Shown here piece after piece: positions 1 through 64,000 of a DNA stretch of 64,000 bases. Below the pieces are notes generated by a model that saw only the letters and a list, made by a program, of their open reading frames with translations, made no database searches and was not told where the DNA came from. Position 1 is the first letter of the stretch; every line of letters begins with the position of its first letter. Origin of the DNA: Candidatus Cloacimonadales bacterium. Lineage in GTDB: Bacteria; Cloacimonadota; Cloacimonadia; Cloacimonadales; JAIOQZ01. Both the position numbers and the translations under genes were made by a program. Location: positions 224,001 to 288,000 of the forward strand of contig CAXXTU010000002.1 of NCBI GenBank assembly GCA_963662655.2, given 5' to 3'.

Positions 1-936
1 GCCGATGGGGAAGCTCTTTTGAGGGATGAACTTCGATTTGCCGTTGTAGATGATCGGGAACGGGTACTGACCGCCGTTGGCGCACAGCATGGTGTGCTGC
101 TCGGTGTCGATCACGCCGAAGAAGATGGTGAGGAATTTATCGATGTTCTGATATAAAATTTCCGCGTTGAGTTCCTGAAGGATCTTCGACGGACTGAAGA
201 TTGTCCGGTCTCCTTCATCGAAATACTCCCGCAACTGGCGTGACATAAAGCTCTTGAGAAGAACCGTCACGAAAGCGGAGGATACGCCGTGGCCGGACAC
301 ATCGGCGATGTAGAATCCGATGTGGGTGTCGTCGATGGCGAAGTAGTCGAGGAAATCGCCGCTCAGAAACGTGGAAGGGATCAGATGCCGGCTGAATTCG
401 TAGTTTCCGAACATCTGAATTTCGAGCGGGAGAAGCTGGAATTGAATCCTTCTACCGGATTTCTCGTCTTCCTCCAGCTTGGTGATGACGTCGCTCAGCT
501 CTTGATTCACCTTCATCAGGTGCTCGCGCTGAAGGCGATTGTCTCGTAAGAGTTGCGCTCGCTCGAAGGAACGTTCCAGAGAATGCTGGAAGATGTCGAG
601 CTTTGAAACCGGCTTGAGGATGTAGTCCCAAGCGCCTTGGCGAATGGCTTTGACAACCTCCTGCACGTCGTTGAGCCCCGAAACCGCGATGATCGGGATC
701 TCGGGATAGGTCTTGCTGACGTGCGAGATAACCTGGAATCCGTCGATTTCCGGCATCATCAAGTCCACCAGAATCATATCGACTTTTTCGTTCTTGAGAG
801 TTTCAAGCGCGACCCCGCCGTGCGAGGCTTCCAGGGTTTCATAGCCTAATCGGTTCAATATTGTACATAACGTGTAACGTACAATTTCTTCATCCTCGGT
901 AACGAGAATTCTCTTTTTGAGCTCTTGGTCAGCCAT
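1..936 (-). CDS. Response regulator fused to PP2C/SpoIIE phosphatase (RssB-like); runs off the window edge
   Basis: Manual translation from ATG at 936: MADQELKKRILVTEDEE...DLMMPEIDG...GAWDYILKP (receiver), then LSGDFLDYF...IADVSGHGVSSA (PP2C). Absent from the ORF track because the stop lies outside the window. Confidence 0.88.
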   Translation of the reverse strand, partial: MADQELKKRILVTEDEEIVRYTLCTILNRLGYETLEASHGGVALETLKNEKVDMILVDLMMPEIDGFQVISHVSKTYPEIPIIAVSGLNDVQEVVKAIRQGAWDYILKPVSKLDIFQHSLERSFERAQLLRDNRLQREHLMKVNQELSDVITKLEEDEKSGRRIQFQLLPLEIQMFGNYEFSRHLIPSTFLSGDFLDYFAIDDTHIGFYIADVSGHGVSSAFVTVLLKSFMSRQLREYFDEGDRTIFSPSKILQELNAEILYQNIDKFLTIFFGVIDTEQHTMLCANGGQYPFPIIYNGKSKFIPQKSFPIG

Positions 937-1040
937 TTTGTTCCTACGTCCTGAGTATTATTTTTGATCTTACATCAAATCAAGAATCGATTCACTTATC
1001 TGTCAACAATTTCATGTTCATCGCATGAAATTCTTAATAA

Positions 1041-4000
1041 TCACGGGCGAACGATAACGCGTTTCAGCACTGCTCCGATCTCCTCAATCTTGTATGGTTT
1101 TGGGATTACGTCGAGGAATCCGTACTCCCTGAAATTCTCGATCGTCAGGTTGCTGCTGTATCCGCTGGAGGCTATTGCCCTGATATCCGGGTCCATTTCC
1201 ATCAGGTGCTTGATGCATTCCTTGCCGCCCATCGCACCCGGAACGGTCAGGTCAAGGATAACCGCTGCGTACGGTTTGTTGCTCTCCAGAGCTTCACGAT
1301 ATTTATCGATCGCTTCTTCTCCATGATCGGCAAAATCCACTCTGTACTGAAGAAATTCGAGGAAGTTACCGATCGAATCCTTCACAATCTGGTCATCGTC
1401 CATCACAAGGATAGACTGGTGCTGCCCTTGAATATCCTGCACCTTTGCTTTGCCGGTCTCGATGGATTCCGTTGTGGATGGGAGGAAGATATCGAACCTT
1501 GCGCCTTCTCCCGGGCGTGACTCGACCTGTATGTGGCCTTTGTGATTCTTGATGATGGAATAGGTCATCGAAAGGCCCAGTCCATTGCCCTCTTCCTTCG
1601 TCGTGAAATAGGGATCGAAGATTTTGTCCAGAAACTCCTGCGGTATCCCCGGCCCATTGTCTACGATGGTCAACTTCACGTAGAGCCCGGGCTTGAGCGA
1701 TACGATCTGCTCCGGTTTCACGGCAACATTGCATGCGGATATTTTTAAAATTCCGCCCTCTTTCATGGCCTGAAGGGCATTTAAAACAAGATTGTTCACC
1801 ACCTGGCTGATCTGGCCGGGATCGACGTTTACCTGATCCAGGTTATCGGCGAAATCGAGATCGCTCTTCACGTTCGATCCGCTCATGACGAACGACACGG
1901 TTTCCTTGACAATCTCGATCAGGTTCGTTGTCTGCTTGATGGGATCACCCCCTTTGGAAAATGTAAGAAGCTGGTGCGTGAGGTCCCTTGCCTGGAGAGC
2001 GGCTTTTTCGGCGTTGGTGATCTTTTCTGTTATTTTCGGGTGCTCGGTCGCGAATATCTTTGCGATCGAGATATTTCCGATGATTGCAGTGAGGATATTG
2101 TTGAAGTCGTGTGCGATGCCTCCCGCGAGCAGGGAAAGGGTTTCCATCTTCTGGATTTTCATGATTTCCCGCTCCAGCGCATGTTTCTCGGTGATATCCC
2201 TGAAAACGAGCACCAGTCCCACGGCATTGCCTGAGTGATCGTGGATGGGGGCGGCGCTGTAGATAATCAAGTGTTCGCTTCCATCGGTGGAAACCAGCAT
2301 GGACTGTTCTTCCAGTTCGATGGAATTGCCCGACTGGAGTAGGTTTGTGACCGGATTGTTGATCGGCGAACGGGTCGATTCGTCCACGAGGTTGAACACT
2401 TCCGAGATGGGCTTGTTCATCGCGTTCGCCACCGTCCATCCGGTGAGTTCGGAGGCAACCTGGTTGAGGAGCGTCACGCGTCCTTCGATATCCGTGGCAA
2501 TAACGGCATCGACGATGCTCGCAAGGATGACGGAAAGATGCTCCTTCTCGGCAGCCAAGGCCTTATCCGCCATTTTTTGACGGGTGATATCCTGAATTGC
2601 AATAATGACATGATCTTCGTTGTTGACCTTCATCATGCTTCCTGACATGATGACGGGAAATTCGTCTCCGTTTTTACGCGCATTGACAAACTCGGTTGCA
2701 AACCAACCCAATGCCTTGGCATCGCGCGCAACCTTCATGATATCATCCACTCTTGATTTAGGCACAAGGTCGACAACGCTCATTCCGAGCAGTTCGTCGC
2801 GAGTGTAACCGGTCATTGTCTGCGCTGCCTCGTTGCAATCGATGATTTTATCGGCGAATCGCTCCAGATACAACGCAACGGGTGTCGAGTTGAATATCAT
2901 CTTGAAGCGGTCCTGCGCAGTCTGAAGGTCTTTTACAGCAGTGTTGTGATCGGTGATGTCCCTGTATATTGCAAAAACTCCGATCTGCTCTTCGCTCATG
3001 AAAATGGGGTATCCCATTATGGCGACGTCTATCGAAGCGCCGTCCTTTCTCATTCGTTTCGATTCATGGATAATGGTCTGCTTGTTCAAGACCATGTTCG
3101 AATACCCGGAGGCTTCGTCGTACAGTTCCATTGGCACGATGAGGCTATTGATGGTTTTTCCGATGCATTCCTCCGGTTGATACTGGAACATCCTGGAAAA
3201 GCTCGTGTTGATCATCATCACTTCGTCGCGGTTGTTCACCAGTGCGATCGCCGTGGGAGAATTCTCGAAAAGCTGCTCGAAATACGCCTTCTGAACCTCG
3301 AGCTCCTCAAGCCTGGCGCTCACCTCGGAAATGTTCGTGACAATCACGAAACTCCCCAAATCGTCCGGGGAAATCCCGTATACCTGATTGATCGAGATGA
3401 TCACCGGAATGGGGGCCCCCTCAAGGGGTTTGATTTTCACTTCCAGGCTTACCGACCGAGGCGCGTTTTCCCGTGCCGCAAAACCCGATGCGATATCCCG
3501 CTCGCTCAATTCATGGATGAAATCGGCGAGCTTGTATCGATGAATGTCCTTGCGGTCCGCTCCGACAAGACGACAGAACGGTTCGTTGGCATATTTGATT
3601 TGTCCGTTGACCGTGATCCGCGCGAATCCCTCGTTCATCGCCTCGATGATCTGCGAATAGCGCATCTGATTCCTGTATGTCTCCTGCTCCGCTTTTCTTC
3701 TGAAGCTGATCTCCGATTCGAGCTCTTTGTCCCGCTCGAAAAGCGTCATCATCTTTGCGCGGATTTTTCGGCGCGAAGACAATATAATGATCAACGCGAC
3801 CAGGCAGAGTAGGGCGAATGAGAAGAGTGCCGTCTGGAAAATTTTGCTCTGGTTTTCCTTGCCCTGGTCAATGATGTTGGGTGTTATGTTCAGCCAGCGA
3901 TTGATCGCCTTGTAATAGGCCGATTGCGGGTCGGATTTCATCTGCTCGAGGTGCCTGTCGATCATCTTGAGCAGCGTGGCATTGCTTTCCTTCCTCGATG

Positions 4001-4622
4001 CGAAGCGCAACTCGATCGGCTTGAAGATGATCCCGCTTGGCACCAGATCGAAGCGGCTTTCGTGGATTCTGCCGTAAAACCGGGCAACGATTCCGGCATC
4101 GACTTCGCCGCTGTCAATCAACCGAAACACTCCGTCATAGTCATCGACGACGACAAAATCCGTCGGGATGTCGAATTTCGCCAGCTTGTCCCTGAGGTCT
4201 TCATAATAGATGTCTTTTTCAACATAAGCGATTTTTTTGTCTTTAAGGTCCAGAATGGTCGTAATGGGGGACTTCTCCCGGATATAGATTCTCCCCCAAT
4301 TTGTCAGCACTGCCTGCTGGTTGTAGTTAAAGCGCTCGGCCCTTTCATCGGTGTATGCGATTGCCACCATCAGTTCGACCCACCCCTGCGCAAGGAGATC
4401 GAGGCATTCCGTGAATGTTCCGCCGACGTAAATCAGCGTCCATCCTTCTTTCTGGGCAATCTCATTGAGGATGTCGATGTAGAGCCCTTCAATCTGGCCG
4501 TCCTCGCTGGTGAACACCAACGGGTGGTTTTCGTACACCGCAACGCGAATAACGGTTTCGGCGCATAGGATAGAGAAAAAAAGCATCAGGAATACGAATC
4601 CGGGAAGTATAAATCTTTTCAT
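1041..4622 (-). CDS. Hybrid sensor histidine kinase (periplasmic SBP family 3 domain, TM, about four PAS domains, HisKA, HATPase, receiver)
   Basis: Signal peptide, SBP-like N-terminus, LAGGIAHDFNNIL H-box, DNGPGI and GLGL ATPase boxes, C-terminal ILVMDDD...LDLTVPG receiver. Confidence 0.93.
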   Translation of the reverse strand: MKRFILPGFVFLMLFFSILCAETVIRVAVYENHPLVFTSEDGQIEGLYIDILNEIAQKEGWTLIYVGGTFTECLDLLAQGWVELMVAIAYTDERAERFNYNQQAVLTNWGRIYIREKSPITTILDLKDKKIAYVEKDIYYEDLRDKLAKFDIPTDFVVVDDYDGVFRLIDSGEVDAGIVARFYGRIHESRFDLVPSGIIFKPIELRFASRKESNATLLKMIDRHLEQMKSDPQSAYYKAINRWLNITPNIIDQGKENQSKIFQTALFSFALLCLVALIIILSSRRKIRAKMMTLFERDKELESEISFRRKAEQETYRNQMRYSQIIEAMNEGFARITVNGQIKYANEPFCRLVGADRKDIHRYKLADFIHELSERDIASGFAARENAPRSVSLEVKIKPLEGAPIPVIISINQVYGISPDDLGSFVIVTNISEVSARLEELEVQKAYFEQLFENSPTAIALVNNRDEVMMINTSFSRMFQYQPEECIGKTINSLIVPMELYDEASGYSNMVLNKQTIIHESKRMRKDGASIDVAIMGYPIFMSEEQIGVFAIYRDITDHNTAVKDLQTAQDRFKMIFNSTPVALYLERFADKIIDCNEAAQTMTGYTRDELLGMSVVDLVPKSRVDDIMKVARDAKALGWFATEFVNARKNGDEFPVIMSGSMMKVNNEDHVIIAIQDITRQKMADKALAAEKEHLSVILASIVDAVIATDIEGRVTLLNQVASELTGWTVANAMNKPISEVFNLVDESTRSPINNPVTNLLQSGNSIELEEQSMLVSTDGSEHLIIYSAAPIHDHSGNAVGLVLVFRDITEKHALEREIMKIQKMETLSLLAGGIAHDFNNILTAIIGNISIAKIFATEHPKITEKITNAEKAALQARDLTHQLLTFSKGGDPIKQTTNLIEIVKETVSFVMSGSNVKSDLDFADNLDQVNVDPGQISQVVNNLVLNALQAMKEGGILKISACNVAVKPEQIVSLKPGLYVKLTIVDNGPGIPQEFLDKIFDPYFTTKEEGNGLGLSMTYSIIKNHKGHIQVESRPGEGARFDIFLPSTTESIETGKAKVQDIQGQHQSILVMDDDQIVKDSIGNFLEFLQYRVDFADHGEEAIDKYREALESNKPYAAVILDLTVPGAMGGKECIKHLMEMDPDIRAIASSGYSSNLTIENFREYGFLDVIPKPYKIEEIGAVLKRVIVRP

Positions 4623-4725
4623 AGGCGCTTCGCTTACGTTCGGTCAATCAGTTACGTTAAGTAAAAACCAGGCGGGACGCTTCTCTCAAGCATTCCGCGT
4701 TTTATATCGTAGAAGGCTATCGGCT

Positions 4726-5667
4726 CTAAGAGCCTGAGATTTTGTAGAATGTTCCGCGTTCGAGAACTTCCGATTCGATCTCGCTATTTTGAATCAGCTT
4801 CTTCAGTTCCGGAAGCAGGTATTTCTCGGCAACTTGCAGGGAAGCGGAGAGATCGGCCGAGGTGCAGGGCCTTCTCCGGATCAGGTTGATAATCCGGTCT
4901 CGAAGATCGACGGAGGCATCCTTCTGCTCGATGAACAGAGAGAATCGGGCGATGATTTCCACCGGCAAGTCGCTCCATGAATCCGCAATGGCTCGCATTT
5001 CGTTTTCCGACATGGGCCTGACCCAGTCTTCCGTTCCCGGGCGGTCCAGCGTGTTGAGCTGAACGCGGTCGGGTTGGATGTCTGCGATTACTTCGTGGAG
5101 CCGGGTGAGTTCGTCCTGCGTGTCGTTGATTCCTTTAACGAGAAACACTTCCAGCCACATTTCGCCGGAGAAATCTTTCTGGAAAATCTTCAGGCCCTCG
5201 ATGATATCACGGATATCGATGCCGGGGGCGGGGCGGTTCACTTTGCGGAAGACCTTTTGTGTCGCCGCGTCTAGGGACGGCAGTAAAATGTTGCAGGCTA
5301 AAAGGCTCTCTCTTACCTCTGCGATTGCCATCGTGGTTGCGTTTGTAATGACAGCGAGAGGATATTCGGGATATTTCCGTTTGATGTGCCGCGCGATTTC
5401 GCCCAAGCCGGAGTGGAGGGTTGGTTCCCCTGCGCCGGAAAAGGTGATGATGTCCAGTGTGGGTTTCTGCGAGAGGTAGTGATCGATTTCAGCAATGATT
5501 TCCTGCGTGGGATACCAGGCTTCCAGGTTTGTCGTCAGGTGGGTTGTTGCGCCCGATTCGCAATAAACGCAATTCAGGCTGCATGTTTTGTAGGGAATCA
5601 GGTCGACTCCGAGCGACATGCCGAGCCTTCTGGACGGAACGGGACCAAATAAATACCGGTACTGCAT
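4726..5667 (-). CDS. Radical SAM protein (FGPVPSRRLG family)
   Basis: FGPVPSRRLGMSLGVDL and CSLNCVYC motif, FSGAGEPTL. Confidence 0.88.
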   Translation of the reverse strand: MQYRYLFGPVPSRRLGMSLGVDLIPYKTCSLNCVYCESGATTHLTTNLEAWYPTQEIIAEIDHYLSQKPTLDIITFSGAGEPTLHSGLGEIARHIKRKYPEYPLAVITNATTMAIAEVRESLLACNILLPSLDAATQKVFRKVNRPAPGIDIRDIIEGLKIFQKDFSGEMWLEVFLVKGINDTQDELTRLHEVIADIQPDRVQLNTLDRPGTEDWVRPMSENEMRAIADSWSDLPVEIIARFSLFIEQKDASVDLRDRIINLIRRRPCTSADLSASLQVAEKYLLPELKKLIQNSEIESEVLERGTFYKISGS

Positions 5668-5723
5668 TTTGACTGCTCTCGTAATAGGGGGAGACGCGCT
5701 CCCCCTTCAATGTAGTGTTTCGA

Positions 5724-7076
5724 TTAACTGAATTTCGCGATTCTTTCTTCGACGATTTTGCGGATTTCTTCCAGTCTTTCCTGTGTTTCCGCTTCGAAAC
5801 GGAGTACCAGGACGGGTTGTGTGTTCGATGCGCGAACGAGTCCCCAGCCGTCGGCGTAGGTTACGCGCATACCGTCGATGCCATTGACATCCGCGCCTTC
5901 CTCGATGAAGGAATCGCGCACCTTGTCCACGATGTCGAACTTGGTTTCGTCGGGGCAATCGACGCGAATCTCGGGGGTGTTGTACATCTTGGGCTGATCG
6001 GCGAGGAACTGGCTGACGGGCTTGTCCGTTTTGGCCATGATCTCAACGAAACGGCAGCACGCGTAGATGGCGTCGTCAAACCCGAAGTAGCGATCCGCGA
6101 AGAAGATATGGCCGCTCATCTCCCCACCCATGCGGACGTTGTCTTCCTTCATTTTCTTCTTGATCATGGAGTGGCCGGTTTTGTACATGATCGGCTGGCC
6201 GCCATGTTTCGCGATGTCGTCGTAAAAATTCTTGGAGCACTTGACGTCTCCCACGACCTTCTCACCCGGGAAGTCCTTGAGGAAATCGCGAGCGAAGATG
6301 TTGAGAATCTGATCGCCGAAAACGGGGTTGCCGTTCTCGTCGACCACGCCGATGCGGTCCGCGTCGCCGTCGAGCCCGAGTCCGACCTCGGCGTCGGTGG
6401 TTTTAACTTCCTTGATCAGGTCCTGAATGTACTCGATAACGGTAGGATCCGGGTGATGGTTCGGGAAGGTTCCGTCCATCTCGCAATAGAGTTCCTTCAC
6501 TTCACAGCCGAGCCTGCGCAGGACATCCGGCAGGATTGGTCCGCCGGCGCCGTTTCCGGCATCGACGATCACTTTGACCTTGCGTTCGATGTTCAGGTGT
6601 TCCACGAGGTAATCCTGATAGATGGGGATGAGGCCTTCGAAAACCTTCTTCACGCCTTTGCCTTCGGTGTATTCTTCGCCCTGGATGATTCTGAGTATCT
6701 TCTGAATCTCTTCGCCGTAAATGCTCATGAGCCCGATATTGAGCTTGAAGCCGTTGTACTCCGGTGGGTTGTGGCTGCCGGTGATCATCACGCCGGCATC
6801 GGTTCCCAGATACTGGATGGCGTAGTAGAGAACGGGTGTTGCCAGAATGCCCACATCCGTAACTTCGCAGCCGCACTGAAGAAGTCCTTCCGTGAAGCGT
6901 TCCTTGAAGCGTGGGGAGCTCAAACGAGCGTCACCGCCGATAACGACCGATTTGAGATCGTGGTGGCGAAGATACGTTCCGAATCCGCGACCGAGCATGG
7001 TTACGGTTTCGTCCGTAAGATCCTTGTCGACGATTCCGCGGACGTCGTATTGCCTGAATATTTGTGGATTAATCAT
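5724..7076 (-). CDS. Phosphomannomutase/phosphoglucomutase
   Basis: IFRQYDVRG, TGSHNP phosphoserine loop, DGDADR metal loop, GEMSGH. Confidence 0.95.
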   Translation of the reverse strand: MINPQIFRQYDVRGIVDKDLTDETVTMLGRGFGTYLRHHDLKSVVIGGDARLSSPRFKERFTEGLLQCGCEVTDVGILATPVLYYAIQYLGTDAGVMITGSHNPPEYNGFKLNIGLMSIYGEEIQKILRIIQGEEYTEGKGVKKVFEGLIPIYQDYLVEHLNIERKVKVIVDAGNGAGGPILPDVLRRLGCEVKELYCEMDGTFPNHHPDPTVIEYIQDLIKEVKTTDAEVGLGLDGDADRIGVVDENGNPVFGDQILNIFARDFLKDFPGEKVVGDVKCSKNFYDDIAKHGGQPIMYKTGHSMIKKKMKEDNVRMGGEMSGHIFFADRYFGFDDAIYACCRFVEIMAKTDKPVSQFLADQPKMYNTPEIRVDCPDETKFDIVDKVRDSFIEEGADVNGIDGMRVTYADGWGLVRASNTQPVLVLRFEAETQERLEEIRKIVEERIAKFS

Positions 7077-7089
7077 AAGACCTCCATGG

Positions 7090-7689
7090 TTATTTATCTT
7101 GTTGAATCAATTTTATTATTGCCGGTAAGATATTCCTGAAAGCCCGGCCTCTGTGGCTGATCACGTGCTTGGCCGATTCTCCCATTTCACCGAACGTCAT
7201 TCCGGTTTCGATCGCTTCGAACACGGCGTCGTATCCGAAACCGTTCTCACCGCGTTCTTCGCTTGTAATTACACCCTCGACCGCGCCCGGGGCGGTGTCG
7301 ATCAATCCTTTGGGGCTCGCGAGCGCAACGACCGTGCGGAACCTTGCGCTGCGGTTCCGTTTGTTCTGCATCTCCGCGAGCATTTTCAGGCGGTTGTCAC
7401 GATAGGTGCATCCTTCACCCGCGAAGCGAGCCGCCATTACGCCAGGCGCGCCGTCCAGCGCATCGACGAAAAGGCCGGTATCGTCCGAGAGGGTAAGGTA
7501 GCCGGTTGCTTTGGCGATCTCGGTTGCTTTCTTGATTGCGTTGGCTTCGATCGTGTCGCCGTCTTCAATCACATCGGGCACGTTCAGGACGTCGTCCGCA
7601 CTAAGAATGCGAACGCCCTCTATTTGCGACATGATTTCACGAATCTCCCGTACCTTGTCCTTGTTGTGGGTACCAAGAAGTATATCCAT
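7090..7689 (-). CDS. rdgB: Non-canonical purine NTP pyrophosphatase (HAM1 family)
   Basis: THNKDK, DDTGL.VDALDGAPGV, GFGYD, SHRGRA; start placed at MDILLG (7689). Confidence 0.93.
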   Translation of the reverse strand: MDILLGTHNKDKVREIREIMSQIEGVRILSADDVLNVPDVIEDGDTIEANAIKKATEIAKATGYLTLSDDTGLFVDALDGAPGVMAARFAGEGCTYRDNRLKMLAEMQNKRNRSARFRTVVALASPKGLIDTAPGAVEGVITSEERGENGFGYDAVFEAIETGMTFGEMGESAKHVISHRGRAFRNILPAIIKLIQQDK

Positions 7690-7691
7690 TA

Positions 7692-8204
7692 CTATTCTCC
7701 TGAACGAGTGTGTTGATGAATCCATTTGCGAATTTTGTCCAGATTCTTTTTCCCGACGAAGCGATAAGCTTGTTCAGTGATCTCTTTAATCGTGTGCAGG
7801 AGACTGCGATCGCCGCTCCAGTGGTACTCGAGAATCTCGGGATCAACATCATTCATGATGGTGTTCAGACCGAAGATCACGATTAAAAGGTCGTCTACGT
7901 AGCCGATGAACGGAATGAAATCGGGAATGATGTCGATGGGGAGGATGAGGTAGCCGACGATGGACCCGATGAATATCCTGAAACGGATCGGGATGCGCTT
8001 CTCGGATAGCAGGCGGATGATCAGGATGACGAGGTCCGGCAGCAGGAACAGGTATTCCATAAAGGGGTGTTTGGATTCTCCGTACGATGCCAAACGGTTT
8101 CGCAGTTTTTCATAGAACCGGAAGAGCTTCCTGCCTCCACCCGGCACAACCTCATCGAGGAGCCGATGATCGATTTTTTCATTGTTGAATTCACTCTGAG
8201 TCAT
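7692..8204 (-). CDS. DUF1232 (YkvA-like) membrane protein
   Basis: YLILPIDIIPDFIPFIGYVDD motif. Confidence 0.85.
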   Translation of the reverse strand: MTQSEFNNEKIDHRLLDEVVPGGGRKLFRFYEKLRNRLASYGESKHPFMEYLFLLPDLVILIIRLLSEKRIPIRFRIFIGSIVGYLILPIDIIPDFIPFIGYVDDLLIVIFGLNTIMNDVDPEILEYHWSGDRSLLHTIKEITEQAYRFVGKKNLDKIRKWIHQHTRSGE

Positions 8205-8216
8205 TTTCTCCTCCTG

Positions 8217-9059
8217 TTACATTGTTTCGCTGACGAGCTTGCGGATGTTCAGCTCATGCATGACGGGCACCCAGAAATCTTCCGACACTGTTCCCGGCAC
8301 GCATGATTCCTGAGGGATCGCACGGATTATCTTCTGCGATAGCTCGTCGGGGTCAACGTTTATTGGTTTTTCATTTGCGATGTATTCCTTGAACTGCTTC
8401 TTCAAGCTTCTCAGATACGATGTATGATTTTGGACATAGCTTGCTTCAACGGCTTCTCCATGCCCCGGAACGATGGTGTCGATATCGAGCCAGCCGAGTT
8501 TTTCAAGTGAAAGTTGGTAGATATCGCTGTCGCCCCAGTAGAAATAGGGGACAGCTACTTTGTCGCCGGGGCCGGTGAGGATGGTATCTCCGGCGATAAG
8601 GATTTTTCCTTCCGGCAGGTAGACGACGGAACTGTCCATCGTGTGCCCTGGCGTGTGGAGGATGCTGATTGAGATGGGACGCTCGATTTGTATGGATGCG
8701 AAGTAGCAAATATCCGGGAATACGAGATTCTTACGGTCGAGAATGGACCTTGCGTTTGGAGCGATGACGTTGCGTTCGCTGGTTATGGTTTCCATATAGT
8801 CGCCATGAGCGATAATCGTTGTCGTTTCGTCCCTGAGAAACCGGTTGCCGTAACAGTGGTCGCTGTGCCAGTGTGTGTTGATGAGATATCGGACGGGTTT
8901 TCCACCGAGCTTCTCTTTCAGCTCACGGGAATCTTCCGGCAGGTGCAGTGTGTCGACAACGACGACCGAATCACCGCAATCGATCACGGTTGCGTTGAGC
9001 ATCGCGCGTTTCGCTTGATAGACGGTTACAATATCATTTATGCGGATTTCCCTCAGCAT
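8217..9059 (-). CDS. MBL-fold metallo-hydrolase
   Basis: NTHWHSDHCYGN, TPGHT, AGD, VPGHG. Confidence 0.9.
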   Translation of the reverse strand: MLREIRINDIVTVYQAKRAMLNATVIDCGDSVVVVDTLHLPEDSRELKEKLGGKPVRYLINTHWHSDHCYGNRFLRDETTTIIAHGDYMETITSERNVIAPNARSILDRKNLVFPDICYFASIQIERPISISILHTPGHTMDSSVVYLPEGKILIAGDTILTGPGDKVAVPYFYWGDSDIYQLSLEKLGWLDIDTIVPGHGEAVEASYVQNHTSYLRSLKKQFKEYIANEKPINVDPDELSQKIIRAIPQESCVPGTVSEDFWVPVMHELNIRKLVSETM

Positions 9060-9247
9060 ACATACTCCTTCATTAAAAGCAAAAAACAGTTGCCGATCAT
9101 GTCAATGAAAATCGTTATTGATGCGACAATATTCATATTACCGATAAAGGAAACAACAAAGATTTCCATGATGAATGAATAATGAAAAAGCTTGACGAGA
9201 AATTTTTCAGTTAGCATGACTCGGTTCTCAATTTTCAAGGAGTTATT

Positions 9248-10903
9248 ATGTCATACCGATCTCAAATGATGTCTTATAGTATTAAAGACTCGAATATGAG
9301 AGCTCTATCTCGGGTCAATAATATCAATTCGAGCGAACTCAGCAATCAAATGAAGCAGAACACCGCAGCAATAGCGGGTGGGATGCGTGACATTGCGAAT
9401 TACAATCAGGCTCTGGTTGAAAGTATGGACCAGCAATCCAGGAATATGGGAATGCAGCTGGACGGAATCAACGCAACTCTCATGGATATGCGAGACGTTC
9501 TCGATAAAATCCTCGAGGCAACCTACACAGCGGACAAGGTGAAAGCTGCCAAATTCTCGCTATCACAAGGAGTGAAATTCTTCAACGGTGGTCACTATGA
9601 TGAAGCGATGGCGGAGTTCGATGAAGTGCTGAGGGTATTTCGGGATAATTTCATGGCATATTCCATGAAGGGGCAGATACTTGCCAGCAGGGATGATTAC
9701 GACGCAGCCTTGTTCAACTTCCAAAAAGCGCTAACGTTTGGGTACTCGTATATTTCTGATGAATCGGTGGATCAGGAGAAGTTGGTCAGCTTTTTATTCA
9801 CGCTGAGCTTAAAAACCATCGATACCGCATTCAATGTGGGGAAGCTCGAAGTTGTGAAAGATGTTCTTCAGTCTCTTTCGTCCAATTTCGAGACAGGCAA
9901 TAACGATGAGGTCTCGATTCATATCGGCTACTTGAAGAGCAGATATTATGCAGCCGGGGGCAATGCCGGAGCAAGTATGCGGGAGTTGAGGGTTGTCGTT
10001 GAAAATAACCCATTCTACTTACTGCAGGCTGCGACAGACAATGAATTCGAGAATGTACGTTCATCCATTGCGGATTTGACCGAGGATTTGAGCAAGGAGC
10101 AAAGAGAGATACTTGATAGGTACAAGCAAAAAACCAAGAAATTCCTTCGGAAGCTTTCTGTGCTAAACAAAATGCTGGCGCTATCTTGCTTCGACTACCT
10201 CAATGAATCCCAAAGAAAGAACATTTATCTACGGGCGACAACACAAAATACGAATTGGTCGGCGATTGTTTCAATTGCCGATATTAAAGACTATTTAAAC
10301 CAGATTGAGAAGACTTCGGTGAGATCATGGAGCTATCTGATGCTTCGGGAGATCAATCTCGTCTTTCAAGCGCTGGAAATGAGATTAACAGCAGAACTTG
10401 AACATCTTAAAACGGAAAAAGAAGCCAAGATTAAATATGAAGAAGAAGAACTCATGTTTAATGAGTGTGGCGTAGAAGCAAAACGGAAAAACATTGATAC
10501 GATCAGGAAGAAAGAGAAAGGAAAGAATATAGCAACTCTCTTCTCGGTTATCTTCATTAGTTTGACGATATTCAGTGTGATTTCATTCTTCGTGCTATGG
10601 GGCCAACTGATTCACACCATTTTCGGTGGGTACAATAACTACTTGCATTTTCTGGAGAGGACGTGGCATTTCCCGCATTGGACAATTATTGTGTTTCTCT
10701 ATATCCCTGTGGGGTTTGTTATCTCGATATTTCTTTCTATTACATTTCTTGAGGCCCGAGAAGACAGCTCTTCGGCATTTGAGGAAGCAAAAAGAGATAA
10801 AGAAACATTGACGAAAGCTGAGAATGATATTACTGAACAAAAGGTAAAGCTTGAAGAGCTTCGCAAGGATTACGATGCTTTCCTTGAGGTGGCCCAGGAA
10901 TAG
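9248..10903 (+). CDS. Hypothetical TPR-containing protein with coiled coils and two C-terminal TM helices
   Basis: 551-aa ORF with SD (AAGGAG); TPR-like helices near aa 100-165; two hydrophobic stretches near the C-terminus; AT-rich. Confidence 0.7.
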   Translation: MSYRSQMMSYSIKDSNMRALSRVNNINSSELSNQMKQNTAAIAGGMRDIANYNQALVESMDQQSRNMGMQLDGINATLMDMRDVLDKILEATYTADKVKAAKFSLSQGVKFFNGGHYDEAMAEFDEVLRVFRDNFMAYSMKGQILASRDDYDAALFNFQKALTFGYSYISDESVDQEKLVSFLFTLSLKTIDTAFNVGKLEVVKDVLQSLSSNFETGNNDEVSIHIGYLKSRYYAAGGNAGASMRELRVVVENNPFYLLQAATDNEFENVRSSIADLTEDLSKEQREILDRYKQKTKKFLRKLSVLNKMLALSCFDYLNESQRKNIYLRATTQNTNWSAIVSIADIKDYLNQIEKTSVRSWSYLMLREINLVFQALEMRLTAELEHLKTEKEAKIKYEEEELMFNECGVEAKRKNIDTIRKKEKGKNIATLFSVIFISLTIFSVISFFVLWGQLIHTIFGGYNNYLHFLERTWHFPHWTIIVFLYIPVGFVISIFLSITFLEAREDSSSAFEEAKRDKETLTKAENDITEQKVKLEELRKDYDAFLEVAQE

Positions 10904-10925
10904 GCGGTATCGGCCATTCCTTACC

Positions 10926-11107
10926 GGCGTGGCATCTTCGCCCGATCGTGCCGCTCCAACGTGGATATAGCACGTCCGATTATCCACTAACATGATTTCG
11001 AGGAACGAAATCACAACGTTCATGTTTTCGTTTTGACTTTGTCAAAGCCGAAAATCAGATGTGCAACACCACGTCTCCGCGGCAGATCGAACGAATCTGC
11101 TCACGCC
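10926..11107 (-). repeat. Long-hairpin intergenic element, copy 1 (candidate structured RNA or ssDNA element)
   Basis: Arms GGCATCTTCGCCCGATC-N12-CGTGGATATAGCAC ... GTGCAACACCACG-N11-GATCGAACGAATCTGC shared with 22305-22483 and 53341-53466; strand inferred from G-U pairing. Confidence 0.85.
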
Positions 11108-11135
11108 TTGAAGTATAATGAACAATGGAGGAATT

Positions 11136-11672
11136 ATGAATATTCTCGCCCTTGTCGGAAGTCCGCGCAAGAACGGTAACTCGGCGGTTCTTGTTAAAGA
11201 GATGCTAAAGGATTTCGACCAGGCCCAGGTTAGCACCATTCAATTGAACGACATGAACATACGCGGGTGCCAGGCGTGCATGTACTGCCGGACGCATCCG
11301 GGCTGCATGCAGCAGGACGACATGCAACGGGTCTATCCGGAGATAGAGAAAGCCGATCTGGTCATCTTCGCATTTCCTGTCTACATGTGGCAGATGACTG
11401 CGCAGATGAAGCTCTGTGTCGACCGTATGTTCGCGTATTACAAGGAGGCTTTCAATTCGCCGTTCTACAAGGGGAAGAAGGCCATTATGGCTGTCTGCTG
11501 CGGGGCGGAAGAGGAGGCCTTTGCTCCGTATATAGAGCAGACTCGCAAGATGATCGAATTTATTGGCTTCGAGTCGTGCCAAAGCATCGTATTTGGCGAG
11601 GCCGGCGCGCCGGGGGATGTCGCCAACCAGAAGGACAAGCTGGAAGAAGCGCGGAAGATGGTAGAATCGTAA
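11136..11672 (+). CDS. Flavodoxin-like iron-sulfur flavoprotein / NADPH-dependent FMN reductase
   Basis: GSPRKNGNS, CQACMYC...C, FPVY; SD GGAGG before ATG 11136. Confidence 0.9.
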   Translation: MNILALVGSPRKNGNSAVLVKEMLKDFDQAQVSTIQLNDMNIRGCQACMYCRTHPGCMQQDDMQRVYPEIEKADLVIFAFPVYMWQMTAQMKLCVDRMFAYYKEAFNSPFYKGKKAIMAVCCGAEEEAFAPYIEQTRKMIEFIGFESCQSIVFGEAGAPGDVANQKDKLEEARKMVES

Positions 11673-11731
11673 TGCCACTTTTGGGCTAAGCAGCAATCAT
11701 TGCTTGATTCAGCCTTGGAAAGGAGGGTGAT

Positions 11732-12496
11732 TTGCCTACTGAAGCAAATAAGAAGCAAAGTCATATAATAACCATAATCGTATCAATTACAGCTGTGATT
11801 GTATCGGTTGCGCAGCTTGTTATCATGCATTCTGAAATCAAGCTTAACGAGACAATCCATACTCAAGAAATGAGATTTCATGCTGAACAGAATAGGCGAC
11901 AATGGATGTTGGATGCTACAAAATTCGTTCTCGAAAATCGTAATTCATTGTTTGAGTGTGAAGATGAGGAATCAAAACAAGTTGTTCAATTAATGAACGG
12001 TATGTTTCCTGACGAGGTATTCTCGAGAGTGTCTGTTATTATGGAGTCCACTTCCAGAAAAGCGGGTGTCCAGAACGAGTGGAGAAGGCTTCGACGAGCT
12101 AAATATAGCATCCAGTATTTTATAAAAAAGAAGGATGAAATTAATTGGAAAGGAGCCTCTCAGCTATTGCGGAAAGAAGGGTTTCATGTTCTTGAGCCTC
12201 AGGAAACGGGGTTAACCGATATTGTTTTCGGAAACAATTCAATTGTATATGGCGAAGGTGTCAATATAGAAGATGTTAAAGAGATTGCACATGTTATACT
12301 TGCTGCTGGTATGGAACTGAAAAGCATAAGTCCATTCAGGGATCGGAGTGAGCAGAACTTGAGCGAGATTCAGATATTGTACATGAGAACTTCCCATAAT
12401 ATGCCAATATGCTCTCATGATGATATTGATGAGAGAATCAACAGTTTGATCGATTCTGATTATCTGTCGCGGGATGGGCGGCGCAGAAGTTGGTGA
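11732..12496 (+). CDS. Hypothetical protein with N-terminal TM helix
   Basis: 254-aa ORF, TTG start with strong SD (AGGAGG), AT-rich. Confidence 0.6.
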
Positions 12497-12638
12497 TATG
12501 AAATTGAATGTTTGCAGGCACCCCAATTCCCCTCTTGGCATCTCTCTGGCGGAGCTTATTTTGCAATGCGGCTTGAAAAACCTTTACAAGATGACAGGGG
12601 ATAATTTTCTTGCACTGACAAAAAATAAAGGAGGTGTT

Positions 12639-12908
12639 ATGGCACTGAGCAACGAGGCCAAACAGGCGATTATGGTAGAGTTCAAACTCCATGATTCCGA
12701 TACCGGCTCACCAGAAGTGCAAGTCGCGCTTCTCTCGCATCGTATCAAAGATATCACGGAACATTTGAAAGTACACAAGAAGGACTTTCACACCCGCAGG
12801 GGATTACTTCAGCTTATCGGTAAAAGACGACGTCTGCTGAACTACCTGCAGAAGAAAGACATTGAACGATACCGACAAGTGATTAAAGCTCTCGGTTTGA
12901 GAAAGTAA
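12639..12908 (+). CDS. rpsO: 30S ribosomal protein S15
   Basis: [12 protein letters not shown]...[12 protein letters not shown]...LGLRK; SD AAGGAGGT. Confidence 0.98.
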
Positions 12909-12923
12909 GTAATCATGATTTGC

Positions 12924-12968
12924 GGGAGGGAAATTCTTGCATGTTCCATGCAGAGTCCCTCCTTTTTT
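12924..12968 (+). terminator. Intrinsic terminator after rpsO
   Basis: GGAGGGA...TGCATG/CATGCA...TCCCTCC stem followed by a T run. Confidence 0.75.
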
Positions 12969-12998
12969 CTTGTTTAAAGAAAAGCTGACAAATAACCC

Positions 12999-13065
12999 GT
13001 GGAGAGCCTCGAGCAATACGCTGAAGTCGATAATGCGGCTTGAGCCTATTGCTTCAGACCTCCAC
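12999..13065 (+). promoter_or_regulatory. Long stem-loop in the pnp leader (possible RNase III site)
   Basis: Nested pairings GTGGAG/CTCCAC, AGCAATA/TATTGCT, AAGTCG/CGGCTT. Confidence 0.5.
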
Positions 13066-13093
13066 TTACAAACCTAACAAAAGGAACACAACG

Positions 13094-15385
13094 ATGTTTA
13101 ATATCGTACGTAAATCAATGGAAATAGGCGGCAGAACCCTCACGCTTGAAACGGGCAGAATGGCGAAACAAGCGAACGGCTCCGTGCTGGTTACCTATGG
13201 CGAAACAGCCATGCTCGTAACCGCAACCGCATCGAAAGGACCTCGCGAGGGAACGGATTTCTTCCCTCTCATCGTAGATTTCAATGAAAAAATGTATGCC
13301 TCCGGCAAAATACCCGGCGGATTTATAAAACGCGAAGCGAAACCATCGACCGTCGCGACCCTCTGGGCACGCCTGATCGACCGCTCGATCCGTCCTCTTT
13401 TCCCGGACGGATTCCGCAACGAAGTTCAGGTCGTGGTGACGACACTCTCCTACGACGAATCATGCGATCTGGGCGCACTGGGTATCTTGGGTGCCTCAAC
13501 AGCGCTTTCGATCTCCGACATCCCGTTCCACGGCCCGATCGCCGGTGCGGCTGTCGGTGAGATCGACGGAGAGTTCAAGCTCTATCCGACCGACGAAGAA
13601 ATTCAGCGCGCAACCATCGACCTTTCGGTTGCCGGTTCCGATACCTCGATCGTCATGATCGAGTCCGGCGCGACCGAAGCGCAGGAAGATCGCATGGTCG
13701 AAGCCGTTTACTTCGGTCACGAGAACATCAAGAAGATGATCGAGCTCCAGAAGGAACTGGTCGCAGAATGCGGCAAGGAGAAGATGGAATTCGTAGCCGA
13801 CCTGGTACCGGAAGAGCTGATGGCGAAACTCGACAACATTTACGGCGAGCGCGTCAAGGAAGCTTCCCATATCTTCGGTAAGCTCGAAAGACAGGACGCG
13901 TTCGACGCACTTCAAAACGAGATGCTCGAGAAATTCAAGGAAGAGATGGAAGACGAAGAGTACGAGGGAAGCGTCCGCTACCTCAAGAACGGCTTCCACG
14001 ATCTCATCAAGAAATACGTTCGCTCGGCGATTCTCAAGGACCACCACCGCGCAGACGGCCGCGGCCTCGACGACATTCGCGAGATCACTTGCGAAGTCGA
14101 CATCATCCCGCGCGTTCATGGTTCTGCGCTGTTCACCCGTGGTGAGACACAAGCGCTTGGCGCGTTGACACTCGGCTCGGTCGGCGACGAAAAAGTCATC
14201 GACGGCCTGAGCGAAGAGTATCGCAAGCACTTCTACCTTCATTATAACTTTCCGCCCTTCAGCGTTGGCGAAGTCGGATTCATGAGAGGTCCGGGACGTC
14301 GTGAACTGGGTCACGGAATGCTGGCGGAACGCGGCCTCCAGCCGATGGTTCCCCCGAAAGAAGAGTTCCCCTACACCCTCCGCCTTGTCTCCGAGATTCT
14401 CGAATCGAACGGATCGTCCTCCATGGCAACCGTTTGCGCGGGAACCCTCGCGATGATGGCTGCCGGCGTCCCGATGAAGAAACCAGTCGCAGGTATCGCG
14501 AACGGCCTCATCATGGACGACGGCGAGTACGTGGTTCTCACCGACATCATGGGTCTGGAAGACCACCTTGGCGACATGGACTTCAAGGTCACCGGTACCC
14601 GCGACGGGATCACGGCCATGCAGATGGATATCAAGATCGAAGGGATCACCAAAGACATCATGAACATCGCATTGACCAAGGCGAAAGCGGCCCGTCTGTT
14701 CATCCTGGACAAGATCGAAGCCGTTATCCCCGCGCCTCGCGCCGACCTTTCCAAATACGCGCCAAGAATTGAATCGTTCCAGATCGATACCGCCAAGATC
14801 GGCGAAGTGATTGGGCCATCCGGTAAGATGATCAAATCCATCATCGAAAAGACAGGCGTTGAAATCAACATAGAAGACGACGGTACCGTTTCGATTATGT
14901 CGCAAGACGGCGACAGCATGGCTGAAGCCAGAAGAATCATCGAGAATATCGTTTTCGGTCCTCAATACGACACGATTTACGAAGGTGAGGTAACTCGCAT
15001 CGAAGGTTATGGCGTATTCGTGAAGATCATGGACGGACTGAAGGAAGGAATGGTTCATATCTCCAACATGGACACCTGCCGCATCAACGAACCGACCGAC
15101 CTCGTCAAGATGGGCGATATCGTGAAGACGAAGCTCATCGGCATCGAAAAAGGCAAGGTCGCGCTCTCGATGAAGGGCATCGCAGGAAATCCTTCCAAGG
15201 CGAACGATCCCGATTACAAGGTCGAACGCAGCCAGGGTGGCGGCGGTGGTGGCGGAAGACGCGACGACCGCAGAGACGATCGTCGTGGCGGTGGACGCCG
15301 GGACGACCGTCGTGACGACAGACGCGGAGGACGTGACGACCACCGTGGAGATAGCCGGGACAGAGGTCGCAGACGTTACGAATAA
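13094..15385 (+). CDS. pnp: Polyribonucleotide nucleotidyltransferase
   Basis: ETGRMAKQANG, RRELGHG, SNGSSSMA, KH and S1 domains; follows rpsO. Confidence 0.98.
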   Translation: MFNIVRKSMEIGGRTLTLETGRMAKQANGSVLVTYGETAMLVTATASKGPREGTDFFPLIVDFNEKMYASGKIPGGFIKREAKPSTVATLWARLIDRSIRPLFPDGFRNEVQVVVTTLSYDESCDLGALGILGASTALSISDIPFHGPIAGAAVGEIDGEFKLYPTDEEIQRATIDLSVAGSDTSIVMIESGATEAQEDRMVEAVYFGHENIKKMIELQKELVAECGKEKMEFVADLVPEELMAKLDNIYGERVKEASHIFGKLERQDAFDALQNEMLEKFKEEMEDEEYEGSVRYLKNGFHDLIKKYVRSAILKDHHRADGRGLDDIREITCEVDIIPRVHGSALFTRGETQALGALTLGSVGDEKVIDGLSEEYRKHFYLHYNFPPFSVGEVGFMRGPGRRELGHGMLAERGLQPMVPPKEEFPYTLRLVSEILESNGSSSMATVCAGTLAMMAAGVPMKKPVAGIANGLIMDDGEYVVLTDIMGLEDHLGDMDFKVTGTRDGITAMQMDIKIEGITKDIMNIALTKAKAARLFILDKIEAVIPAPRADLSKYAPRIESFQIDTAKIGEVIGPSGKMIKSIIEKTGVEINIEDDGTVSIMSQDGDSMAEARRIIENIVFGPQYDTIYEGEVTRIEGYGVFVKIMDGLKEGMVHISNMDTCRINEPTDLVKMGDIVKTKLIGIEKGKVALSMKGIAGNPSKANDPDYKVERSQGGGGGGGRRDDRRDDRRGGGRRDDRRDDRRGGRDDHRGDSRDRGRRRYE

Positions 15386-15400
15386 AAAAAGGATTGCACT

Positions 15401-16804
15401 ATGGATTACAAAGTAGCCGATATGAAACTTGCCGCGTTCGGCAGAAAGGAAATCGAGCTTGCTGAGGTGGAGATGCCGGGATTGATGGCGCTCCGCGAGA
15501 AATATCAGGATTCAAAACCATTGCAGGGTGCCCGGATAACGGGCAGCCTGCACATGACCATACAAACGGCCGTTCTCATCCAGACTCTCACCGCGCTTGG
15601 CGCGGATGTCCGGTGGGCGAGCTGTAACATTTTCTCGACGCAGGATCACGCCGCGGCCGCGATCGCGGAAGCCGGCGTTCCGGTATTCGCGTGGAAGGGT
15701 GAAACCCTGGAAGAATACTGGTGGTGCACGAAGCAGGCCCTTCTCTTCGGAGAAGAGGGCCCGCATCAGATCGTTGACGACGGGGGAGACGCGACGCTGT
15801 TCATTCAGGAAGGCTGCCGTCTGGAAGAGCTTTTTGAAGAGACTGGCAAGCTCCCCGATCCAGTGAAAAACAATCGCGAGTTCTCCATTCTTCAGAAGAT
15901 GATTCTTGAAGACCTTGAGAAGTATCCGAATCGCTGGCGCACCATCGCGGAAAACCTTCGCGGTGTCAGCGAAGAAACAACGACGGGCGTTCACCGTTTA
16001 TACCAGTATATGGAAAAAGGTGAGCTTCGTTTCCCGGCGTTCAACGTGAACGACTCGGTGACCAAGAGCAAATTCGACAACCTCTACGGCTGCCGCGAAT
16101 CGCTCGCGGACGGCATCAAGCGCGGAACCGACGTGATGGTTGCGGGTAAGGTGGTTGTCGTATGCGGTTACGGCGATGTCGGCAAGGGCTGTGCACAGTC
16201 CATGCGCGGTTTCGGCGCGCGCGTCATCATCAACGAGATCGATCCCATCTGCGCGCTTCAGGCCGCGATGGAAGGTTACGAAGTCAAGCCGCTCGAAGAA
16301 GCGCTCGAAGAAGCGGATATCATCGTTACCGCGACCGGGAACCGCGATGTTGTGACCGTCGAGCACATGATGAGAATGAAAGACAAAGCGATCGTCTGCA
16401 ACATCGGCCATTTTGACAACGAGATTCAGGTCGAGAAGATGTATGAGACCGAGGGCGTTGAGAAGATCAACATCAAGCCGCAGGTCGATGAAATCCGCAA
16501 GCCGGATGGAACATGCATCATTCTGCTTTCCGAGGGACGTCTGGTCAACCTCGGTAACGCGACGGGGCATCCTTCGTTCGTGATGAGTAATTCATTCACC
16601 AATCAGACGCTCGCTCAGCTCGAGCTCTGGCAGAAGGATTACGCGAACGAGGTCTACCGCCTTCCGAAGCATCTGGACGAAGAGGTTGCACGTCTTCATC
16701 TGGAAAAGCTGGGCGTTAAACTTACGCAGCTTACTCCCGAGCAGGCCGAGTATATCGGCGTGAAGGTCGATGGGCCTTACAAACCGGAACACTATCGCTA
16801 CTGA
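15401..16804 (+). CDS. ahcY: Adenosylhomocysteinase
   Basis: [46 protein letters not shown]. Confidence 0.98.
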
Positions 16805-16859
16805 TATAGCGATGCGTAAAAAACTACTACTATCCAATTAAATGAGGTGAGGAGTCAGA

Positions 16860-18158
16860 ATGGAACTTCTGAGTAAAATCGAGAAGAAAACCGCTGTTGT
16901 AACAGTTGTGGGATTGGGCTATGTCGGTCTTCCCATGGCAGTAACCGTTGCCCGTAAGGGATTCAAAGTACTTGGCGTCGATGTTAACGATTTTGCCGTA
17001 ACAAGTGTAAACGCCGGCAAGAATTACATTGGCGATGTGGATGATGCAGAACTTAAAGCACTTGTTGAGAAGGGTATGCTTCGGGCTACGAAAGATTATC
17101 GCGAAGTTGCCGAAACAGACGTGATCATGATCGCGGTTCCAACCCCACTCGATAAGTATCAGCAACCGGATTCTACCTATGTGAAGGCATCGACTAATTC
17201 ATTGGTTGATAATGTACGCCCAGGTTCATTGGTCATTCTCGAGAGCACAACCTATCCGGGAACCACGGAAGAGATCATCGCGCCGGCATTCGAATCGAAA
17301 GGTTACGAGATCGGTAAGGACATCTTCATCGCGTTCTCACCCGAACGTGTAGACCCGGGCAATGTGCAGTACAAAACCAACAACACGCCAAAGGTTGTCG
17401 GCGGTATGACCGATAACTGCAACCGTGTATCCAAGGTATTTTACAACGCGATTCTCGACGCGGAAGTATTTCCGGTGTCTTCTCCTCGCGTCGCCGAGAT
17501 GGAAAAAATCTATGAGAACACCTTCCGTAACATCAATATCGCGCTTGCCAACGAGATGACGATCCTATGCGATCGCATGGGCATCGATATCTGGGAAGTG
17601 ATCGAAGCGGCCAAGACCAAGCCTTACGGCTTCATGGCGTTCTACCCAGGCCCCGGCGTGGGTGGGCACTGTATCCCGATCGATCCTTTCTACCTCACAT
17701 GGAAGGCTCGCGAATACAATTACCACACGCGTCTCATCGAGCTGGCCGGCGAGATCAATGTTGCAATGCCTACGTTTGTTATCAACAAGGCGCAGCGTAT
17801 TCTCAACGATCAGGGAATTGCGATATCCAGAGCGAGAATCCTGCTTCTGGGCGCCGCCTACAAGAAGGATATCGAGGACATGCGCGAATCGCCGGTCATG
17901 GAAGTGATCCACGAGCTGGAAACGCTCAACGCGAATTTCGATTACAACGATCCGCACGTCCCGACGTTCCACAACGAACTCACCGGAAAGGATTATCATT
18001 CGACCGGTATCGACAAGATTGAAGAGTACGATCTGGTTATCGTGATAACGGATCATACAGCATACAACATGCAGGATATCGTGAAACGTTCCCGCCTGGT
18101 GCTGGATACGAGATACGCTACCCGAGGAATCGATTCCGAGAACATCGTAAAACTGTAG
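16860..18158 (+). CDS. Nucleotide-sugar dehydrogenase (UDP-GlcNAc 6-dehydrogenase/WbpA-like)
   Basis: GLGYVGLP, ESTTYPGTT, SPERVDPG, GGHCIPIDPFYL. Confidence 0.92.
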   Translation: MELLSKIEKKTAVVTVVGLGYVGLPMAVTVARKGFKVLGVDVNDFAVTSVNAGKNYIGDVDDAELKALVEKGMLRATKDYREVAETDVIMIAVPTPLDKYQQPDSTYVKASTNSLVDNVRPGSLVILESTTYPGTTEEIIAPAFESKGYEIGKDIFIAFSPERVDPGNVQYKTNNTPKVVGGMTDNCNRVSKVFYNAILDAEVFPVSSPRVAEMEKIYENTFRNINIALANEMTILCDRMGIDIWEVIEAAKTKPYGFMAFYPGPGVGGHCIPIDPFYLTWKAREYNYHTRLIELAGEINVAMPTFVINKAQRILNDQGIAISRARILLLGAAYKKDIEDMRESPVMEVIHELETLNANFDYNDPHVPTFHNELTGKDYHSTGIDKIEEYDLVIVITDHTAYNMQDIVKRSRLVLDTRYATRGIDSENIVKL

Positions 18159-18207
18159 CGGAAAGTACGTGGTTTCTTGAAAACTCCCTTCAAAACCAAC
18201 CAAGGAG

Positions 18208-19182
18208 ATGAGGATGGAAGAAGGCGATGTTGTAAAAAAGAAGAGTATTAGCCTGAAGGACAAACGGACGCAGGTTATCATTCTGATCATTGTTATCGCA
18301 GTGCTTTTGCTTACCGGGTTCTACATTGTGAATCCGGGCGAGGAAGCCGTGGTGCAACGTTTCGGGGCGTACAACAGGACAACCCGTTCCGGCCTGCATT
18401 TCAAGCTGCCTTTCGGCATCGAGCATAAAACGATCGTCAAGGTGAAGGAAATCCGCAAGGAAGAATTCGGTTTCCGCACGGTGGAAGCCGGGATCAAGAC
18501 GCAGTACTCCCGAGGCGATTACTCGCATGAATCTCTCATGCTCACCGGCGATCTGAACATCGTTGATGTGCAGTGGATCGTTCAGTACCGCGTGAAGGAT
18601 TCCAAGGACTATCTCTTCAATATCCGTAACAACCGCGAGACGCTCCGGATTCTTTCGGAATCGGCGACGCGCCAGGTTGTGGGTGACCGTAGCGCTGACG
18701 AGGTGATCACGCTGAGCCGTCAGGAGATCGCTCAATTGGTACTCGAAGCGCTTCAGGAAGCGCTGGACAACTACAGCGCCGGTATTGAGATCGTAACGGT
18801 CGTGATGCAGAACGTGAACCCTCCGAAGCCTGTCCAGCCGGCGTTCAACGAAGTGAACTCCGCGCGTCAGGAGCAGGATCGCATCATCAACGAAGCACAG
18901 TCTCAATACAATAAAATCATTCCCGAAGCCAAGGGCCGGGCGCAGCGCATGATCCAGGAAGCCGAGGGTTATGCGATAAACCGCGTGAACCGCGCGCAGG
19001 GTGACGCAAAGCGTTTCACCGATATTCTGAAAGAATACCGGAAAGCGCCGAACGTGACAAAGAAGAGGATGTACCTCGAGACCATGCAGGATATTCTCCC
19101 CGAGCTGGAGCACGTGTACATGATCGACGACAAGCTGAAAAGCTTCTTGCCTCTATTGAACATGCAAAAGGGAGGTGAGTGA
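18208..19182 (+). CDS. hflK: FtsH protease modulator HflK
   Basis: SPFH domain, MLTGDLNIVDV, AQGDAKRF, RMYLETM; start may be 18214. Confidence 0.93.
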   Translation: MRMEEGDVVKKKSISLKDKRTQVIILIIVIAVLLLTGFYIVNPGEEAVVQRFGAYNRTTRSGLHFKLPFGIEHKTIVKVKEIRKEEFGFRTVEAGIKTQYSRGDYSHESLMLTGDLNIVDVQWIVQYRVKDSKDYLFNIRNNRETLRILSESATRQVVGDRSADEVITLSRQEIAQLVLEALQEALDNYSAGIEIVTVVMQNVNPPKPVQPAFNEVNSARQEQDRIINEAQSQYNKIIPEAKGRAQRMIQEAEGYAINRVNRAQGDAKRFTDILKEYRKAPNVTKKRMYLETMQDILPELEHVYMIDDKLKSFLPLLNMQKGGE

Positions 19183-20165
19183 TGAACAAGCACGTTATAC
19201 AGATCATCCTGCTGGTCATCGCGATATTCGTCGTTGCCGACGCCTTCTTCACGCTCGATGAGAGGCAGCAGGCGATTATAACGCAGTTCGGTCATCCGAT
19301 CGGCGGCGCGATCGAAGACGCGGGTTTGCACGTGAAGATACCGTTTATCCAGAAGGTGCATTACTTCGAGAAAAGGATTCTGGAGTGGGACGGCGATCCG
19401 AATCGCGTGCCCACCGCCGATAAAAAATACATCTGGATCGACATCTTCGCCCGTTGGCGGATATCCGATCCGCTGACGTTCTTCCAGTCGGTGAATACCG
19501 AAAACACGGCGCACAGTCGCCTTGACGGTATCATCGATGGTAAGACGCGCGACATTATCGCGCAGAATACACTGATCGAAATCGTTCGTAACTCGGATCG
19601 CAAGATGGAGTTTGCCGTGGACGATGTTCCTACATTCGAAGAGATGATGAAGGAGCAGGATATTCGCGACGGTAAGCAGGAGGGCGACGACGACCAGAGC
19701 TTCAACGCTACCGAAGGAAAGCGGCACGAGATCGCCAGACAGATTCTCGAAAAAGCGCTGAAGGACGCCGAACTCCTCGGTATCGAGCTGGTCGATGTTC
19801 GCATCAAGCGCGTGAATTACGAGGAGCAGGTTCGCCAAAAAGTTTACGATCGTATGATTTCAGAGAGGCAGAAAATCTCTGCCTGGTATCGATCCACCGG
19901 TGAAGGCGAGAAAGCTCGTATCCTGGGCGAGATGAAGAAAGAGCTTGACCGTATCGAATCGGAAGCGTACCGAACCGCTCAGGAGATTCAGGGGCGCGCA
20001 GATGCCGAAGCGACAAAGCTATACGCAGAGGCGTACGGACAGAGTCCGGAGTTCTTCGAGTTCATCAAGACGCTGGAGTCTTACAAGAAGACCATGAACA
20101 AAAAAGGAACGCTGATACTATCAACGGACAGCGACTATCTGGAAGAGTTAAAAGAAGGTAAATAG
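19182..20165 (+). CDS. hflC: FtsH protease modulator HflC
   Basis: GLHVKIPFIQ, VDVRIKR, VYDRMISER; follows hflK. Confidence 0.93.
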   Translation: MNKHVIQIILLVIAIFVVADAFFTLDERQQAIITQFGHPIGGAIEDAGLHVKIPFIQKVHYFEKRILEWDGDPNRVPTADKKYIWIDIFARWRISDPLTFFQSVNTENTAHSRLDGIIDGKTRDIIAQNTLIEIVRNSDRKMEFAVDDVPTFEEMMKEQDIRDGKQEGDDDQSFNATEGKRHEIARQILEKALKDAELLGIELVDVRIKRVNYEEQVRQKVYDRMISERQKISAWYRSTGEGEKARILGEMKKELDRIESEAYRTAQEIQGRADAEATKLYAEAYGQSPEFFEFIKTLESYKKTMNKKGTLILSTDSDYLEELKEGK

Positions 20166-20184
20166 ATATTTGGAGGCTTAATTC

Positions 20185-21510
20185 ATGAAGATCGCAATAA
20201 TTGGGACAGGCTACGTAGGCCTGGTTACTGGAACCTGCTTTGCGGACGTCGGTAATAACGTTATTTGTGTGGATAATGACGTATCCAAAGTCAATCGTTT
20301 GAACAACGGGGAGATACCTATTTATGAACCCGGGCTCGATCGCCTGGTTAAACGGAATTTCAATGAAGGCCGTCTTACGTTTACGACCGATATCAAGAAG
20401 GCTGTGGAAGAATCTCTGATATGCTTCATCGCGGTGGGAACACCTCCAGATGAGGACGGCTCAGCGGATCTGAGTTACGTGCTGTCGGTTGCAAATGACA
20501 TCGCGACGTATATGAACGATTACAAGATCGTTGTTGATAAATCCACGGTTCCGGTGGGAACCGGCGACAAGGTTCAAGCGCTAATCGAGAAAGTTCTCAA
20601 AGAGCGCAAGGCAACGTACGAATTCGACGTTGTTTCCAATCCGGAATTCCTGAAAGAAGGGGCTGCGATTGACGATTTCATGAAACCCGATCGCATTATC
20701 ATCGGTAGCGACAACGTGCGAGTGCGCGAGATCATGAGAGTTCTCTATTCACCGTTCGCACGGGCGCATGAAAAGGTTATCTTCATGTCGTTACGTTCCG
20801 CCGAGATGACCAAGTATGCTGCCAACTCGATGCTGGCGACCAAGATATCCTTTATGAACGAGATTGCCATGCTTTGCGAAGAGCTCGGCGCGGATGTCGG
20901 AGAGGTACGTCACGGAATCGGTTCCGATACGCGTATCGGTTACAAATTCATCTACCCGGGTGTTGGCTATGGCGGAAGCTGCTTCCCCAAGGATGTGAAA
21001 GCGCTCATCCACATGGCGAACAAAAGCAATATCAATCCGCAGCTCATGCAGGCCGTGGAAGATGTGAACGCACGCCAGAAGGAACTTCTCGCGAAGAAGG
21101 TTCTCAAGCATTTCAACGGCGATATTAAAGGCAAGAAGCTGGCTCTCTGGGGTCTTTCGTTCAAGCCTGAAACGGACGACATGCGTGAAGCTCCGGCAAT
21201 CGTGATCATCGAGATGTTGCTGGCGGAAGGCGCGGAAGTCGTCGCGTACGATCCGGTGGCGATGGAAGAATCCAAACGCCGTTTTGGAGATCGTAAGGGT
21301 CTCACGTACGCCGAGAACAGCTATGCGGCCCTCCAGGACGCAGAAGCGCTTCTTCTGGTAACCGAGTGGCACCAGTTCCGTTATCCCGATTTCGACAAGA
21401 TCAAGGCCAACCTGAAGAATCCTGTGATTTTCGACGGACGAAACCAGTACAGCCTGGGCGAGATGAAGCAGATGGGATTCACCTATTACGGAATAGGACG
21501 AGGTGAGTAA
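20185..21510 (+). CDS. ugd: UDP-glucose 6-dehydrogenase
   Basis: [32 protein letters not shown]. Confidence 0.95.
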
Positions 21511-21533
21511 AGAGTTTTCCGGACGATTACTGG

Positions 21534-21962
21534 ATGGGTTTTGCGCTTGAAGAAGCACGCAAGGCCGCCACGTTGAATGAGGTGCCGATCGGCGCTGTAA
21601 TCGTAAAAGATGATCGAATCGTAGCGACGGGTCATAACAGTATGCGCTCGCAAAATAATCAGTTAGCGCATGCCGAGAAAATCGCGATCGAGAAAGTTAT
21701 CGATTCGGGTGAAAAATTCCTTTACGATTATACGCTGTTTGTGACGATTGAACCCTGCCTCATGTGTGCGGGGGCGATTATCTGGAGTCGTGTGGGACGC
21801 GTTGTTTTTGGCGCGTTCGATGAGAAGGCCGGAGCTGTTGGCTCGGTCTATAACGCGCTCCGTGAAAAATGCATGAATCATCGGCCGGAGGTTGTTTCCG
21901 GCGTGAGGGAAGAGGAATGTTCCCGGATGATTCAGGAGTTCTTCAAGAAGAAGAGATTTTAA
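21534..21962 (+). CDS. tadA: tRNA adenosine(34) deaminase; start ambiguous (see findings)
   Basis: EVPIGAVIV, HAE, EPCLMCAGA, KAGAVGS, FF at C-terminus. Confidence 0.92.
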   Translation: MGFALEEARKAATLNEVPIGAVIVKDDRIVATGHNSMRSQNNQLAHAEKIAIEKVIDSGEKFLYDYTLFVTIEPCLMCAGAIIWSRVGRVVFGAFDEKAGAVGSVYNALREKCMNHRPEVVSGVREEECSRMIQEFFKKKRF

Positions 21963-21972
21963 CGATATACGC

Positions 21973-22062
21973 GGAGAGGTGCCGGAGCGGTTGAACGGGG
22001 CGGTCTCGAAAACCGTTGAATGCTTACGCATTCCCAGGGTTCGAATCCCTGCCTCTCCGCCA
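21973..22062 (+). tRNA. tRNA-Ser (anticodon CGA)
   Basis: GGAGAGG acceptor stem, GCGGT-CT-CGA-AA-ACCGT anticodon arm, long variable arm, GTTCGAATC, GCCA end. Confidence 0.96.
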
Positions 22063-22107
22063 TTTTTGTGCCCGGATTTTTTGAATGCCCCTCTGCTTGA
22101 ATCCATT

Positions 22108-22263
22108 TTGTCTGAATCAGGACTTGCGGGATTAGCAAGATTTTCAGGAAGGAGAGCGACGGCATCTTTTGTTCTATCTTCCGCATTCTTCATTCAGTGT
22201 ATCATGCCTTTCGCGAAGGGCTTGTCTGAATCAAGATTAACTGGATTAACGGGATTTACATGA
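22108..22263 (+). repeat. Two 42-nt direct repeats with internal 9-nt periodicity
   Basis: TTGTCTGAATCAGGACTTGCGGGATTAGCAAGATTTTCAGGA (22108-22149) and TTGTCTGAATCAAGATTAACTGGATTAACGGGATTTACATGA (22222-22263). Confidence 0.75.
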
Positions 22264-22304
22264 TGGGGAGAGGAGAGACTGAGAGAAATTTTCTCCTCGA
22301 TCAC

Positions 22305-22483
22305 GCACCTTCGCCCGATCCTTCGCTCCATCGTGGATATAACACGGCTCAAAACGCTCTTGTAATCATTCGATATCAGTTTATCAAGCCTGAAAATGTT
22401 CTATTGTTCCCGGCGTGGGATAAGCATCCGCGCGTTTATCACCGTGTAACACCACGATTCCGCTTGCGATCGAACGAATCTGC
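22305..22483 (-). repeat. Long-hairpin intergenic element, copy 2
   Basis: GCACCTTCGCCCGATC-N11-CGTGGATATAACAC ... GTGTAACACCACG-N11-GATCGAACGAATCTGC. Confidence 0.85.
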
Positions 22484-22549
22484 TCTGGATGGATGTATGA
22501 AAGAAAGGACGAGATTGCGCTCGTCCTGGAAGATTTTAGAGATGAAAGA

Positions 22550-23110
22550 TTAGAACAGCCAGTTGATGATCCTGCTGATGATCCCGACCTTGGCGGTTTC
22601 GTTGATCGCGCCCTTGCCGTCGTACTTGATCTTGGCGTCCGCGATGCTGTAGGAATAGACGGAGTTGTCGGACATCACATCCTCGGGGCGGATGACGCCT
22701 TCGAGCTCGGTGATTTCTTTCTCGCCGTTGATCTCGACGGTGCGGCTTCCCTTGATGACAAGGTTCCCCATATCGTCGATGGCGATGATCTTCGCGGTCA
22801 TTTTGCTCTCGATCTTTCCCGATCGGGTTGTTTTACCGTCTCCTCCGTTGGTCGCGCCGACCGATCCTCCGTAGCCTCCGGCCTTCATCATGTCGAGAAT
22901 GCCGGTTCCTCCCGTGGAGAAATCCACGCCGACGCTCACGTCGGTGTCGGTACCGGCAGCGGCTTCGGCCGAAGTGCTCTCCGAAATGAGGATGGTTATG
23001 ACATCGCCAACGTTGAAGCTCTTGTGATCCGAGTAGAGGGATGTTACCTGTCGCGCTTGCAGTATCGCGATGATGATGAGGATTCCGATGATCGCAAAAA
23101 ATCTTTTCAT
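22550..23110 (-). CDS. flgH: Flagellar L-ring protein
   Basis: SLYSD..SFNVGDVITI, GNLVIKG, GVIRPEDV, IADAKI; no lipobox Cys; start 23110 or 23116. Confidence 0.9.
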   Translation of the reverse strand: MKRFFAIIGILIIIAILQARQVTSLYSDHKSFNVGDVITILISESTSAEAAAGTDTDVSVGVDFSTGGTGILDMMKAGGYGGSVGATNGGDGKTTRSGKIESKMTAKIIAIDDMGNLVIKGSRTVEINGEKEITELEGVIRPEDVMSDNSVYSYSIADAKIKYDGKGAINETAKVGIISRIINWLF

Positions 23111-23112
23111 GG

Positions 23113-24054
23113 TCATTCTCCGAGGTTGATCATTGCCTGTCGTTTACCGGTTGCGAGCGCTTGATAGCGTCTTCCGGTAGCTGGATCTTCGCATGTTATC
23201 GATTCGCCCATGTAACCGGTGTTTTTCGCGATTGCGACGGTCTCGAGCTGGATGCTTCCGCTGTTGACCACGATGCTGACTCTGTCCCCGCGATTGATAT
23301 CCGGGATGAGCCTGGTGTTTCGCGAAGTGAGGACGGTGCCCCTGGGCAGGTATCGAGAGGCGATGCGAGATTGCAGCGAGAGGCTGTCGGTGATTGCCGA
23401 AGCCTCCTCCGCGCAATTCAGGGTAATTCTAACCGTATCCCCCAGCCTGAAGCCCTCTCCGCGTCTCTTGGTTTTCGTAAGCTGATACGCCTTGCGAAAC
23501 ACGCCTATGTACGTGGTGAACGAGAAGCGGCCCTGCGGCTGATTTCGATATAGAATCGTGCCGATCATGCGTACGTTGCCCATTTTAGGAACGCCATCCG
23601 GGAATTCGACTTGAATCGAGTAATCCTGTGACGGCGTGTCCAGCTCGGGCAATTCGCCAATCTCCAGATAGATGCTGTCCGCGTCCGGATAGCTCTTGGA
23701 GATGTATTCACGAGCGGCTTTATATACCTGGTTCTGATCGATGGATTGTTTTGCCCACCGCACCACGCAGAACGCGCCTTCGATTTTCACGCGCTTCCGC
23801 AGGTCGGACGGGACGAGTTTTATGATATCCGCGTGGTAGAGATTGCGGAACCTCTCTCTGTAGGGAAGGTTGCATATCTCGATATCGCTGATTTGACGAT
23901 AGAGTGAATCCGGGCCCTGAAAGGAATCGGTGATGTCCTCGACGGTAACGACGGGGTCGTTGATCCAGACACGGTCCTTGATTTCAATAGAAAGCACAGT
24001 GCCCCATACGATACAAGGCAAAATCAAGATGAGCATCAGGATTCCGGATTTCAT
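23113..24054 (-). CDS. flgA: Flagellar P-ring formation chaperone
   Basis: Signal peptide, C-terminal INRGDRVSI...A..TGYMGESI; lies between flgG and flgH. Confidence 0.85.
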   Translation of the reverse strand: MKSGILMLILILPCIVWGTVLSIEIKDRVWINDPVVTVEDITDSFQGPDSLYRQISDIEICNLPYRERFRNLYHADIIKLVPSDLRKRVKIEGAFCVVRWAKQSIDQNQVYKAAREYISKSYPDADSIYLEIGELPELDTPSQDYSIQVEFPDGVPKMGNVRMIGTILYRNQPQGRFSFTTYIGVFRKAYQLTKTKRRGEGFRLGDTVRITLNCAEEASAITDSLSLQSRIASRYLPRGTVLTSRNTRLIPDINRGDRVSIVVNSGSIQLETVAIAKNTGYMGESITCEDPATGRRYQALATGKRQAMINLGE

Positions 24055-24057
24055 GGA

Positions 24058-24846
24058 TTACCTCTTGAGATTGTTGGCCGTTTCCAGCATGGTGTCGGAA
24101 GTTCGTACCGCTTTCGAGTTCAGGTCGAAGGCCCTCTGCGCGACGATCATGGCGACCATCTCTTCGACGATCACCACGTTGCTGGCTTCCACATAGCCCT
24201 GCTCCAGCGAACCGATGTTCTCGGAGCTCGGAGCGCCGACGATCGGATCGCCCGATGCCTCGGTGGCCGTGTAGAAATTGCCGCCGTGACTCTTCAATCC
24301 GGCCGGGTTAACAAACCGCGCCAGCTCGATCTGCCCGATCTCTTCCATTTCGGTCTGACCGTAGATTTGAGCGTAAACGTAGCCGTCGCCAGTGATGCTG
24401 ATGGACTCGGTGTCTGCCGGAATGGTGATCCCGGGCTCCAGCTTGAAGCCTTGCGCGTTCACCACCTGGCCGTCTCCGTCCAGCTTGAAGCTGCCGTCAC
24501 GTGTGTAGACCACATTGCCGTCGCCATTGACGAGTTGGAAGAATCCCTCGCCCACGATAGCCATGTCGAGCGCGTTGCCAGTTTGCGTGGGCGTTCCCTG
24601 AAGATGCTCCTTCTGGGTTGCCACCGGCTTCACACCGACACCCACGGACAGCTCGGTCGGGCGCTGCGTGCTTTCGGACGTAGGCGCGCCTGCTTCCTTG
24701 AGCGTCTGATAGATCAGATCCTGAAACTGGATGCGGGTCTTCTTGTAGCCGGTCGTGTTCACGTTCGCCATGTTGTTCGCGATGGTATCGATGTTCATCT
24801 GTTGAGCCAGCATACCGCTTGCGCCGCTGTAGAGTGAACGTATCAT
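24058..24846 (-). CDS. flgG: Flagellar distal rod protein
   Basis: IANNMANVNTTGYK, FQDLIYQ, YTRDGSF, EASNV..VEEMV.MI.AQRA. Confidence 0.96.
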   Translation of the reverse strand: MIRSLYSGASGMLAQQMNIDTIANNMANVNTTGYKKTRIQFQDLIYQTLKEAGAPTSESTQRPTELSVGVGVKPVATQKEHLQGTPTQTGNALDMAIVGEGFFQLVNGDGNVVYTRDGSFKLDGDGQVVNAQGFKLEPGITIPADTESISITGDGYVYAQIYGQTEMEEIGQIELARFVNPAGLKSHGGNFYTATEASGDPIVGAPSSENIGSLEQGYVEASNVVIVEEMVAMIVAQRAFDLNSKAVRTSDTMLETANNLKR

Positions 24847-24861
24847 ACAAAGCTCCTTTTA

Positions 24862-25650
24862 TTATTTTCCAATATCGTTTGCCGTTTTCTGCAGGGTTGA
24901 ATCCGTGGCGGAGATAACCTTCTGGTTGGCCTGGAAATGACGTTGCACCGCGATCATTTCGACCATCTCCTTAACCACGACCACGTTCGAATCCTCCAGA
25001 TGTCCCTGGAGCACCCTCACATCCGTTTCGCTGGCGGAAACATTTTCCCCCTGGGGAAACATGACGCCGCCGCGGATGTGCATCAGCGTGTCTTCCGGGA
25101 AATCGCGGATCATGAGCTTGTTCACGACCACTCCGTCCTGCCCGAACTCGCCTTCTTCATTGATAAATACACTTCCGCCAGTGATTTGGATAGGCCCCGA
25201 TTCGCCCTGGACCATGTAGCCTTCGGATGTCACCAGATTTCCGTCCTGATCGATCTTGAACTGCCCGTCGCGGGTATAGCCAATACCGTCGGGCGTCTGC
25301 ACGGCGAAGAATCCCTTACCCGATATCGCGACATCGAGGGGATTGCCTGTCTGTTCGATTGGCCCCTCCGAGTAGTCTGTGTAGGTCGAGATATCGCCTT
25401 GCAGCTTGCGCAGTTGGCCGCGTTTGGTGCAGCAATCGCTGTTCTGCCACGTGAACGGGTGGTTGCGAATCTGCTTGAGCGTCATCTGGTTACGTTCGAG
25501 CGCTTGCTCCGCGCCAATAAGCTGCCGGAAGAAAACCCCCTGGCGCTTGTAGCCGTTCGTGTTGGCGTTGGCCATGTTGTTGGCCGTCACGTCCATGCGG
25601 TCGATGAGCAACTGCATCGAAGCCGAGTTCTGGTATAATCCTCTGACCAT
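24862..25650 (-). CDS. flgF: Flagellar basal-body rod protein (FlgF type)
   Basis: MVRGLY, ANNMANANTNGYK, TGNPLDVAI, YTRDGQF, LEDSNV; directly upstream of flgG. Confidence 0.85.
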   Translation of the reverse strand: MVRGLYQNSASMQLLIDRMDVTANNMANANTNGYKRQGVFFRQLIGAEQALERNQMTLKQIRNHPFTWQNSDCCTKRGQLRKLQGDISTYTDYSEGPIEQTGNPLDVAISGKGFFAVQTPDGIGYTRDGQFKIDQDGNLVTSEGYMVQGESGPIQITGGSVFINEEGEFGQDGVVVNKLMIRDFPEDTLMHIRGGVMFPQGENVSASETDVRVLQGHLEDSNVVVVKEMVEMIAVQRHFQANQKVISATDSTLQKTANDIGK

Positions 25651-25675
25651 TTTGTTTACCTCTGTGCATCTATTT

Positions 25676-25691
25676 TGCATGAGCGGTGCCA
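25676..25691 (-). promoter_or_regulatory. Sigma-54 (-24/-12) promoter of flgFGAH
   Basis: Minus strand TGGCACCGCTCATGCA has correct GG-N10-GC spacing, 25 nt before the flgF start; IHF-like TAACAATATGTTA at 25710-25722. Confidence 0.72.
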
Positions 25692-25980
25692 AATAAGTTT
25701 GCGCGATCGTAACATATTGTTATCATGTAGAATAAAAGATGTGCATGGAGAATCGTATCATGAGGGGGAGGAAAAAAATTCCGGCGGCTACAATCTTCAA
25801 CACCGGGGTGAATCCCCAGGCACAGCATTGCTATATTGCAGCGAGTTGTGAGGTTTGTAACATCTACTTATATTGAGAGATGTGTGGCATTAACAAAGAA
25901 AAAACGAAAAAGAAGTTGACCCCTTTGCTGCCGTGGAAAACCTGCCATCTCGATGATAAATTATCGATAGAATAACGGAG

Positions 25981-26928
25981 GTGAAGGTGATAAAACATCG
26001 TATCTTTCGCAGTATCATACAGTATGCTGGAATCATTTGCGGAAGTATCCTTTTTGCAATGGGATACTCCTGGTTTCTGGTGCCATATAAGCTTGTCCCC
26101 GGCGGCGTAGGCGGTATCGGGCAGATTTTCTACCACTTGCTGGGAATCCCGATGGGTATCAGCATGATCGCCATCAATATCCCGCTGTTCATCATAAGCG
26201 TGATCATGCTCGGAAAGCACTTCGGGATCCGCTCTTTCTACGGCATGATGGTATCATCCGCGCTGACAGACCTTCTTGCGCTCAACAACCTTTACAAGTT
26301 CGGCATTGTCAAGGACCTCGCCCAGTACACTTTCAACATCGACGGTGAGATGATCTACGCAATGCTCGGCCCGGAAGATGTCTATCTCTCCGCGATTGCC
26401 GGCTCGGTTCTACTCGGCGTCGGCTTGGGCGTAATCTTCCGCTTCCGCGGTTCGACAGGCGGTACGGATATTCCCGTCGCGATCATCAAGCAGAAGACGG
26501 GGCTTTCGATCGGTACAGGTTACTGGCTGGTCGAGACGCTCATCATCCTGACGGTTGGACTCGTGTTCCACGATCTCAAGCTGATCATCTGGGGCTACGT
26601 GAACCTGTTCATCTCCACAAAGATCACCGATCTCGCGAGTGAAGGTCTTCCGTACGTGAAGGGCGTCTATGTAATCTCCGACTACGAGAACGAGATCAAG
26701 GACGCGATTTACGAGCGGTTAAATCGCGGCGTAACCATGATCCGGGCCCGGGGCGGATACACCAACAAGGAAAAAGACATCCTCTTCTGCTGCATGAACC
26801 GCCGGCAGGTACCCATGATTCGCGACATCGTGCAGGACATCGACCCAAAGGCTTTCATGATCGTTACCGACGTTCACGACGTGATGGGGTACGGATTCAA
26901 GACCAGGAATCTGGACTTGCAGCAATAA
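25981..26928 (+). CDS. YitT family membrane protein
   Basis: PGGVGG, NIPLF, GSTGGTD, RGVT, DPKAF. Confidence 0.92.
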   Translation: MKVIKHRIFRSIIQYAGIICGSILFAMGYSWFLVPYKLVPGGVGGIGQIFYHLLGIPMGISMIAINIPLFIISVIMLGKHFGIRSFYGMMVSSALTDLLALNNLYKFGIVKDLAQYTFNIDGEMIYAMLGPEDVYLSAIAGSVLLGVGLGVIFRFRGSTGGTDIPVAIIKQKTGLSIGTGYWLVETLIILTVGLVFHDLKLIIWGYVNLFISTKITDLASEGLPYVKGVYVISDYENEIKDAIYERLNRGVTMIRARGGYTNKEKDILFCCMNRRQVPMIRDIVQDIDPKAFMIVTDVHDVMGYGFKTRNLDLQQ

Positions 26929-26945
26929 AGTTTGTACATATCCAC

Positions 26946-26990
26946 AAAAAAAGCGATCCCCTTTTCCTTATGGAGAAGGGGATCGCTATA
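26946..26990 (-). terminator. Intrinsic terminator between convergent yitT and the secreted-protein cluster
   Basis: AGCGATCCCCTT/AAGGGGATCGCT stem with A7 on its left (U tract on the minus strand). Confidence 0.85.
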
Positions 26991-27007
26991 TATGCTCATA
27001 AAGTCAA

Positions 27008-27263
27008 TTACTTAATCAACACCACCTTCTTTACCACCGTGCCGGCTTCTGTGACGATGCGCGCGAAATAGACTCCGGATCCCACCGGGCGGTTGTTGTC
27101 GTCGCGGCCGTGCCAGGTTACGCGGTGGATGCCCGATTCCATGCGCTCGTCGGTGAGTGTGCGAACGCGCTGGCCGCGGATGTTGTAGATATCCAGCGAT
27201 ACGCGCGAAGGCTTCTCCAGCGCGAAGGCGAAGGTCGTCTCGGGATTGAACGGGTTGGGGTAG
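27008..27263. repeat. 256-bp direct repeat encoding the C-terminal sorting domain, copy A
   Basis: Ungapped match to 29784-30039 with 11 mismatches by manual count. Confidence 0.92.
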
Positions 27264-29215
27264 ACGGAGAGGGAGCAACTGCAAACGGGCGCGATATCTG
27301 CATCATCGTTATCAACATGGCTATACTCGATGTACTCCGCGCCCACTCGGTTAACACAGACCATTCTGCTGTCGCCCAAAGGGAAGAGGCCGGTAATTGA
27401 ATCAGAGCAGTAGAAGCTTGTAACGAATTCCGGTTCGTTGCCACTTTCTATGAGCGGGGCGAGATTGTAGACATTGCATTCGTCATATCCGACGAATAGC
27501 AATTGATTCTCCTCATCGACACCCATGGGGCCGACGGGATCGAGCCCATACAGGCAGGAAGGATTCACGGGATCTGAGATATCGTAGATTGAGGTTTGCT
27601 CGCCGCGGAAGATGCCGCCGACGATCATGAAGCGGTCGATGAACTCGAAGCGCGGAAGCTCCACGTGAGCTATGTCGAAGGTGTTTACAAGCTCCATTGT
27701 CCCTTCTTGCGGGGCGTAAACGACAAAGATTTGGTCGTCGTTCGAGATGTACAGGTAATCGCCGTAGTTGTCGACAGAATAGATAAACGACTCGGGCAGT
27801 GGGATTTCGTCACGCAATTCGACGCCGTCATCCGATATGGTATAGCGATACAAGCGCCCTAACTCGCCAAGAATGAGTTCGTCGTCACTGCGTAAATGCG
27901 GCAGGCTGTTTTGTTGCACATCGAAGTAGGCGATTTCGCTCAATTCTCCATCCGCCGCCTCACGGTAGAGCTTGGTGGCCAGATGGCCGGAATTGCCTTC
28001 ATGCACGTAATATTGGTAGGCGAGTGTGTTTTCCGTGCAGGAACTCCACGCGCCGGAATAGCCGTCCGGTTCCGGCATGAGTCGCCTGAAGGGAACAGGC
28101 GGAGCGGGATTGCGAATATCGACTTGCACGAGGGATTGGTAGTAGGTTCCGAGATACAGGAAATCGCTATTGCAGGAATTATAGTCGAGGTAGCCATCGA
28201 GTGGAGCCTGAGCGATATCCAGCAGGTTCTCTCCGTTCCACTCGTGCACGGTGAGAAATCTGCCGGCAGTGATGATATTGCCTTCAGAACACTCGATGTC
28301 CCAAACTCTATCCAAATCAGTCTGATATCTTAATTGTGGCTGTGCTGGAGCACTTACGTCGAGCCCGAGCATCTCAAGTTCGCACAAAATGTGTGCCACA
28401 TTGCCGTTGTCAATTACGAAACTCAATAAGTCTCCATCATAACGCCAGATTTCTACGGGTGCGTCATGATCGGTTATGTTATAAAGGCTGATGAACTCCT
28501 GGTACGCAGAGAAGAGCAGATACTCACTACGGTTGTCACTAAGGAAGTTGTATTCGCAGCCAGCGTAGTAGCTGCCAATAGGAAGCGCAAATGATTCATG
28601 GATGTTCGTTGGGTCTGAAATATCGAAGACATGGGTTGTACATTCTGCACCATCGATAGTTTGTATAACACATTTACCATCCTCCGCATAAACCAGACTG
28701 CTGAATTGGTAAGGGATCGTGTAGCATGCGATCTCATCACTGAAATCGAGGGGATTAACGACATGACAGCGAAGATGAGATTCATGCATAAGTACTTCAT
28801 GTGAGAAAAGGAATCCATTGTCGAAAAAGCAAATGTCGCATCTCCACCACGAGATGGAATCTTCCAGAACAGGATATCCTGGATTGGTCAGATCGTATCT
28901 GGATAATCGTGTGTCAGATTGAATTAAAGGCACCAGCGAAATGAACAGTTTGCCATTCTCAATAAACACGGTACTTGCTGAAGGAATTTCGTTTGATATC
29001 GTATGCACCAGAGAGATACTATCATTTTGTAAACGGTATATCCCCACACCACCAAATCCACCAATGTAAATGAAATCCTGGTATCTGGCAATACTGTCGT
29101 GCTCTCCTTGCATGATCTGCTTCGAATAATACAGGTCGGTGGAAAATTCGATGCTGAAAGCGAAAACGTGTGTGGTGATGTAAACAAGAATGCCGATAAT
29201 GAATGTAATGCGCAT
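27008..29215 (-). CDS. Secreted LVIVD-repeat-like beta-propeller protein with C-terminal T9SS-A/FlgD-Ig domain
   Basis: Signal peptide, repeated (Y/F)DISDP.NP units, YPNPFNPETT...IYNIRGQRV...GVYF...KKVVLIK. Confidence 0.82.
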   Translation of the reverse strand: MRITFIIGILVYITTHVFAFSIEFSTDLYYSKQIMQGEHDSIARYQDFIYIGGFGGVGIYRLQNDSISLVHTISNEIPSASTVFIENGKLFISLVPLIQSDTRLSRYDLTNPGYPVLEDSISWWRCDICFFDNGFLFSHEVLMHESHLRCHVVNPLDFSDEIACYTIPYQFSSLVYAEDGKCVIQTIDGAECTTHVFDISDPTNIHESFALPIGSYYAGCEYNFLSDNRSEYLLFSAYQEFISLYNITDHDAPVEIWRYDGDLLSFVIDNGNVAHILCELEMLGLDVSAPAQPQLRYQTDLDRVWDIECSEGNIITAGRFLTVHEWNGENLLDIAQAPLDGYLDYNSCNSDFLYLGTYYQSLVQVDIRNPAPPVPFRRLMPEPDGYSGAWSSCTENTLAYQYYVHEGNSGHLATKLYREAADGELSEIAYFDVQQNSLPHLRSDDELILGELGRLYRYTISDDGVELRDEIPLPESFIYSVDNYGDYLYISNDDQIFVVYAPQEGTMELVNTFDIAHVELPRFEFIDRFMIVGGIFRGEQTSIYDISDPVNPSCLYGLDPVGPMGVDEENQLLFVGYDECNVYNLAPLIESGNEPEFVTSFYCSDSITGLFPLGDSRMVCVNRVGAEYIEYSHVDNDDADIAPVCSCSLSVYPNPFNPETTFAFALEKPSRVSLDIYNIRGQRVRTLTDERMESGIHRVTWHGRDDNNRPVGSGVYFARIVTEAGTVVKKVVLIK

Positions 29216-29239
29216 TGTAATCTCCGTGAACGTATTATT

Positions 29240-29265
29240 GGGAAGGAAACCGAAGTTTCCTTCCC
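29240..29265 (-). other. Perfect 11-bp hairpin with C(UUCG)G loop and no U tract, between the small gene and the LVIVD gene
   Basis: Minus strand GGGAAGGAAAC-TTCG-GTTTCCTTCCC. Confidence 0.7.
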
Positions 29266-29280
29266 GCTATCTTGTACCTG

Positions 29281-29658
29281 TTAGGGTGTTTCAGGCTCGT
29301 CTCCCGTATCGGGAAGTTGTGGCCAGGTGCAGTAAATGTGAAGATATGTAGGTGATTCATTTGTGTATGGAGTTGACGAACTCCATGTATAATTTCCTAC
29401 AGTCACTGAGCCATAGACCATTGGATTGTCTCCGTAGTTGTGGAGTGTTGAACATGAAAGGGATTGGTGGGGTCCGTTCACAAAAGGATCGTTTCGGGTT
29501 TCTTGTGCATTGTTCGTAATTCTAGCTTTTACGGTGCAGTTGTTTGGGCCAATGCCAAGCGAGTAATGTACGACTATGCATACATCATGGTAAGCCAGTA
29601 ACGGCGTCAAGCCGATAACGAAAACTGCGAGTAACAAGATCGTTTTTGTGCGATTCAT
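29281..29658 (-). CDS. Small secreted hypothetical protein (4 Cys)
   Basis: SD AAGGAGG, signal peptide ending LLA, 125 aa. Confidence 0.75.
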   Translation of the reverse strand: MNRTKTILLLAVFVIGLTPLLAYHDVCIVVHYSLGIGPNNCTVKARITNNAQETRNDPFVNGPHQSLSCSTLHNYGDNPMVYGSVTVGNYTWSSSTPYTNESPTYLHIYCTWPQLPDTGDEPETP

Positions 29659-29686
29659 GAGAGCCTCCTTTTATTAAGATGGCTCA

Positions 29687-29717
29687 ATAATAATGCCCCC
29701 CCCCGAAATATTGTCAA
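29687..29717 (-). promoter_or_regulatory. Sigma70-type promoter with a G9 tract in the spacer
   Basis: Minus strand TTGACA-ATATTTC-GGGGGGGGG-CATTATTAT. Confidence 0.65.
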
Positions 29718-29783
29718 TAAATTTATTAATTAGTATGACAATTGTCTTTCAATCCACTATGTAATGCTTTTGCTTTTGCTGCT

Positions 29784-30039
29784 TTACTTAATCAACACCA
29801 TCTTTTTTACTACCGCGCCGGCTTCTGTGACGATGCGCGCGAAATAGACTCCGGATCCCACTGAGCGGTTGTTGTCGTCGCGGCCGTGCCAGGTTACGCG
29901 GTGTATGCCCGATTCCATGCGTTCGTCGGTGAGTGTGCGAACGCGCTGGCCGCGGATGTTGTAGATATCCAGCGATACGCGCGAAGGATTCTCCAGCGCG
30001 AAGGCGAAGGTTGTCTCGGGATTGAACGGATTGGGGTAG
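29784..30039. repeat. 256-bp direct repeat encoding the C-terminal sorting domain, copy B
   Basis: Matches 27008-27263. Confidence 0.92.
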
Positions 30040-33000
30040 TTGGTTAGACCCAGCGAGACGAGCCAGGCAACCTCTTCGGGATCGGTCGAGCTCGGCGATT
30101 CATGGGGCGGGAAGTGGATCAGATCGACCCAGGCGCAGTCCTCGCCGTCAACAGCGCCGCCATCCTTCGTGTAGAGCCATGTGAAGGTATGATCGCCGGC
30201 CATCACCGGGCAAACCTTCTGACGCCAGTCGATGTCCCCACTCCACATGCCCATCTGGGTATCGTCGATGAAGAATCGAAGCTTATCGCAATCCGCTTCG
30301 GAGGAAACCTTGAAGTAAAACGATATCAGCCCTTCGTGGAGGTCTTGCATCGCGATGGTCAGACCGCTGCTGTCGTTGTTGCCGATCTCGCCGGAACGAG
30401 CGCAGGTTTCACCGGCATAACCGCCATCAGAAATCTGCCATTCCGCGTCGCCGGTAAATGCCCACGGCAACAGCGAGAAGTCTTCGAAACACTCATACAA
30501 TTCTCCGACGGGGATGTCGAGAATATACTCGAAGCTGTAGTCTCCCGAGTCCACCTCCATTCGGAACGATGCGATCGATCCCGGATCCATCTCCATGCTC
30601 GGCGTGATGATGAAGTACGCCGTGTCGAATTCACCGCTCCCGATCGAGTCGATTTCCGTTTCCTGCTCCTCGATCGTTGCTTGTCCGCTGAGCAGCGTCA
30701 GGCTCACCGTTGTCTCCGGCGATGTCGCGTGCCCTCTATTGGCGATGGTGACATTGAAGTATCCCGTTTCACCCGGGAATAAAATACCGTATCCATCTCT
30801 AGTCAGGTAAATGATTTCCCAGTAGTCGACCGTTAACTGCGGCGCTGCGAAGGTAAGAGTGAACGGGGAAGTCCACGCCTCGTGCTCCTCGAACACGATG
30901 TCGATCAACGCCGAATGTTGATCGGGAACGCCATTCATCGATCGGATGGTGAAGGCGTTCTCCACGATTGTGCTGTCACCTGGGTTCAGAGCCGGGAACA
31001 CTGCGCTCGATTGGGAAAGGTCGACGTACGCATCTTCGGTGGCGAGGGAAGCCGAGAGGATTCCACTTGCCGATTGCCCGATGTTCTTGATGCTGACATC
31101 GAGCGAGACTGCTTCCTGATAATCGATTGCATCATTGCCGGTCTCGTGCGGCGTTACCGCTTGAACGACGATCCACGATCCCATTACCTGCTCCACGCTC
31201 AATTGCTCCGATTGCGTGAGGATGTCGTTGCCCGAGATATAGAGGAAAAGGTCGTCCGTCTGCACGATGCTGCTATCGAAAAGGATGGCCGCGCTGCCGC
31301 CGGCGTTGGTGGTGGCGGTTCCCAGCAAGACTCCGTCCTGAACCACCGAACAGACAACGCCTACTACGTTTCCGTCATCCGCGGATATGCTGACCTGCAT
31401 CGAGGTTGCGCCGATCGGGAGCGGTTCATCGTATGTGGCGGTTATCGCTCGGGGAGCATCGCACCAGATGCTCATCGCGGGATCGCCCAGCACGGTGCAA
31501 TCGTAGAAGCACCAGCGCAGAGCTCCCTGTTCGTGCTGGCCCGGGGCGTTTACGAAGGGCGCGCTCATGATGCGCGATTCCATGTGAGCACGACCAATTT
31601 CGCGGATGCCGCCGTGGTAGAGGGCATCGACATACTCGCGGTGTAGATGCTGCGAGGGGCCTTCGAGCTGACCCTCGTTGAACCAGCCGAAGCGGGTGTT
31701 TCCCACGTAGGATGCCGCGAGATTGTCGATCAGCACCATCCGCTCGCCGATGCAGTCTTCTTCGTCGAAGGCGGCGGATATGCAGCCGTGCGAGTAGATG
31801 TTCGTGTAATTATGGTCGGTGCCGTTGACGTTGCTGAAGTTGTTGTTGGTGATCTGGAGAGTCGTCAGCCGCATGTTGTAATTGTAGTTTGAGTGCCCGG
31901 CGTGATGGATGTAGGGATGCCCATCGTTGATTTCGTTGATCAACCGGGAACTGCTCCACTGCCCCTGGTCGCGGTCGTATAGCGTTTCGTAAGGACTGTC
32001 GTCGGGGATGCCGTAGGTGTGATACCCGTTCAGATCGCACTCCCCGATGATGGTGTCGAGAATGTCTCCGCCCCAGGTCAACGGATCGTTGTACATGTTC
32101 TCACCCACCAGGAGAGGTCTGTTCAGCTCGCTTTCGACCGGCTCCGTCTGGTACATGAGAATCTTGTTCATCATGGCGTTGAACTCGTCCTGCTCGTCGA
32201 ACGGCATGCGACCCACCGCCACGTCCGGCAGGAGATCGTCTTCGCCAATCTCGCCCCATAGGTCGTCGTTATCGTCGTTCCATGTGCCGTCCAACGCGGA
32301 ATAGTACAAATCCGACGGGATGTCGTCGCTCTCGACGAGATCGCTCGACTGCACCTGACAGAAGAATCCGCGATACTGAATGATATCGACGTCGCCGCCC
32401 AGCAGGACGTACTGGATATCGTGGTTGGTGTATTCCTGAATGATGTAGTTGCGCAGTTTTTCCTGATCGTCCTGCCCCATCTGGCTACCGGTTGCCTCGT
32501 CGATCGAGACGATTTCGCATCGGATGCCTCTCTTTCTGTAGAGCTCGGTGAGTTGACCGAAATCGTCCATATAGTCGTCGGAGGTCACGATCAGCATTTC
32601 GTAGGTGTCGGTACGAAGGTCGTTCAAGTTATATCTGTATGCCATCTGGGGATTTTCCGCGATCTTACGGGCTTCCATGCGGGAATGCTCGCTTACGCTC
32701 ACGGGAAGTCTTCCGGTCCGGGTATCCGCGCGGGTTTCGATCGATACACGGATGGTGCGATAGTAGCGGATGGAACCTTCCGCCGGTGTGTATTCCACCG
32801 GCGTTACAGTGAGGCTGGCAAAGCTGTATCCGCGCCATGAATCGACGCGAACGTCGCTGCGGAATCTGCTCGGATATGCGGAGGAAGAACTGTAAACATC
32901 GTTATCTCTGATGTATGCACTGTGTCCGGCTTCCGATATCGGGCGAACGTGCTGCATGGGGAACACCGCCCAGCTTCCTTCGAGGTCGATGGGATCCTCG

Positions 33001-33236
33001 CGGTAGACGCTAATTTTCGAAACCGTTTCCTGTGGTGGAAGAAGCAATCGTATCGCGCGGTAAGGCAAGCTCGGTTCGCCGGGCAAACCGCTCTGCATGG
33101 TGTTTTCAAATTCGATCAACGTTTCGCCGCGATGGTTTTTCAGCTCCGGCGATGTGAAGTGGATCGTGTGCTCGATGGTCTCCGCAAACAGCGTGAATGC
33201 CAGTATCAGTACGATTACAGTTATCGCGTATTTCAT
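29784..33236 (-). CDS. C25 (gingipain-family) cysteine peptidase with propeptide and C-terminal T9SS-A domain
   Basis: GLPGEPSLP propeptide, YVLLGGD, SDLYY, VGRMP, HAGHS and SHGC catalytic motifs, LGDP; start at MKYAITV. Confidence 0.9.
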   Translation of the reverse strand: MKYAITVIVLILAFTLFAETIEHTIHFTSPELKNHRGETLIEFENTMQSGLPGEPSLPYRAIRLLLPPQETVSKISVYREDPIDLEGSWAVFPMQHVRPISEAGHSAYIRDNDVYSSSSAYPSRFRSDVRVDSWRGYSFASLTVTPVEYTPAEGSIRYYRTIRVSIETRADTRTGRLPVSVSEHSRMEARKIAENPQMAYRYNLNDLRTDTYEMLIVTSDDYMDDFGQLTELYRKRGIRCEIVSIDEATGSQMGQDDQEKLRNYIIQEYTNHDIQYVLLGGDVDIIQYRGFFCQVQSSDLVESDDIPSDLYYSALDGTWNDDNDDLWGEIGEDDLLPDVAVGRMPFDEQDEFNAMMNKILMYQTEPVESELNRPLLVGENMYNDPLTWGGDILDTIIGECDLNGYHTYGIPDDSPYETLYDRDQGQWSSSRLINEINDGHPYIHHAGHSNYNYNMRLTTLQITNNNFSNVNGTDHNYTNIYSHGCISAAFDEEDCIGERMVLIDNLAASYVGNTRFGWFNEGQLEGPSQHLHREYVDALYHGGIREIGRAHMESRIMSAPFVNAPGQHEQGALRWCFYDCTVLGDPAMSIWCDAPRAITATYDEPLPIGATSMQVSISADDGNVVGVVCSVVQDGVLLGTATTNAGGSAAILFDSSIVQTDDLFLYISGNDILTQSEQLSVEQVMGSWIVVQAVTPHETGNDAIDYQEAVSLDVSIKNIGQSASGILSASLATEDAYVDLSQSSAVFPALNPGDSTIVENAFTIRSMNGVPDQHSALIDIVFEEHEAWTSPFTLTFAAPQLTVDYWEIIYLTRDGYGILFPGETGYFNVTIANRGHATSPETTVSLTLLSGQATIEEQETEIDSIGSGEFDTAYFIITPSMEMDPGSIASFRMEVDSGDYSFEYILDIPVGELYECFEDFSLLPWAFTGDAEWQISDGGYAGETCARSGEIGNNDSSGLTIAMQDLHEGLISFYFKVSSEADCDKLRFFIDDTQMGMWSGDIDWRQKVCPVMAGDHTFTWLYTKDGGAVDGEDCAWVDLIHFPPHESPSSTDPEEVAWLVSLGLTNYPNPFNPETTFAFALENPSRVSLDIYNIRGQRVRTLTDERMESGIHRVTWHGRDDNNRSVGSGVYFARIVTEAGAVVKKMVLIK

Positions 33237-33284
33237 GAATCCCCCAACTCTCTTTCTTTCTAAAACATATCCCCAGGAAAAATC

Positions 33285-33314
33285 TTGAACAGCGGAATTT
33301 CTTCCGCTGTTCAA
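33285..33314 (-). terminator. Hairpin/terminator between the C10 and C25 peptidase genes
   Basis: 13-bp perfect stem TTGAACAGCGGAA/TTCCGCTGTTCAA, GAAA loop on the minus strand, followed by GATTTTT. Confidence 0.65.
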
Positions 33315-33354
33315 TCTATAAGGCAATTTTTGATCCGAAAAGATTTGTTCAGTG

Positions 33355-35130
33355 CTATTTAATCAACAGCGTTTTATGCGTTACGGTGGCATTGTCCGTT
33401 TTCAGGCGCATGAAATAAACACCGGACGCCACGGTGTTCAAGTTCGAGTCCCTACCGTTCCAAACGACGCTGTGCGGTCCGCTTCCAAGAGTCTCTCGAA
33501 GTAGCGTGCGCACTTTTCTGCCGCGGATATCGAACACATCCAGCTCAACCCGCGATCGAGCGTTCAGCGAGAACCGTACGGTCGTTTCCGGATTGAACGG
33601 ATTGGGGTAGCTGGTCAGGTTCAGGTTCGGTGACTGGACGCCGGTGTCGCCATTGGCGTAGTTGATATCGAGATCGATATCGTTGCCGTAACCATCCGTA
33701 ATCGCGTGGATGTTGAAGCAATCGACCATTCGCCATTGCTCGAAGTACCAGTTGATGTGAAGGGTGCAAGCCACCGTTGCCGCTGATTCGATCTGTATCG
33801 GCAGATCCGGAAGAATCGAGTATCCGTTGGCGTCCCCGATCTCGTTGGAATAATCACCCCAGACGATGATGTCCTCGATTGTGATAGGCTCGTTCGAGAT
33901 GTTCATGATCTGGAATTCGATGTCGTTATCCATGTACGCCGTAATCGGAATCCATTCAGGGAACATCGTGTACGTTGTGGTTCGCTGCACATCGACTATC
34001 GCGCCTTCCACGACGGTGAGATTGTATGGGATGTTCTCGAACAGCACATACCATCCGTTGGAGGTTCCGCCCCACCCGAAGTTCAGGTGATAATAGTCGT
34101 CCGTGTTGTAGCCGTCAACAACGATATGATGCCCCGCGTCCCATGCCGGAGTAACCAGAGCCAGCTCGACGGGGATCGCGTTCATGATATTGCCGGAAAT
34201 GCGTTCGAAGAGGTCGGGCGCGTCGTTGTCGAGACAACTGAAACCCTCGAAACCGAAGCGCGTGTAGGCATCGACGGATTGGTCGACGCCGAAGGTCCCT
34301 GAACCGCTTGATGAATACACTTGTCTCGCGGCAACACCGCAGGCAAAAACGAGCGCTGCGATATCATCGTTGTTGGGAATAATCGCATAGCGATACTTGT
34401 GTTGGAGCGTATCGAGACAGGTGTTCAGTTCCGGGAAGGACGGGAATCCGTTTTCTTCCCAGTCGTCGTCGATCCAGTAAGTTCGTCCGCCGTAGTTGTG
34501 GTAGTAATCGTCGTCGTCGTTAAGCTGAGTGCCATTGGTTGTTTGATGGTAGTTCAGTACCTGTGCCATGGCGACAGCCGGGCATCCGGCGATGCTGCGA
34601 TTCCCGCTGTTGGGGTCCATCGGGCACATTGCGTTGTAGGGGTAGGATTGTGTCCACAGGGTTTCGATCCAGCCATCTGTTTCAGTCGTGCCGTCCGGAG
34701 GCCATTGCTCTGGACGGTCGCGGAGCGTTCCCGCGAGCAGGTTGTCCCAGCGGGATTGGTGCATGGTACGGCTCTGCTGCGAGTAGTTCTGCAGCCTGTC
34801 TTTAAGATCGGTGGCGATCAGCTCGTCCAGGAGATTGGTTCCATCCGGGAGAATCGTCTCGTACTCGCTCGTGAAAGAATAGGCCAGGACAGGGGGGAGG
34901 TCTGTGTCGGCAGATACGACAATGTATCCCGTCGGATGCAAGCCGTAAACGTAAGCGAGAGGTCCCTCGGCTACCAGGATGGTGTGGTCGAATTCAAGAG
35001 AATTGTCGTATCGATCGTTGAGTGTCAGGAAACTCCCGGCGATAGCGTCGGCTGTCTCGACCGTCTCGGGGATTGCAAACATCTGAATCATTACAAAAGC
35101 AGCTATGAACAAAGAAATCCATCTTCTCAT
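33355..35130 (-). CDS. C10 (streptopain-family) cysteine peptidase with prodomain and C-terminal T9SS-A domain
   Basis: GYIVVSAD...PVLAYS, W.Q..PYN..CP, AGCPAVAMAQ, GHHIVVDGY, HLNFGWGG. Confidence 0.92.
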   Translation of the reverse strand: MRRWISLFIAAFVMIQMFAIPETVETADAIAGSFLTLNDRYDNSLEFDHTILVAEGPLAYVYGLHPTGYIVVSADTDLPPVLAYSFTSEYETILPDGTNLLDELIATDLKDRLQNYSQQSRTMHQSRWDNLLAGTLRDRPEQWPPDGTTETDGWIETLWTQSYPYNAMCPMDPNSGNRSIAGCPAVAMAQVLNYHQTTNGTQLNDDDDYYHNYGGRTYWIDDDWEENGFPSFPELNTCLDTLQHKYRYAIIPNNDDIAALVFACGVAARQVYSSSGSGTFGVDQSVDAYTRFGFEGFSCLDNDAPDLFERISGNIMNAIPVELALVTPAWDAGHHIVVDGYNTDDYYHLNFGWGGTSNGWYVLFENIPYNLTVVEGAIVDVQRTTTYTMFPEWIPITAYMDNDIEFQIMNISNEPITIEDIIVWGDYSNEIGDANGYSILPDLPIQIESAATVACTLHINWYFEQWRMVDCFNIHAITDGYGNDIDLDINYANGDTGVQSPNLNLTSYPNPFNPETTVRFSLNARSRVELDVFDIRGRKVRTLLRETLGSGPHSVVWNGRDSNLNTVASGVYFMRLKTDNATVTHKTLLIK

Positions 35131-35167
35131 ACTTCCTCCAAATCATGCGGACATGATCAATTAGCGT

Positions 35168-35611
35168 TTATTCGATAATCTTGAACATATATTGAAACAG
35201 CATCACAACCACCACATTCGCCATGATGGATGTGATGATGAGAAAGAAACCGAGTCCGGCGATGAGCTTGCCTTTGGTCACAGCGGTGTCATCGAGTTGG
35301 ACGGGCGTGTCTCGTATCACCTTCACGCCGTTGGGCGGGAATCTGCGTTCGTTTTGAGCCCGTTTCCCGATCCGGATGAACCATATCCCGAAAACGATGA
35401 AACCCAGCAGGAAGGCGACCATGCATGCTTCCATGATCAACAGGCTGTTGCGGAGCTCCGCAATGCGATTTCCCTCTACAAGCTTCTCCAGGTAATTCTG
35501 AAACCAGGGTAAACCCCAAAAAACGATGCCAGCAAGGATCAGGATCGTTACGGCTGCGATACCGATCAGTAGGTTCCTGCGTCCTTTATCAGCCTTGATG
35601 ATTTCCGTCAT
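35168..35611 (-). CDS. Hypothetical membrane protein (3 TM)
   Basis: 147-aa ORF coupled to the upstream gene; RFPPNG.KVIRDT loop. Confidence 0.7.
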   Translation of the reverse strand: MTEIIKADKGRRNLLIGIAAVTILILAGIVFWGLPWFQNYLEKLVEGNRIAELRNSLLIMEACMVAFLLGFIVFGIWFIRIGKRAQNERRFPPNGVKVIRDTPVQLDDTAVTKGKLIAGLGFFLIITSIMANVVVVMLFQYMFKIIE

Positions 35612-36816
35612 TAGTTTCCTCCATCTTCGGATAGGTTGCCGTTGTTCAGTGTAATTTTCAATGTTTTTGTCATACGAGAGACCGTAGGATCCTCATCCGA
35701 TGCGATCAGAACAACATTTTCTGGAAGTTCCGGGAGCTCGACATCGCCGTTCTCGATCAATATCTCGACCCGATCGAGTGATTCCCAAGGGATGTCTGCG
35801 TGAACGAGGTTGTGGTACTCGGTAAAAAATCCCTTCCGGTAGATTTCGAAGACGGTCGTTTCCGGAGCGTCCTGGTTGGTTCGATTGCGTACCTTGCTTC
35901 CCGGGAAGCCGAATCCATTGGCCTCCCACTCGATCTTGAAGGTGTCGCCATTTTCCAGAATGAGGTCGCCGTCGTCGATGACAATCCGAAGACTGCGTCC
36001 AAGCGTTTCTGGTGCGATCGAAACAGACTTGTGCTTGTAATAGGGCGATCCCAGGAGAAACGCCGCGATTGCGATCAGTACAACCGGTATGCCGATCCCG
36101 ATGGCAAGCTTTTTGTGCTGAATGTGCTGCGTCCGGGGGACGTATAGGAGGCTTCTATCCAGCTTGAGCCATCGATAGACAGCCAGGGATACCAGGTAGA
36201 CCATTCCGCCGGCCCAAAGCACATCGCTGGCGAAGTGACCTCCCTGCTTCATCCGGGCATAGCCGATCAGGATTCCCATGATTAAGCCGAGAAGAAGCGA
36301 TAGCAGCGCGAACCAGCGCTTGGCCTTGCGCAGTATAAAGAACGGCGTGAAGAGGTAGAAGCCCATGGTCGCGTGGCCGCAGGGAAACGACTTCCCCTGC
36401 CCGGCGATTCCGGTTTCCCACGGCTGCATGAATTTTCCTTCTCCACCAAGTTCCACAACGTGACGGGGCCGGTTTCTGCCCCAGTAGTTCTTGAATCCAA
36501 GGTTCACGATCAACCCCGGCCCGAGGAGCATCGCGAGAACGAAGAACAGCACGATCTTGCGCCAGGCAATGTATTTCGTGCTCAGAAAACCCATGAACAG
36601 AAGGATTAGCGAGCCCACAGAGAGCAGTAGCGCCGGAATATTACCATAGTGATATAGAAATTTCCACGGCTGCGCGTCCCCTGCTTCCCATCCTGTTTCC
36701 TGAGAATAGAACATTCGCTCCAGCTTCATGTCCAGATTCATATTGGCGATAATCACAGTGCCGGCTACCAGAAGTAGCAGTAATCCTGAAATTTCGAGAA
36801 GTAACGCTTTGCTCAT
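35611..36816 (-). CDS. PAP2-family phosphatase (LpxF-like) with C-terminal extension
   Basis: K.YWGR.RP, SFPCGH, RMKQGGHFASDV. Confidence 0.88.
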   Translation of the reverse strand: MSKALLLEISGLLLLLVAGTVIIANMNLDMKLERMFYSQETGWEAGDAQPWKFLYHYGNIPALLLSVGSLILLFMGFLSTKYIAWRKIVLFFVLAMLLGPGLIVNLGFKNYWGRNRPRHVVELGGEGKFMQPWETGIAGQGKSFPCGHATMGFYLFTPFFILRKAKRWFALLSLLLGLIMGILIGYARMKQGGHFASDVLWAGGMVYLVSLAVYRWLKLDRSLLYVPRTQHIQHKKLAIGIGIPVVLIAIAAFLLGSPYYKHKSVSIAPETLGRSLRIVIDDGDLILENGDTFKIEWEANGFGFPGSKVRNRTNQDAPETTVFEIYRKGFFTEYHNLVHADIPWESLDRVEILIENGDVELPELPENVVLIASDEDPTVSRMTKTLKITLNNGNLSEDGGN

Positions 36817-37022
36817 CCCAACTCCATAAAAGTGAACTAATTTCATGTATTTTCATCTTTGAAGGTTTGTCAAGAGAGATTATGCCGGTGGAGTGTCGCA
36901 GGGAGAGAGATTCTTCTCCGCACACTTATTTCAAGATCATTATGCTCATGGAATTGTTAGCGAATGAATAATTGCTTGACATTACACACAATTATGAAGA
37001 AAAAATGAGAAATGGAGGATTT

Positions 37023-37646
37023 ATGAAGTATATTATTTTGTTGCTTGCTGTTGCTACGCTTTTCTCAGTCATCGGGTGCACGCCGAGTTATATTGTGCCC
37101 ACGGGAACCCCTGTCTATCTCGCGCATAACATGTGGTACAGATCGAATAAATTTGTCGAGGCAATCAACTTCAAGGGAATGCCTAACTTCATACCGGCCG
37201 GAACGCAGGTGATGCAAGTCAATGTCCGGTCGGATCGGGAAAACAACTACATCTATTTCAGGCTTGCAGAGCCTCCGCAGACCTATTTCCGTTTGTTCAT
37301 CAATGCCCGGTATCAAACGAACGGACATGACGAACTTACCCTGCAAGAACTCCACAACAGGATGTTTACGGAGAAGACGTTTGATCAGCTAACGGCGGGA
37401 TTTTCCAGCGATGAAATCGAGAACATCAGAAACGGAACCATTCAGCAGGGGATGTCGAAAGAAGCCGTTCTGGTTTCCTGGGGTTATCCTCCGCTTCATC
37501 AAACGCCGTCGATCGAGAGCGATCAGTGGTTTTACTGGAAAATGAGGCCGATCAAAACACTCTGTCAGTTCAGCAAGGACGGAACGCTCGTGGGGGCAAC
37601 CTGGTACGGAAATGGCGGGAATCCCTTCGAGAGGATATCGGAGTAA
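37023..37646 (+). CDS. Lipoprotein, tandem paralog 1 (C-terminal SmpA/BamE-like motif)
   Basis: Lipobox VIGC, YLAHNMWY, GTIQQGMSKEAVLVSWGYPP. Confidence 0.8.
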   Translation: MKYIILLLAVATLFSVIGCTPSYIVPTGTPVYLAHNMWYRSNKFVEAINFKGMPNFIPAGTQVMQVNVRSDRENNYIYFRLAEPPQTYFRLFINARYQTNGHDELTLQELHNRMFTEKTFDQLTAGFSSDEIENIRNGTIQQGMSKEAVLVSWGYPPLHQTPSIESDQWFYWKMRPIKTLCQFSKDGTLVGATWYGNGGNPFERISE

Positions 37647-37668
37647 TTCAACAACAAACGAAAGGAAG

Positions 37669-37905
37669 ATGATTTTGAAGCGATTCATTCAATGTGTTAC
37701 AATTATTGCTATGGCTGTGATTCTTCTAAGTTGTGCAGTGAGTTCGAAGCCGGGATTCGTGATGCCGCAAGGGCAGCTTTAGCTCGCGCATAACCTTTGG
37801 TTGAACGACCCCGGGAAGATCGAGGCGATCAATATTCATCGAACCAAGATTCCACAGAAAAATGGGGGTATTCCTGGTAATGGTGTCAATGTCTTGACAT
37901 CTTAG
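37669..37905 (+). pseudogene. Truncated lipoprotein paralog with internal amber stop
   Basis: MILKRF...LLSC...GQL*LAHNLWLNDPGKIEAIN; TAG at 37780-37782 replaces the Tyr of YLAHN; homology lost soon after. Confidence 0.8.
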
Positions 37906-37938
37906 CGAATTCAAACGCATCATGGCTTCATGGGGGCG

Positions 37939-38577
37939 ATGATGAAAGTACATCGTTTTATCCTTTTCGTATTGGCCAGCATTGCTTTGGGAAGCTGTGC
38001 TTCCTCAAAATCTACGTTTTCCGACGAACCTTTGTATCTTGCGCATAATTTGTGGTATGAAGTTCCAACATATCTGCATTCCACGATTCCACTGGAAGCT
38101 ATAAACTACAAGGATCTTAACTCGATGATTCCCGCCGGAACCGAAATACGGGATGTCGAGGTGACGTCGCGGTCGGTACGATTTAAAATACCAGGCAACG
38201 AGGCGATATTCGAAATCACCATCAATCCTCACTACCAGTCGAGAATATCGAGAAACGGCAGGATTACTCTATCCGCCGAAGAACTTACAAAGCGCACTGT
38301 CACTACCAAAACCTTTGCTGAACTGACTTCCGGATTGAAGCCCGTTGAGATCGAGAACATCCGGAACGGTACAATCCAGAAGGGAATGTCGAAACAAGCC
38401 GTTCTGGTTTCCTGGGGTTATCCTCCTTTTCACAGGACAGAGAGCGTTGAGAACTCCTCCTGGAGTTATTGGAGATACAAGCTGGGACGAGTGAGAGTTG
38501 AATTCAACGAGGATGGATTGGTTCAATATGCTACCTGGTATGGAAAGAACGGTAACGAAATTGATATTATTCCCTGA
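37939..38577 (+). CDS. Lipoprotein, tandem paralog 2
   Basis: Lipobox LGSC, YLAHNLWY, GTIQKGMSKQAVLVSWGYPP. Confidence 0.8.
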   Translation: MMKVHRFILFVLASIALGSCASSKSTFSDEPLYLAHNLWYEVPTYLHSTIPLEAINYKDLNSMIPAGTEIRDVEVTSRSVRFKIPGNEAIFEITINPHYQSRISRNGRITLSAEELTKRTVTTKTFAELTSGLKPVEIENIRNGTIQKGMSKQAVLVSWGYPPFHRTESVENSSWSYWRYKLGRVRVEFNEDGLVQYATWYGKNGNEIDIIP

Positions 38578-38590
38578 TATGGAGGATACA

Positions 38591-39205
38591 ATGAAACAAA
38601 TTCCGATTGTCTTTTTAATTGTAACGATTGGGTTGATTTTGGGTAGCTGTGCTTCGCAAACGATTACGATCCGTCATAAACCCTTGTATCTCGCTCAAAA
38701 CATCTGGTACGAAGATCCCACCGAGATCGAATCGATCAATTTCATCGGACTGTCGAATAAGATTCCGGCGGGTACACTAATCGAAAAAGCATGGGTATCC
38801 ACTCTTGATGATAACGAAGGAATTGGATTTTACCTTGTGGGGAGCGGCAAGCGATACCGCATGTGCAAGAAGATTGACTCCTGGCACTGGGTCGACTATC
38901 AATCGAACTCCGGAAATACGATTACGCCGGAGCAATTGCTCGAAAGGACATTTACGACAAAACCTTTTGAGGAGATGACTGCTGGAATGACGCCCGAAGA
39001 GATCGACAACATCAAGAAGGGCAGCGTTACGATTGGAATGTCGAAAGAGGCTGTTCTGATATCCTGGGGCTACCCTCCTTTGCATTTCACGCCAAGCCTG
39101 GATTTGCCGGTGTGGCGTTACTGGTTCTTGAGAAAGCAACCTATCGTTGTGGAATTCGACGCGGAAGGCAAGGTGATGAGTTCGAATTGGTCAGAGGATG
39201 AATAG
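38591..39205 (+). CDS. Lipoprotein, tandem paralog 3
   Basis: SD GGAGG, lipobox LGSC, YLAQNIWY, GMSKEAVLISWGYPP. Confidence 0.8.
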   Translation: MKQIPIVFLIVTIGLILGSCASQTITIRHKPLYLAQNIWYEDPTEIESINFIGLSNKIPAGTLIEKAWVSTLDDNEGIGFYLVGSGKRYRMCKKIDSWHWVDYQSNSGNTITPEQLLERTFTTKPFEEMTAGMTPEEIDNIKKGSVTIGMSKEAVLISWGYPPLHFTPSLDLPVWRYWFLRKQPIVVEFDAEGKVMSSNWSEDE

Positions 39206-39219
39206 TGAGCTATAAATGG

Positions 39220-39247
39220 AAAAAGCCGACATTGCTGTCGGCTTTTT
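39220..39247. terminator. Bidirectional terminator, near-identical to 40177-40204
   Basis: AAAAAGCCGACA-TTGC-TGTCGGCTTTTT. Confidence 0.85.
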
Positions 39248-39281
39248 ATATCTGGATGCAAAGCGAAGTCGCAACCAATTG

Positions 39282-40034
39282 TTACTCGGTGAACCTCGTA
39301 AGCGTTACCGAGCAAACCTCATGATCATAGACAATATCGCCTTCTTCCCATTCGTCCTCAACGGGGAGCGTATCCTTGATCAGGTCTACGTAATCGTCCG
39401 AATCCGCCTTCAGGAAAGAACCGATTTTGCCGAGGAGCTTGAGCGCGCCTTCCAGTATGCTTGAGATCAGGGTGGTGGTTCCCTTGGTGACGGTGCCGCT
39501 CATTGTCAGCAGCATGCTCAAGTCGCTTTGCTTGTACTCCGTTGCCAACTTCTCGATGGTTTCGGAAATCTTCCGACGATCCTTGTCCGATTCGAGAAGG
39601 AAGATGTTGTACGCCAGGCCAGCCGTAACTTCTCGCGGAGGAAATATAACGAGCGGTTTTCCGTCGAAATCATACGTCTGATTGACTTTGATAGGAAGGA
39701 TGAACGAGTCGGGCGAAGTATCGATACTTGGGTAAATACTGGGAGGATTCTTGCTGAGGTCCCAGCAGAACGAAACGATGTAAATTTCATTCTTTTTATC
39801 GAATACATTGCCGAGAATGCCCTCGAAACCTTTGTTCAATCTGATGGACTTGATTCTCAAGCCACGCTTCTCTTTCGAAACGACTCCTTCGAGAGGAATG
39901 GGCTGAGCCTTGCGAATTGCTTGCTCAAACTCACCGATGGTTTTGAAATTACCAAGAACAGGAAATTGCTTTCTGATTTCATCGGAGACAATGACGGTAA
40001 ACAGATCGGTAGAACCCTTTGAGATAAGAGACAT
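39282..40034 (-). CDS. Hypothetical protein
   Basis: 250-aa ORF with SD AAGGAGG and upstream TTGACA. Confidence 0.7.
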   Translation of the reverse strand: MSLISKGSTDLFTVIVSDEIRKQFPVLGNFKTIGEFEQAIRKAQPIPLEGVVSKEKRGLRIKSIRLNKGFEGILGNVFDKKNEIYIVSFCWDLSKNPPSIYPSIDTSPDSFILPIKVNQTYDFDGKPLVIFPPREVTAGLAYNIFLLESDKDRRKISETIEKLATEYKQSDLSMLLTMSGTVTKGTTTLISSILEGALKLLGKIGSFLKADSDDYVDLIKDTLPVEDEWEEGDIVYDHEVCSVTLTRFTE

Positions 40035-40176
40035 AACAACCTCCTTTGGTTATACCGAATCGAGATATATTTATTAGCGGTTGTCAAGAAGATATAATAT
40101 AATTGTTAAGTTGACGCAGGTTAAGCAAGCGCTAAACAAAGTAACAACAAGCTCTCCGCAGAGCCTGCGAGTATAA

Positions 40177-40204
40177 AAAAAGCCGACATCGCTGTCGGCT
40201 TTTT
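40177..40204. terminator. Terminator of the secG-tRNA-Leu unit
   Basis: AAAAAGCCGACA-TCGC-TGTCGGCTTTTT. Confidence 0.85.
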
Positions 40205-40210
40205 CAATAT

Positions 40211-40298
40211 TGGTGCAGAAGGCGGGACTCGAACCCGCACACCCGATGTGGGCACAAGATCCTTAGTCTTGCGTGTCTGCCAATTCCACCACTTCTGC
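40211..40298 (-). tRNA. tRNA-Leu (anticodon AAG)
   Basis: GCAGAAG acceptor stem, GGTGGAATTGGCAGACAC D arm, CAAGA-CT-AAG-GA-TCTTG anticodon arm, long variable arm, ACCA end. Confidence 0.95.
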
Positions 40299-40327
40299 GC
40301 TTCTATATTATCGTATAAAGATCGGTT

Positions 40328-40765
40328 TTATTCGCCTTTGGCTTTCTCGAGCGGTTGTGCTTCTTTCGAAGTTTGCGGCTGAGCTTTTACGTCGTCGGCT
40401 TTCTGCTTCACTTCGATCTGCATGGGCTCGGTTACAGGAACTTCCGTCGTGGTAGCGTCTGTAGCTTCACCTTCGGCAGCCTCTTCCTGAATCATTTCCA
40501 ACGCTGGAGTGTCAGGTGTTGTCTTGCCTGTTCGGTGCTGGTTGTTCACGAGCACGGCCATGAGAATGGAAGTCAGCATGAATGCGCCAGCGAAGATGCG
40601 TGTGAGCTTCTTCATGAAAGAAGTTGCGCCCTGGCTTCCCAGCATGTTCATGGCGGTTCCGCCGACGAGTCCGTCGATCGCTCCACCCTTGCTTGACTGG
40701 CTCAAGATGATCAGAATCAACGCGAAACTGATCAATACATGTATTACTAATAAAACATAAAACAT
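40328..40765 (-). CDS. secG: Preprotein translocase subunit SecG
   Basis: Two TM helices, ILSQSSKGG, KLTRIFA; followed by tRNA-Leu. Confidence 0.92.
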   Translation of the reverse strand: MFYVLLVIHVLISFALILIILSQSSKGGAIDGLVGGTAMNMLGSQGATSFMKKLTRIFAGAFMLTSILMAVLVNNQHRTGKTTPDTPALEMIQEEAAEGEATDATTTEVPVTEPMQIEVKQKADDVKAQPQTSKEAQPLEKAKGE

Positions 40766-41051
40766 CTTATAAACTCCAAGTTCACAATATCCGTAAGATC
40801 GAGAGCCACAATCAACACATGCGTTTTGGATGTCAATCTAATTTTTCGGAATTCTCAACTCATCAGTGGCGAGAAACGCATAACATATTGATAAAATAGT
40901 TAGATTGGTTGGCCTGCTAAATTGCCATCGATAATCAATCGGCTTCATGAAAGCATTTCTCTGGCTTGTGAGAAAAGAAAACAGAAAAAGCTTGACACCA
41001 ATAAAGTGCGGCGACAGTATAGCATTATATGATATAGCAAGAGGTGATGTA

Positions 41052-41429
41052 ATGGGACTTGATAAGAATGTTCAGAAAACAATCTCGATCTGGAAAAGAG
41101 AGTACAAGAAAGGGCTTACCTCATACATGATTCTGCTTCTACTCAGGAATGAAAGGTTGTATGGGTACCAGCTGTGCAGTCAGCTAACGGAGTTAATGGA
41201 TGAGAAAATTGTTTTCAAGGAGAACGCAATCTATGGCATCCTGAAACAAATGACAAAAAGAGAATTCGTCTCGTTCGAATGGCAGGATTCAACAAAGGGT
41301 CCAAAACGCAAATACTACAATATCACAGCAACCGGACTCCAATTGATTGATCTTTTCACAAAGGAATATGTGAATCCCATGTTAAAGGGACTGAGTTCGC
41401 TTGTTCAAGAGAAAGCAAATAAAACATAG
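41052..41429 (+). CDS. PadR family transcriptional regulator
   Basis: YGYQL, IYGIL, GPKRKYYNITATG. Confidence 0.9.
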   Translation: MGLDKNVQKTISIWKREYKKGLTSYMILLLLRNERLYGYQLCSQLTELMDEKIVFKENAIYGILKQMTKREFVSFEWQDSTKGPKRKYYNITATGLQLIDLFTKEYVNPMLKGLSSLVQEKANKT

Positions 41430-41447
41430 GCTCGAAACGGAGGGAAA

Positions 41448-42578
41448 ATGGTTGTGAGTCTTCCAGATATAAATATCGGCAATCTGCATGCCGAACATGC
41501 AATTATTCAGGGTGGAATGGGAGTCGGAATATCTCTATCCAACCTTGCATCTGCTGTGGCGGAACAGGGCGGAATCGGTGTGATTTCGTCTGTAGGACTG
41601 GGATTGATACATCCTGAAATGGGACGGAACTTCCACGAGGCCAATCTTAATGCCTTGAGAAATGAGATCCGTACTGCACGAAAGCAAACGAATGGCGTTC
41701 TTGGAGTCAATGTGATGGTGGCGGTATCTGACTATGACGATCTGGTATCGGTAGCCTTAGAAGAAAAGATCGATATCCTCTTCTTGGGTGCAGGATTACC
41801 GCTCAAACCACCAAGTCTCGTTTCCAGAAACGACCTCAGACGAGTCGAGACAAAAATCGCCGTAATCGTGTCATCAGAAAGAGCTGCAAGGATTGTTCTG
41901 AACACATGGGATAGGAAATTCTCGAGAGTGCCAGACGCTTTTGTTGTTGAAGGTCCCAAAGCGGGTGGGCATCTCGGTTTCAAGCGCGAGCAGATCGACG
42001 ATTCAAGTTTTTCGCTTGAGAGAATTCTTCCCGGCATCATCCATGTGGCGAACGAGTACTCCGCGAAATATCGAAGAGAAATTCCGGTAATAGCTGCCGG
42101 CGGAATCTTCAATGGAAAAGATATTCTGGATATCATGAGCCAGGGTGCGCAGGGTGTGCAGATGGGAACAAGATTCATTGCAACCGACGAGTGTGACGCC
42201 TCCGCCACTTTCAAAGATCAATTTATTCGTTGCGAATCGAAGGATATCGTGATAATCGATAGCCCGGTTGGGCTTCCTGGAAGGGCTATTGGTAATTCTT
42301 TCCTCGAACAAGTTAGTTGTGGCCAGAAGAAGCCCTTCAATTGCCCATGGAAGTGCCTTAAAAGTTGCGACTTCCATCACGCACCGTACTGCATTGCTCA
42401 GGCACTTAAAAATGCCAGAGAGGGTTTGTTCGATGACGGTTTCGCTTTCTCCGGCGCTAAAGCTTATTTGCTGGACCGAATTGTTTCTGTGAAAGAACTA
42501 TTCTCCAACCTTGCGAACGAGTATCAGAATGCATTCATCGACAGAGAGCTTGCAACGAACAGCTCCACGAGCATATAG
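41448..42578 (+). CDS. Nitronate monooxygenase/FabK-like flavoprotein
   Basis: IIQGGMGVGIS, VEGPKAGGHLG, IAAGGI, VQMGTRF. Confidence 0.92.
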   Translation: MVVSLPDINIGNLHAEHAIIQGGMGVGISLSNLASAVAEQGGIGVISSVGLGLIHPEMGRNFHEANLNALRNEIRTARKQTNGVLGVNVMVAVSDYDDLVSVALEEKIDILFLGAGLPLKPPSLVSRNDLRRVETKIAVIVSSERAARIVLNTWDRKFSRVPDAFVVEGPKAGGHLGFKREQIDDSSFSLERILPGIIHVANEYSAKYRREIPVIAAGGIFNGKDILDIMSQGAQGVQMGTRFIATDECDASATFKDQFIRCESKDIVIIDSPVGLPGRAIGNSFLEQVSCGQKKPFNCPWKCLKSCDFHHAPYCIAQALKNAREGLFDDGFAFSGAKAYLLDRIVSVKELFSNLANEYQNAFIDRELATNSSTSI

Positions 42579-42600
42579 ATTCTATCTGGAACGCATAATT

Positions 42601-43686
42601 TCAACATAAGATTATGCGTTCCAGCCCTTTCCGCAATTCGTTTTCAGTCACGCCGTAACTGATTCTGATCCACCCTCTGCCCATCTCGCCAAACGCGGAT
42701 CCGGGGACGGTAATGACTCCCTCCGCGAGCAATCTCTTTACAAAATCGCTGTCCGGGCCTTCGACTTTAACAAACATATACGGCGCGGCGTCGTTGGGGA
42801 GGATGTCCCAACCTGAAAGTTTGTGCAGGACGATCTCGCGGTTTGCGGCGAGCTTATGGCGGAGCTGTTCATTCACTCGCCATCCATACTCGGAGAACAA
42901 ATCCACTGCCACTTCCTGAGATATCCTCGGGGCGCAGGTCGCGGTATACTGATGTATCCTGGTTGCAGCTTGAATCAGTTCTTTGCTCGCGTTGAGCCAG
43001 CCCAGTCGCCAGCCGGTCATTGCATGCGATTTCGAGAGCGCAGAGATCACGATGCACTTCTCGAAGCTTCCCGAGAAACTTTCCGGTCTTGTACCATGGA
43101 ATAGTTCGCGATATACTTCGTCCACGATGAGCCAGACGTCGTTCTTCCGGCAGAAATCGATGATAGCGCTGCGATCCGGTTCGCTCAGCGCGGTTCCAAG
43201 CGGATTGGACGGATTGCAGACGATCACCGCTTTGATGTTGCGGTGATCTGCCAGGTTTGCTCGATCGAGCTGGAAATGGTTTTCGGGATCGAATCGATAG
43301 GGAAGGGGTACGCCTCTGTAGTAGCGGACTAGGTTTGGATAGGCGAGATAGCCCGGATCCGGCACCAGAACGCTGTCGCCCGGCTCGATGATCGCTGCGA
43401 GCGCGATGAATATCGCTTCTTCCGCCCCGCAGGTCACGCAGATATTGCCGGGATCAACGCCATAGTGTTCGGCGAGTTTCCGCCTGAGCAAAGGCAGCCC
43501 AGCGTTGGGCGTATAGGTGATATCCCCGCGCTCGAGGGCGCGAAATCCGGCTTCCTTAATAAATGGATGGAGCGGGAACTTGAGTTCGCCCAGGCCGAGG
43601 TTGATTGCTCCAGCTGGCGCGTGATTGAATATCTCGCGAATCGGCGAAGGCCTGAGCTGGCGGGATCGGCCGGACAACTCCATCAT
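42601..43686 (-). CDS. PLP-dependent class I/II aminotransferase (probable DapC by context)
   Basis: [23 protein letters not shown]; coupled to dapD. Confidence 0.88.
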
Positions 43687-44495
43687 CGTAGGGTGTCCTC
43701 GAGCGTCACCGAGACATCGCTTTTTTCGTCGCGATACTTGATAATGATGGGGCAGTACACGGAAAAACCTTCATGACCTTTAAGTGGACGGCTCCCCGGC
43801 ACGATGACGGCTCCTTCGGGGATCCGCCGTTTGGAGCGATCGAGGAATTCGCCGTTGACCGCGTCGTAGACGGGCGTGCTTTGGGTGATGATCACGCCGG
43901 CGGCGATGATCGCGCGATTTCCCACGATGATTCCGTCGAATATCCCGGAGTTCCCACCGATGAATACGTCGTCCTCGATGATGACCGGCTGCGCTCCGAT
44001 TGGCTCGAGCACGCCTCCGAGAATCGCACCCGCGCTAAGATGAACACGCCTTCCCACTTGGGCGCAACTGCCCACGAGCGCGTGCGAATCGATCATGGAA
44101 CCTTCGTCGACATATCCGCCGACATTGATGTACGACGGAGGCATCACCACGACGGATTTTGCCAGAAACGAGCCGGTGCGCACGGATGTTCCGCCCGGGA
44201 CGACACGTACGCCGTCTTCGATCTCGAAGCTTCTTTCGGGGTAGGTGCTCTTATCGATGAAGTACTTCATCCGGCTTTGGGGCATCTTCTCCAGCGAGCC
44301 CATGCGGAACCCGATCAGGATTCCCTTCTTGATCCAGCCGTTGACCTGCCACGTGCAATCGATCTTCTCAGCAGCGCGGATTTCACCGCGGTTGAGCGCT
44401 TCGATGAAACGGGCGAACAGATCTCGATCCTGTTCTGAATATTTCTCCGGGGGATTGTTATATAGATTTTCAATAGCGTTTTTCAGGTTGTCCAT
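43683..44495 (-). CDS. dapD: Tetrahydrodipicolinate N-succinyltransferase
   Basis: [34 protein letters not shown]. Confidence 0.94.
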
Positions 44496-45486
44496 ATTTT
44501 CTCCTGTGTTCTCTGATGTTGGCAAAAACATTGATCTCTTGCGCGATGCGACCAGGGTTCATCACGTGGACCGCAGCACCGATATCGGCGGCGACCTTGG
44601 GCATTCCATAGACCACGCACGTGGCTTCATCCTGCGCGACGGTGTGCCAGCCGGCCTTACGAAGCTCCAGAAGCCCCCATGCGCCATCCTCGCCCATTCC
44701 GGTGAGTAGAACAGCCATGCCGGGAGGTTGTCGCTCGACGATGCTGTTGAAAAATACGTCTACTGATGGGTGATAGAATCGCTGTGTGGGATCGTCGCGA
44801 TAACGGAAACGATTCCAGCGCGTGAGGACGAGATGTTCGTCGGTGGCTGCCAGGTAGATGTTGTTATCACGGGGAGAATCGCCGGATTGTGCGACCTGCA
44901 CGGGGATTTCCGTGTATTTCTGCATCCAGTCCACCATGCCTACGGCAAAGCTCCTGGCTATATGCAATATGATAATTACCGCGGCAGGCAGCGGTTCGTT
45001 CAGCTTTTCCATGATGGAGGTGAGGATTCCCGGTCCACCGGTGGAGGCTCCGATCGCGACAAGCGTTGGAAGGTTCGCCTCGCTGGATTCCGTCGTCATC
45101 GGGCTGGATAGATTTCCAAGATTGCGGATTTTACGAACGAACTCCACGAGGTTTTCGGCTGTCGGATCCTTGGGGACAATCGCGCGGTCGGTGGCTCCGG
45201 CCGCCATCAATTCGAATATGAAGCGGGTGTCGCGTCCCAGATTGTGCGCGATGACCAGCACCTGGCATTTCCATACCTTGAGTAGGTCCTCGACGGTCTT
45301 TTTAGCTACGACAAGCGGAATGTCGATGGCGATCATGAATACGTCCACGCGTTGCCTGCGGTGGAGCTCAACCGCCTCGGGGCCCGTCCTTGCTGCCCAG
45401 AGGATTTCGAGATCGTTCTCCGAGCGAGTCAGCGAGTAGATCAAGCCGGATAGCTGCCCGGATATGGTGAAAATCCCGATCTTCAA
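44470..45486 (-). CDS. cheB: CheB/WspF-like methylesterase with degenerate receiver domain
   Basis: [31 protein letters not shown]. Confidence 0.88.
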
Positions 45487-47294
45487 GATACGTCGCTTTC
45501 TCCGGAGTCGATGCCCCTGAAATATTTCAGCTCTTGCTGGAGATTAGCAGCCGCTTCCTTGAGCTGTCGCGTGGTCTTTTCGAAGTCCGCGATGGAGTCG
45601 GATGTCTTGAAGGCTGTCTGATTGAGGTCGGACATGGCGGTGCTGATTTGTCCGGCGCCTTCCGACTGCATCTGTATCTGCGCTTCCACTTCCTCGAAGC
45701 GAGGCGTGAGTTGTTGCACCTTCTCGATGATCCTTTCCAGCTTGGAGATGATACCCTGGACATCTTCCGTTCCACTTCGCACGCGGTGCATGAACTTCTC
45801 CATCTCCATCACGCCGGAGGAGACCGAGTTGTACATCTCCTTGATCATTTTGCCGATGTCCATGGTTGCAACGGCCGTTTGATCGGCGAGGCGACGGATT
45901 TCCCGCGCTACGACGGAGAATCCCTTGCCGTATTCGCCGGCTTTTTCCGCCTCGATCGCCGCGTTCAGCGAAAGGAGATTCGTCTTCTCGGCTACTTTGG
46001 AGATGGTGGTCGTGATTGTATTGATATTTTCCGTTCGTTCGTTGATGATGGTGAGCTTGTCCGAGATCGAGATGGAGGCGTCGAGTAGTTCGCGCATGGT
46101 TTTGTCCATCTGTATCAGGTCGTTCTTGCCGGTTCCGGCCAGGTCGGCGGTGTCGTTGGCGGAGTCGGTCACTTCGCTCATGGTCTGAACCAGCTCGCGG
46201 GATGTGGCGGAAATCTGCCTGGAGGCGGCCACCACCTGGTTGGTGGAAGAGCCGAGTCCGTTGATGTTATCCTGTTGCTGAAGCGCGGTTGCCGAAATCT
46301 CCGTGGCTGTCGAGATGAGGCTGATCACGGACCGCTTCACCTCCACGAGTAACGACTGGAAATGGAATTTCATCTCGTTGAAGGCATTCGCGAGCTGCTG
46401 TTGCTCGGTGGAGCCCTGCGGTGAGAAATCGGTGGAGAAATCTCCCTTGGACATTGATTCCACATGGTCCCGTAGACGCAGTACGGGCTTGGAGATGCGG
46501 TGCGAGAACCACACGCCGAATCCAATGGCAACGAGCAGAATCAGGAAATCTACCAGGAAGCCTACCATATAGAGGTGCTTCTTGATTCGTGTCGTCGTCT
46601 CGTCGAATCCCTTGTCGATCAGTGCGATGTGTGCGTTCGACTCTTTCTCGATCTGCTCGTGTACCGGCATGAAGTAGGCGTCGATGTTGACGGCAGCCAC
46701 GAGGATGAGTTTTGTGCCGGGTATATGACGGAGCACCATGAACTTGCGGCGCTCGTTGTTCTCTTTGTCCAGAAAGGTGTAGTATCCCTTGATGTGATCC
46801 TGCGTAAACGATTGCTCCACAAGGTCCCACATGACGGGGAACTGCTCCTGCCACTCGTTGAAATTGCGGCCTTCGATATCCTTATTCGGATGGAGGATCG
46901 AGATTCCTTTGTTGTCTAGAACATCCATGTATCCGGCCTTGCGGTCGTCGATGTGAATATCCTGTGTGGCGACGGCTCGCACCGGTTCATCTTTTCGGAG
47001 CTTGTTATAGTTGTTGGCGTCTTTCCCTTTCAACATCCAGGAAAGCTCGACGACCGCTGTGTTGGCCTGCGCTTCGACCAGCTTCTCGCCGTATCGACTC
47101 AGTACATTCTCCGAAAGCCGGTAATTGACTTCCGCGATGGATGTCGCCTGTTTCGAGGCAATGGAATGAACTTCGTCAACGATGGTTGAAAGCACGAGGC
47201 TGGTGAGGACCGCGGCGCTCGCCATAACCACGACGATGATCGTGAGATAGGACAGCATCAGCGATGTGCGAATCTTTACGCTTCTCAATGGCAT
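45483..47294 (-). CDS. Methyl-accepting chemotaxis protein (WspA-like signalling tip, Cache/HAMP)
   Basis: Two TM helices, [40 protein letters not shown]. Confidence 0.92.
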
Positions 47295-47431
47295 TGGATA
47301 CTCCCGCCTGAATTTCTTGCAGGAAACTATGTAATACCACCGATTCTACGTCAATCTTTTCTCGAAAATCATCCTTTCGTCGTTTGCATCGCCTCGAAAT
47401 GTGATTGCTTTCGCCTGTTTTGCCGGGGAAA

Positions 47432-49972
47432 TTACTTCAGAAGCAGCATTCTCCTCGTTAGCGATTTACCCGTTGTCTCGATTCGGTAGAAATATACACC
47501 GCTTGAAACGTTCTTGCCATTGTTGTCGATTCCCTTCCAGATAACGTCGTGTGCGCCAGCGCTTTGGATATCGTCCACAAGCGTGGCGACCTTCTGACCG
47601 CGAATGTTGAAAACTTCCAGGAGAACATGGCTGTCTTGCGGAATGGAATAGCGGATCGCCGTCTCTGGATTGAACGGATTCGGGACGTTTTGCGCCAGTG
47701 TCATTCGATAAGGCTCTACATCGACTTCGGAACTCATCTCGCCGGTCGTGAAGCTGAACGTGCGCTCCGCCTGGATGCGATTGTCGTCTTTCACCATCAT
47801 GGTCAGTTGCCATGTCTGATCGTCTTCAATCGGGGTTCCCGAGAAAATCCCGTCCTCGCTAAGAATCATTCCTTCAGGGGTTTCCGGATACTCGTAATAG
47901 CATGAGTATGCTGGGAATATCTGCTCGTTTCCGGAGATCGAGAGCATATCGAAATTCACGCCGTCGCCTTTGGATACTCCCGCCGCCCAATTGCTGCTGG
48001 GATCGACATTCCCGTAGAAGAACTCGATCTTGCCATCGTTGTGGAGAAATGCCATCATCTCCAGGTCGAAACCGGGATCGTCGTAGCGAGAGGCTTTCCA
48101 CTTGATCTTCGCTCTGCGGGAATCGGTTTCGAACCAGATGCCGTCGCCGAGATCCGGAAAAAGCATCAGGTCTGATCCGTAAGGCGTAATGATGCGTTGA
48201 TTGATAATGGCGTTCTCGTTTCGCGCGCTGGTGGAGCCGTAATCGAAGCCGATGCTTCCATCCGTTCCTATGTAGATAAAGTCATGGATTTCGCCGTAAA
48301 AGGGGAAGTTGAACGGCAGCAACTGCATGGTGGAGCTGTCGTCGTAACCGGTCAGGTAGAGCTGCGTACCCTCGAAATCCGGATAATCCGATGTCGTCTC
48401 GATATCGGAGTAGTCCATCAGCATACTCCAGCGATAGGGCGGTTGCCCGTTCTCGGCAACCAGTTGGAACGAGTATGGCTCATTGACATCCGCTTCCGGT
48501 AAATCCTGCGGGGGAATCGTCACGCGGTCGAACTCGATGCTGGCGTTGACCGGGCAGTAGGTGATCCCATGGTTCTCGATGGGGACGGATGTCTCGCTCC
48601 AGGCGGTTTCAATTGGCTCGTCCTGGGTTTCATTGATGAACGAAAGAAAATCCACCGAGCCCTCGCCAATTCCATCCGGATCGTTCTCTTCCACGATGAG
48701 GAAGAAGCGGAATTCCTCGCCAAGCTCCACATAGCTCAGGAGCGGCGTGACGTCCAGCCCGATCTCGATGGTTTTGTCCGCAAGGGTCGTTCCGCCTTGC
48801 ATGTAGCGCTCGCCTCCCTGATAATTGAACATCGGATAGGAAATGGTGTAAGTGGGTTCGGTCGCTTCGGGATCCGCCGAGACTCCCGCGGATAGCCTGA
48901 TTTTGTTTCTGCAATCATGGGTAAGGGTGACCTTCGCGGTTGCGAGGGGTTGATACGTCTGTTTGGCTCGCATGACGTGAACGGTGTTGTTCCATACGCC
49001 TCCTTCTGATACGTCCAGCGCGAGAAGCCTGTACATCATGTATATCTTGCCGTCGTCTCCCCAGTCGTTTCCCCAGCTGTTGGCCACGATCAGAGCGCCG
49101 ATTTCCCAATCGCGCATATCGACGATGTTATCGCCGTTGGTGTCGATGTCGTTGGTGTACCGGCCATCGTTATTGTAGTCGTATCGGATGGAATCGTTGT
49201 ATCCGACGAACGTCATGGCGTGATTCATGACATCGCCCCACTGTATTACGCACTGTATGCCGGGCTCGGGATTGTAGTCGAACAGATAAACGGTCTGCAT
49301 TTCTGTAACACCGCAGGCGAAGTTCGCCAGGCCGCCGATTTCCGAGCCGTCGAGGTGGTCGTTCATCCACGCCTTGAGTGTTTCGAGACCGAGGGTGTCG
49401 CCAACGAAGATGGAAGAGACTTCCAGAACGCGGTTTTCCATTCCGGCGCGGTATTCGTCGTAACCGCTCATCCATCTCGTGCGCCCGCCCGTCGCGATGC
49501 CACCTCCATAGGTTTGCGTATTGGGGCATCCGTTCGCGTCGATGATGTTCCAGCCGTCCCAATACCACGATCCGCCTTCTTCACCGCCGTTCAGGAAGTT
49601 CCAGGTATAGTGGGTCGGATACACGTTTTCGGCAGTGTTCGCGTTGATGTCACGCTCCCAGTCGATCTCATACGTGAAGTTGTATCCGATACCGCTGGCT
49701 TGTCCGCAGCTTCCGCCATCCTGGTTGAAGATCGGGCGAAAATACGGGTAAAGCGAGTTGTCAACGGATGCCGGCCTGTTCCTAACCGCCTGGTCCCGGG
49801 TGAGTCTGAGATTCGGAAGCGATTCCAGATAGAGGGAGTCGGCGTGCGTGAGCGGTCGAAGTCCTCCCGCCAGCCAAGGCTCGCCGAAAGGATCGGGATT
49901 CAGATTGATCAGTTCCGCCAGGAGAATTACCTGCGCTATCAACAATATTGAAAGTAACATAAGCCTTTTCAT
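47432..49972 (-). CDS. Papain-like (C1) cysteine peptidase with C-terminal T9SS-A domain
   Basis: NQDGGSCGQAS, HAMTFVGY, ANSWG..WG..G, VPNPFNPET C-terminal domain. Confidence 0.88.
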   Translation of the reverse strand: MKRLMLLSILLIAQVILLAELINLNPDPFGEPWLAGGLRPLTHADSLYLESLPNLRLTRDQAVRNRPASVDNSLYPYFRPIFNQDGGSCGQASGIGYNFTYEIDWERDINANTAENVYPTHYTWNFLNGGEEGGSWYWDGWNIIDANGCPNTQTYGGGIATGGRTRWMSGYDEYRAGMENRVLEVSSIFVGDTLGLETLKAWMNDHLDGSEIGGLANFACGVTEMQTVYLFDYNPEPGIQCVIQWGDVMNHAMTFVGYNDSIRYDYNNDGRYTNDIDTNGDNIVDMRDWEIGALIVANSWGNDWGDDGKIYMMYRLLALDVSEGGVWNNTVHVMRAKQTYQPLATAKVTLTHDCRNKIRLSAGVSADPEATEPTYTISYPMFNYQGGERYMQGGTTLADKTIEIGLDVTPLLSYVELGEEFRFFLIVEENDPDGIGEGSVDFLSFINETQDEPIETAWSETSVPIENHGITYCPVNASIEFDRVTIPPQDLPEADVNEPYSFQLVAENGQPPYRWSMLMDYSDIETTSDYPDFEGTQLYLTGYDDSSTMQLLPFNFPFYGEIHDFIYIGTDGSIGFDYGSTSARNENAIINQRIITPYGSDLMLFPDLGDGIWFETDSRRAKIKWKASRYDDPGFDLEMMAFLHNDGKIEFFYGNVDPSSNWAAGVSKGDGVNFDMLSISGNEQIFPAYSCYYEYPETPEGMILSEDGIFSGTPIEDDQTWQLTMMVKDDNRIQAERTFSFTTGEMSSEVDVEPYRMTLAQNVPNPFNPETAIRYSIPQDSHVLLEVFNIRGQKVATLVDDIQSAGAHDVIWKGIDNNGKNVSSGVYFYRIETTGKSLTRRMLLLK

Positions 49973-50111
49973 ATATACACCTCGCTTGTCATGTCAACTT
50001 GCAACTTCCGTTCCTGAAGCATCTTGGATGAATTTGATTTATTTTATTTTACGCAACAAAAATGATTGACATTGAAAATTCTGTCGATATTTTTTCGATA
50101 GGAAGGTGTAA

Positions 50112-51101
50112 ATGAAAAGGAAATTCTGGATTCCTCTGCTGGGCTTGCTCATTGTTTTCACTGTGGCTACCGTTTTGCTCTATTGCAAGGATAAGAGATG
50201 CACGCTCTATCCCGTGCGTTTCGGATATGCCGAGTCTCTCAATTTTTTACCCTCGCTGGCGGACGATATCAAAGCGTATGAGGAGAATTGCATTAAAATC
50301 GAGCCGACACTGTATGGGACGGGCAAACAAGCTCTTGCGGGGCTTGTCGCGGGGGATGTCGATTTTTGCGTTGCCGGCCTTGGACCTTACGTGTACAGTT
50401 CGGTGGCGAATGACTCGCTACAAATCATTGCGTCCGTAGCGACGTTCTACAATCTATACCATGTTCTTGCCCGGGAAGATCGTGGCATTCACGAGCCCAT
50501 CGATCTGATCGGGAAAACCATCGGGACGACAAAAGGTTCTTCCATCCATTACTTCCTGAACAATTTTCTCCTGGAAAATCGAATTCCCGAAGAAGAAGTG
50601 CATTTCGTCTTCGATAAAGCAGGCAATCTCACGGACTTGATGATTTCCGGGAAGCTGGACGCAATCTGTTTGCGGGATCCGTATCTTGAGAAGATCGATA
50701 CGGCATTGAAGGGGAAAATCAACCGATTCAGCAGTCCCGAATTGCCTTCGAATACCTTGAACATCGTCACGACGAAGCAGTTCATTCGTGTACATCCTGA
50801 GGTCGTCTATGGATTCATCGCAGCGATTTATGAAGCCGAACTGGCATATCTGGACAAGACAGACGGGTACAAGGTTTTTTATTCAATGTTGAGTCCTGAG
50901 ATGAAAAGAAACTGGTCCAATCCCGAAACACGCTTGCACGTCTCTCTCGAGCAGAACCTGATTCTCGAGATGGAAAATATCGCGCGGTGGATGGTGCGAA
51001 TGGAGTTGATGCGCTGCGATGTCATCCCCGATTATCAGGATCGCATCGACACAACGTTTCTTGCTCAGGCCAATCCTCATGCAATCACCATTATTCAATA
51101 A
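50112..51101 (+). CDS. SsuA/NrtA-like periplasmic substrate-binding protein
   Basis: G..AL..L.AG.VD, DLIGKTIGTTKGSS. Confidence 0.85.
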   Translation: MKRKFWIPLLGLLIVFTVATVLLYCKDKRCTLYPVRFGYAESLNFLPSLADDIKAYEENCIKIEPTLYGTGKQALAGLVAGDVDFCVAGLGPYVYSSVANDSLQIIASVATFYNLYHVLAREDRGIHEPIDLIGKTIGTTKGSSIHYFLNNFLLENRIPEEEVHFVFDKAGNLTDLMISGKLDAICLRDPYLEKIDTALKGKINRFSSPELPSNTLNIVTTKQFIRVHPEVVYGFIAAIYEAELAYLDKTDGYKVFYSMLSPEMKRNWSNPETRLHVSLEQNLILEMENIARWMVRMELMRCDVIPDYQDRIDTTFLAQANPHAITIIQ

Positions 51102-51107
51102 AGCGCT

Positions 51108-52583
51108 ATGAAAATCAAGCATAAACTGAGGCTAAACATTTATCTGACGCTGTTCTTCGTCATCGTGGCGGGTTTTGTTATTTGGGGCGGAAACCGCGAG
51201 GCAGATCGCTTGGGAAAATTGTCTTTGGAGACATCCAACATTGTCAAATCCGTCACGGAACTGGAGACGTTGACCCATCAATACCTCCTGTATGTGGAGT
51301 CATCGCAGAAAAGTGTTTCCGAAACCCGGCAGCAGGATCAATGGCAGCACAAGTACAACTCGCTCATACAGCAGATCAATTCGACATCCTTCGTGGAGAA
51401 GGAGGAAGTTCGGATTTATAAGCAAGTCCAGATGAATATAGGGAAATTGCACAACCAGTACCGGAAGCTTCAGGCCGAGATCAAGCGCATGAGTAAACCG
51501 GACGCTCACAAGGAGATGACGAGGGAGAGAATCCAGAGTCTGTCGGATCAGATCCTCGTGTCCTCTCAGGAACTTGTGTCGTACGCCTTTGTTCTGCAGA
51601 ACATCGTGCGGGATAAAACGATATCGTCGCAAAAGAGAATAAACCTGTATATCTTCCTATTGAGCCTATTGCTCGTTCTCGTCATTGCGGTGGTGAATCA
51701 GTTCACCGCGACCAATGTTATTCGGGCGACGGATTATCTGATGAAGGATATCGATTATATCTCCAACGGTAACCTCGATTATCAGGTCGCCATACGTTCG
51801 AAGGACGAAATAGGCGTTCTTGCCGCAACAATCAACCGTATGACGGCTCGCTTGAAAAACCTGATCACGACCCGAGACGCGCTTGTTAAAGAGATTGACG
51901 AGCGTATGAAAATCGATGCAGCGCTCCAGGAATCGAACCAGACGCTCGAGACGATTCTTTCATCCTCTCCGATCGGGATCGCCATGATCCAGAATGAAGC
52001 GGTGCGATGGGCAAATTCGGGAATGAAGCAGATTTTCCAGTACGATGACGACGATCCTCTTACGGATATTCAGCTCCCAACGCTTTTTGTTTCCACGAGC
52101 GAGTACAAGCGTATTCAAGAATTGAAAAGAGAGATGCTGGCGAAGAATCTCCCTGTGGAGACGGACGCTCATTGCTGTCGCAGGGATGGAAGCAGCTTCC
52201 CGGGGCATTTGAAGATCAGCAACATCGATCAAGATTCGGATGTGGACCGGTTGATCATTACGCTTTCGGACGAATCCTGGCGGAAGATGGCCGAAGCGGA
52301 GAAGCTGATGAAGGAGAAACTCGAGGTGTCGCTTGAACTCGCGGGAGCGATTTGCCACGAGATGAATCAGCCGTTGCAGTATCTGAGCAGCGCCGTTGAG
52401 CTTCGACTGATGTCGGAGGCTACTGACAAGGGGAGTAATACTTTCGAGAAGATCAAGAGTCAGGTCGATCGACTCGGCGATATAACACGCAAACTTCAGA
52501 ATATCACACAGTACAAGACGCAGGACTACGTCGAAGGGAACAAAATCCTCGATCTGGATGGCTCTTCGAACCAGGAAGAATAA
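51108..52583 (+). CDS. Membrane sensor with HAMP, PAS and HisKA but no ATPase domain
   Basis: Two TM helices, SKDEIG HAMP, PAS, LAGAICHEMNQPL; the protein ends about 75 aa after the His. Confidence 0.82.
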   Translation: MKIKHKLRLNIYLTLFFVIVAGFVIWGGNREADRLGKLSLETSNIVKSVTELETLTHQYLLYVESSQKSVSETRQQDQWQHKYNSLIQQINSTSFVEKEEVRIYKQVQMNIGKLHNQYRKLQAEIKRMSKPDAHKEMTRERIQSLSDQILVSSQELVSYAFVLQNIVRDKTISSQKRINLYIFLLSLLLVLVIAVVNQFTATNVIRATDYLMKDIDYISNGNLDYQVAIRSKDEIGVLAATINRMTARLKNLITTRDALVKEIDERMKIDAALQESNQTLETILSSSPIGIAMIQNEAVRWANSGMKQIFQYDDDDPLTDIQLPTLFVSTSEYKRIQELKREMLAKNLPVETDAHCCRRDGSSFPGHLKISNIDQDSDVDRLIITLSDESWRKMAEAEKLMKEKLEVSLELAGAICHEMNQPLQYLSSAVELRLMSEATDKGSNTFEKIKSQVDRLGDITRKLQNITQYKTQDYVEGNKILDLDGSSNQEE

Positions 52584-52589
52584 GCATCG

Positions 52590-53321
52590 ATGAAGCGAAT
52601 TCTGATAACACTTCTTGTATTGGCGACATCCGTTTTATCCATCGCATCCGATAAAAAGCCTGCGCATCGGCTCGACGCGGATGGAAAGAATGTCAGCAAC
52701 GCTGTACTTGCCGCCGCTGCGGGGTCCATGCTTTTCATCATGCTACCGGGCTGGATGCTTGGCGATGAACTCTCCGATCGGTACGGGTATCAGGAGTATC
52801 CTTTTGCTGATGACGATGGCCTGAAAAAGGTGCGGGGCAAGGCCTGGGCTTTTCATTTCACCTTGAACGATCATGTCGGAAGCGATCTGGACAAGCATTT
52901 CGGTTTTACATTCCAGGGTGGATGGAAGCGGATTCTTCTGGAGACAGGATATCAGCGCGTCTCGCTGGATGAGGATGTCACCGGCAGCGAGTGGCGGGTG
53001 ATGCCGTCTTTTATATTCGCGCACAACGAGTATCTCGAATTCCGGCTTTGTGCCGGAGCGTCGGTTTATTCTGAGGATTTCGAGGGAACGTCCATCGATA
53101 TTGCCTATAAAGTAAGCGGATACGGGAAGCCTATGTATTTCCGCGTGAGCGCTGAGGATCGATTTTATCGCAACGACGGTGAGGATGAACAATTCTGGAT
53201 TGTTGAGGCGGAATGCGGGTATGTATGGAACCGATTCGAGGTCGGAGCTGGGTATGAGTACCGGGATTTCTTCAATGAGTACCGGAATATCTGGCGAATG
53301 AGAATGGGCTACTGGTTTTAA
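52590..53321 (+). CDS. Hypothetical protein, probable outer-membrane beta-barrel
   Basis: Signal peptide, amphipathic beta strands, C-terminal MGYWF. Confidence 0.65.
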   Translation: MKRILITLLVLATSVLSIASDKKPAHRLDADGKNVSNAVLAAAAGSMLFIMLPGWMLGDELSDRYGYQEYPFADDDGLKKVRGKAWAFHFTLNDHVGSDLDKHFGFTFQGGWKRILLETGYQRVSLDEDVTGSEWRVMPSFIFAHNEYLEFRLCAGASVYSEDFEGTSIDIAYKVSGYGKPMYFRVSAEDRFYRNDGEDEQFWIVEAECGYVWNRFEVGAGYEYRDFFNEYRNIWRMRMGYWF

Positions 53322-53340
53322 TGGCGTCCGCTGGCATACC

Positions 53341-53466
53341 GGCGCGGCATCTTCGCCCGATCTCCCTTTTCAACGTGGATATACCACATCATTGGGACTA
53401 TCGAGCGCAATAAAACGATGTGGAACACCACGTTGAAAAGGGAGATCGAACGAATCTACTCCCGCC
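53341..53466 (-). repeat. Long-hairpin intergenic element, copy 3
   Basis: GGCATCTTCGCCCGATCTCCCTTTTCAACGTGGATATACCAC ... GTGGAACACCACGTTGAAAAGGGAGATCGAACGAATCT. Confidence 0.85.
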
Positions 53467-53482
53467 TCTCAACGAATTGCAA

Positions 53483-54820
53483 TCAACTTCTACGCACCCA
53501 CTTTCCCCAGGCTGAGGGGATTTCATCCGGGTTGTCACAATCATACACCGTTTGGCCCCTCACGATAGTCTTTACGATGCTTGCGGAGAATCGTCGATTG
53601 TGGAAAGGACTGTACTTCCCTTTTGAGCGCAGTCGCGACTCGCTGAAGGCGGCATTCCTGCTTATATCGATGATGGTGAAATCCGCGTCGGAGCCTGGTT
53701 GCAGACTTCCTTTACGTGGGTACAGGCCGTGCCTTCTGGCGGGGTTGGCCGAGAGGAGATCGGAGATTTTCTGCAGCGGGATTCCGCGGCGGACGTGGAA
53801 CTCGGAGATGATATAAGGTACCAACGTTTGGGTGCCTGGAATTCCGCAGTAGACTTCCTGGAAGTCGGGCAGGTTCTTGCCGGTTTCCCAATCGACTCCC
53901 GCATGGTCGGTCGTGACGTAATCCACGGTGCCGTTTCCGATTGCCTGGCGCAGGGATGCGCGATCTTCGGCGAATTTCACCGGCGGCACTGTCTTGAGCT
54001 TCCCTTTAAGCGTGGCGTAATCGTCCCAAGTGAATTCGAGGTAGTGCGGGCAGGTCTCGAATGTGACGTTCCTGCCGTCGTTTCGCGCCTGGATGATCAG
54101 GTTTGCAGCCTTCTTCGAGCTGATGTGTACGAAGTGAATGCGGTTGTCTCGCTGGATGTCGAGGATGCGTTTGACGGCCTCGACTTCTGCCTCGACGCTG
54201 CGAATGCGGGGAAAACTTCTCCAATCGGCAGGGTTGAGAGTTGATGACTTGATGACATTCGGGTCCTCCGCGTGGAAAGCGAAGAGGATGTCCGTGCCGT
54301 CGAAGGTCTTGAACAACTGCTCGATGCGTTCGTAAGGTAGAGCCTGGAAGGTCTCCATGCCGGAAATCGTGTAGACTTTGAATCCGGTGATACCCCGGTT
54401 CCAAAGCTTCTCGATGCGCTCCTCCGAGAAGTTATCGTTGCCTCGAATTCCTCCCCAAAGGGCGAAATCGACGACAGCTTTTTCCTGAATTGCAGCGAGC
54501 TTGCTTTCCAGCGCGTGGACGTCCGTGATCGGTGGAAGGGATGTGCAGGGCATGTCGATGATCGTGGCGATCCCGCCTGCCGCCGCCGCCGCGGTTCCTG
54601 TAAAAAAGTCTTCGCGCCGGGTAAATCCCGGATCGTTGAAGTGGACGTGTGCGTCGATGCATCCGGGCAGGACAATGAAGCTGTTACCATCGACGATCTC
54701 GCTGAAATCGTCCGATGGTGGCATCTCATCGTGAATGCGACGGATGGTTTCGTCATAAGCGATATGCGCGACGCGGCTTCCCGAACCGTCCGGAATCCTG
54801 GCGTTGGTTAGCAGCTTCAT
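53483..54820 (-). CDS. Allantoinase/dihydroorotase-family cyclic amidohydrolase
   Basis: PGCIDAHVHFNDPG, IIDMP, FHAED, ETCPHYL, TDHA; in the xdh operon. Confidence 0.85.
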   Translation of the reverse strand: MKLLTNARIPDGSGSRVAHIAYDETIRRIHDEMPPSDDFSEIVDGNSFIVLPGCIDAHVHFNDPGFTRREDFFTGTAAAAAGGIATIIDMPCTSLPPITDVHALESKLAAIQEKAVVDFALWGGIRGNDNFSEERIEKLWNRGITGFKVYTISGMETFQALPYERIEQLFKTFDGTDILFAFHAEDPNVIKSSTLNPADWRSFPRIRSVEAEVEAVKRILDIQRDNRIHFVHISSKKAANLIIQARNDGRNVTFETCPHYLEFTWDDYATLKGKLKTVPPVKFAEDRASLRQAIGNGTVDYVTTDHAGVDWETGKNLPDFQEVYCGIPGTQTLVPYIISEFHVRRGIPLQKISDLLSANPARRHGLYPRKGSLQPGSDADFTIIDISRNAAFSESRLRSKGKYSPFHNRRFSASIVKTIVRGQTVYDCDNPDEIPSAWGKWVRRS

Positions 54821-55284
54821 TTTTCGGCCGAATCAGCGGCCGCGCTCACGGCGTCAACGATCTGCTTGTAACCGGTGCAGCGACAGAGATTGCCGGAAAT
54901 GGCTTCCCTGATCTGCGCCTCGGTCGGGTGGGGATTGCTGTCCAGAAGCGCTTTGGCAGACATCAGCATTCCGGGAGTGCAAAAACCGCACTGGACGGCG
55001 CCATGCTCCAGAAAAGCCTTCTGCAAGCGGCTCATCTCACCGTCCTGATCGAGACCTTCGACGGTCATGATGCTGCTGCCGTCAGCTTGAACCGCGAGTA
55101 CAAGGCAGGAATTGATCGCCTGTCCATCCATAATGACAGTGCAAGCCCCACATTCGCCGATTCCGCAGCCTTCCTTGGTCCCCGTGAGGCCGAGGTCTTC
55201 GCGAAGCAAGTCGAGGAGCCTGCGGTTGTCCGGAACGTCGAGGGTGTGGCTGAATCCGTTAACGATGATATTTATGGTCTTCAT
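54817..55284 (-). CDS. Xanthine dehydrogenase-family 2Fe-2S subunit
   Basis: GCGIGECGACTV, QCGFCTPG, GNLCRCTGY. Confidence 0.95.
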   Translation of the reverse strand: MKTINIIVNGFSHTLDVPDNRRLLDLLREDLGLTGTKEGCGIGECGACTVIMDGQAINSCLVLAVQADGSSIMTVEGLDQDGEMSRLQKAFLEHGAVQCGFCTPGMLMSAKALLDSNPHPTEAQIREAISGNLCRCTGYKQIVDAVSAAADSAEK

Positions 55285-58200
55285 TCTTTCGCTCCTTTCT
55301 GATCAAGCTCTCTGACGGCATCGTCCAGGATTCCAACAAAGGCCGGAATCTTGTACTCGGACGACCACCTTCCACCGATTTCGCGATCGAGGATTGCGTC
55401 CAGCGTTTCCCGCGCGGCGGGGGAGAGGCCGTTTGCGGCCTTCTGGCCAAGCATGGCTTGTTCGACTTCGGTCAATCGCCCGGGTTTGGAGAGCAGCGAG
55501 CCCTGAACGATGCGGCAATTCTCGATGACACCATCCGGACTCATTTTTGCGGCGACGCTTACGCTCATGCGCGTGATGTTCATTGCGTTGCGTCTGCCAA
55601 GCTGGTAGTAGCCCCAGGATTCGGAGGGATCGCCTGCGGGGAGATCGATGGATGCGAAAATTTCTCCGGGTCGAAGCGCTGTTTTATAGGCATGGAGAAT
55701 GAAATCGGAGGCCGGGATTTCTCGCGTGCCACTTCTCGAGGCGATGCGAATGACGGCATTATATAGTATGAGAGGTGGTGCTGAATCGGCGCAGGGAGCG
55801 GCATTCACCAGGTTCCCGGCGATCGTGGCCCGATTGCGTATTTGCCTGGCTCCAATGCGCGAGATCGCTTCCCTGAGAACCGGACATCGCCGCATCATCT
55901 CTTTGTGAGCGAGAAGTTCGGAGAACGTGACGCCGCCCCCGATGCGATAACCGCCATCCATCTCCTGAATAGTATGAAGCTCCTCGATGCGGCTGAGATC
56001 GATGAGTTGAGCCGGAGCGCCCGTGTTGCGGAGCTGTACCAGCAGATCGGTTCCGCCGGCGAGGTAGCGCGATTCTCCTTCCGGATTAAGGCGCAGGGCC
56101 TCTTCAATGGATCCGGGGCGAACGACGGTCATTTCGCCCAGGCGGAGTTTCTTGATGGCGACGCCGCTTTCGCTGCTTCGGTGCGGCTTGTGGAGCGGCT
56201 TGCCGATCAGGACTTTCTCGAGGTTGATCGGGATGGATTCGCTGGGCTTACCTGATGCGTGGGCGTAAGCGTTGTTTACGGCGGCCGCGGTAAGCTCTAG
56301 CGTTGGCTCTCCCAGCGATTTCGCGCCGAAAGGCCCGAAATCGTCGGGATTCTCGATGAATTCGGCGTCGATGGGCGGGACGTCCATAGCCGTCGGGATG
56401 AGGTATTCATCCAGATTCTGCGATTTCAGAACGCCTCGCTGGACGTTGTAGTCTTCCATCATGCCGTAGCCCATGCCTTGCGCAACGCCACCGTATATCT
56501 GGCCTTCCGCGCCGGTGCGATTGATGATTTTGCCTGCGTCGTGGACGGCTGTGATTTTGACAACTTCCAATTTTCCGGTGGATTTCTCGATGCGCACTTC
56601 GGCGACCTGGCATCCATAAACGTAAGTATTGTAGGCTTTTCCCTGTCCTGTATGATGATGCCATTCCGCGTCAGGCATGCGGTACCAGCCGTACGCGGAA
56701 AGGTGCGCGCCCGTGAAAGCGGCTTTGCGAGCGATATCCGCGATCTTAAGCGGTTCCTTCGCGCTATCGCCCCTGGCGTGGATGAGCCCATCGTACCAGA
56801 TGAGGTCGTCAACGCCTTCGACTCCGAAGTGGTCTTTCACGAAGGGGAACAGCCGACTCTTCACTTCCGCGGCGGCAACCTGCACTGCTTTTCCGCCCAT
56901 CAGGGTACCGCGAGAGGCGACGGTCGGTCCGCCGTCGGAGACGGTGCCGGTCTGAGGATCGAGGAAAACGATGTCTTCCAGCCGAATGCCGAGCTCCTGC
57001 GCGGCGATCATGCAGAAGGAGGTTTTGAGTCCCTGTCCGTTTTCGTTCTGGCCGCTGATCACGTACACCGAGCCGTCCGCCTGCATGGAGACGATCGCGG
57101 TCGACGCGTCCGATCCTTCCGCGCCGAGGGAGCAGCCACGATGGCTGACCGCAAGGCCGATGCCGTAGCGATACCGGTGGTTTTCCATATCGGCATACTG
57201 CTTGCGTTTGGCGTAGTAGTCGCTCTTTTCGATCGCGCGATCGAGGACTGAGAGTAGCGACACTTCATGGTTATCGAGGCATTGGCCTGAAGCTGTTTTC
57301 GAGCCCTGTTTGTATCCATTGAGCCTGCGCAACGCCACAGGGTCCATTCCGAGGGCAGCCGCGATTTCATCCATGAGGGTTTCCTGTGCGAAAACGATTT
57401 GCGGGGAGCCGAATCCGCGGTACGCGCCGGTGTAAACGTTATTGGTGTAGATTCCGCGAATATCCGTGTGGACATTGGGTATCTCGTAGGGGCCCGTCGC
57501 CTGAACCACGGAGCGCCAGTTGACGAAGAAGGTCTGGGACGAGTACGCGCCGGAGTCCGCCAGGATATCGATGTTCATGGCGTTGAGTTTTCCGTCGTTG
57601 TTGTACCCGACTTTATAGCGCAGGATATAGGGATGACGCTTGTAGCTTTCGCGGAAGGATTCTTCGCGTTTGTAGGTGAGTTTCACGGGAAGGCCGGTCA
57701 GTTTGGCGAGAAGCGCAACACGGCAGCACATGGCGTTAACGGTGTCGTCTTTGCCGCCGAAGCTGCCTCCCAGGACGGATGCATGCACGTTTACGCGGTT
57801 CATGGGAAGTCCCAGGTAACCGGCCACGACGCCACGCGTCGAGAATGGGTTTTGTATGGATCCGTAAACCTTTACACCGCCTGAGGTAACGTCTGGCTCT
57901 GCTGTCACCGATTCCGGCTCGATGTAGGCATGCTCATGATAGCCGGTGCGGTAGGTGCGCTCCATAACGTGATCGGAAGCGCTGAAGCCGGCTTCAACGT
58001 CGCCTTTACGAAGCGGGTAATGCACAACAACATTGCTTTCAAACTCGGGGTGAACCAGTCTGGCGCTGGGTTTCACGGCCTCTTCGATGTCGAAGATACC
58101 TTCGGTGGGTTCGTACTCCACGTCGATCGCCTCCGCGGCCGCTTGCGCTTGTTCTTTTGTGGTTGCTGCCACCACGGCGATGACGTCACCTTCGTAGTAA

Positions 58201-58466
58201 ATCCGGTCGTTGACCAGCGGATACTGGTCCTTGCGGATCGCGCCAATCAACTGGTTCCCGGTAACATGCTTGTATGTCGCGATGCTGACAACGCCGGGCA
58301 TTGCCTCTGCGTTCGCTGTGCCCAGTCGTGTGATTCTACCGCAGGTAATGTCCGCGAACCGGCAGGCTGCGTGGAGCATGCCGGGCAATTGAAGGTCGTC
58401 GCCGAACTTGGCTTGTCCCCTGACTTTCGCTTCGCCGTCGATTCGTTTAACTCGTTTGCCAACCAT
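55281..58466 (-). CDS. Xanthine dehydrogenase-family molybdopterin subunit fused to a C-terminal FAD-binding subunit
   Basis: GGSFGGK, AYRGFG, GAKSLGEP, then AGGTDL and IRNRATIAGN in the same ORF; start at MVGKRV. Confidence 0.92.
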   Translation of the reverse strand: MVGKRVKRIDGEAKVRGQAKFGDDLQLPGMLHAACRFADITCGRITRLGTANAEAMPGVVSIATYKHVTGNQLIGAIRKDQYPLVNDRIYYEGDVIAVVAATTKEQAQAAAEAIDVEYEPTEGIFDIEEAVKPSARLVHPEFESNVVVHYPLRKGDVEAGFSASDHVMERTYRTGYHEHAYIEPESVTAEPDVTSGGVKVYGSIQNPFSTRGVVAGYLGLPMNRVNVHASVLGGSFGGKDDTVNAMCCRVALLAKLTGLPVKLTYKREESFRESYKRHPYILRYKVGYNNDGKLNAMNIDILADSGAYSSQTFFVNWRSVVQATGPYEIPNVHTDIRGIYTNNVYTGAYRGFGSPQIVFAQETLMDEIAAALGMDPVALRRLNGYKQGSKTASGQCLDNHEVSLLSVLDRAIEKSDYYAKRKQYADMENHRYRYGIGLAVSHRGCSLGAEGSDASTAIVSMQADGSVYVISGQNENGQGLKTSFCMIAAQELGIRLEDIVFLDPQTGTVSDGGPTVASRGTLMGGKAVQVAAAEVKSRLFPFVKDHFGVEGVDDLIWYDGLIHARGDSAKEPLKIADIARKAAFTGAHLSAYGWYRMPDAEWHHHTGQGKAYNTYVYGCQVAEVRIEKSTGKLEVVKITAVHDAGKIINRTGAEGQIYGGVAQGMGYGMMEDYNVQRGVLKSQNLDEYLIPTAMDVPPIDAEFIENPDDFGPFGAKSLGEPTLELTAAAVNNAYAHASGKPSESIPINLEKVLIGKPLHKPHRSSESGVAIKKLRLGEMTVVRPGSIEEALRLNPEGESRYLAGGTDLLVQLRNTGAPAQLIDLSRIEELHTIQEMDGGYRIGGGVTFSELLAHKEMMRRCPVLREAISRIGARQIRNRATIAGNLVNAAPCADSAPPLILYNAVIRIASRSGTREIPASDFILHAYKTALRPGEIFASIDLPAGDPSESWGYYQLGRRNAMNITRMSVSVAAKMSPDGVIENCRIVQGSLLSKPGRLTEVEQAMLGQKAANGLSPAARETLDAILDREIGGRWSSEYKIPAFVGILDDAVRELDQKGAKE

Positions 58467-58591
58467 AAGATATCCTTTTGTATTGCTTTTCGCAAGATTG
58501 CGCCATTTACACGGGATTGTCAAGCAGAACAATGCTCGCTTGTGTATAGACTTCTTTGATGTGGAAGGTTAGCTGAGGCTGGAGGTACGTC

Positions 58592-59803
58592 TCATCTCCC
58601 CGCACGCCAGTCCCAGCCGGAGGGATTTTGGAAGATGCGGAGGTCGAACTCGGGGATGATGGCCAGCAGGTGATCGAAGATGTCGGCCTGGATGGATTCG
58701 TACATTGCCCACTCGGTGGTGGCAGTGAAAACGTATACCTGTAGCGGGATTCCCTGCGGGGTTGGCTCCAGATGCCGCACGAGGAAGGTCATGTCCTGCC
58801 GGATGGTGGAGAGGCTGTGCAGGTACGCCGCAATATATGCCCGGAAGGTGCCGAAATTGGTCATTCTGCGGCTGGTGGCGACAACACTGTCGTCCTTCTC
58901 GATGCTTTGGTTGAACGCCTCGATTTCCGCCCTCTTCTCCTCGATGTAACCCTTCAGCAAGCGAATCTGCGCAAGCTTCTCAATGTGCTCCTCATCCAGA
59001 AAGTGGACGCTGTTCATGTCGATGTTGAGCGACCGCATAATGCGCCGTCCGCCGGTCTCCACCATGCCCTGCCAGTTCTTGAACGATTCGTCCAGCAGTT
59101 TGTGCATGGGGATGGTGGTGATGGTCTTGTCCCAGTTGCGGATACGGATGGAGTGCAGCGCCATGTCGATCACCTCGCCGTCGGCGTTGTGCTGCGGGTA
59201 GCTTATCCAGTCCCCGATCTTGATCAGACCGTTTGAGGAAACCCTCACGCTGGCCACGAAGGATAGGATGGTGTCCTTGAAAACGAGGATCAGGACGGCG
59301 GTCATCGCGCCGAGGCCGCTCAGCAGGTAGATCGGCGATTTGTCGATGAGCACGCCCACGATGACGATGATCCCGAAGATAAAGAGGATCAGTTTGAAAA
59401 TCTGTATGAACCCCTTGATGGGGCGCTCGCGGGAGACGGGAAGCTCTCCGTATATCTCTTCGATGGTGTTGAGCACGCCGTAAAAGGTTCCGATCCCGAT
59501 GACGAACATCAGCGAGACGCAAATCTTGTGCAGGAAAGCCTGAACGCCCGGAAACAGGTAGGCGAAGAACCACACCGTCAGGACGGGAACCACCAGGATC
59601 ATGCGCCGGAATACACGGTGCTTGCGGAGCGTGTCGTCCCAGTGGGTTTTCGTTTTCTGCACGACCTTGTCGATGATTTTCAGCAGGATGTGTCTTGCGA
59701 TGAGGTATAGAACCCACGAGAGGAGCAGAACCACGACAGCCGCTAGTAGTCGTGACGACCGAACGGAAATGTTGAGCCAGTCGCTGATGAGGTCGATTGT
59801 CAT
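58592..59803 (-). CDS. Mechanosensitive channel, MscS family (YbdG-like)
   Basis: GLGAMTAVLILVFKD, NWDKTITTIP, GGRRI.RS, YESIQADIFDHL. Confidence 0.92.
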   Translation of the reverse strand: MTIDLISDWLNISVRSSRLLAAVVVLLLSWVLYLIARHILLKIIDKVVQKTKTHWDDTLRKHRVFRRMILVVPVLTVWFFAYLFPGVQAFLHKICVSLMFVIGIGTFYGVLNTIEEIYGELPVSRERPIKGFIQIFKLILFIFGIIVIVGVLIDKSPIYLLSGLGAMTAVLILVFKDTILSFVASVRVSSNGLIKIGDWISYPQHNADGEVIDMALHSIRIRNWDKTITTIPMHKLLDESFKNWQGMVETGGRRIMRSLNIDMNSVHFLDEEHIEKLAQIRLLKGYIEEKRAEIEAFNQSIEKDDSVVATSRRMTNFGTFRAYIAAYLHSLSTIRQDMTFLVRHLEPTPQGIPLQVYVFTATTEWAMYESIQADIFDHLLAIIPEFDLRIFQNPSGWDWRAGR

Positions 59804-59824
59804 GGTTCCTCCCCGGATTTGTGA

Positions 59825-61432
59825 TTATTCTTTGGTTTTCTTGTTCTTGAGAGCGGCGCCGATGAAGTCTCGGAAAATCGGCTGCGGCCTGTTGGGTCTC
59901 GACTTGAATTCCGGATGGAACTGAACGCCGATGTAGAAAGGATGCTCGGGGATCTCGACGATTTCGACGAGGAGGTCTTCCTTCGTGGTTCCGGTGATGT
60001 TCATACCGTTCTCGACGATCTTTCCGCGGTAGTCGTTGTTGAATTCGTAGCGGTGCCTGTGGCGCTCGGAAATGACGTCCTCTTTGTAGATGCTGTGCGC
60101 CAGAGTTCCGGGCTTGAGCTTGCAATCGTACGCGCCGAGACGCATGGTACCGCCCACGAGTTCCATGTACTTCTGGTCTTCCATCATGGAGATGACCGGA
60201 TGCTCACAGGTTTCGTCGAACTCGACACTGTATGCACCGGTAAGACCGCAAACGTTTTTCGAGAATTCGATGACCGCCACCTGCATGCCAAGGCAGATTC
60301 CGAAGTAGGGTATCTTGTTCTCGCGAGCGTATCTGGCGACGATGATCTTACCATCGATGCCGCGCACGCCAAAGCCGCCCGGCACAAGGATGCCGTCGAC
60401 TTCGCTCAGGGTCTTCTCCATCTCCGCGCGGTGGTTGGTCTTCTCTGTATCGACCCAGCAGAATTTCAGCTTGGTGCGGTGATGCGCCGCCGCGTGAATC
60501 AATGCTTGCTCCACGCTCTTGTAAGCGTCCTGGTGCTCCACGTATTTACCGCAGATCGCGATCGTCACTTCCTGCTCGGACTGGGTGAGGTTGTTGAGGA
60601 ATTGCTCCCAATCGCTCAGGTCAACAGGCTTCTCTTCCAGGTGCAGGCTCTTACATATAATGCTGTGCAGCCCCGCCTCGCAGTAAACGATAGGAACGCG
60701 GTAGATGTGGTCGACGTCGATCGCGTTGATCACATGCGATTTCGTCACGTTGGTGAAGAGCGCGATTTTTGACTTGATCTCGTCGTTGAAGCTCTCTTCG
60801 GAGCGGCACAGGAGGATGTCGGGCTGAATACCGATTTCGCGCAGCTTGTAGACGCTGTGCTGGGTCGGCTTGGTCTTCAGTTCACCGGCCGCTCTAACGT
60901 ACGGCACGTACGTGAGGAATGCGAACAAGCTGTTCTCCTGGCCCACGTCGAGGCGCAACTGACGAACCGCTTCCAGGAAGGGAAGGCTCTCGATGTCGCC
61001 CACGGTTCCGCCGATCTCAACGATGATGACGTCGTTCTCACCTTCCTGCTTGCGGATGTTGTGGATAATCTCGTTGGTCACGTGAGGGATCACTTGAACG
61101 GTCTTCCCGAGGTATGCGCCCCGGCGTTCCTTGTCGATCACCTTCTCGTAAATCTTTCCGGCGGTCGTGTTGGATGCCTGCGTGAGGCTCTGATCGATGA
61201 AACGCTCGTAGTGCCCCAGGTCCAGGTCTGTTTCAGCGCCGTCGTCCGTTACAAAGACCTCGCCGTGCTGGAAGGGACTCATCGTCCCCGGGTCCACGTT
61301 CAAATACGGATCCAGCTTGATCATCCCGACCTTGTAGCCCATTCGTTTCAGTAAGAACCCAATCGTTGCCGATGCGATTCCCTTGCCCAGCGACGATACA
61401 ACTCCGCCGATTACAAAAATATACTTTGTCAT
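59825..61432 (-). CDS. pyrG: CTP synthase
   Basis: GGVVSSLGKG, DPYLNVDPGTMSP, GICLGMQ, QFHPEF. Confidence 0.98.
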   Translation of the reverse strand: MTKYIFVIGGVVSSLGKGIASATIGFLLKRMGYKVGMIKLDPYLNVDPGTMSPFQHGEVFVTDDGAETDLDLGHYERFIDQSLTQASNTTAGKIYEKVIDKERRGAYLGKTVQVIPHVTNEIIHNIRKQEGENDVIIVEIGGTVGDIESLPFLEAVRQLRLDVGQENSLFAFLTYVPYVRAAGELKTKPTQHSVYKLREIGIQPDILLCRSEESFNDEIKSKIALFTNVTKSHVINAIDVDHIYRVPIVYCEAGLHSIICKSLHLEEKPVDLSDWEQFLNNLTQSEQEVTIAICGKYVEHQDAYKSVEQALIHAAAHHRTKLKFCWVDTEKTNHRAEMEKTLSEVDGILVPGGFGVRGIDGKIIVARYARENKIPYFGICLGMQVAVIEFSKNVCGLTGAYSVEFDETCEHPVISMMEDQKYMELVGGTMRLGAYDCKLKPGTLAHSIYKEDVISERHRHRYEFNNDYRGKIVENGMNITGTTKEDLLVEIVEIPEHPFYIGVQFHPEFKSRPNRPQPIFRDFIGAALKNKKTKE

Positions 61433-61459
61433 TTCCCATCCCCTTTATATAATAATATG

Positions 61460-62560
61460 TTAGCCGTAAATAATGTCCCGTAGTAAATGTTCTTCGTTCT
61501 CCGTGATCAGTTTGACTCGTTTGTTTGTCAGGATGATCTCTTCACCGAAGGAAGAGAACATCTTGATCCCCACGTTGCCCTGCATTACCTGATCGTACAG
61601 GTAATAGCCGGTTGTCTCCGTGATTTGTTCATTCAGGCCGATGCAAAGACGATATTTTCCGCTGCGATTCATGATCGCATTGCGGAACTTGTTCCCGCCC
61701 TTGATGCCTGCGTCGAACTCGACGTAATACACTTTTCCTTCTGCGAAGTGGATACGGATATTGCGGAACATGTATTTTCCGTAGTATCCGCATTCCGCGA
61801 CAAAGACACCCGTAAGCCGGTCTGTTTCAAGCTCGAACTCGAGTTTCCCGCCCGGGAGAATCAGATTCTTCTCCTTGAATGGGTGAGAGGGCATGTTCTC
61901 AGCGAAGGTCCTGTCGAGCTTGATCTCGAGTGAAGCGACCTCCGCTTCGCTCTCTTCCGATGAGCCCAGCTTGAAGGTGTTCAGGCGCGTCAATTCGCTA
62001 CGAAGCTCTTCCGAGATGTGGATGATGCGATTGTAGTCGCAGTCGAGACCTTTGAAATACATGGCGAGGAGCTTCTCATATTCCAGTTCGAAGAATTCCG
62101 CCAAAGAGTGGGTGGGGAATCCGAGGAACAGGATGCGTTTCCCCTGCCGGTTCACGACATTCCAGATTTCCTGCGTGGAATTCTTGATCTTTCCGAAGAG
62201 CTTGTCCTCGATTCCTTCGTATAGCTGCGGCATGTTTCGCCAGCCGATATCGATGAAGAAGTCGATGCGCTCTGCCCATTTCGTGTAATAGGAGAGGGGG
62301 AGTTCGTAGATGTCTTCCGGCATTTCCGATAAAAATCTGCGCTTGAGATTGTCGGTGGAGAGGTCGATGACCGGGAAGGCTTTTTTCTTTCGGATCGCCA
62401 GTGCGAGCTCTTCAATCAGGGGGATTTCCGCAAGAATATCTTCCAACGCTTCGTCCTTGGGCGAGTTGTGGATGTCGCCGCTGACAGAAACGACGTCGTC
62501 CTTCTTGATTCCCAGAACGATGTTGGCGATTTTGAACGCGATGACAGGGTAGTTGACCAT
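61460..62560 (-). CDS. Degenerate M29 aminopeptidase-like protein
   Basis: Start moved to MVNYP (SD, avoids overlap with murI); M29-like layout recognised by eye, metal ligands not evident. Confidence 0.55.
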   Translation of the reverse strand: MVNYPVIAFKIANIVLGIKKDDVVSVSGDIHNSPKDEALEDILAEIPLIEELALAIRKKKAFPVIDLSTDNLKRRFLSEMPEDIYELPLSYYTKWAERIDFFIDIGWRNMPQLYEGIEDKLFGKIKNSTQEIWNVVNRQGKRILFLGFPTHSLAEFFELEYEKLLAMYFKGLDCDYNRIIHISEELRSELTRLNTFKLGSSEESEAEVASLEIKLDRTFAENMPSHPFKEKNLILPGGKLEFELETDRLTGVFVAECGYYGKYMFRNIRIHFAEGKVYYVEFDAGIKGGNKFRNAIMNRSGKYRLCIGLNEQITETTGYYLYDQVMQGNVGIKMFSSFGEEIILTNKRVKLITENEEHLLRDIIYG

Positions 62561-62573
62561 TGCAACCTGCCCC

Positions 62574-63416
62574 TTACTGACAAGATGATTCCAGATTTTC
62601 CAGGAACCAGGTTTCTCCAAGTCGGACTTTTTGTAGTGGTTTGACATGATTCTGTAGTATCTTCCTTGCGATTTGTTCAAATTTCTGTTCGTTGTCACTT
62701 ACAAAAAAGCGGTCAGTCCCTTCGCCCGAGTCCGCGGGATCGGGGAGTATCTCCTTCAAATGAAACGCGATGGCTTCCGCGCTGTCGATCAAAGTAACGT
62801 CGTCTCCCGCGACCTGCCTGATGGTGTCCTTGAGGATCGGGTAATGTGTGCAGCCGAGGACGAGCGTATCGATATTCATGTGCAGGAGGTCTCTCAGGTA
62901 TTCCTCTGCGACCATCCTCGTGACGGTGTGGTCTTCCCAGCCTTCTTCAGCAAACGGCACGAACAGCGGACATGCAGTACCGAGAACCTCTTGATTCCCA
63001 TCGAGATCGTTGATCGCGTGCTTGTAGGCTTCGCTGCGGATGGTTCCTTCCGTTCCGATCACTCCGATCCGGCGATTCTTCGTCGCTTCGATCGCCATGC
63101 GCGCGCCGGGTTCGATCACCCCGATGACGGGGACATCGAAACGGGCCTGAAGCGCAGGCAGGGCAACGGACGCCGCCGTGTTGCAGGCGACCACGATGAT
63201 CTTGGCGTTGAGTTGCAGCAGGAAACGGGCGTTCTGGATGGAATAGTTGATGACGGTCTCACGAGATTTGGGGCCGTACGGTACGCGAGCGGTATCGCCG
63301 AAATAGACGATATCCTCGTGGGGGAAGAGACGACGAATTTCCCGGAAGACGGTGAGTCCTCCGACTCCTGAATCGAAAATGCCTATCGGTTGTTTTAAGC
63401 TCAACCTCGTTTTCAT
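62574..63416 (-). CDS. murI: Glutamate racemase
   Basis: FDSGVGGLTV, PYGPKS, VACNTA, LGCTHYP. Confidence 0.97.
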   Translation of the reverse strand: MKTRLSLKQPIGIFDSGVGGLTVFREIRRLFPHEDIVYFGDTARVPYGPKSRETVINYSIQNARFLLQLNAKIIVVACNTAASVALPALQARFDVPVIGVIEPGARMAIEATKNRRIGVIGTEGTIRSEAYKHAINDLDGNQEVLGTACPLFVPFAEEGWEDHTVTRMVAEEYLRDLLHMNIDTLVLGCTHYPILKDTIRQVAGDDVTLIDSAEAIAFHLKEILPDPADSGEGTDRFFVSDNEQKFEQIARKILQNHVKPLQKVRLGETWFLENLESSCQ

Positions 63417-64000
63417 CAGTAATCCAGAATGGATTGCAGGGTTTTCGCGTCGAATTTCCGGCTGATAACGGTAATCAGCCTGATGAGGTTCTCGTAGTCG
63501 TCCATGGATATCGAGCCGATATGGCTGTGCGCGTATCGAACCGGGACTCCCAGGACGATGGACGGGATACCTTCGTGGGCAAGGTGAATCCTCGCGCCGT
63601 CGGTTCCGCCGCCTTTTCGGACAGCCATCTGGATCGGGATGTCGTTTTCTTTAGCCGTATCAATAACAAACTGGCACAATCCCTGATGGACGAGCATGCT
63701 CGGATCGTACAGGCGGACGTGAACGCCCTTTCCAACGCAAGTTTGCGGAGTCGATTTGGCGTACTGGCCGATGGTGTCGTCCGCAGGAGGACCTTCCAGG
63801 ATAAACGCGATATCCGGCTTGACGATGCTGGTGATGACCTGCGCACCGCGCACGCCGACCTCTTCCTGCACGCTTCCAGCGCAGTAGATCGTGTTCGGAT
63901 GATCCATTTTCTCTATGGCTTTACCCAGCTCGATCGCGGCGCCGATTCCGACGCGGTTGTCGAACGCCTTGTGGAACAATCGATTGGTTTCTTTGGTGTA
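63416..64000 (-). CDS. M42 family metallo-aminopeptidase, 3' part (start outside the window)
   Basis: KAFDNRVG, VQEEVGVRGA, GGTDG, PVRYAHS. Confidence 0.92.
   Translation of the reverse strand, partial: YTKETNRLFHKAFDNRVGIGAAIELGKAIEKMDHPNTIYCAGSVQEEVGVRGAQVITSIVKPDIAFILEGPPADDTIGQYAKSTPQTCVGKGVHVRLYDPSMLVHQGLCQFVIDTAKENDIPIQMAVRKGGGTDGARIHLAHEGIPSIVLGVPVRYAHSHIGSISMDDYENLIRLITVISRKFDAKTLQSILDY

Follow-up and report, generated by a model that had tools for sequence, protein, structure and literature searches.

Most bacterial hairpin repeats have been read as RNA or tied to RAYTs. The closest described systems to the repeat reported here are REPs and REPINs, CGTC repeats, integron attC sites, the ends of IS200/IS605 elements, and clade-specific hairpin repeats such as bcr1. 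For two of these, an orientation relative to the replication fork has been described: IS608-type insertion takes place with the active strand on the lagging-strand template (PMC5027513), and the bottom strands of attC sites lie on the leading-strand template in large chromosomal integrons (PMC5371416).

The repeat, hereafter family A, occurs in a 64-kb window (the whole stretch of DNA analysed) of a Candidatus Cloacimonadales genome, G000, and in three congeners (G001, G002, and G003). Its folding strand is the one on which its mismatches read as G·T and G·A. As far as REPs and REPINs are described in PMC3116915, PMC6006769, and PMC3733652, family A resembles them in being non-coding, ~100–200 nt long, intergenic, and high-copy, in forming a long hairpin with conserved ends, in the compensatory changes of its variable stems, and in its mosaics with other repeats. 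Relative to REPINs as described there, it differs in that its arms are complementary halves with fixed mismatches instead of two inverted REPs, in its strong replication polarity, in lacking a flanked RAYT gene, and in lacking the GT[AG]G or CGTC tag: GT[AG]G stands at the stem foot in 4/112 copies on the folding strand and 1/112 on the other, and CGTC in 12/112 copies on the other, non-folding strand. Like the CGTC repeats as these are described, family A has no known dedicated transposase.

With attC sites, in the account of PMC5371416, family A shares a fold on one strand only, extrahelical bases, a variable terminal loop, and a folded strand that is the leading-strand template, whereas its copies are dispersed singly, in both orientations, with no cassette array and no IntI, its boxes lie 11–12 paired bases apart, and its primary sequence is much more conserved. 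The ends of IS200/IS605 elements, as presented in PMC5027513, are likewise single-stranded DNA hairpins with mismatches, no target duplication, and a fork-tied orientation. However, the polarity of family A is opposite, if the better-folding strand is, as we infer, the active one; it forms one long hairpin instead of two end hairpins; G000 has neither TnpA nor TnpB; and no fixed tetra- or pentanucleotide target was found beside the copies, the commonest flanking 6-mer occurring in 10/118. Compared by description only (PMC3184786), bcr1 and other clade-specific hairpin repeats are similarly clade-restricted, ~130–155 bp long, compensatorily changed, and at non-conserved sites, but bcr1 comes with direct repeats of 5 bp, and its cruciform fold has been interpreted as RNA.

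Family A is a new variant of REPIN-like repeat that lacks the defining marks of REPs, attC sites, and MITEs. It is real and ordinary in kind; what is unusual is its polarity and its missing partner. Three linked signals, namely DNA-type folding, a near-strict polarity opposite to that of IS608, and an association with gene-order breaks, make it a clean system, within the scope of one uncultured genus, for studying the persistence of orphan repeats without a known transposase and a possible control of their orientation by fork asymmetry. If its enzyme is not a RAYT, it would represent a new single-stranded DNA-processing activity.

Copies in the window and across the genus

A covariance model built from 47 copies, window copy 3 among them, found exactly three family A copies when applied to the whole window, scoring 131, 96, and 70 bits on the minus strand, which is the folding strand of all three, and only 51, 25, and 16 bits on the plus strand:

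10922..11110, minus strand: family A copy 1, long type with a nested family B unit (covariance model, 95.7 bits)
10980..11055, minus strand: family B unit within the loop of copy 1, with two small hairpins
22295..22493, minus strand: family A copy 2, with a degenerate outer stem and a unique 100-nt interior (70.2 bits)
53337..53469, minus strand: family A copy 3, of the commonest type, its middle stem continuous (131.4 bits)
53347..53362, minus strand: left half of the outer conserved box of copy 3, with tandem T·G and G·A/A·G on the folding strand
53377..53387, minus strand: left half of the inner conserved box of copy 3, with a bulged T, G·T, and T·T on the folding strand
53420..53429, minus strand: right half of the inner conserved box of copy 3
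53444..53460, minus strand: right half of the outer conserved box of copy 3, bulged A included

Copy 1 is flanked by plus-strand genes, a TPR gene on one side and a flavodoxin-like gene on the other; copy 2 occupies the convergent gap between a tRNA and flgH, and copy 3 a convergent gap on the 3′ side of an amidohydrolase gene. A further short repeat is present twice at 22100-22270, between the tRNA and copy 2. The first-pass annotation of the window had given coordinates, lengths, arms, and a shared orientation for the three hairpins, all of which proved correct. It had placed two of them 3′ of minus-strand operons; copies 2 and 3 are indeed found 3′ of minus-strand genes, in gaps that are convergent in both cases. 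The interiors it had called unrelated are so only in the case of copy 2, since copy 1 holds a family B repeat and copy 3 has the commonest interior, and its notion of a three-copy element was wrong.

Arm profiles run across G000 identified 126 two-armed copies, no two of them identical and 125 outside the (heuristic) gene calls. These occupy 54 convergent, 62 co-directional, and 10 divergent gaps (convergent gaps: 54/126 for family A vs 222/1743). By blastn, family A was detected in 3/3 congeners and in 0/37 other relatives. The covariance model likewise matched all three congeners, with at least 34 matches in G001, 39 in G002, and 63 in G003, antisense duplicates counted in; these are lower bounds because 150 candidates were scored. 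The same model gave no match in two genomes of the same family, and no family A was found outside the genus in a 151-genome sample of the phylum, where 22 candidates were scored per genome under strict filters, so that divergent relatives could be missed. Exact-pattern scans yielded 0 matches in viral sequences, 0 in both of two metagenome scans, and 51 in genome contigs, with the second arm present only in the 17 Cloacimonadales ones. The four genomes together hold more than 230 natural variants, and 111 extracted copies make up the congener set used below.

That the hairpins match no known family, as first proposed, agrees with an Rfam scan in which the window returned only two tRNAs at gathering score and the hairpins only generic miRNA-hairpin matches of at most 34 bits, far below thresholds. 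No description of family A was found in searches of the open-access literature; the supplementary repeat tables of PMC6006769 or PMC3733652 could bear on its novelty.

Architecture and strand-specific folding

Read on the folding strand, family A is a rod. A variable 6-bp outer stem is followed by a bulged A, three pairs, and a G·A/A·G step; then come the outer box with its tandem T·G, a variable middle stem of ~11 bp, the inner box with a bulged T, G·T, and T·T, and finally an inner stem and a variable loop. The irregular positions are the constant ones: the tandem T·G pairs are kept in 100/118 copies, both guanines of the G·A/A·G step in 110/118, and the bulged A in 105/118. The middle stems, by contrast, comprise 97 distinct sequences among 112 and fall by a rough rule into 62 that are continuous, 27 with a GNA/GGA loop, and 23 with neither. 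Between close pairs of G000 copies, likeness reaches beyond the boxes by ~13 nt on the left and 11 nt on the right, and the ends are ragged, the outermost stem being the variable part of the element.

Pairing is maintained across this variation. In the 47-copy alignment, 92.1% of cells pair (75.5% when shuffled and 31–46% when slid) and 31/48 pairs have changed on both sides; these figures are not probabilities, given that the copies are kin and themselves the source of the structure. Where variable stems of equal length depart from pairing, the folding strand shows G·T 23 times and A·C 6 times. This strand is the more stable in 111/112 copies folded as RNA and 106/112 folded as DNA. Among the window copies, copy 1 and copy 3 had minus-strand RNA folding z-scores of -9.0 and -11.2, respectively, and copy 2 folded whole as DNA was weak (z -1.7). 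The compensating changes and the conserved minus-strand mismatches and internal loops noted from the three window copies extend to the family, and the proposal that selection acts on the fold of one strand is supported.

We suggest that the fixed mismatches are read by a protein, because neutral correction of a palindrome would erase mismatches too. Recognition would rest on the two conserved boxes, which contain non-canonical pairs and are spaced by roughly one helical turn, and the stems would need only to pair. The inner box is TATA-like, but its spacing led us to reject a promoter role.

In many short copies of G001–G003 (e.g., L193:9402, L218:16004), the halves of the inner box are swapped between the arms while the loop and outer box stay on their own strand, which a simple DNA inversion would not give.

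A second repeat, family B, is ~76 nt long and has GNA triloops. Of its 59 segments, 29 are nested in family A, each time in the orientation of the host copy (29/29); GNA loops were present in 37 of the 46 hairpins matched among the 59 segments. Stand-alone family B forms tandem arrays with periods of 44–92 nt:

G000 C2:606540-606883, C2:772290-772613, and C2:863000-863152 (L013, L014, L015): stand-alone family B arrays

Several stand-alone arrays lie directly against the stop codon of genes for secreted proteins whose C-terminal domain is FlgD-like.

A further repeat, family D, has 37 elements in G000 (e.g., C2:1914625, C2:184661). It is a four-way-junction repeat of 110–200 nt whose inverted ends are GC-rich and which also has a C-GNA-G arm and a perfectly palindromic stretch of arbitrary sequence; it was found only in G000 and on contig C10 of G002. 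This contig (L206, L207) carries flagellar and other genes absent from the G000 assembly, along with G000-type repeats. A 92%-identical family A copy on it was rejected as evidence of horizontal transfer: the contig is likely misbinned from the G000 lineage, because its content includes genes that the G000 assembly lacks as well as the otherwise G000-only family D.

Replication polarity and the search for an enzyme

Replication was mapped in G000 from dnaA at 2.77 Mb (Pfam) and a terminus near 0.85 Mb given by gene-corrected skew, and in G001 from dnaA and its antipode. The folding strand is the leading-strand template in 91/121 copies on the G000 contig C2 (p 2e-8; 88/121 with an initial origin and terminus estimate) and in 31/32 distinct matches of G001. 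In G000, replication is followed in 47/62 copies in convergent and divergent gaps, and in 13/21 of those in gaps with both genes on the lagging strand. Local GC skew, applied to the 87/111 congener copies in loci of at least 5 kb, gave the same polarity in 20/20 copies of G001, 23/26 of G002, and 35/41 of G003, although the four genomes are kin and do not constitute independent tests. Base skew does not explain this polarity, because the strand concerned is C-rich (skew -0.13).

The first-pass annotation had anticipated a RAYT/IS200 transposase or an integron integrase next to the repeat, and neither stands beside any of the copies. Searches of G000 with Pfam, tblastn, and a custom profile found no Y1 transposase, though this genome has the most copies; its assembly misses at least one 38-kb piece. 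IS110 and DUF559 were also not found in G000, nor TnpB or GxxExxY in any of five genomes (0/5 each). The congeners encode 11 Y1 genes, which are flanked by other palindromes and none of which (0/11) has family A or B within ~4 kb. No novel gene recurred among 246 neighbours of the G000 copies or among 326 ORFs adjacent to congener copies, 76 of which lack a close G000 match. In G002 and G003, family A is often part of an oriented mosaic in which the next repeat is of the type flanking one Y1 transposase gene.

Two candidate enzymes were set aside. A reverse transcriptase was rejected as mobiliser, the G000 gene having an internal stop and G001 having no such gene, and an integrase beside the copy at C2:1153446 scored far below the IntI cut-off and reads as XerD, its adjacency being treated as chance. 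The G000 loci concerned, C2:980900-982600 and C2:885100-885350, hold the reverse transcriptase gene with its internal stop and a broken GIY-YIG gene with its own palindromes, respectively; no family A copies were found in reverse transcriptase, GIY-YIG, or DUF559 loci. IS elements, presumably ISL3-like and IS1182-like, lie directly beside some copies (G000 C2:1506071 and C2:3484721; G003 L291:2900), and 3/12 members of the ISL3-like family neighbour family A.

What is observed is a high copy number, covariation, strand asymmetry, replication polarity, turnover of sites between species (see below), and no target duplication. On this basis family A is most probably a mobile repeat that folds as single-stranded DNA, in line with the REPIN-like branch of the original proposal, and the hairpin likely both folds and spreads as single-stranded DNA rather than RNA, by an enzyme not found here. 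This enzyme may have been lost from G000, may be encoded in the unassembled part, or may be too divergent to detect. We would name an HUH enzyme mainly because the G002 and G003 mosaics include repeats flanking a Y1 gene. Polarity, in turn, could arise by a purge: a folding strand on the lagging-strand template would fold and be cut or skipped, and such copies would be lost more often. Precedents for a purge are the attC bottom strands found on the leading template in large chromosomal integrons (PMC5371416) and CTG repeats, which on the lagging template are biased to contraction in most of the systems covered by PMC3310812; that paper also includes one contrary yeast result. The purge is weakened by three findings: no younger age could be measured for copies in the rare orientation (p 0.63), the fold of these copies is only a little poorer than that of the others (p 0.08), and family D, whose triloops are the same, is not polarised (13/35). 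For these two steps, HUH enzyme and purge, we put the chances at even, and for the explanation as a whole slightly better than that.

Alternatively, polarity could be set at insertion, if the folded strand entered as, or into, the nascent lagging strand by Okazaki-like incorporation or flap retention, the agent being an as yet unknown enzyme or host replication and repair. We regard this as an unlikely though tenable alternative. It would account for a folding strand that equals nascent lagging sequence in nearly all G001 copies and for rare-orientation copies that are no younger than the rest, and it is consistent with the lack of any known transposase common to all four genomes, with the tandem arrays formed by the nested family B, and with an inner motif swapped between arms in some short copies whose loop keeps its strand. 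Against this, no candidate gene recurs beside the copies, 30/121 G000 copies lie in the other orientation, mostly in regions of normal skew, and copying by the host only leaves the invariant mismatches unexplained. Equally tentative is the broader idea of a new class of fork-coupled single-stranded DNA element, i.e., a rod hairpin with two protein-binding boxes, mobilised by an enzyme unrelated to RAYT, IS200, IS110, or IntI, entering via the nascent lagging strand, and acting as a joint for gene-order reshuffling.

Site turnover, gene order, and other explanations

G002 and G003 are ~85% identical. Among 28 G003 copies examined, 10 had both flanks mapped in the G002 DNA compared, where 6 sites were filled and 4 empty; another 14 did not map, and 4 lay at locus edges. 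The exact junction is unreadable at the four empty sites because the gaps hold other repeats, and a search by junction revealed no further empty site and no clean insertion footprint. Contigs of three sequencing runs, two of them possibly from the source sample, contained other copies only and no empty site. The regions around window copies 1 and 2 have been rearranged in the congeners, and no copy was present in the nine loci compared. For 31/111 congener copies a flank maps near a G000 copy; among the pairings that could be read, 17 have the same orientation and 14 the opposite, which fits independent insertion. At a tandem pair of GNAT paralogs, one filled and one empty, the difference consists of the element plus one of two 6-bp direct repeats and could be an insertion or a slippage deletion. 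In the congeners, a RAYT with repeats of its own occupies the gap that follows the GNAT ortholog.

Family A also accompanies gene-order breaks. Adjacent congener genes with G000 orthologs are syntenic across 9/67 family A gaps, compared with 149/245 element-free gaps of at least 100 nt, and in co-directional gaps only, across 6/28 compared with 112/171. We read this as an association only, since in many cases the loci had been picked around copies, and since insertion as well as breakage is tolerated at operon boundaries. Under the preferred reading of a mobile single-stranded DNA repeat, copies would gather at operon boundaries and accompany or promote such breaks.

The same breaks could be expected if family A were a host-maintained single-stranded DNA site, either an attC/Xer-like recombination site shuffling gene blocks or a fork-associated signal, which we consider quite unlikely. 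One G002 copy does have as its two flanks sequences that in G000 border two different copies, with orientations that match, and the bulged bases, variable loop, and polarity are attC-like. However, gaps with other repeats are also mostly broken (9/30 syntenic), same and opposite orientations are nearly equal at shared boundaries, and copy number and sites vary widely. The attC core pattern is RYYYAAC/GTTRRRY, and RYYYAAC...GTTRRRY occurred in 0/112 copies on either strand; IntI (TIGR02249) was below cut-off in 4/4 genus genomes.

The other branch of the first-pass annotation, a non-coding RNA or 3′ UTR motif, is not supported. A structured RNA, whether 3′ UTR element or small RNA, whose G·U and G·A pairs are recognised or processed as RNA, seems to us very unlikely, even though the folding strand folds far better with RNA parameters (on average -79 vs -65 kcal/mol for the other strand), copies often lie no more than 40 nt from a stop codon, and tandem G·U, tandem G·A, and GNA/GGA loops are also known as RNA motifs. 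The folding strand is antisense to the genes in 42/62 co-directional gaps, polarity follows replication, and no shared flank able to serve as a promoter was found across copies. In addition, the terminal loops are of a DNA type. They are GAA triloops in place of GNRA or UUCG tetraloops; GNA triloops are unremarkable in RNA, and (GNA)2 forms a DNA zipper. Among the 41/111 congener copies of the short type, the loop is C-GAA-G in 38, C-AAA-G in 2, and T-GAA-A in 1. In DNA, d(GNA) triloops with a C:G closing pair are described as unusually stable in PMC3201870, which also mentions an RNA cGUAg triloop. Overall, the evidence favours DNA over RNA, because of the C-GAA-G triloops, an orientation set by replication and not transcription, and site turnover without target duplication.

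Finally, a classical MITE with the arms as terminal inverted repeats of a DDE transposon is highly improbable and largely refuted: size, intergenic position, copy number, inverted arms, and the 6-bp direct repeat at the one GNAT pair would suit it, but the longest flanking direct repeats are no longer than in shuffled pairs, the outermost stem is variable and the ends ragged, no arm pair encloses a transposase, and a duplex substrate does not predict strand asymmetry.

Composite arrangements were seen at several loci. In G002 and G003, mosaics around family A (e.g., L199:10700-12000, L200:5650-6350) combine several types of palindromic repeat, with a tandem unit of ~430 bp, and at G000 C2:2349467-2349738 and C2:2468382-2468651 a family A copy and a member of a divergent subfamily stand head-to-head, the pair having been duplicated as a unit.
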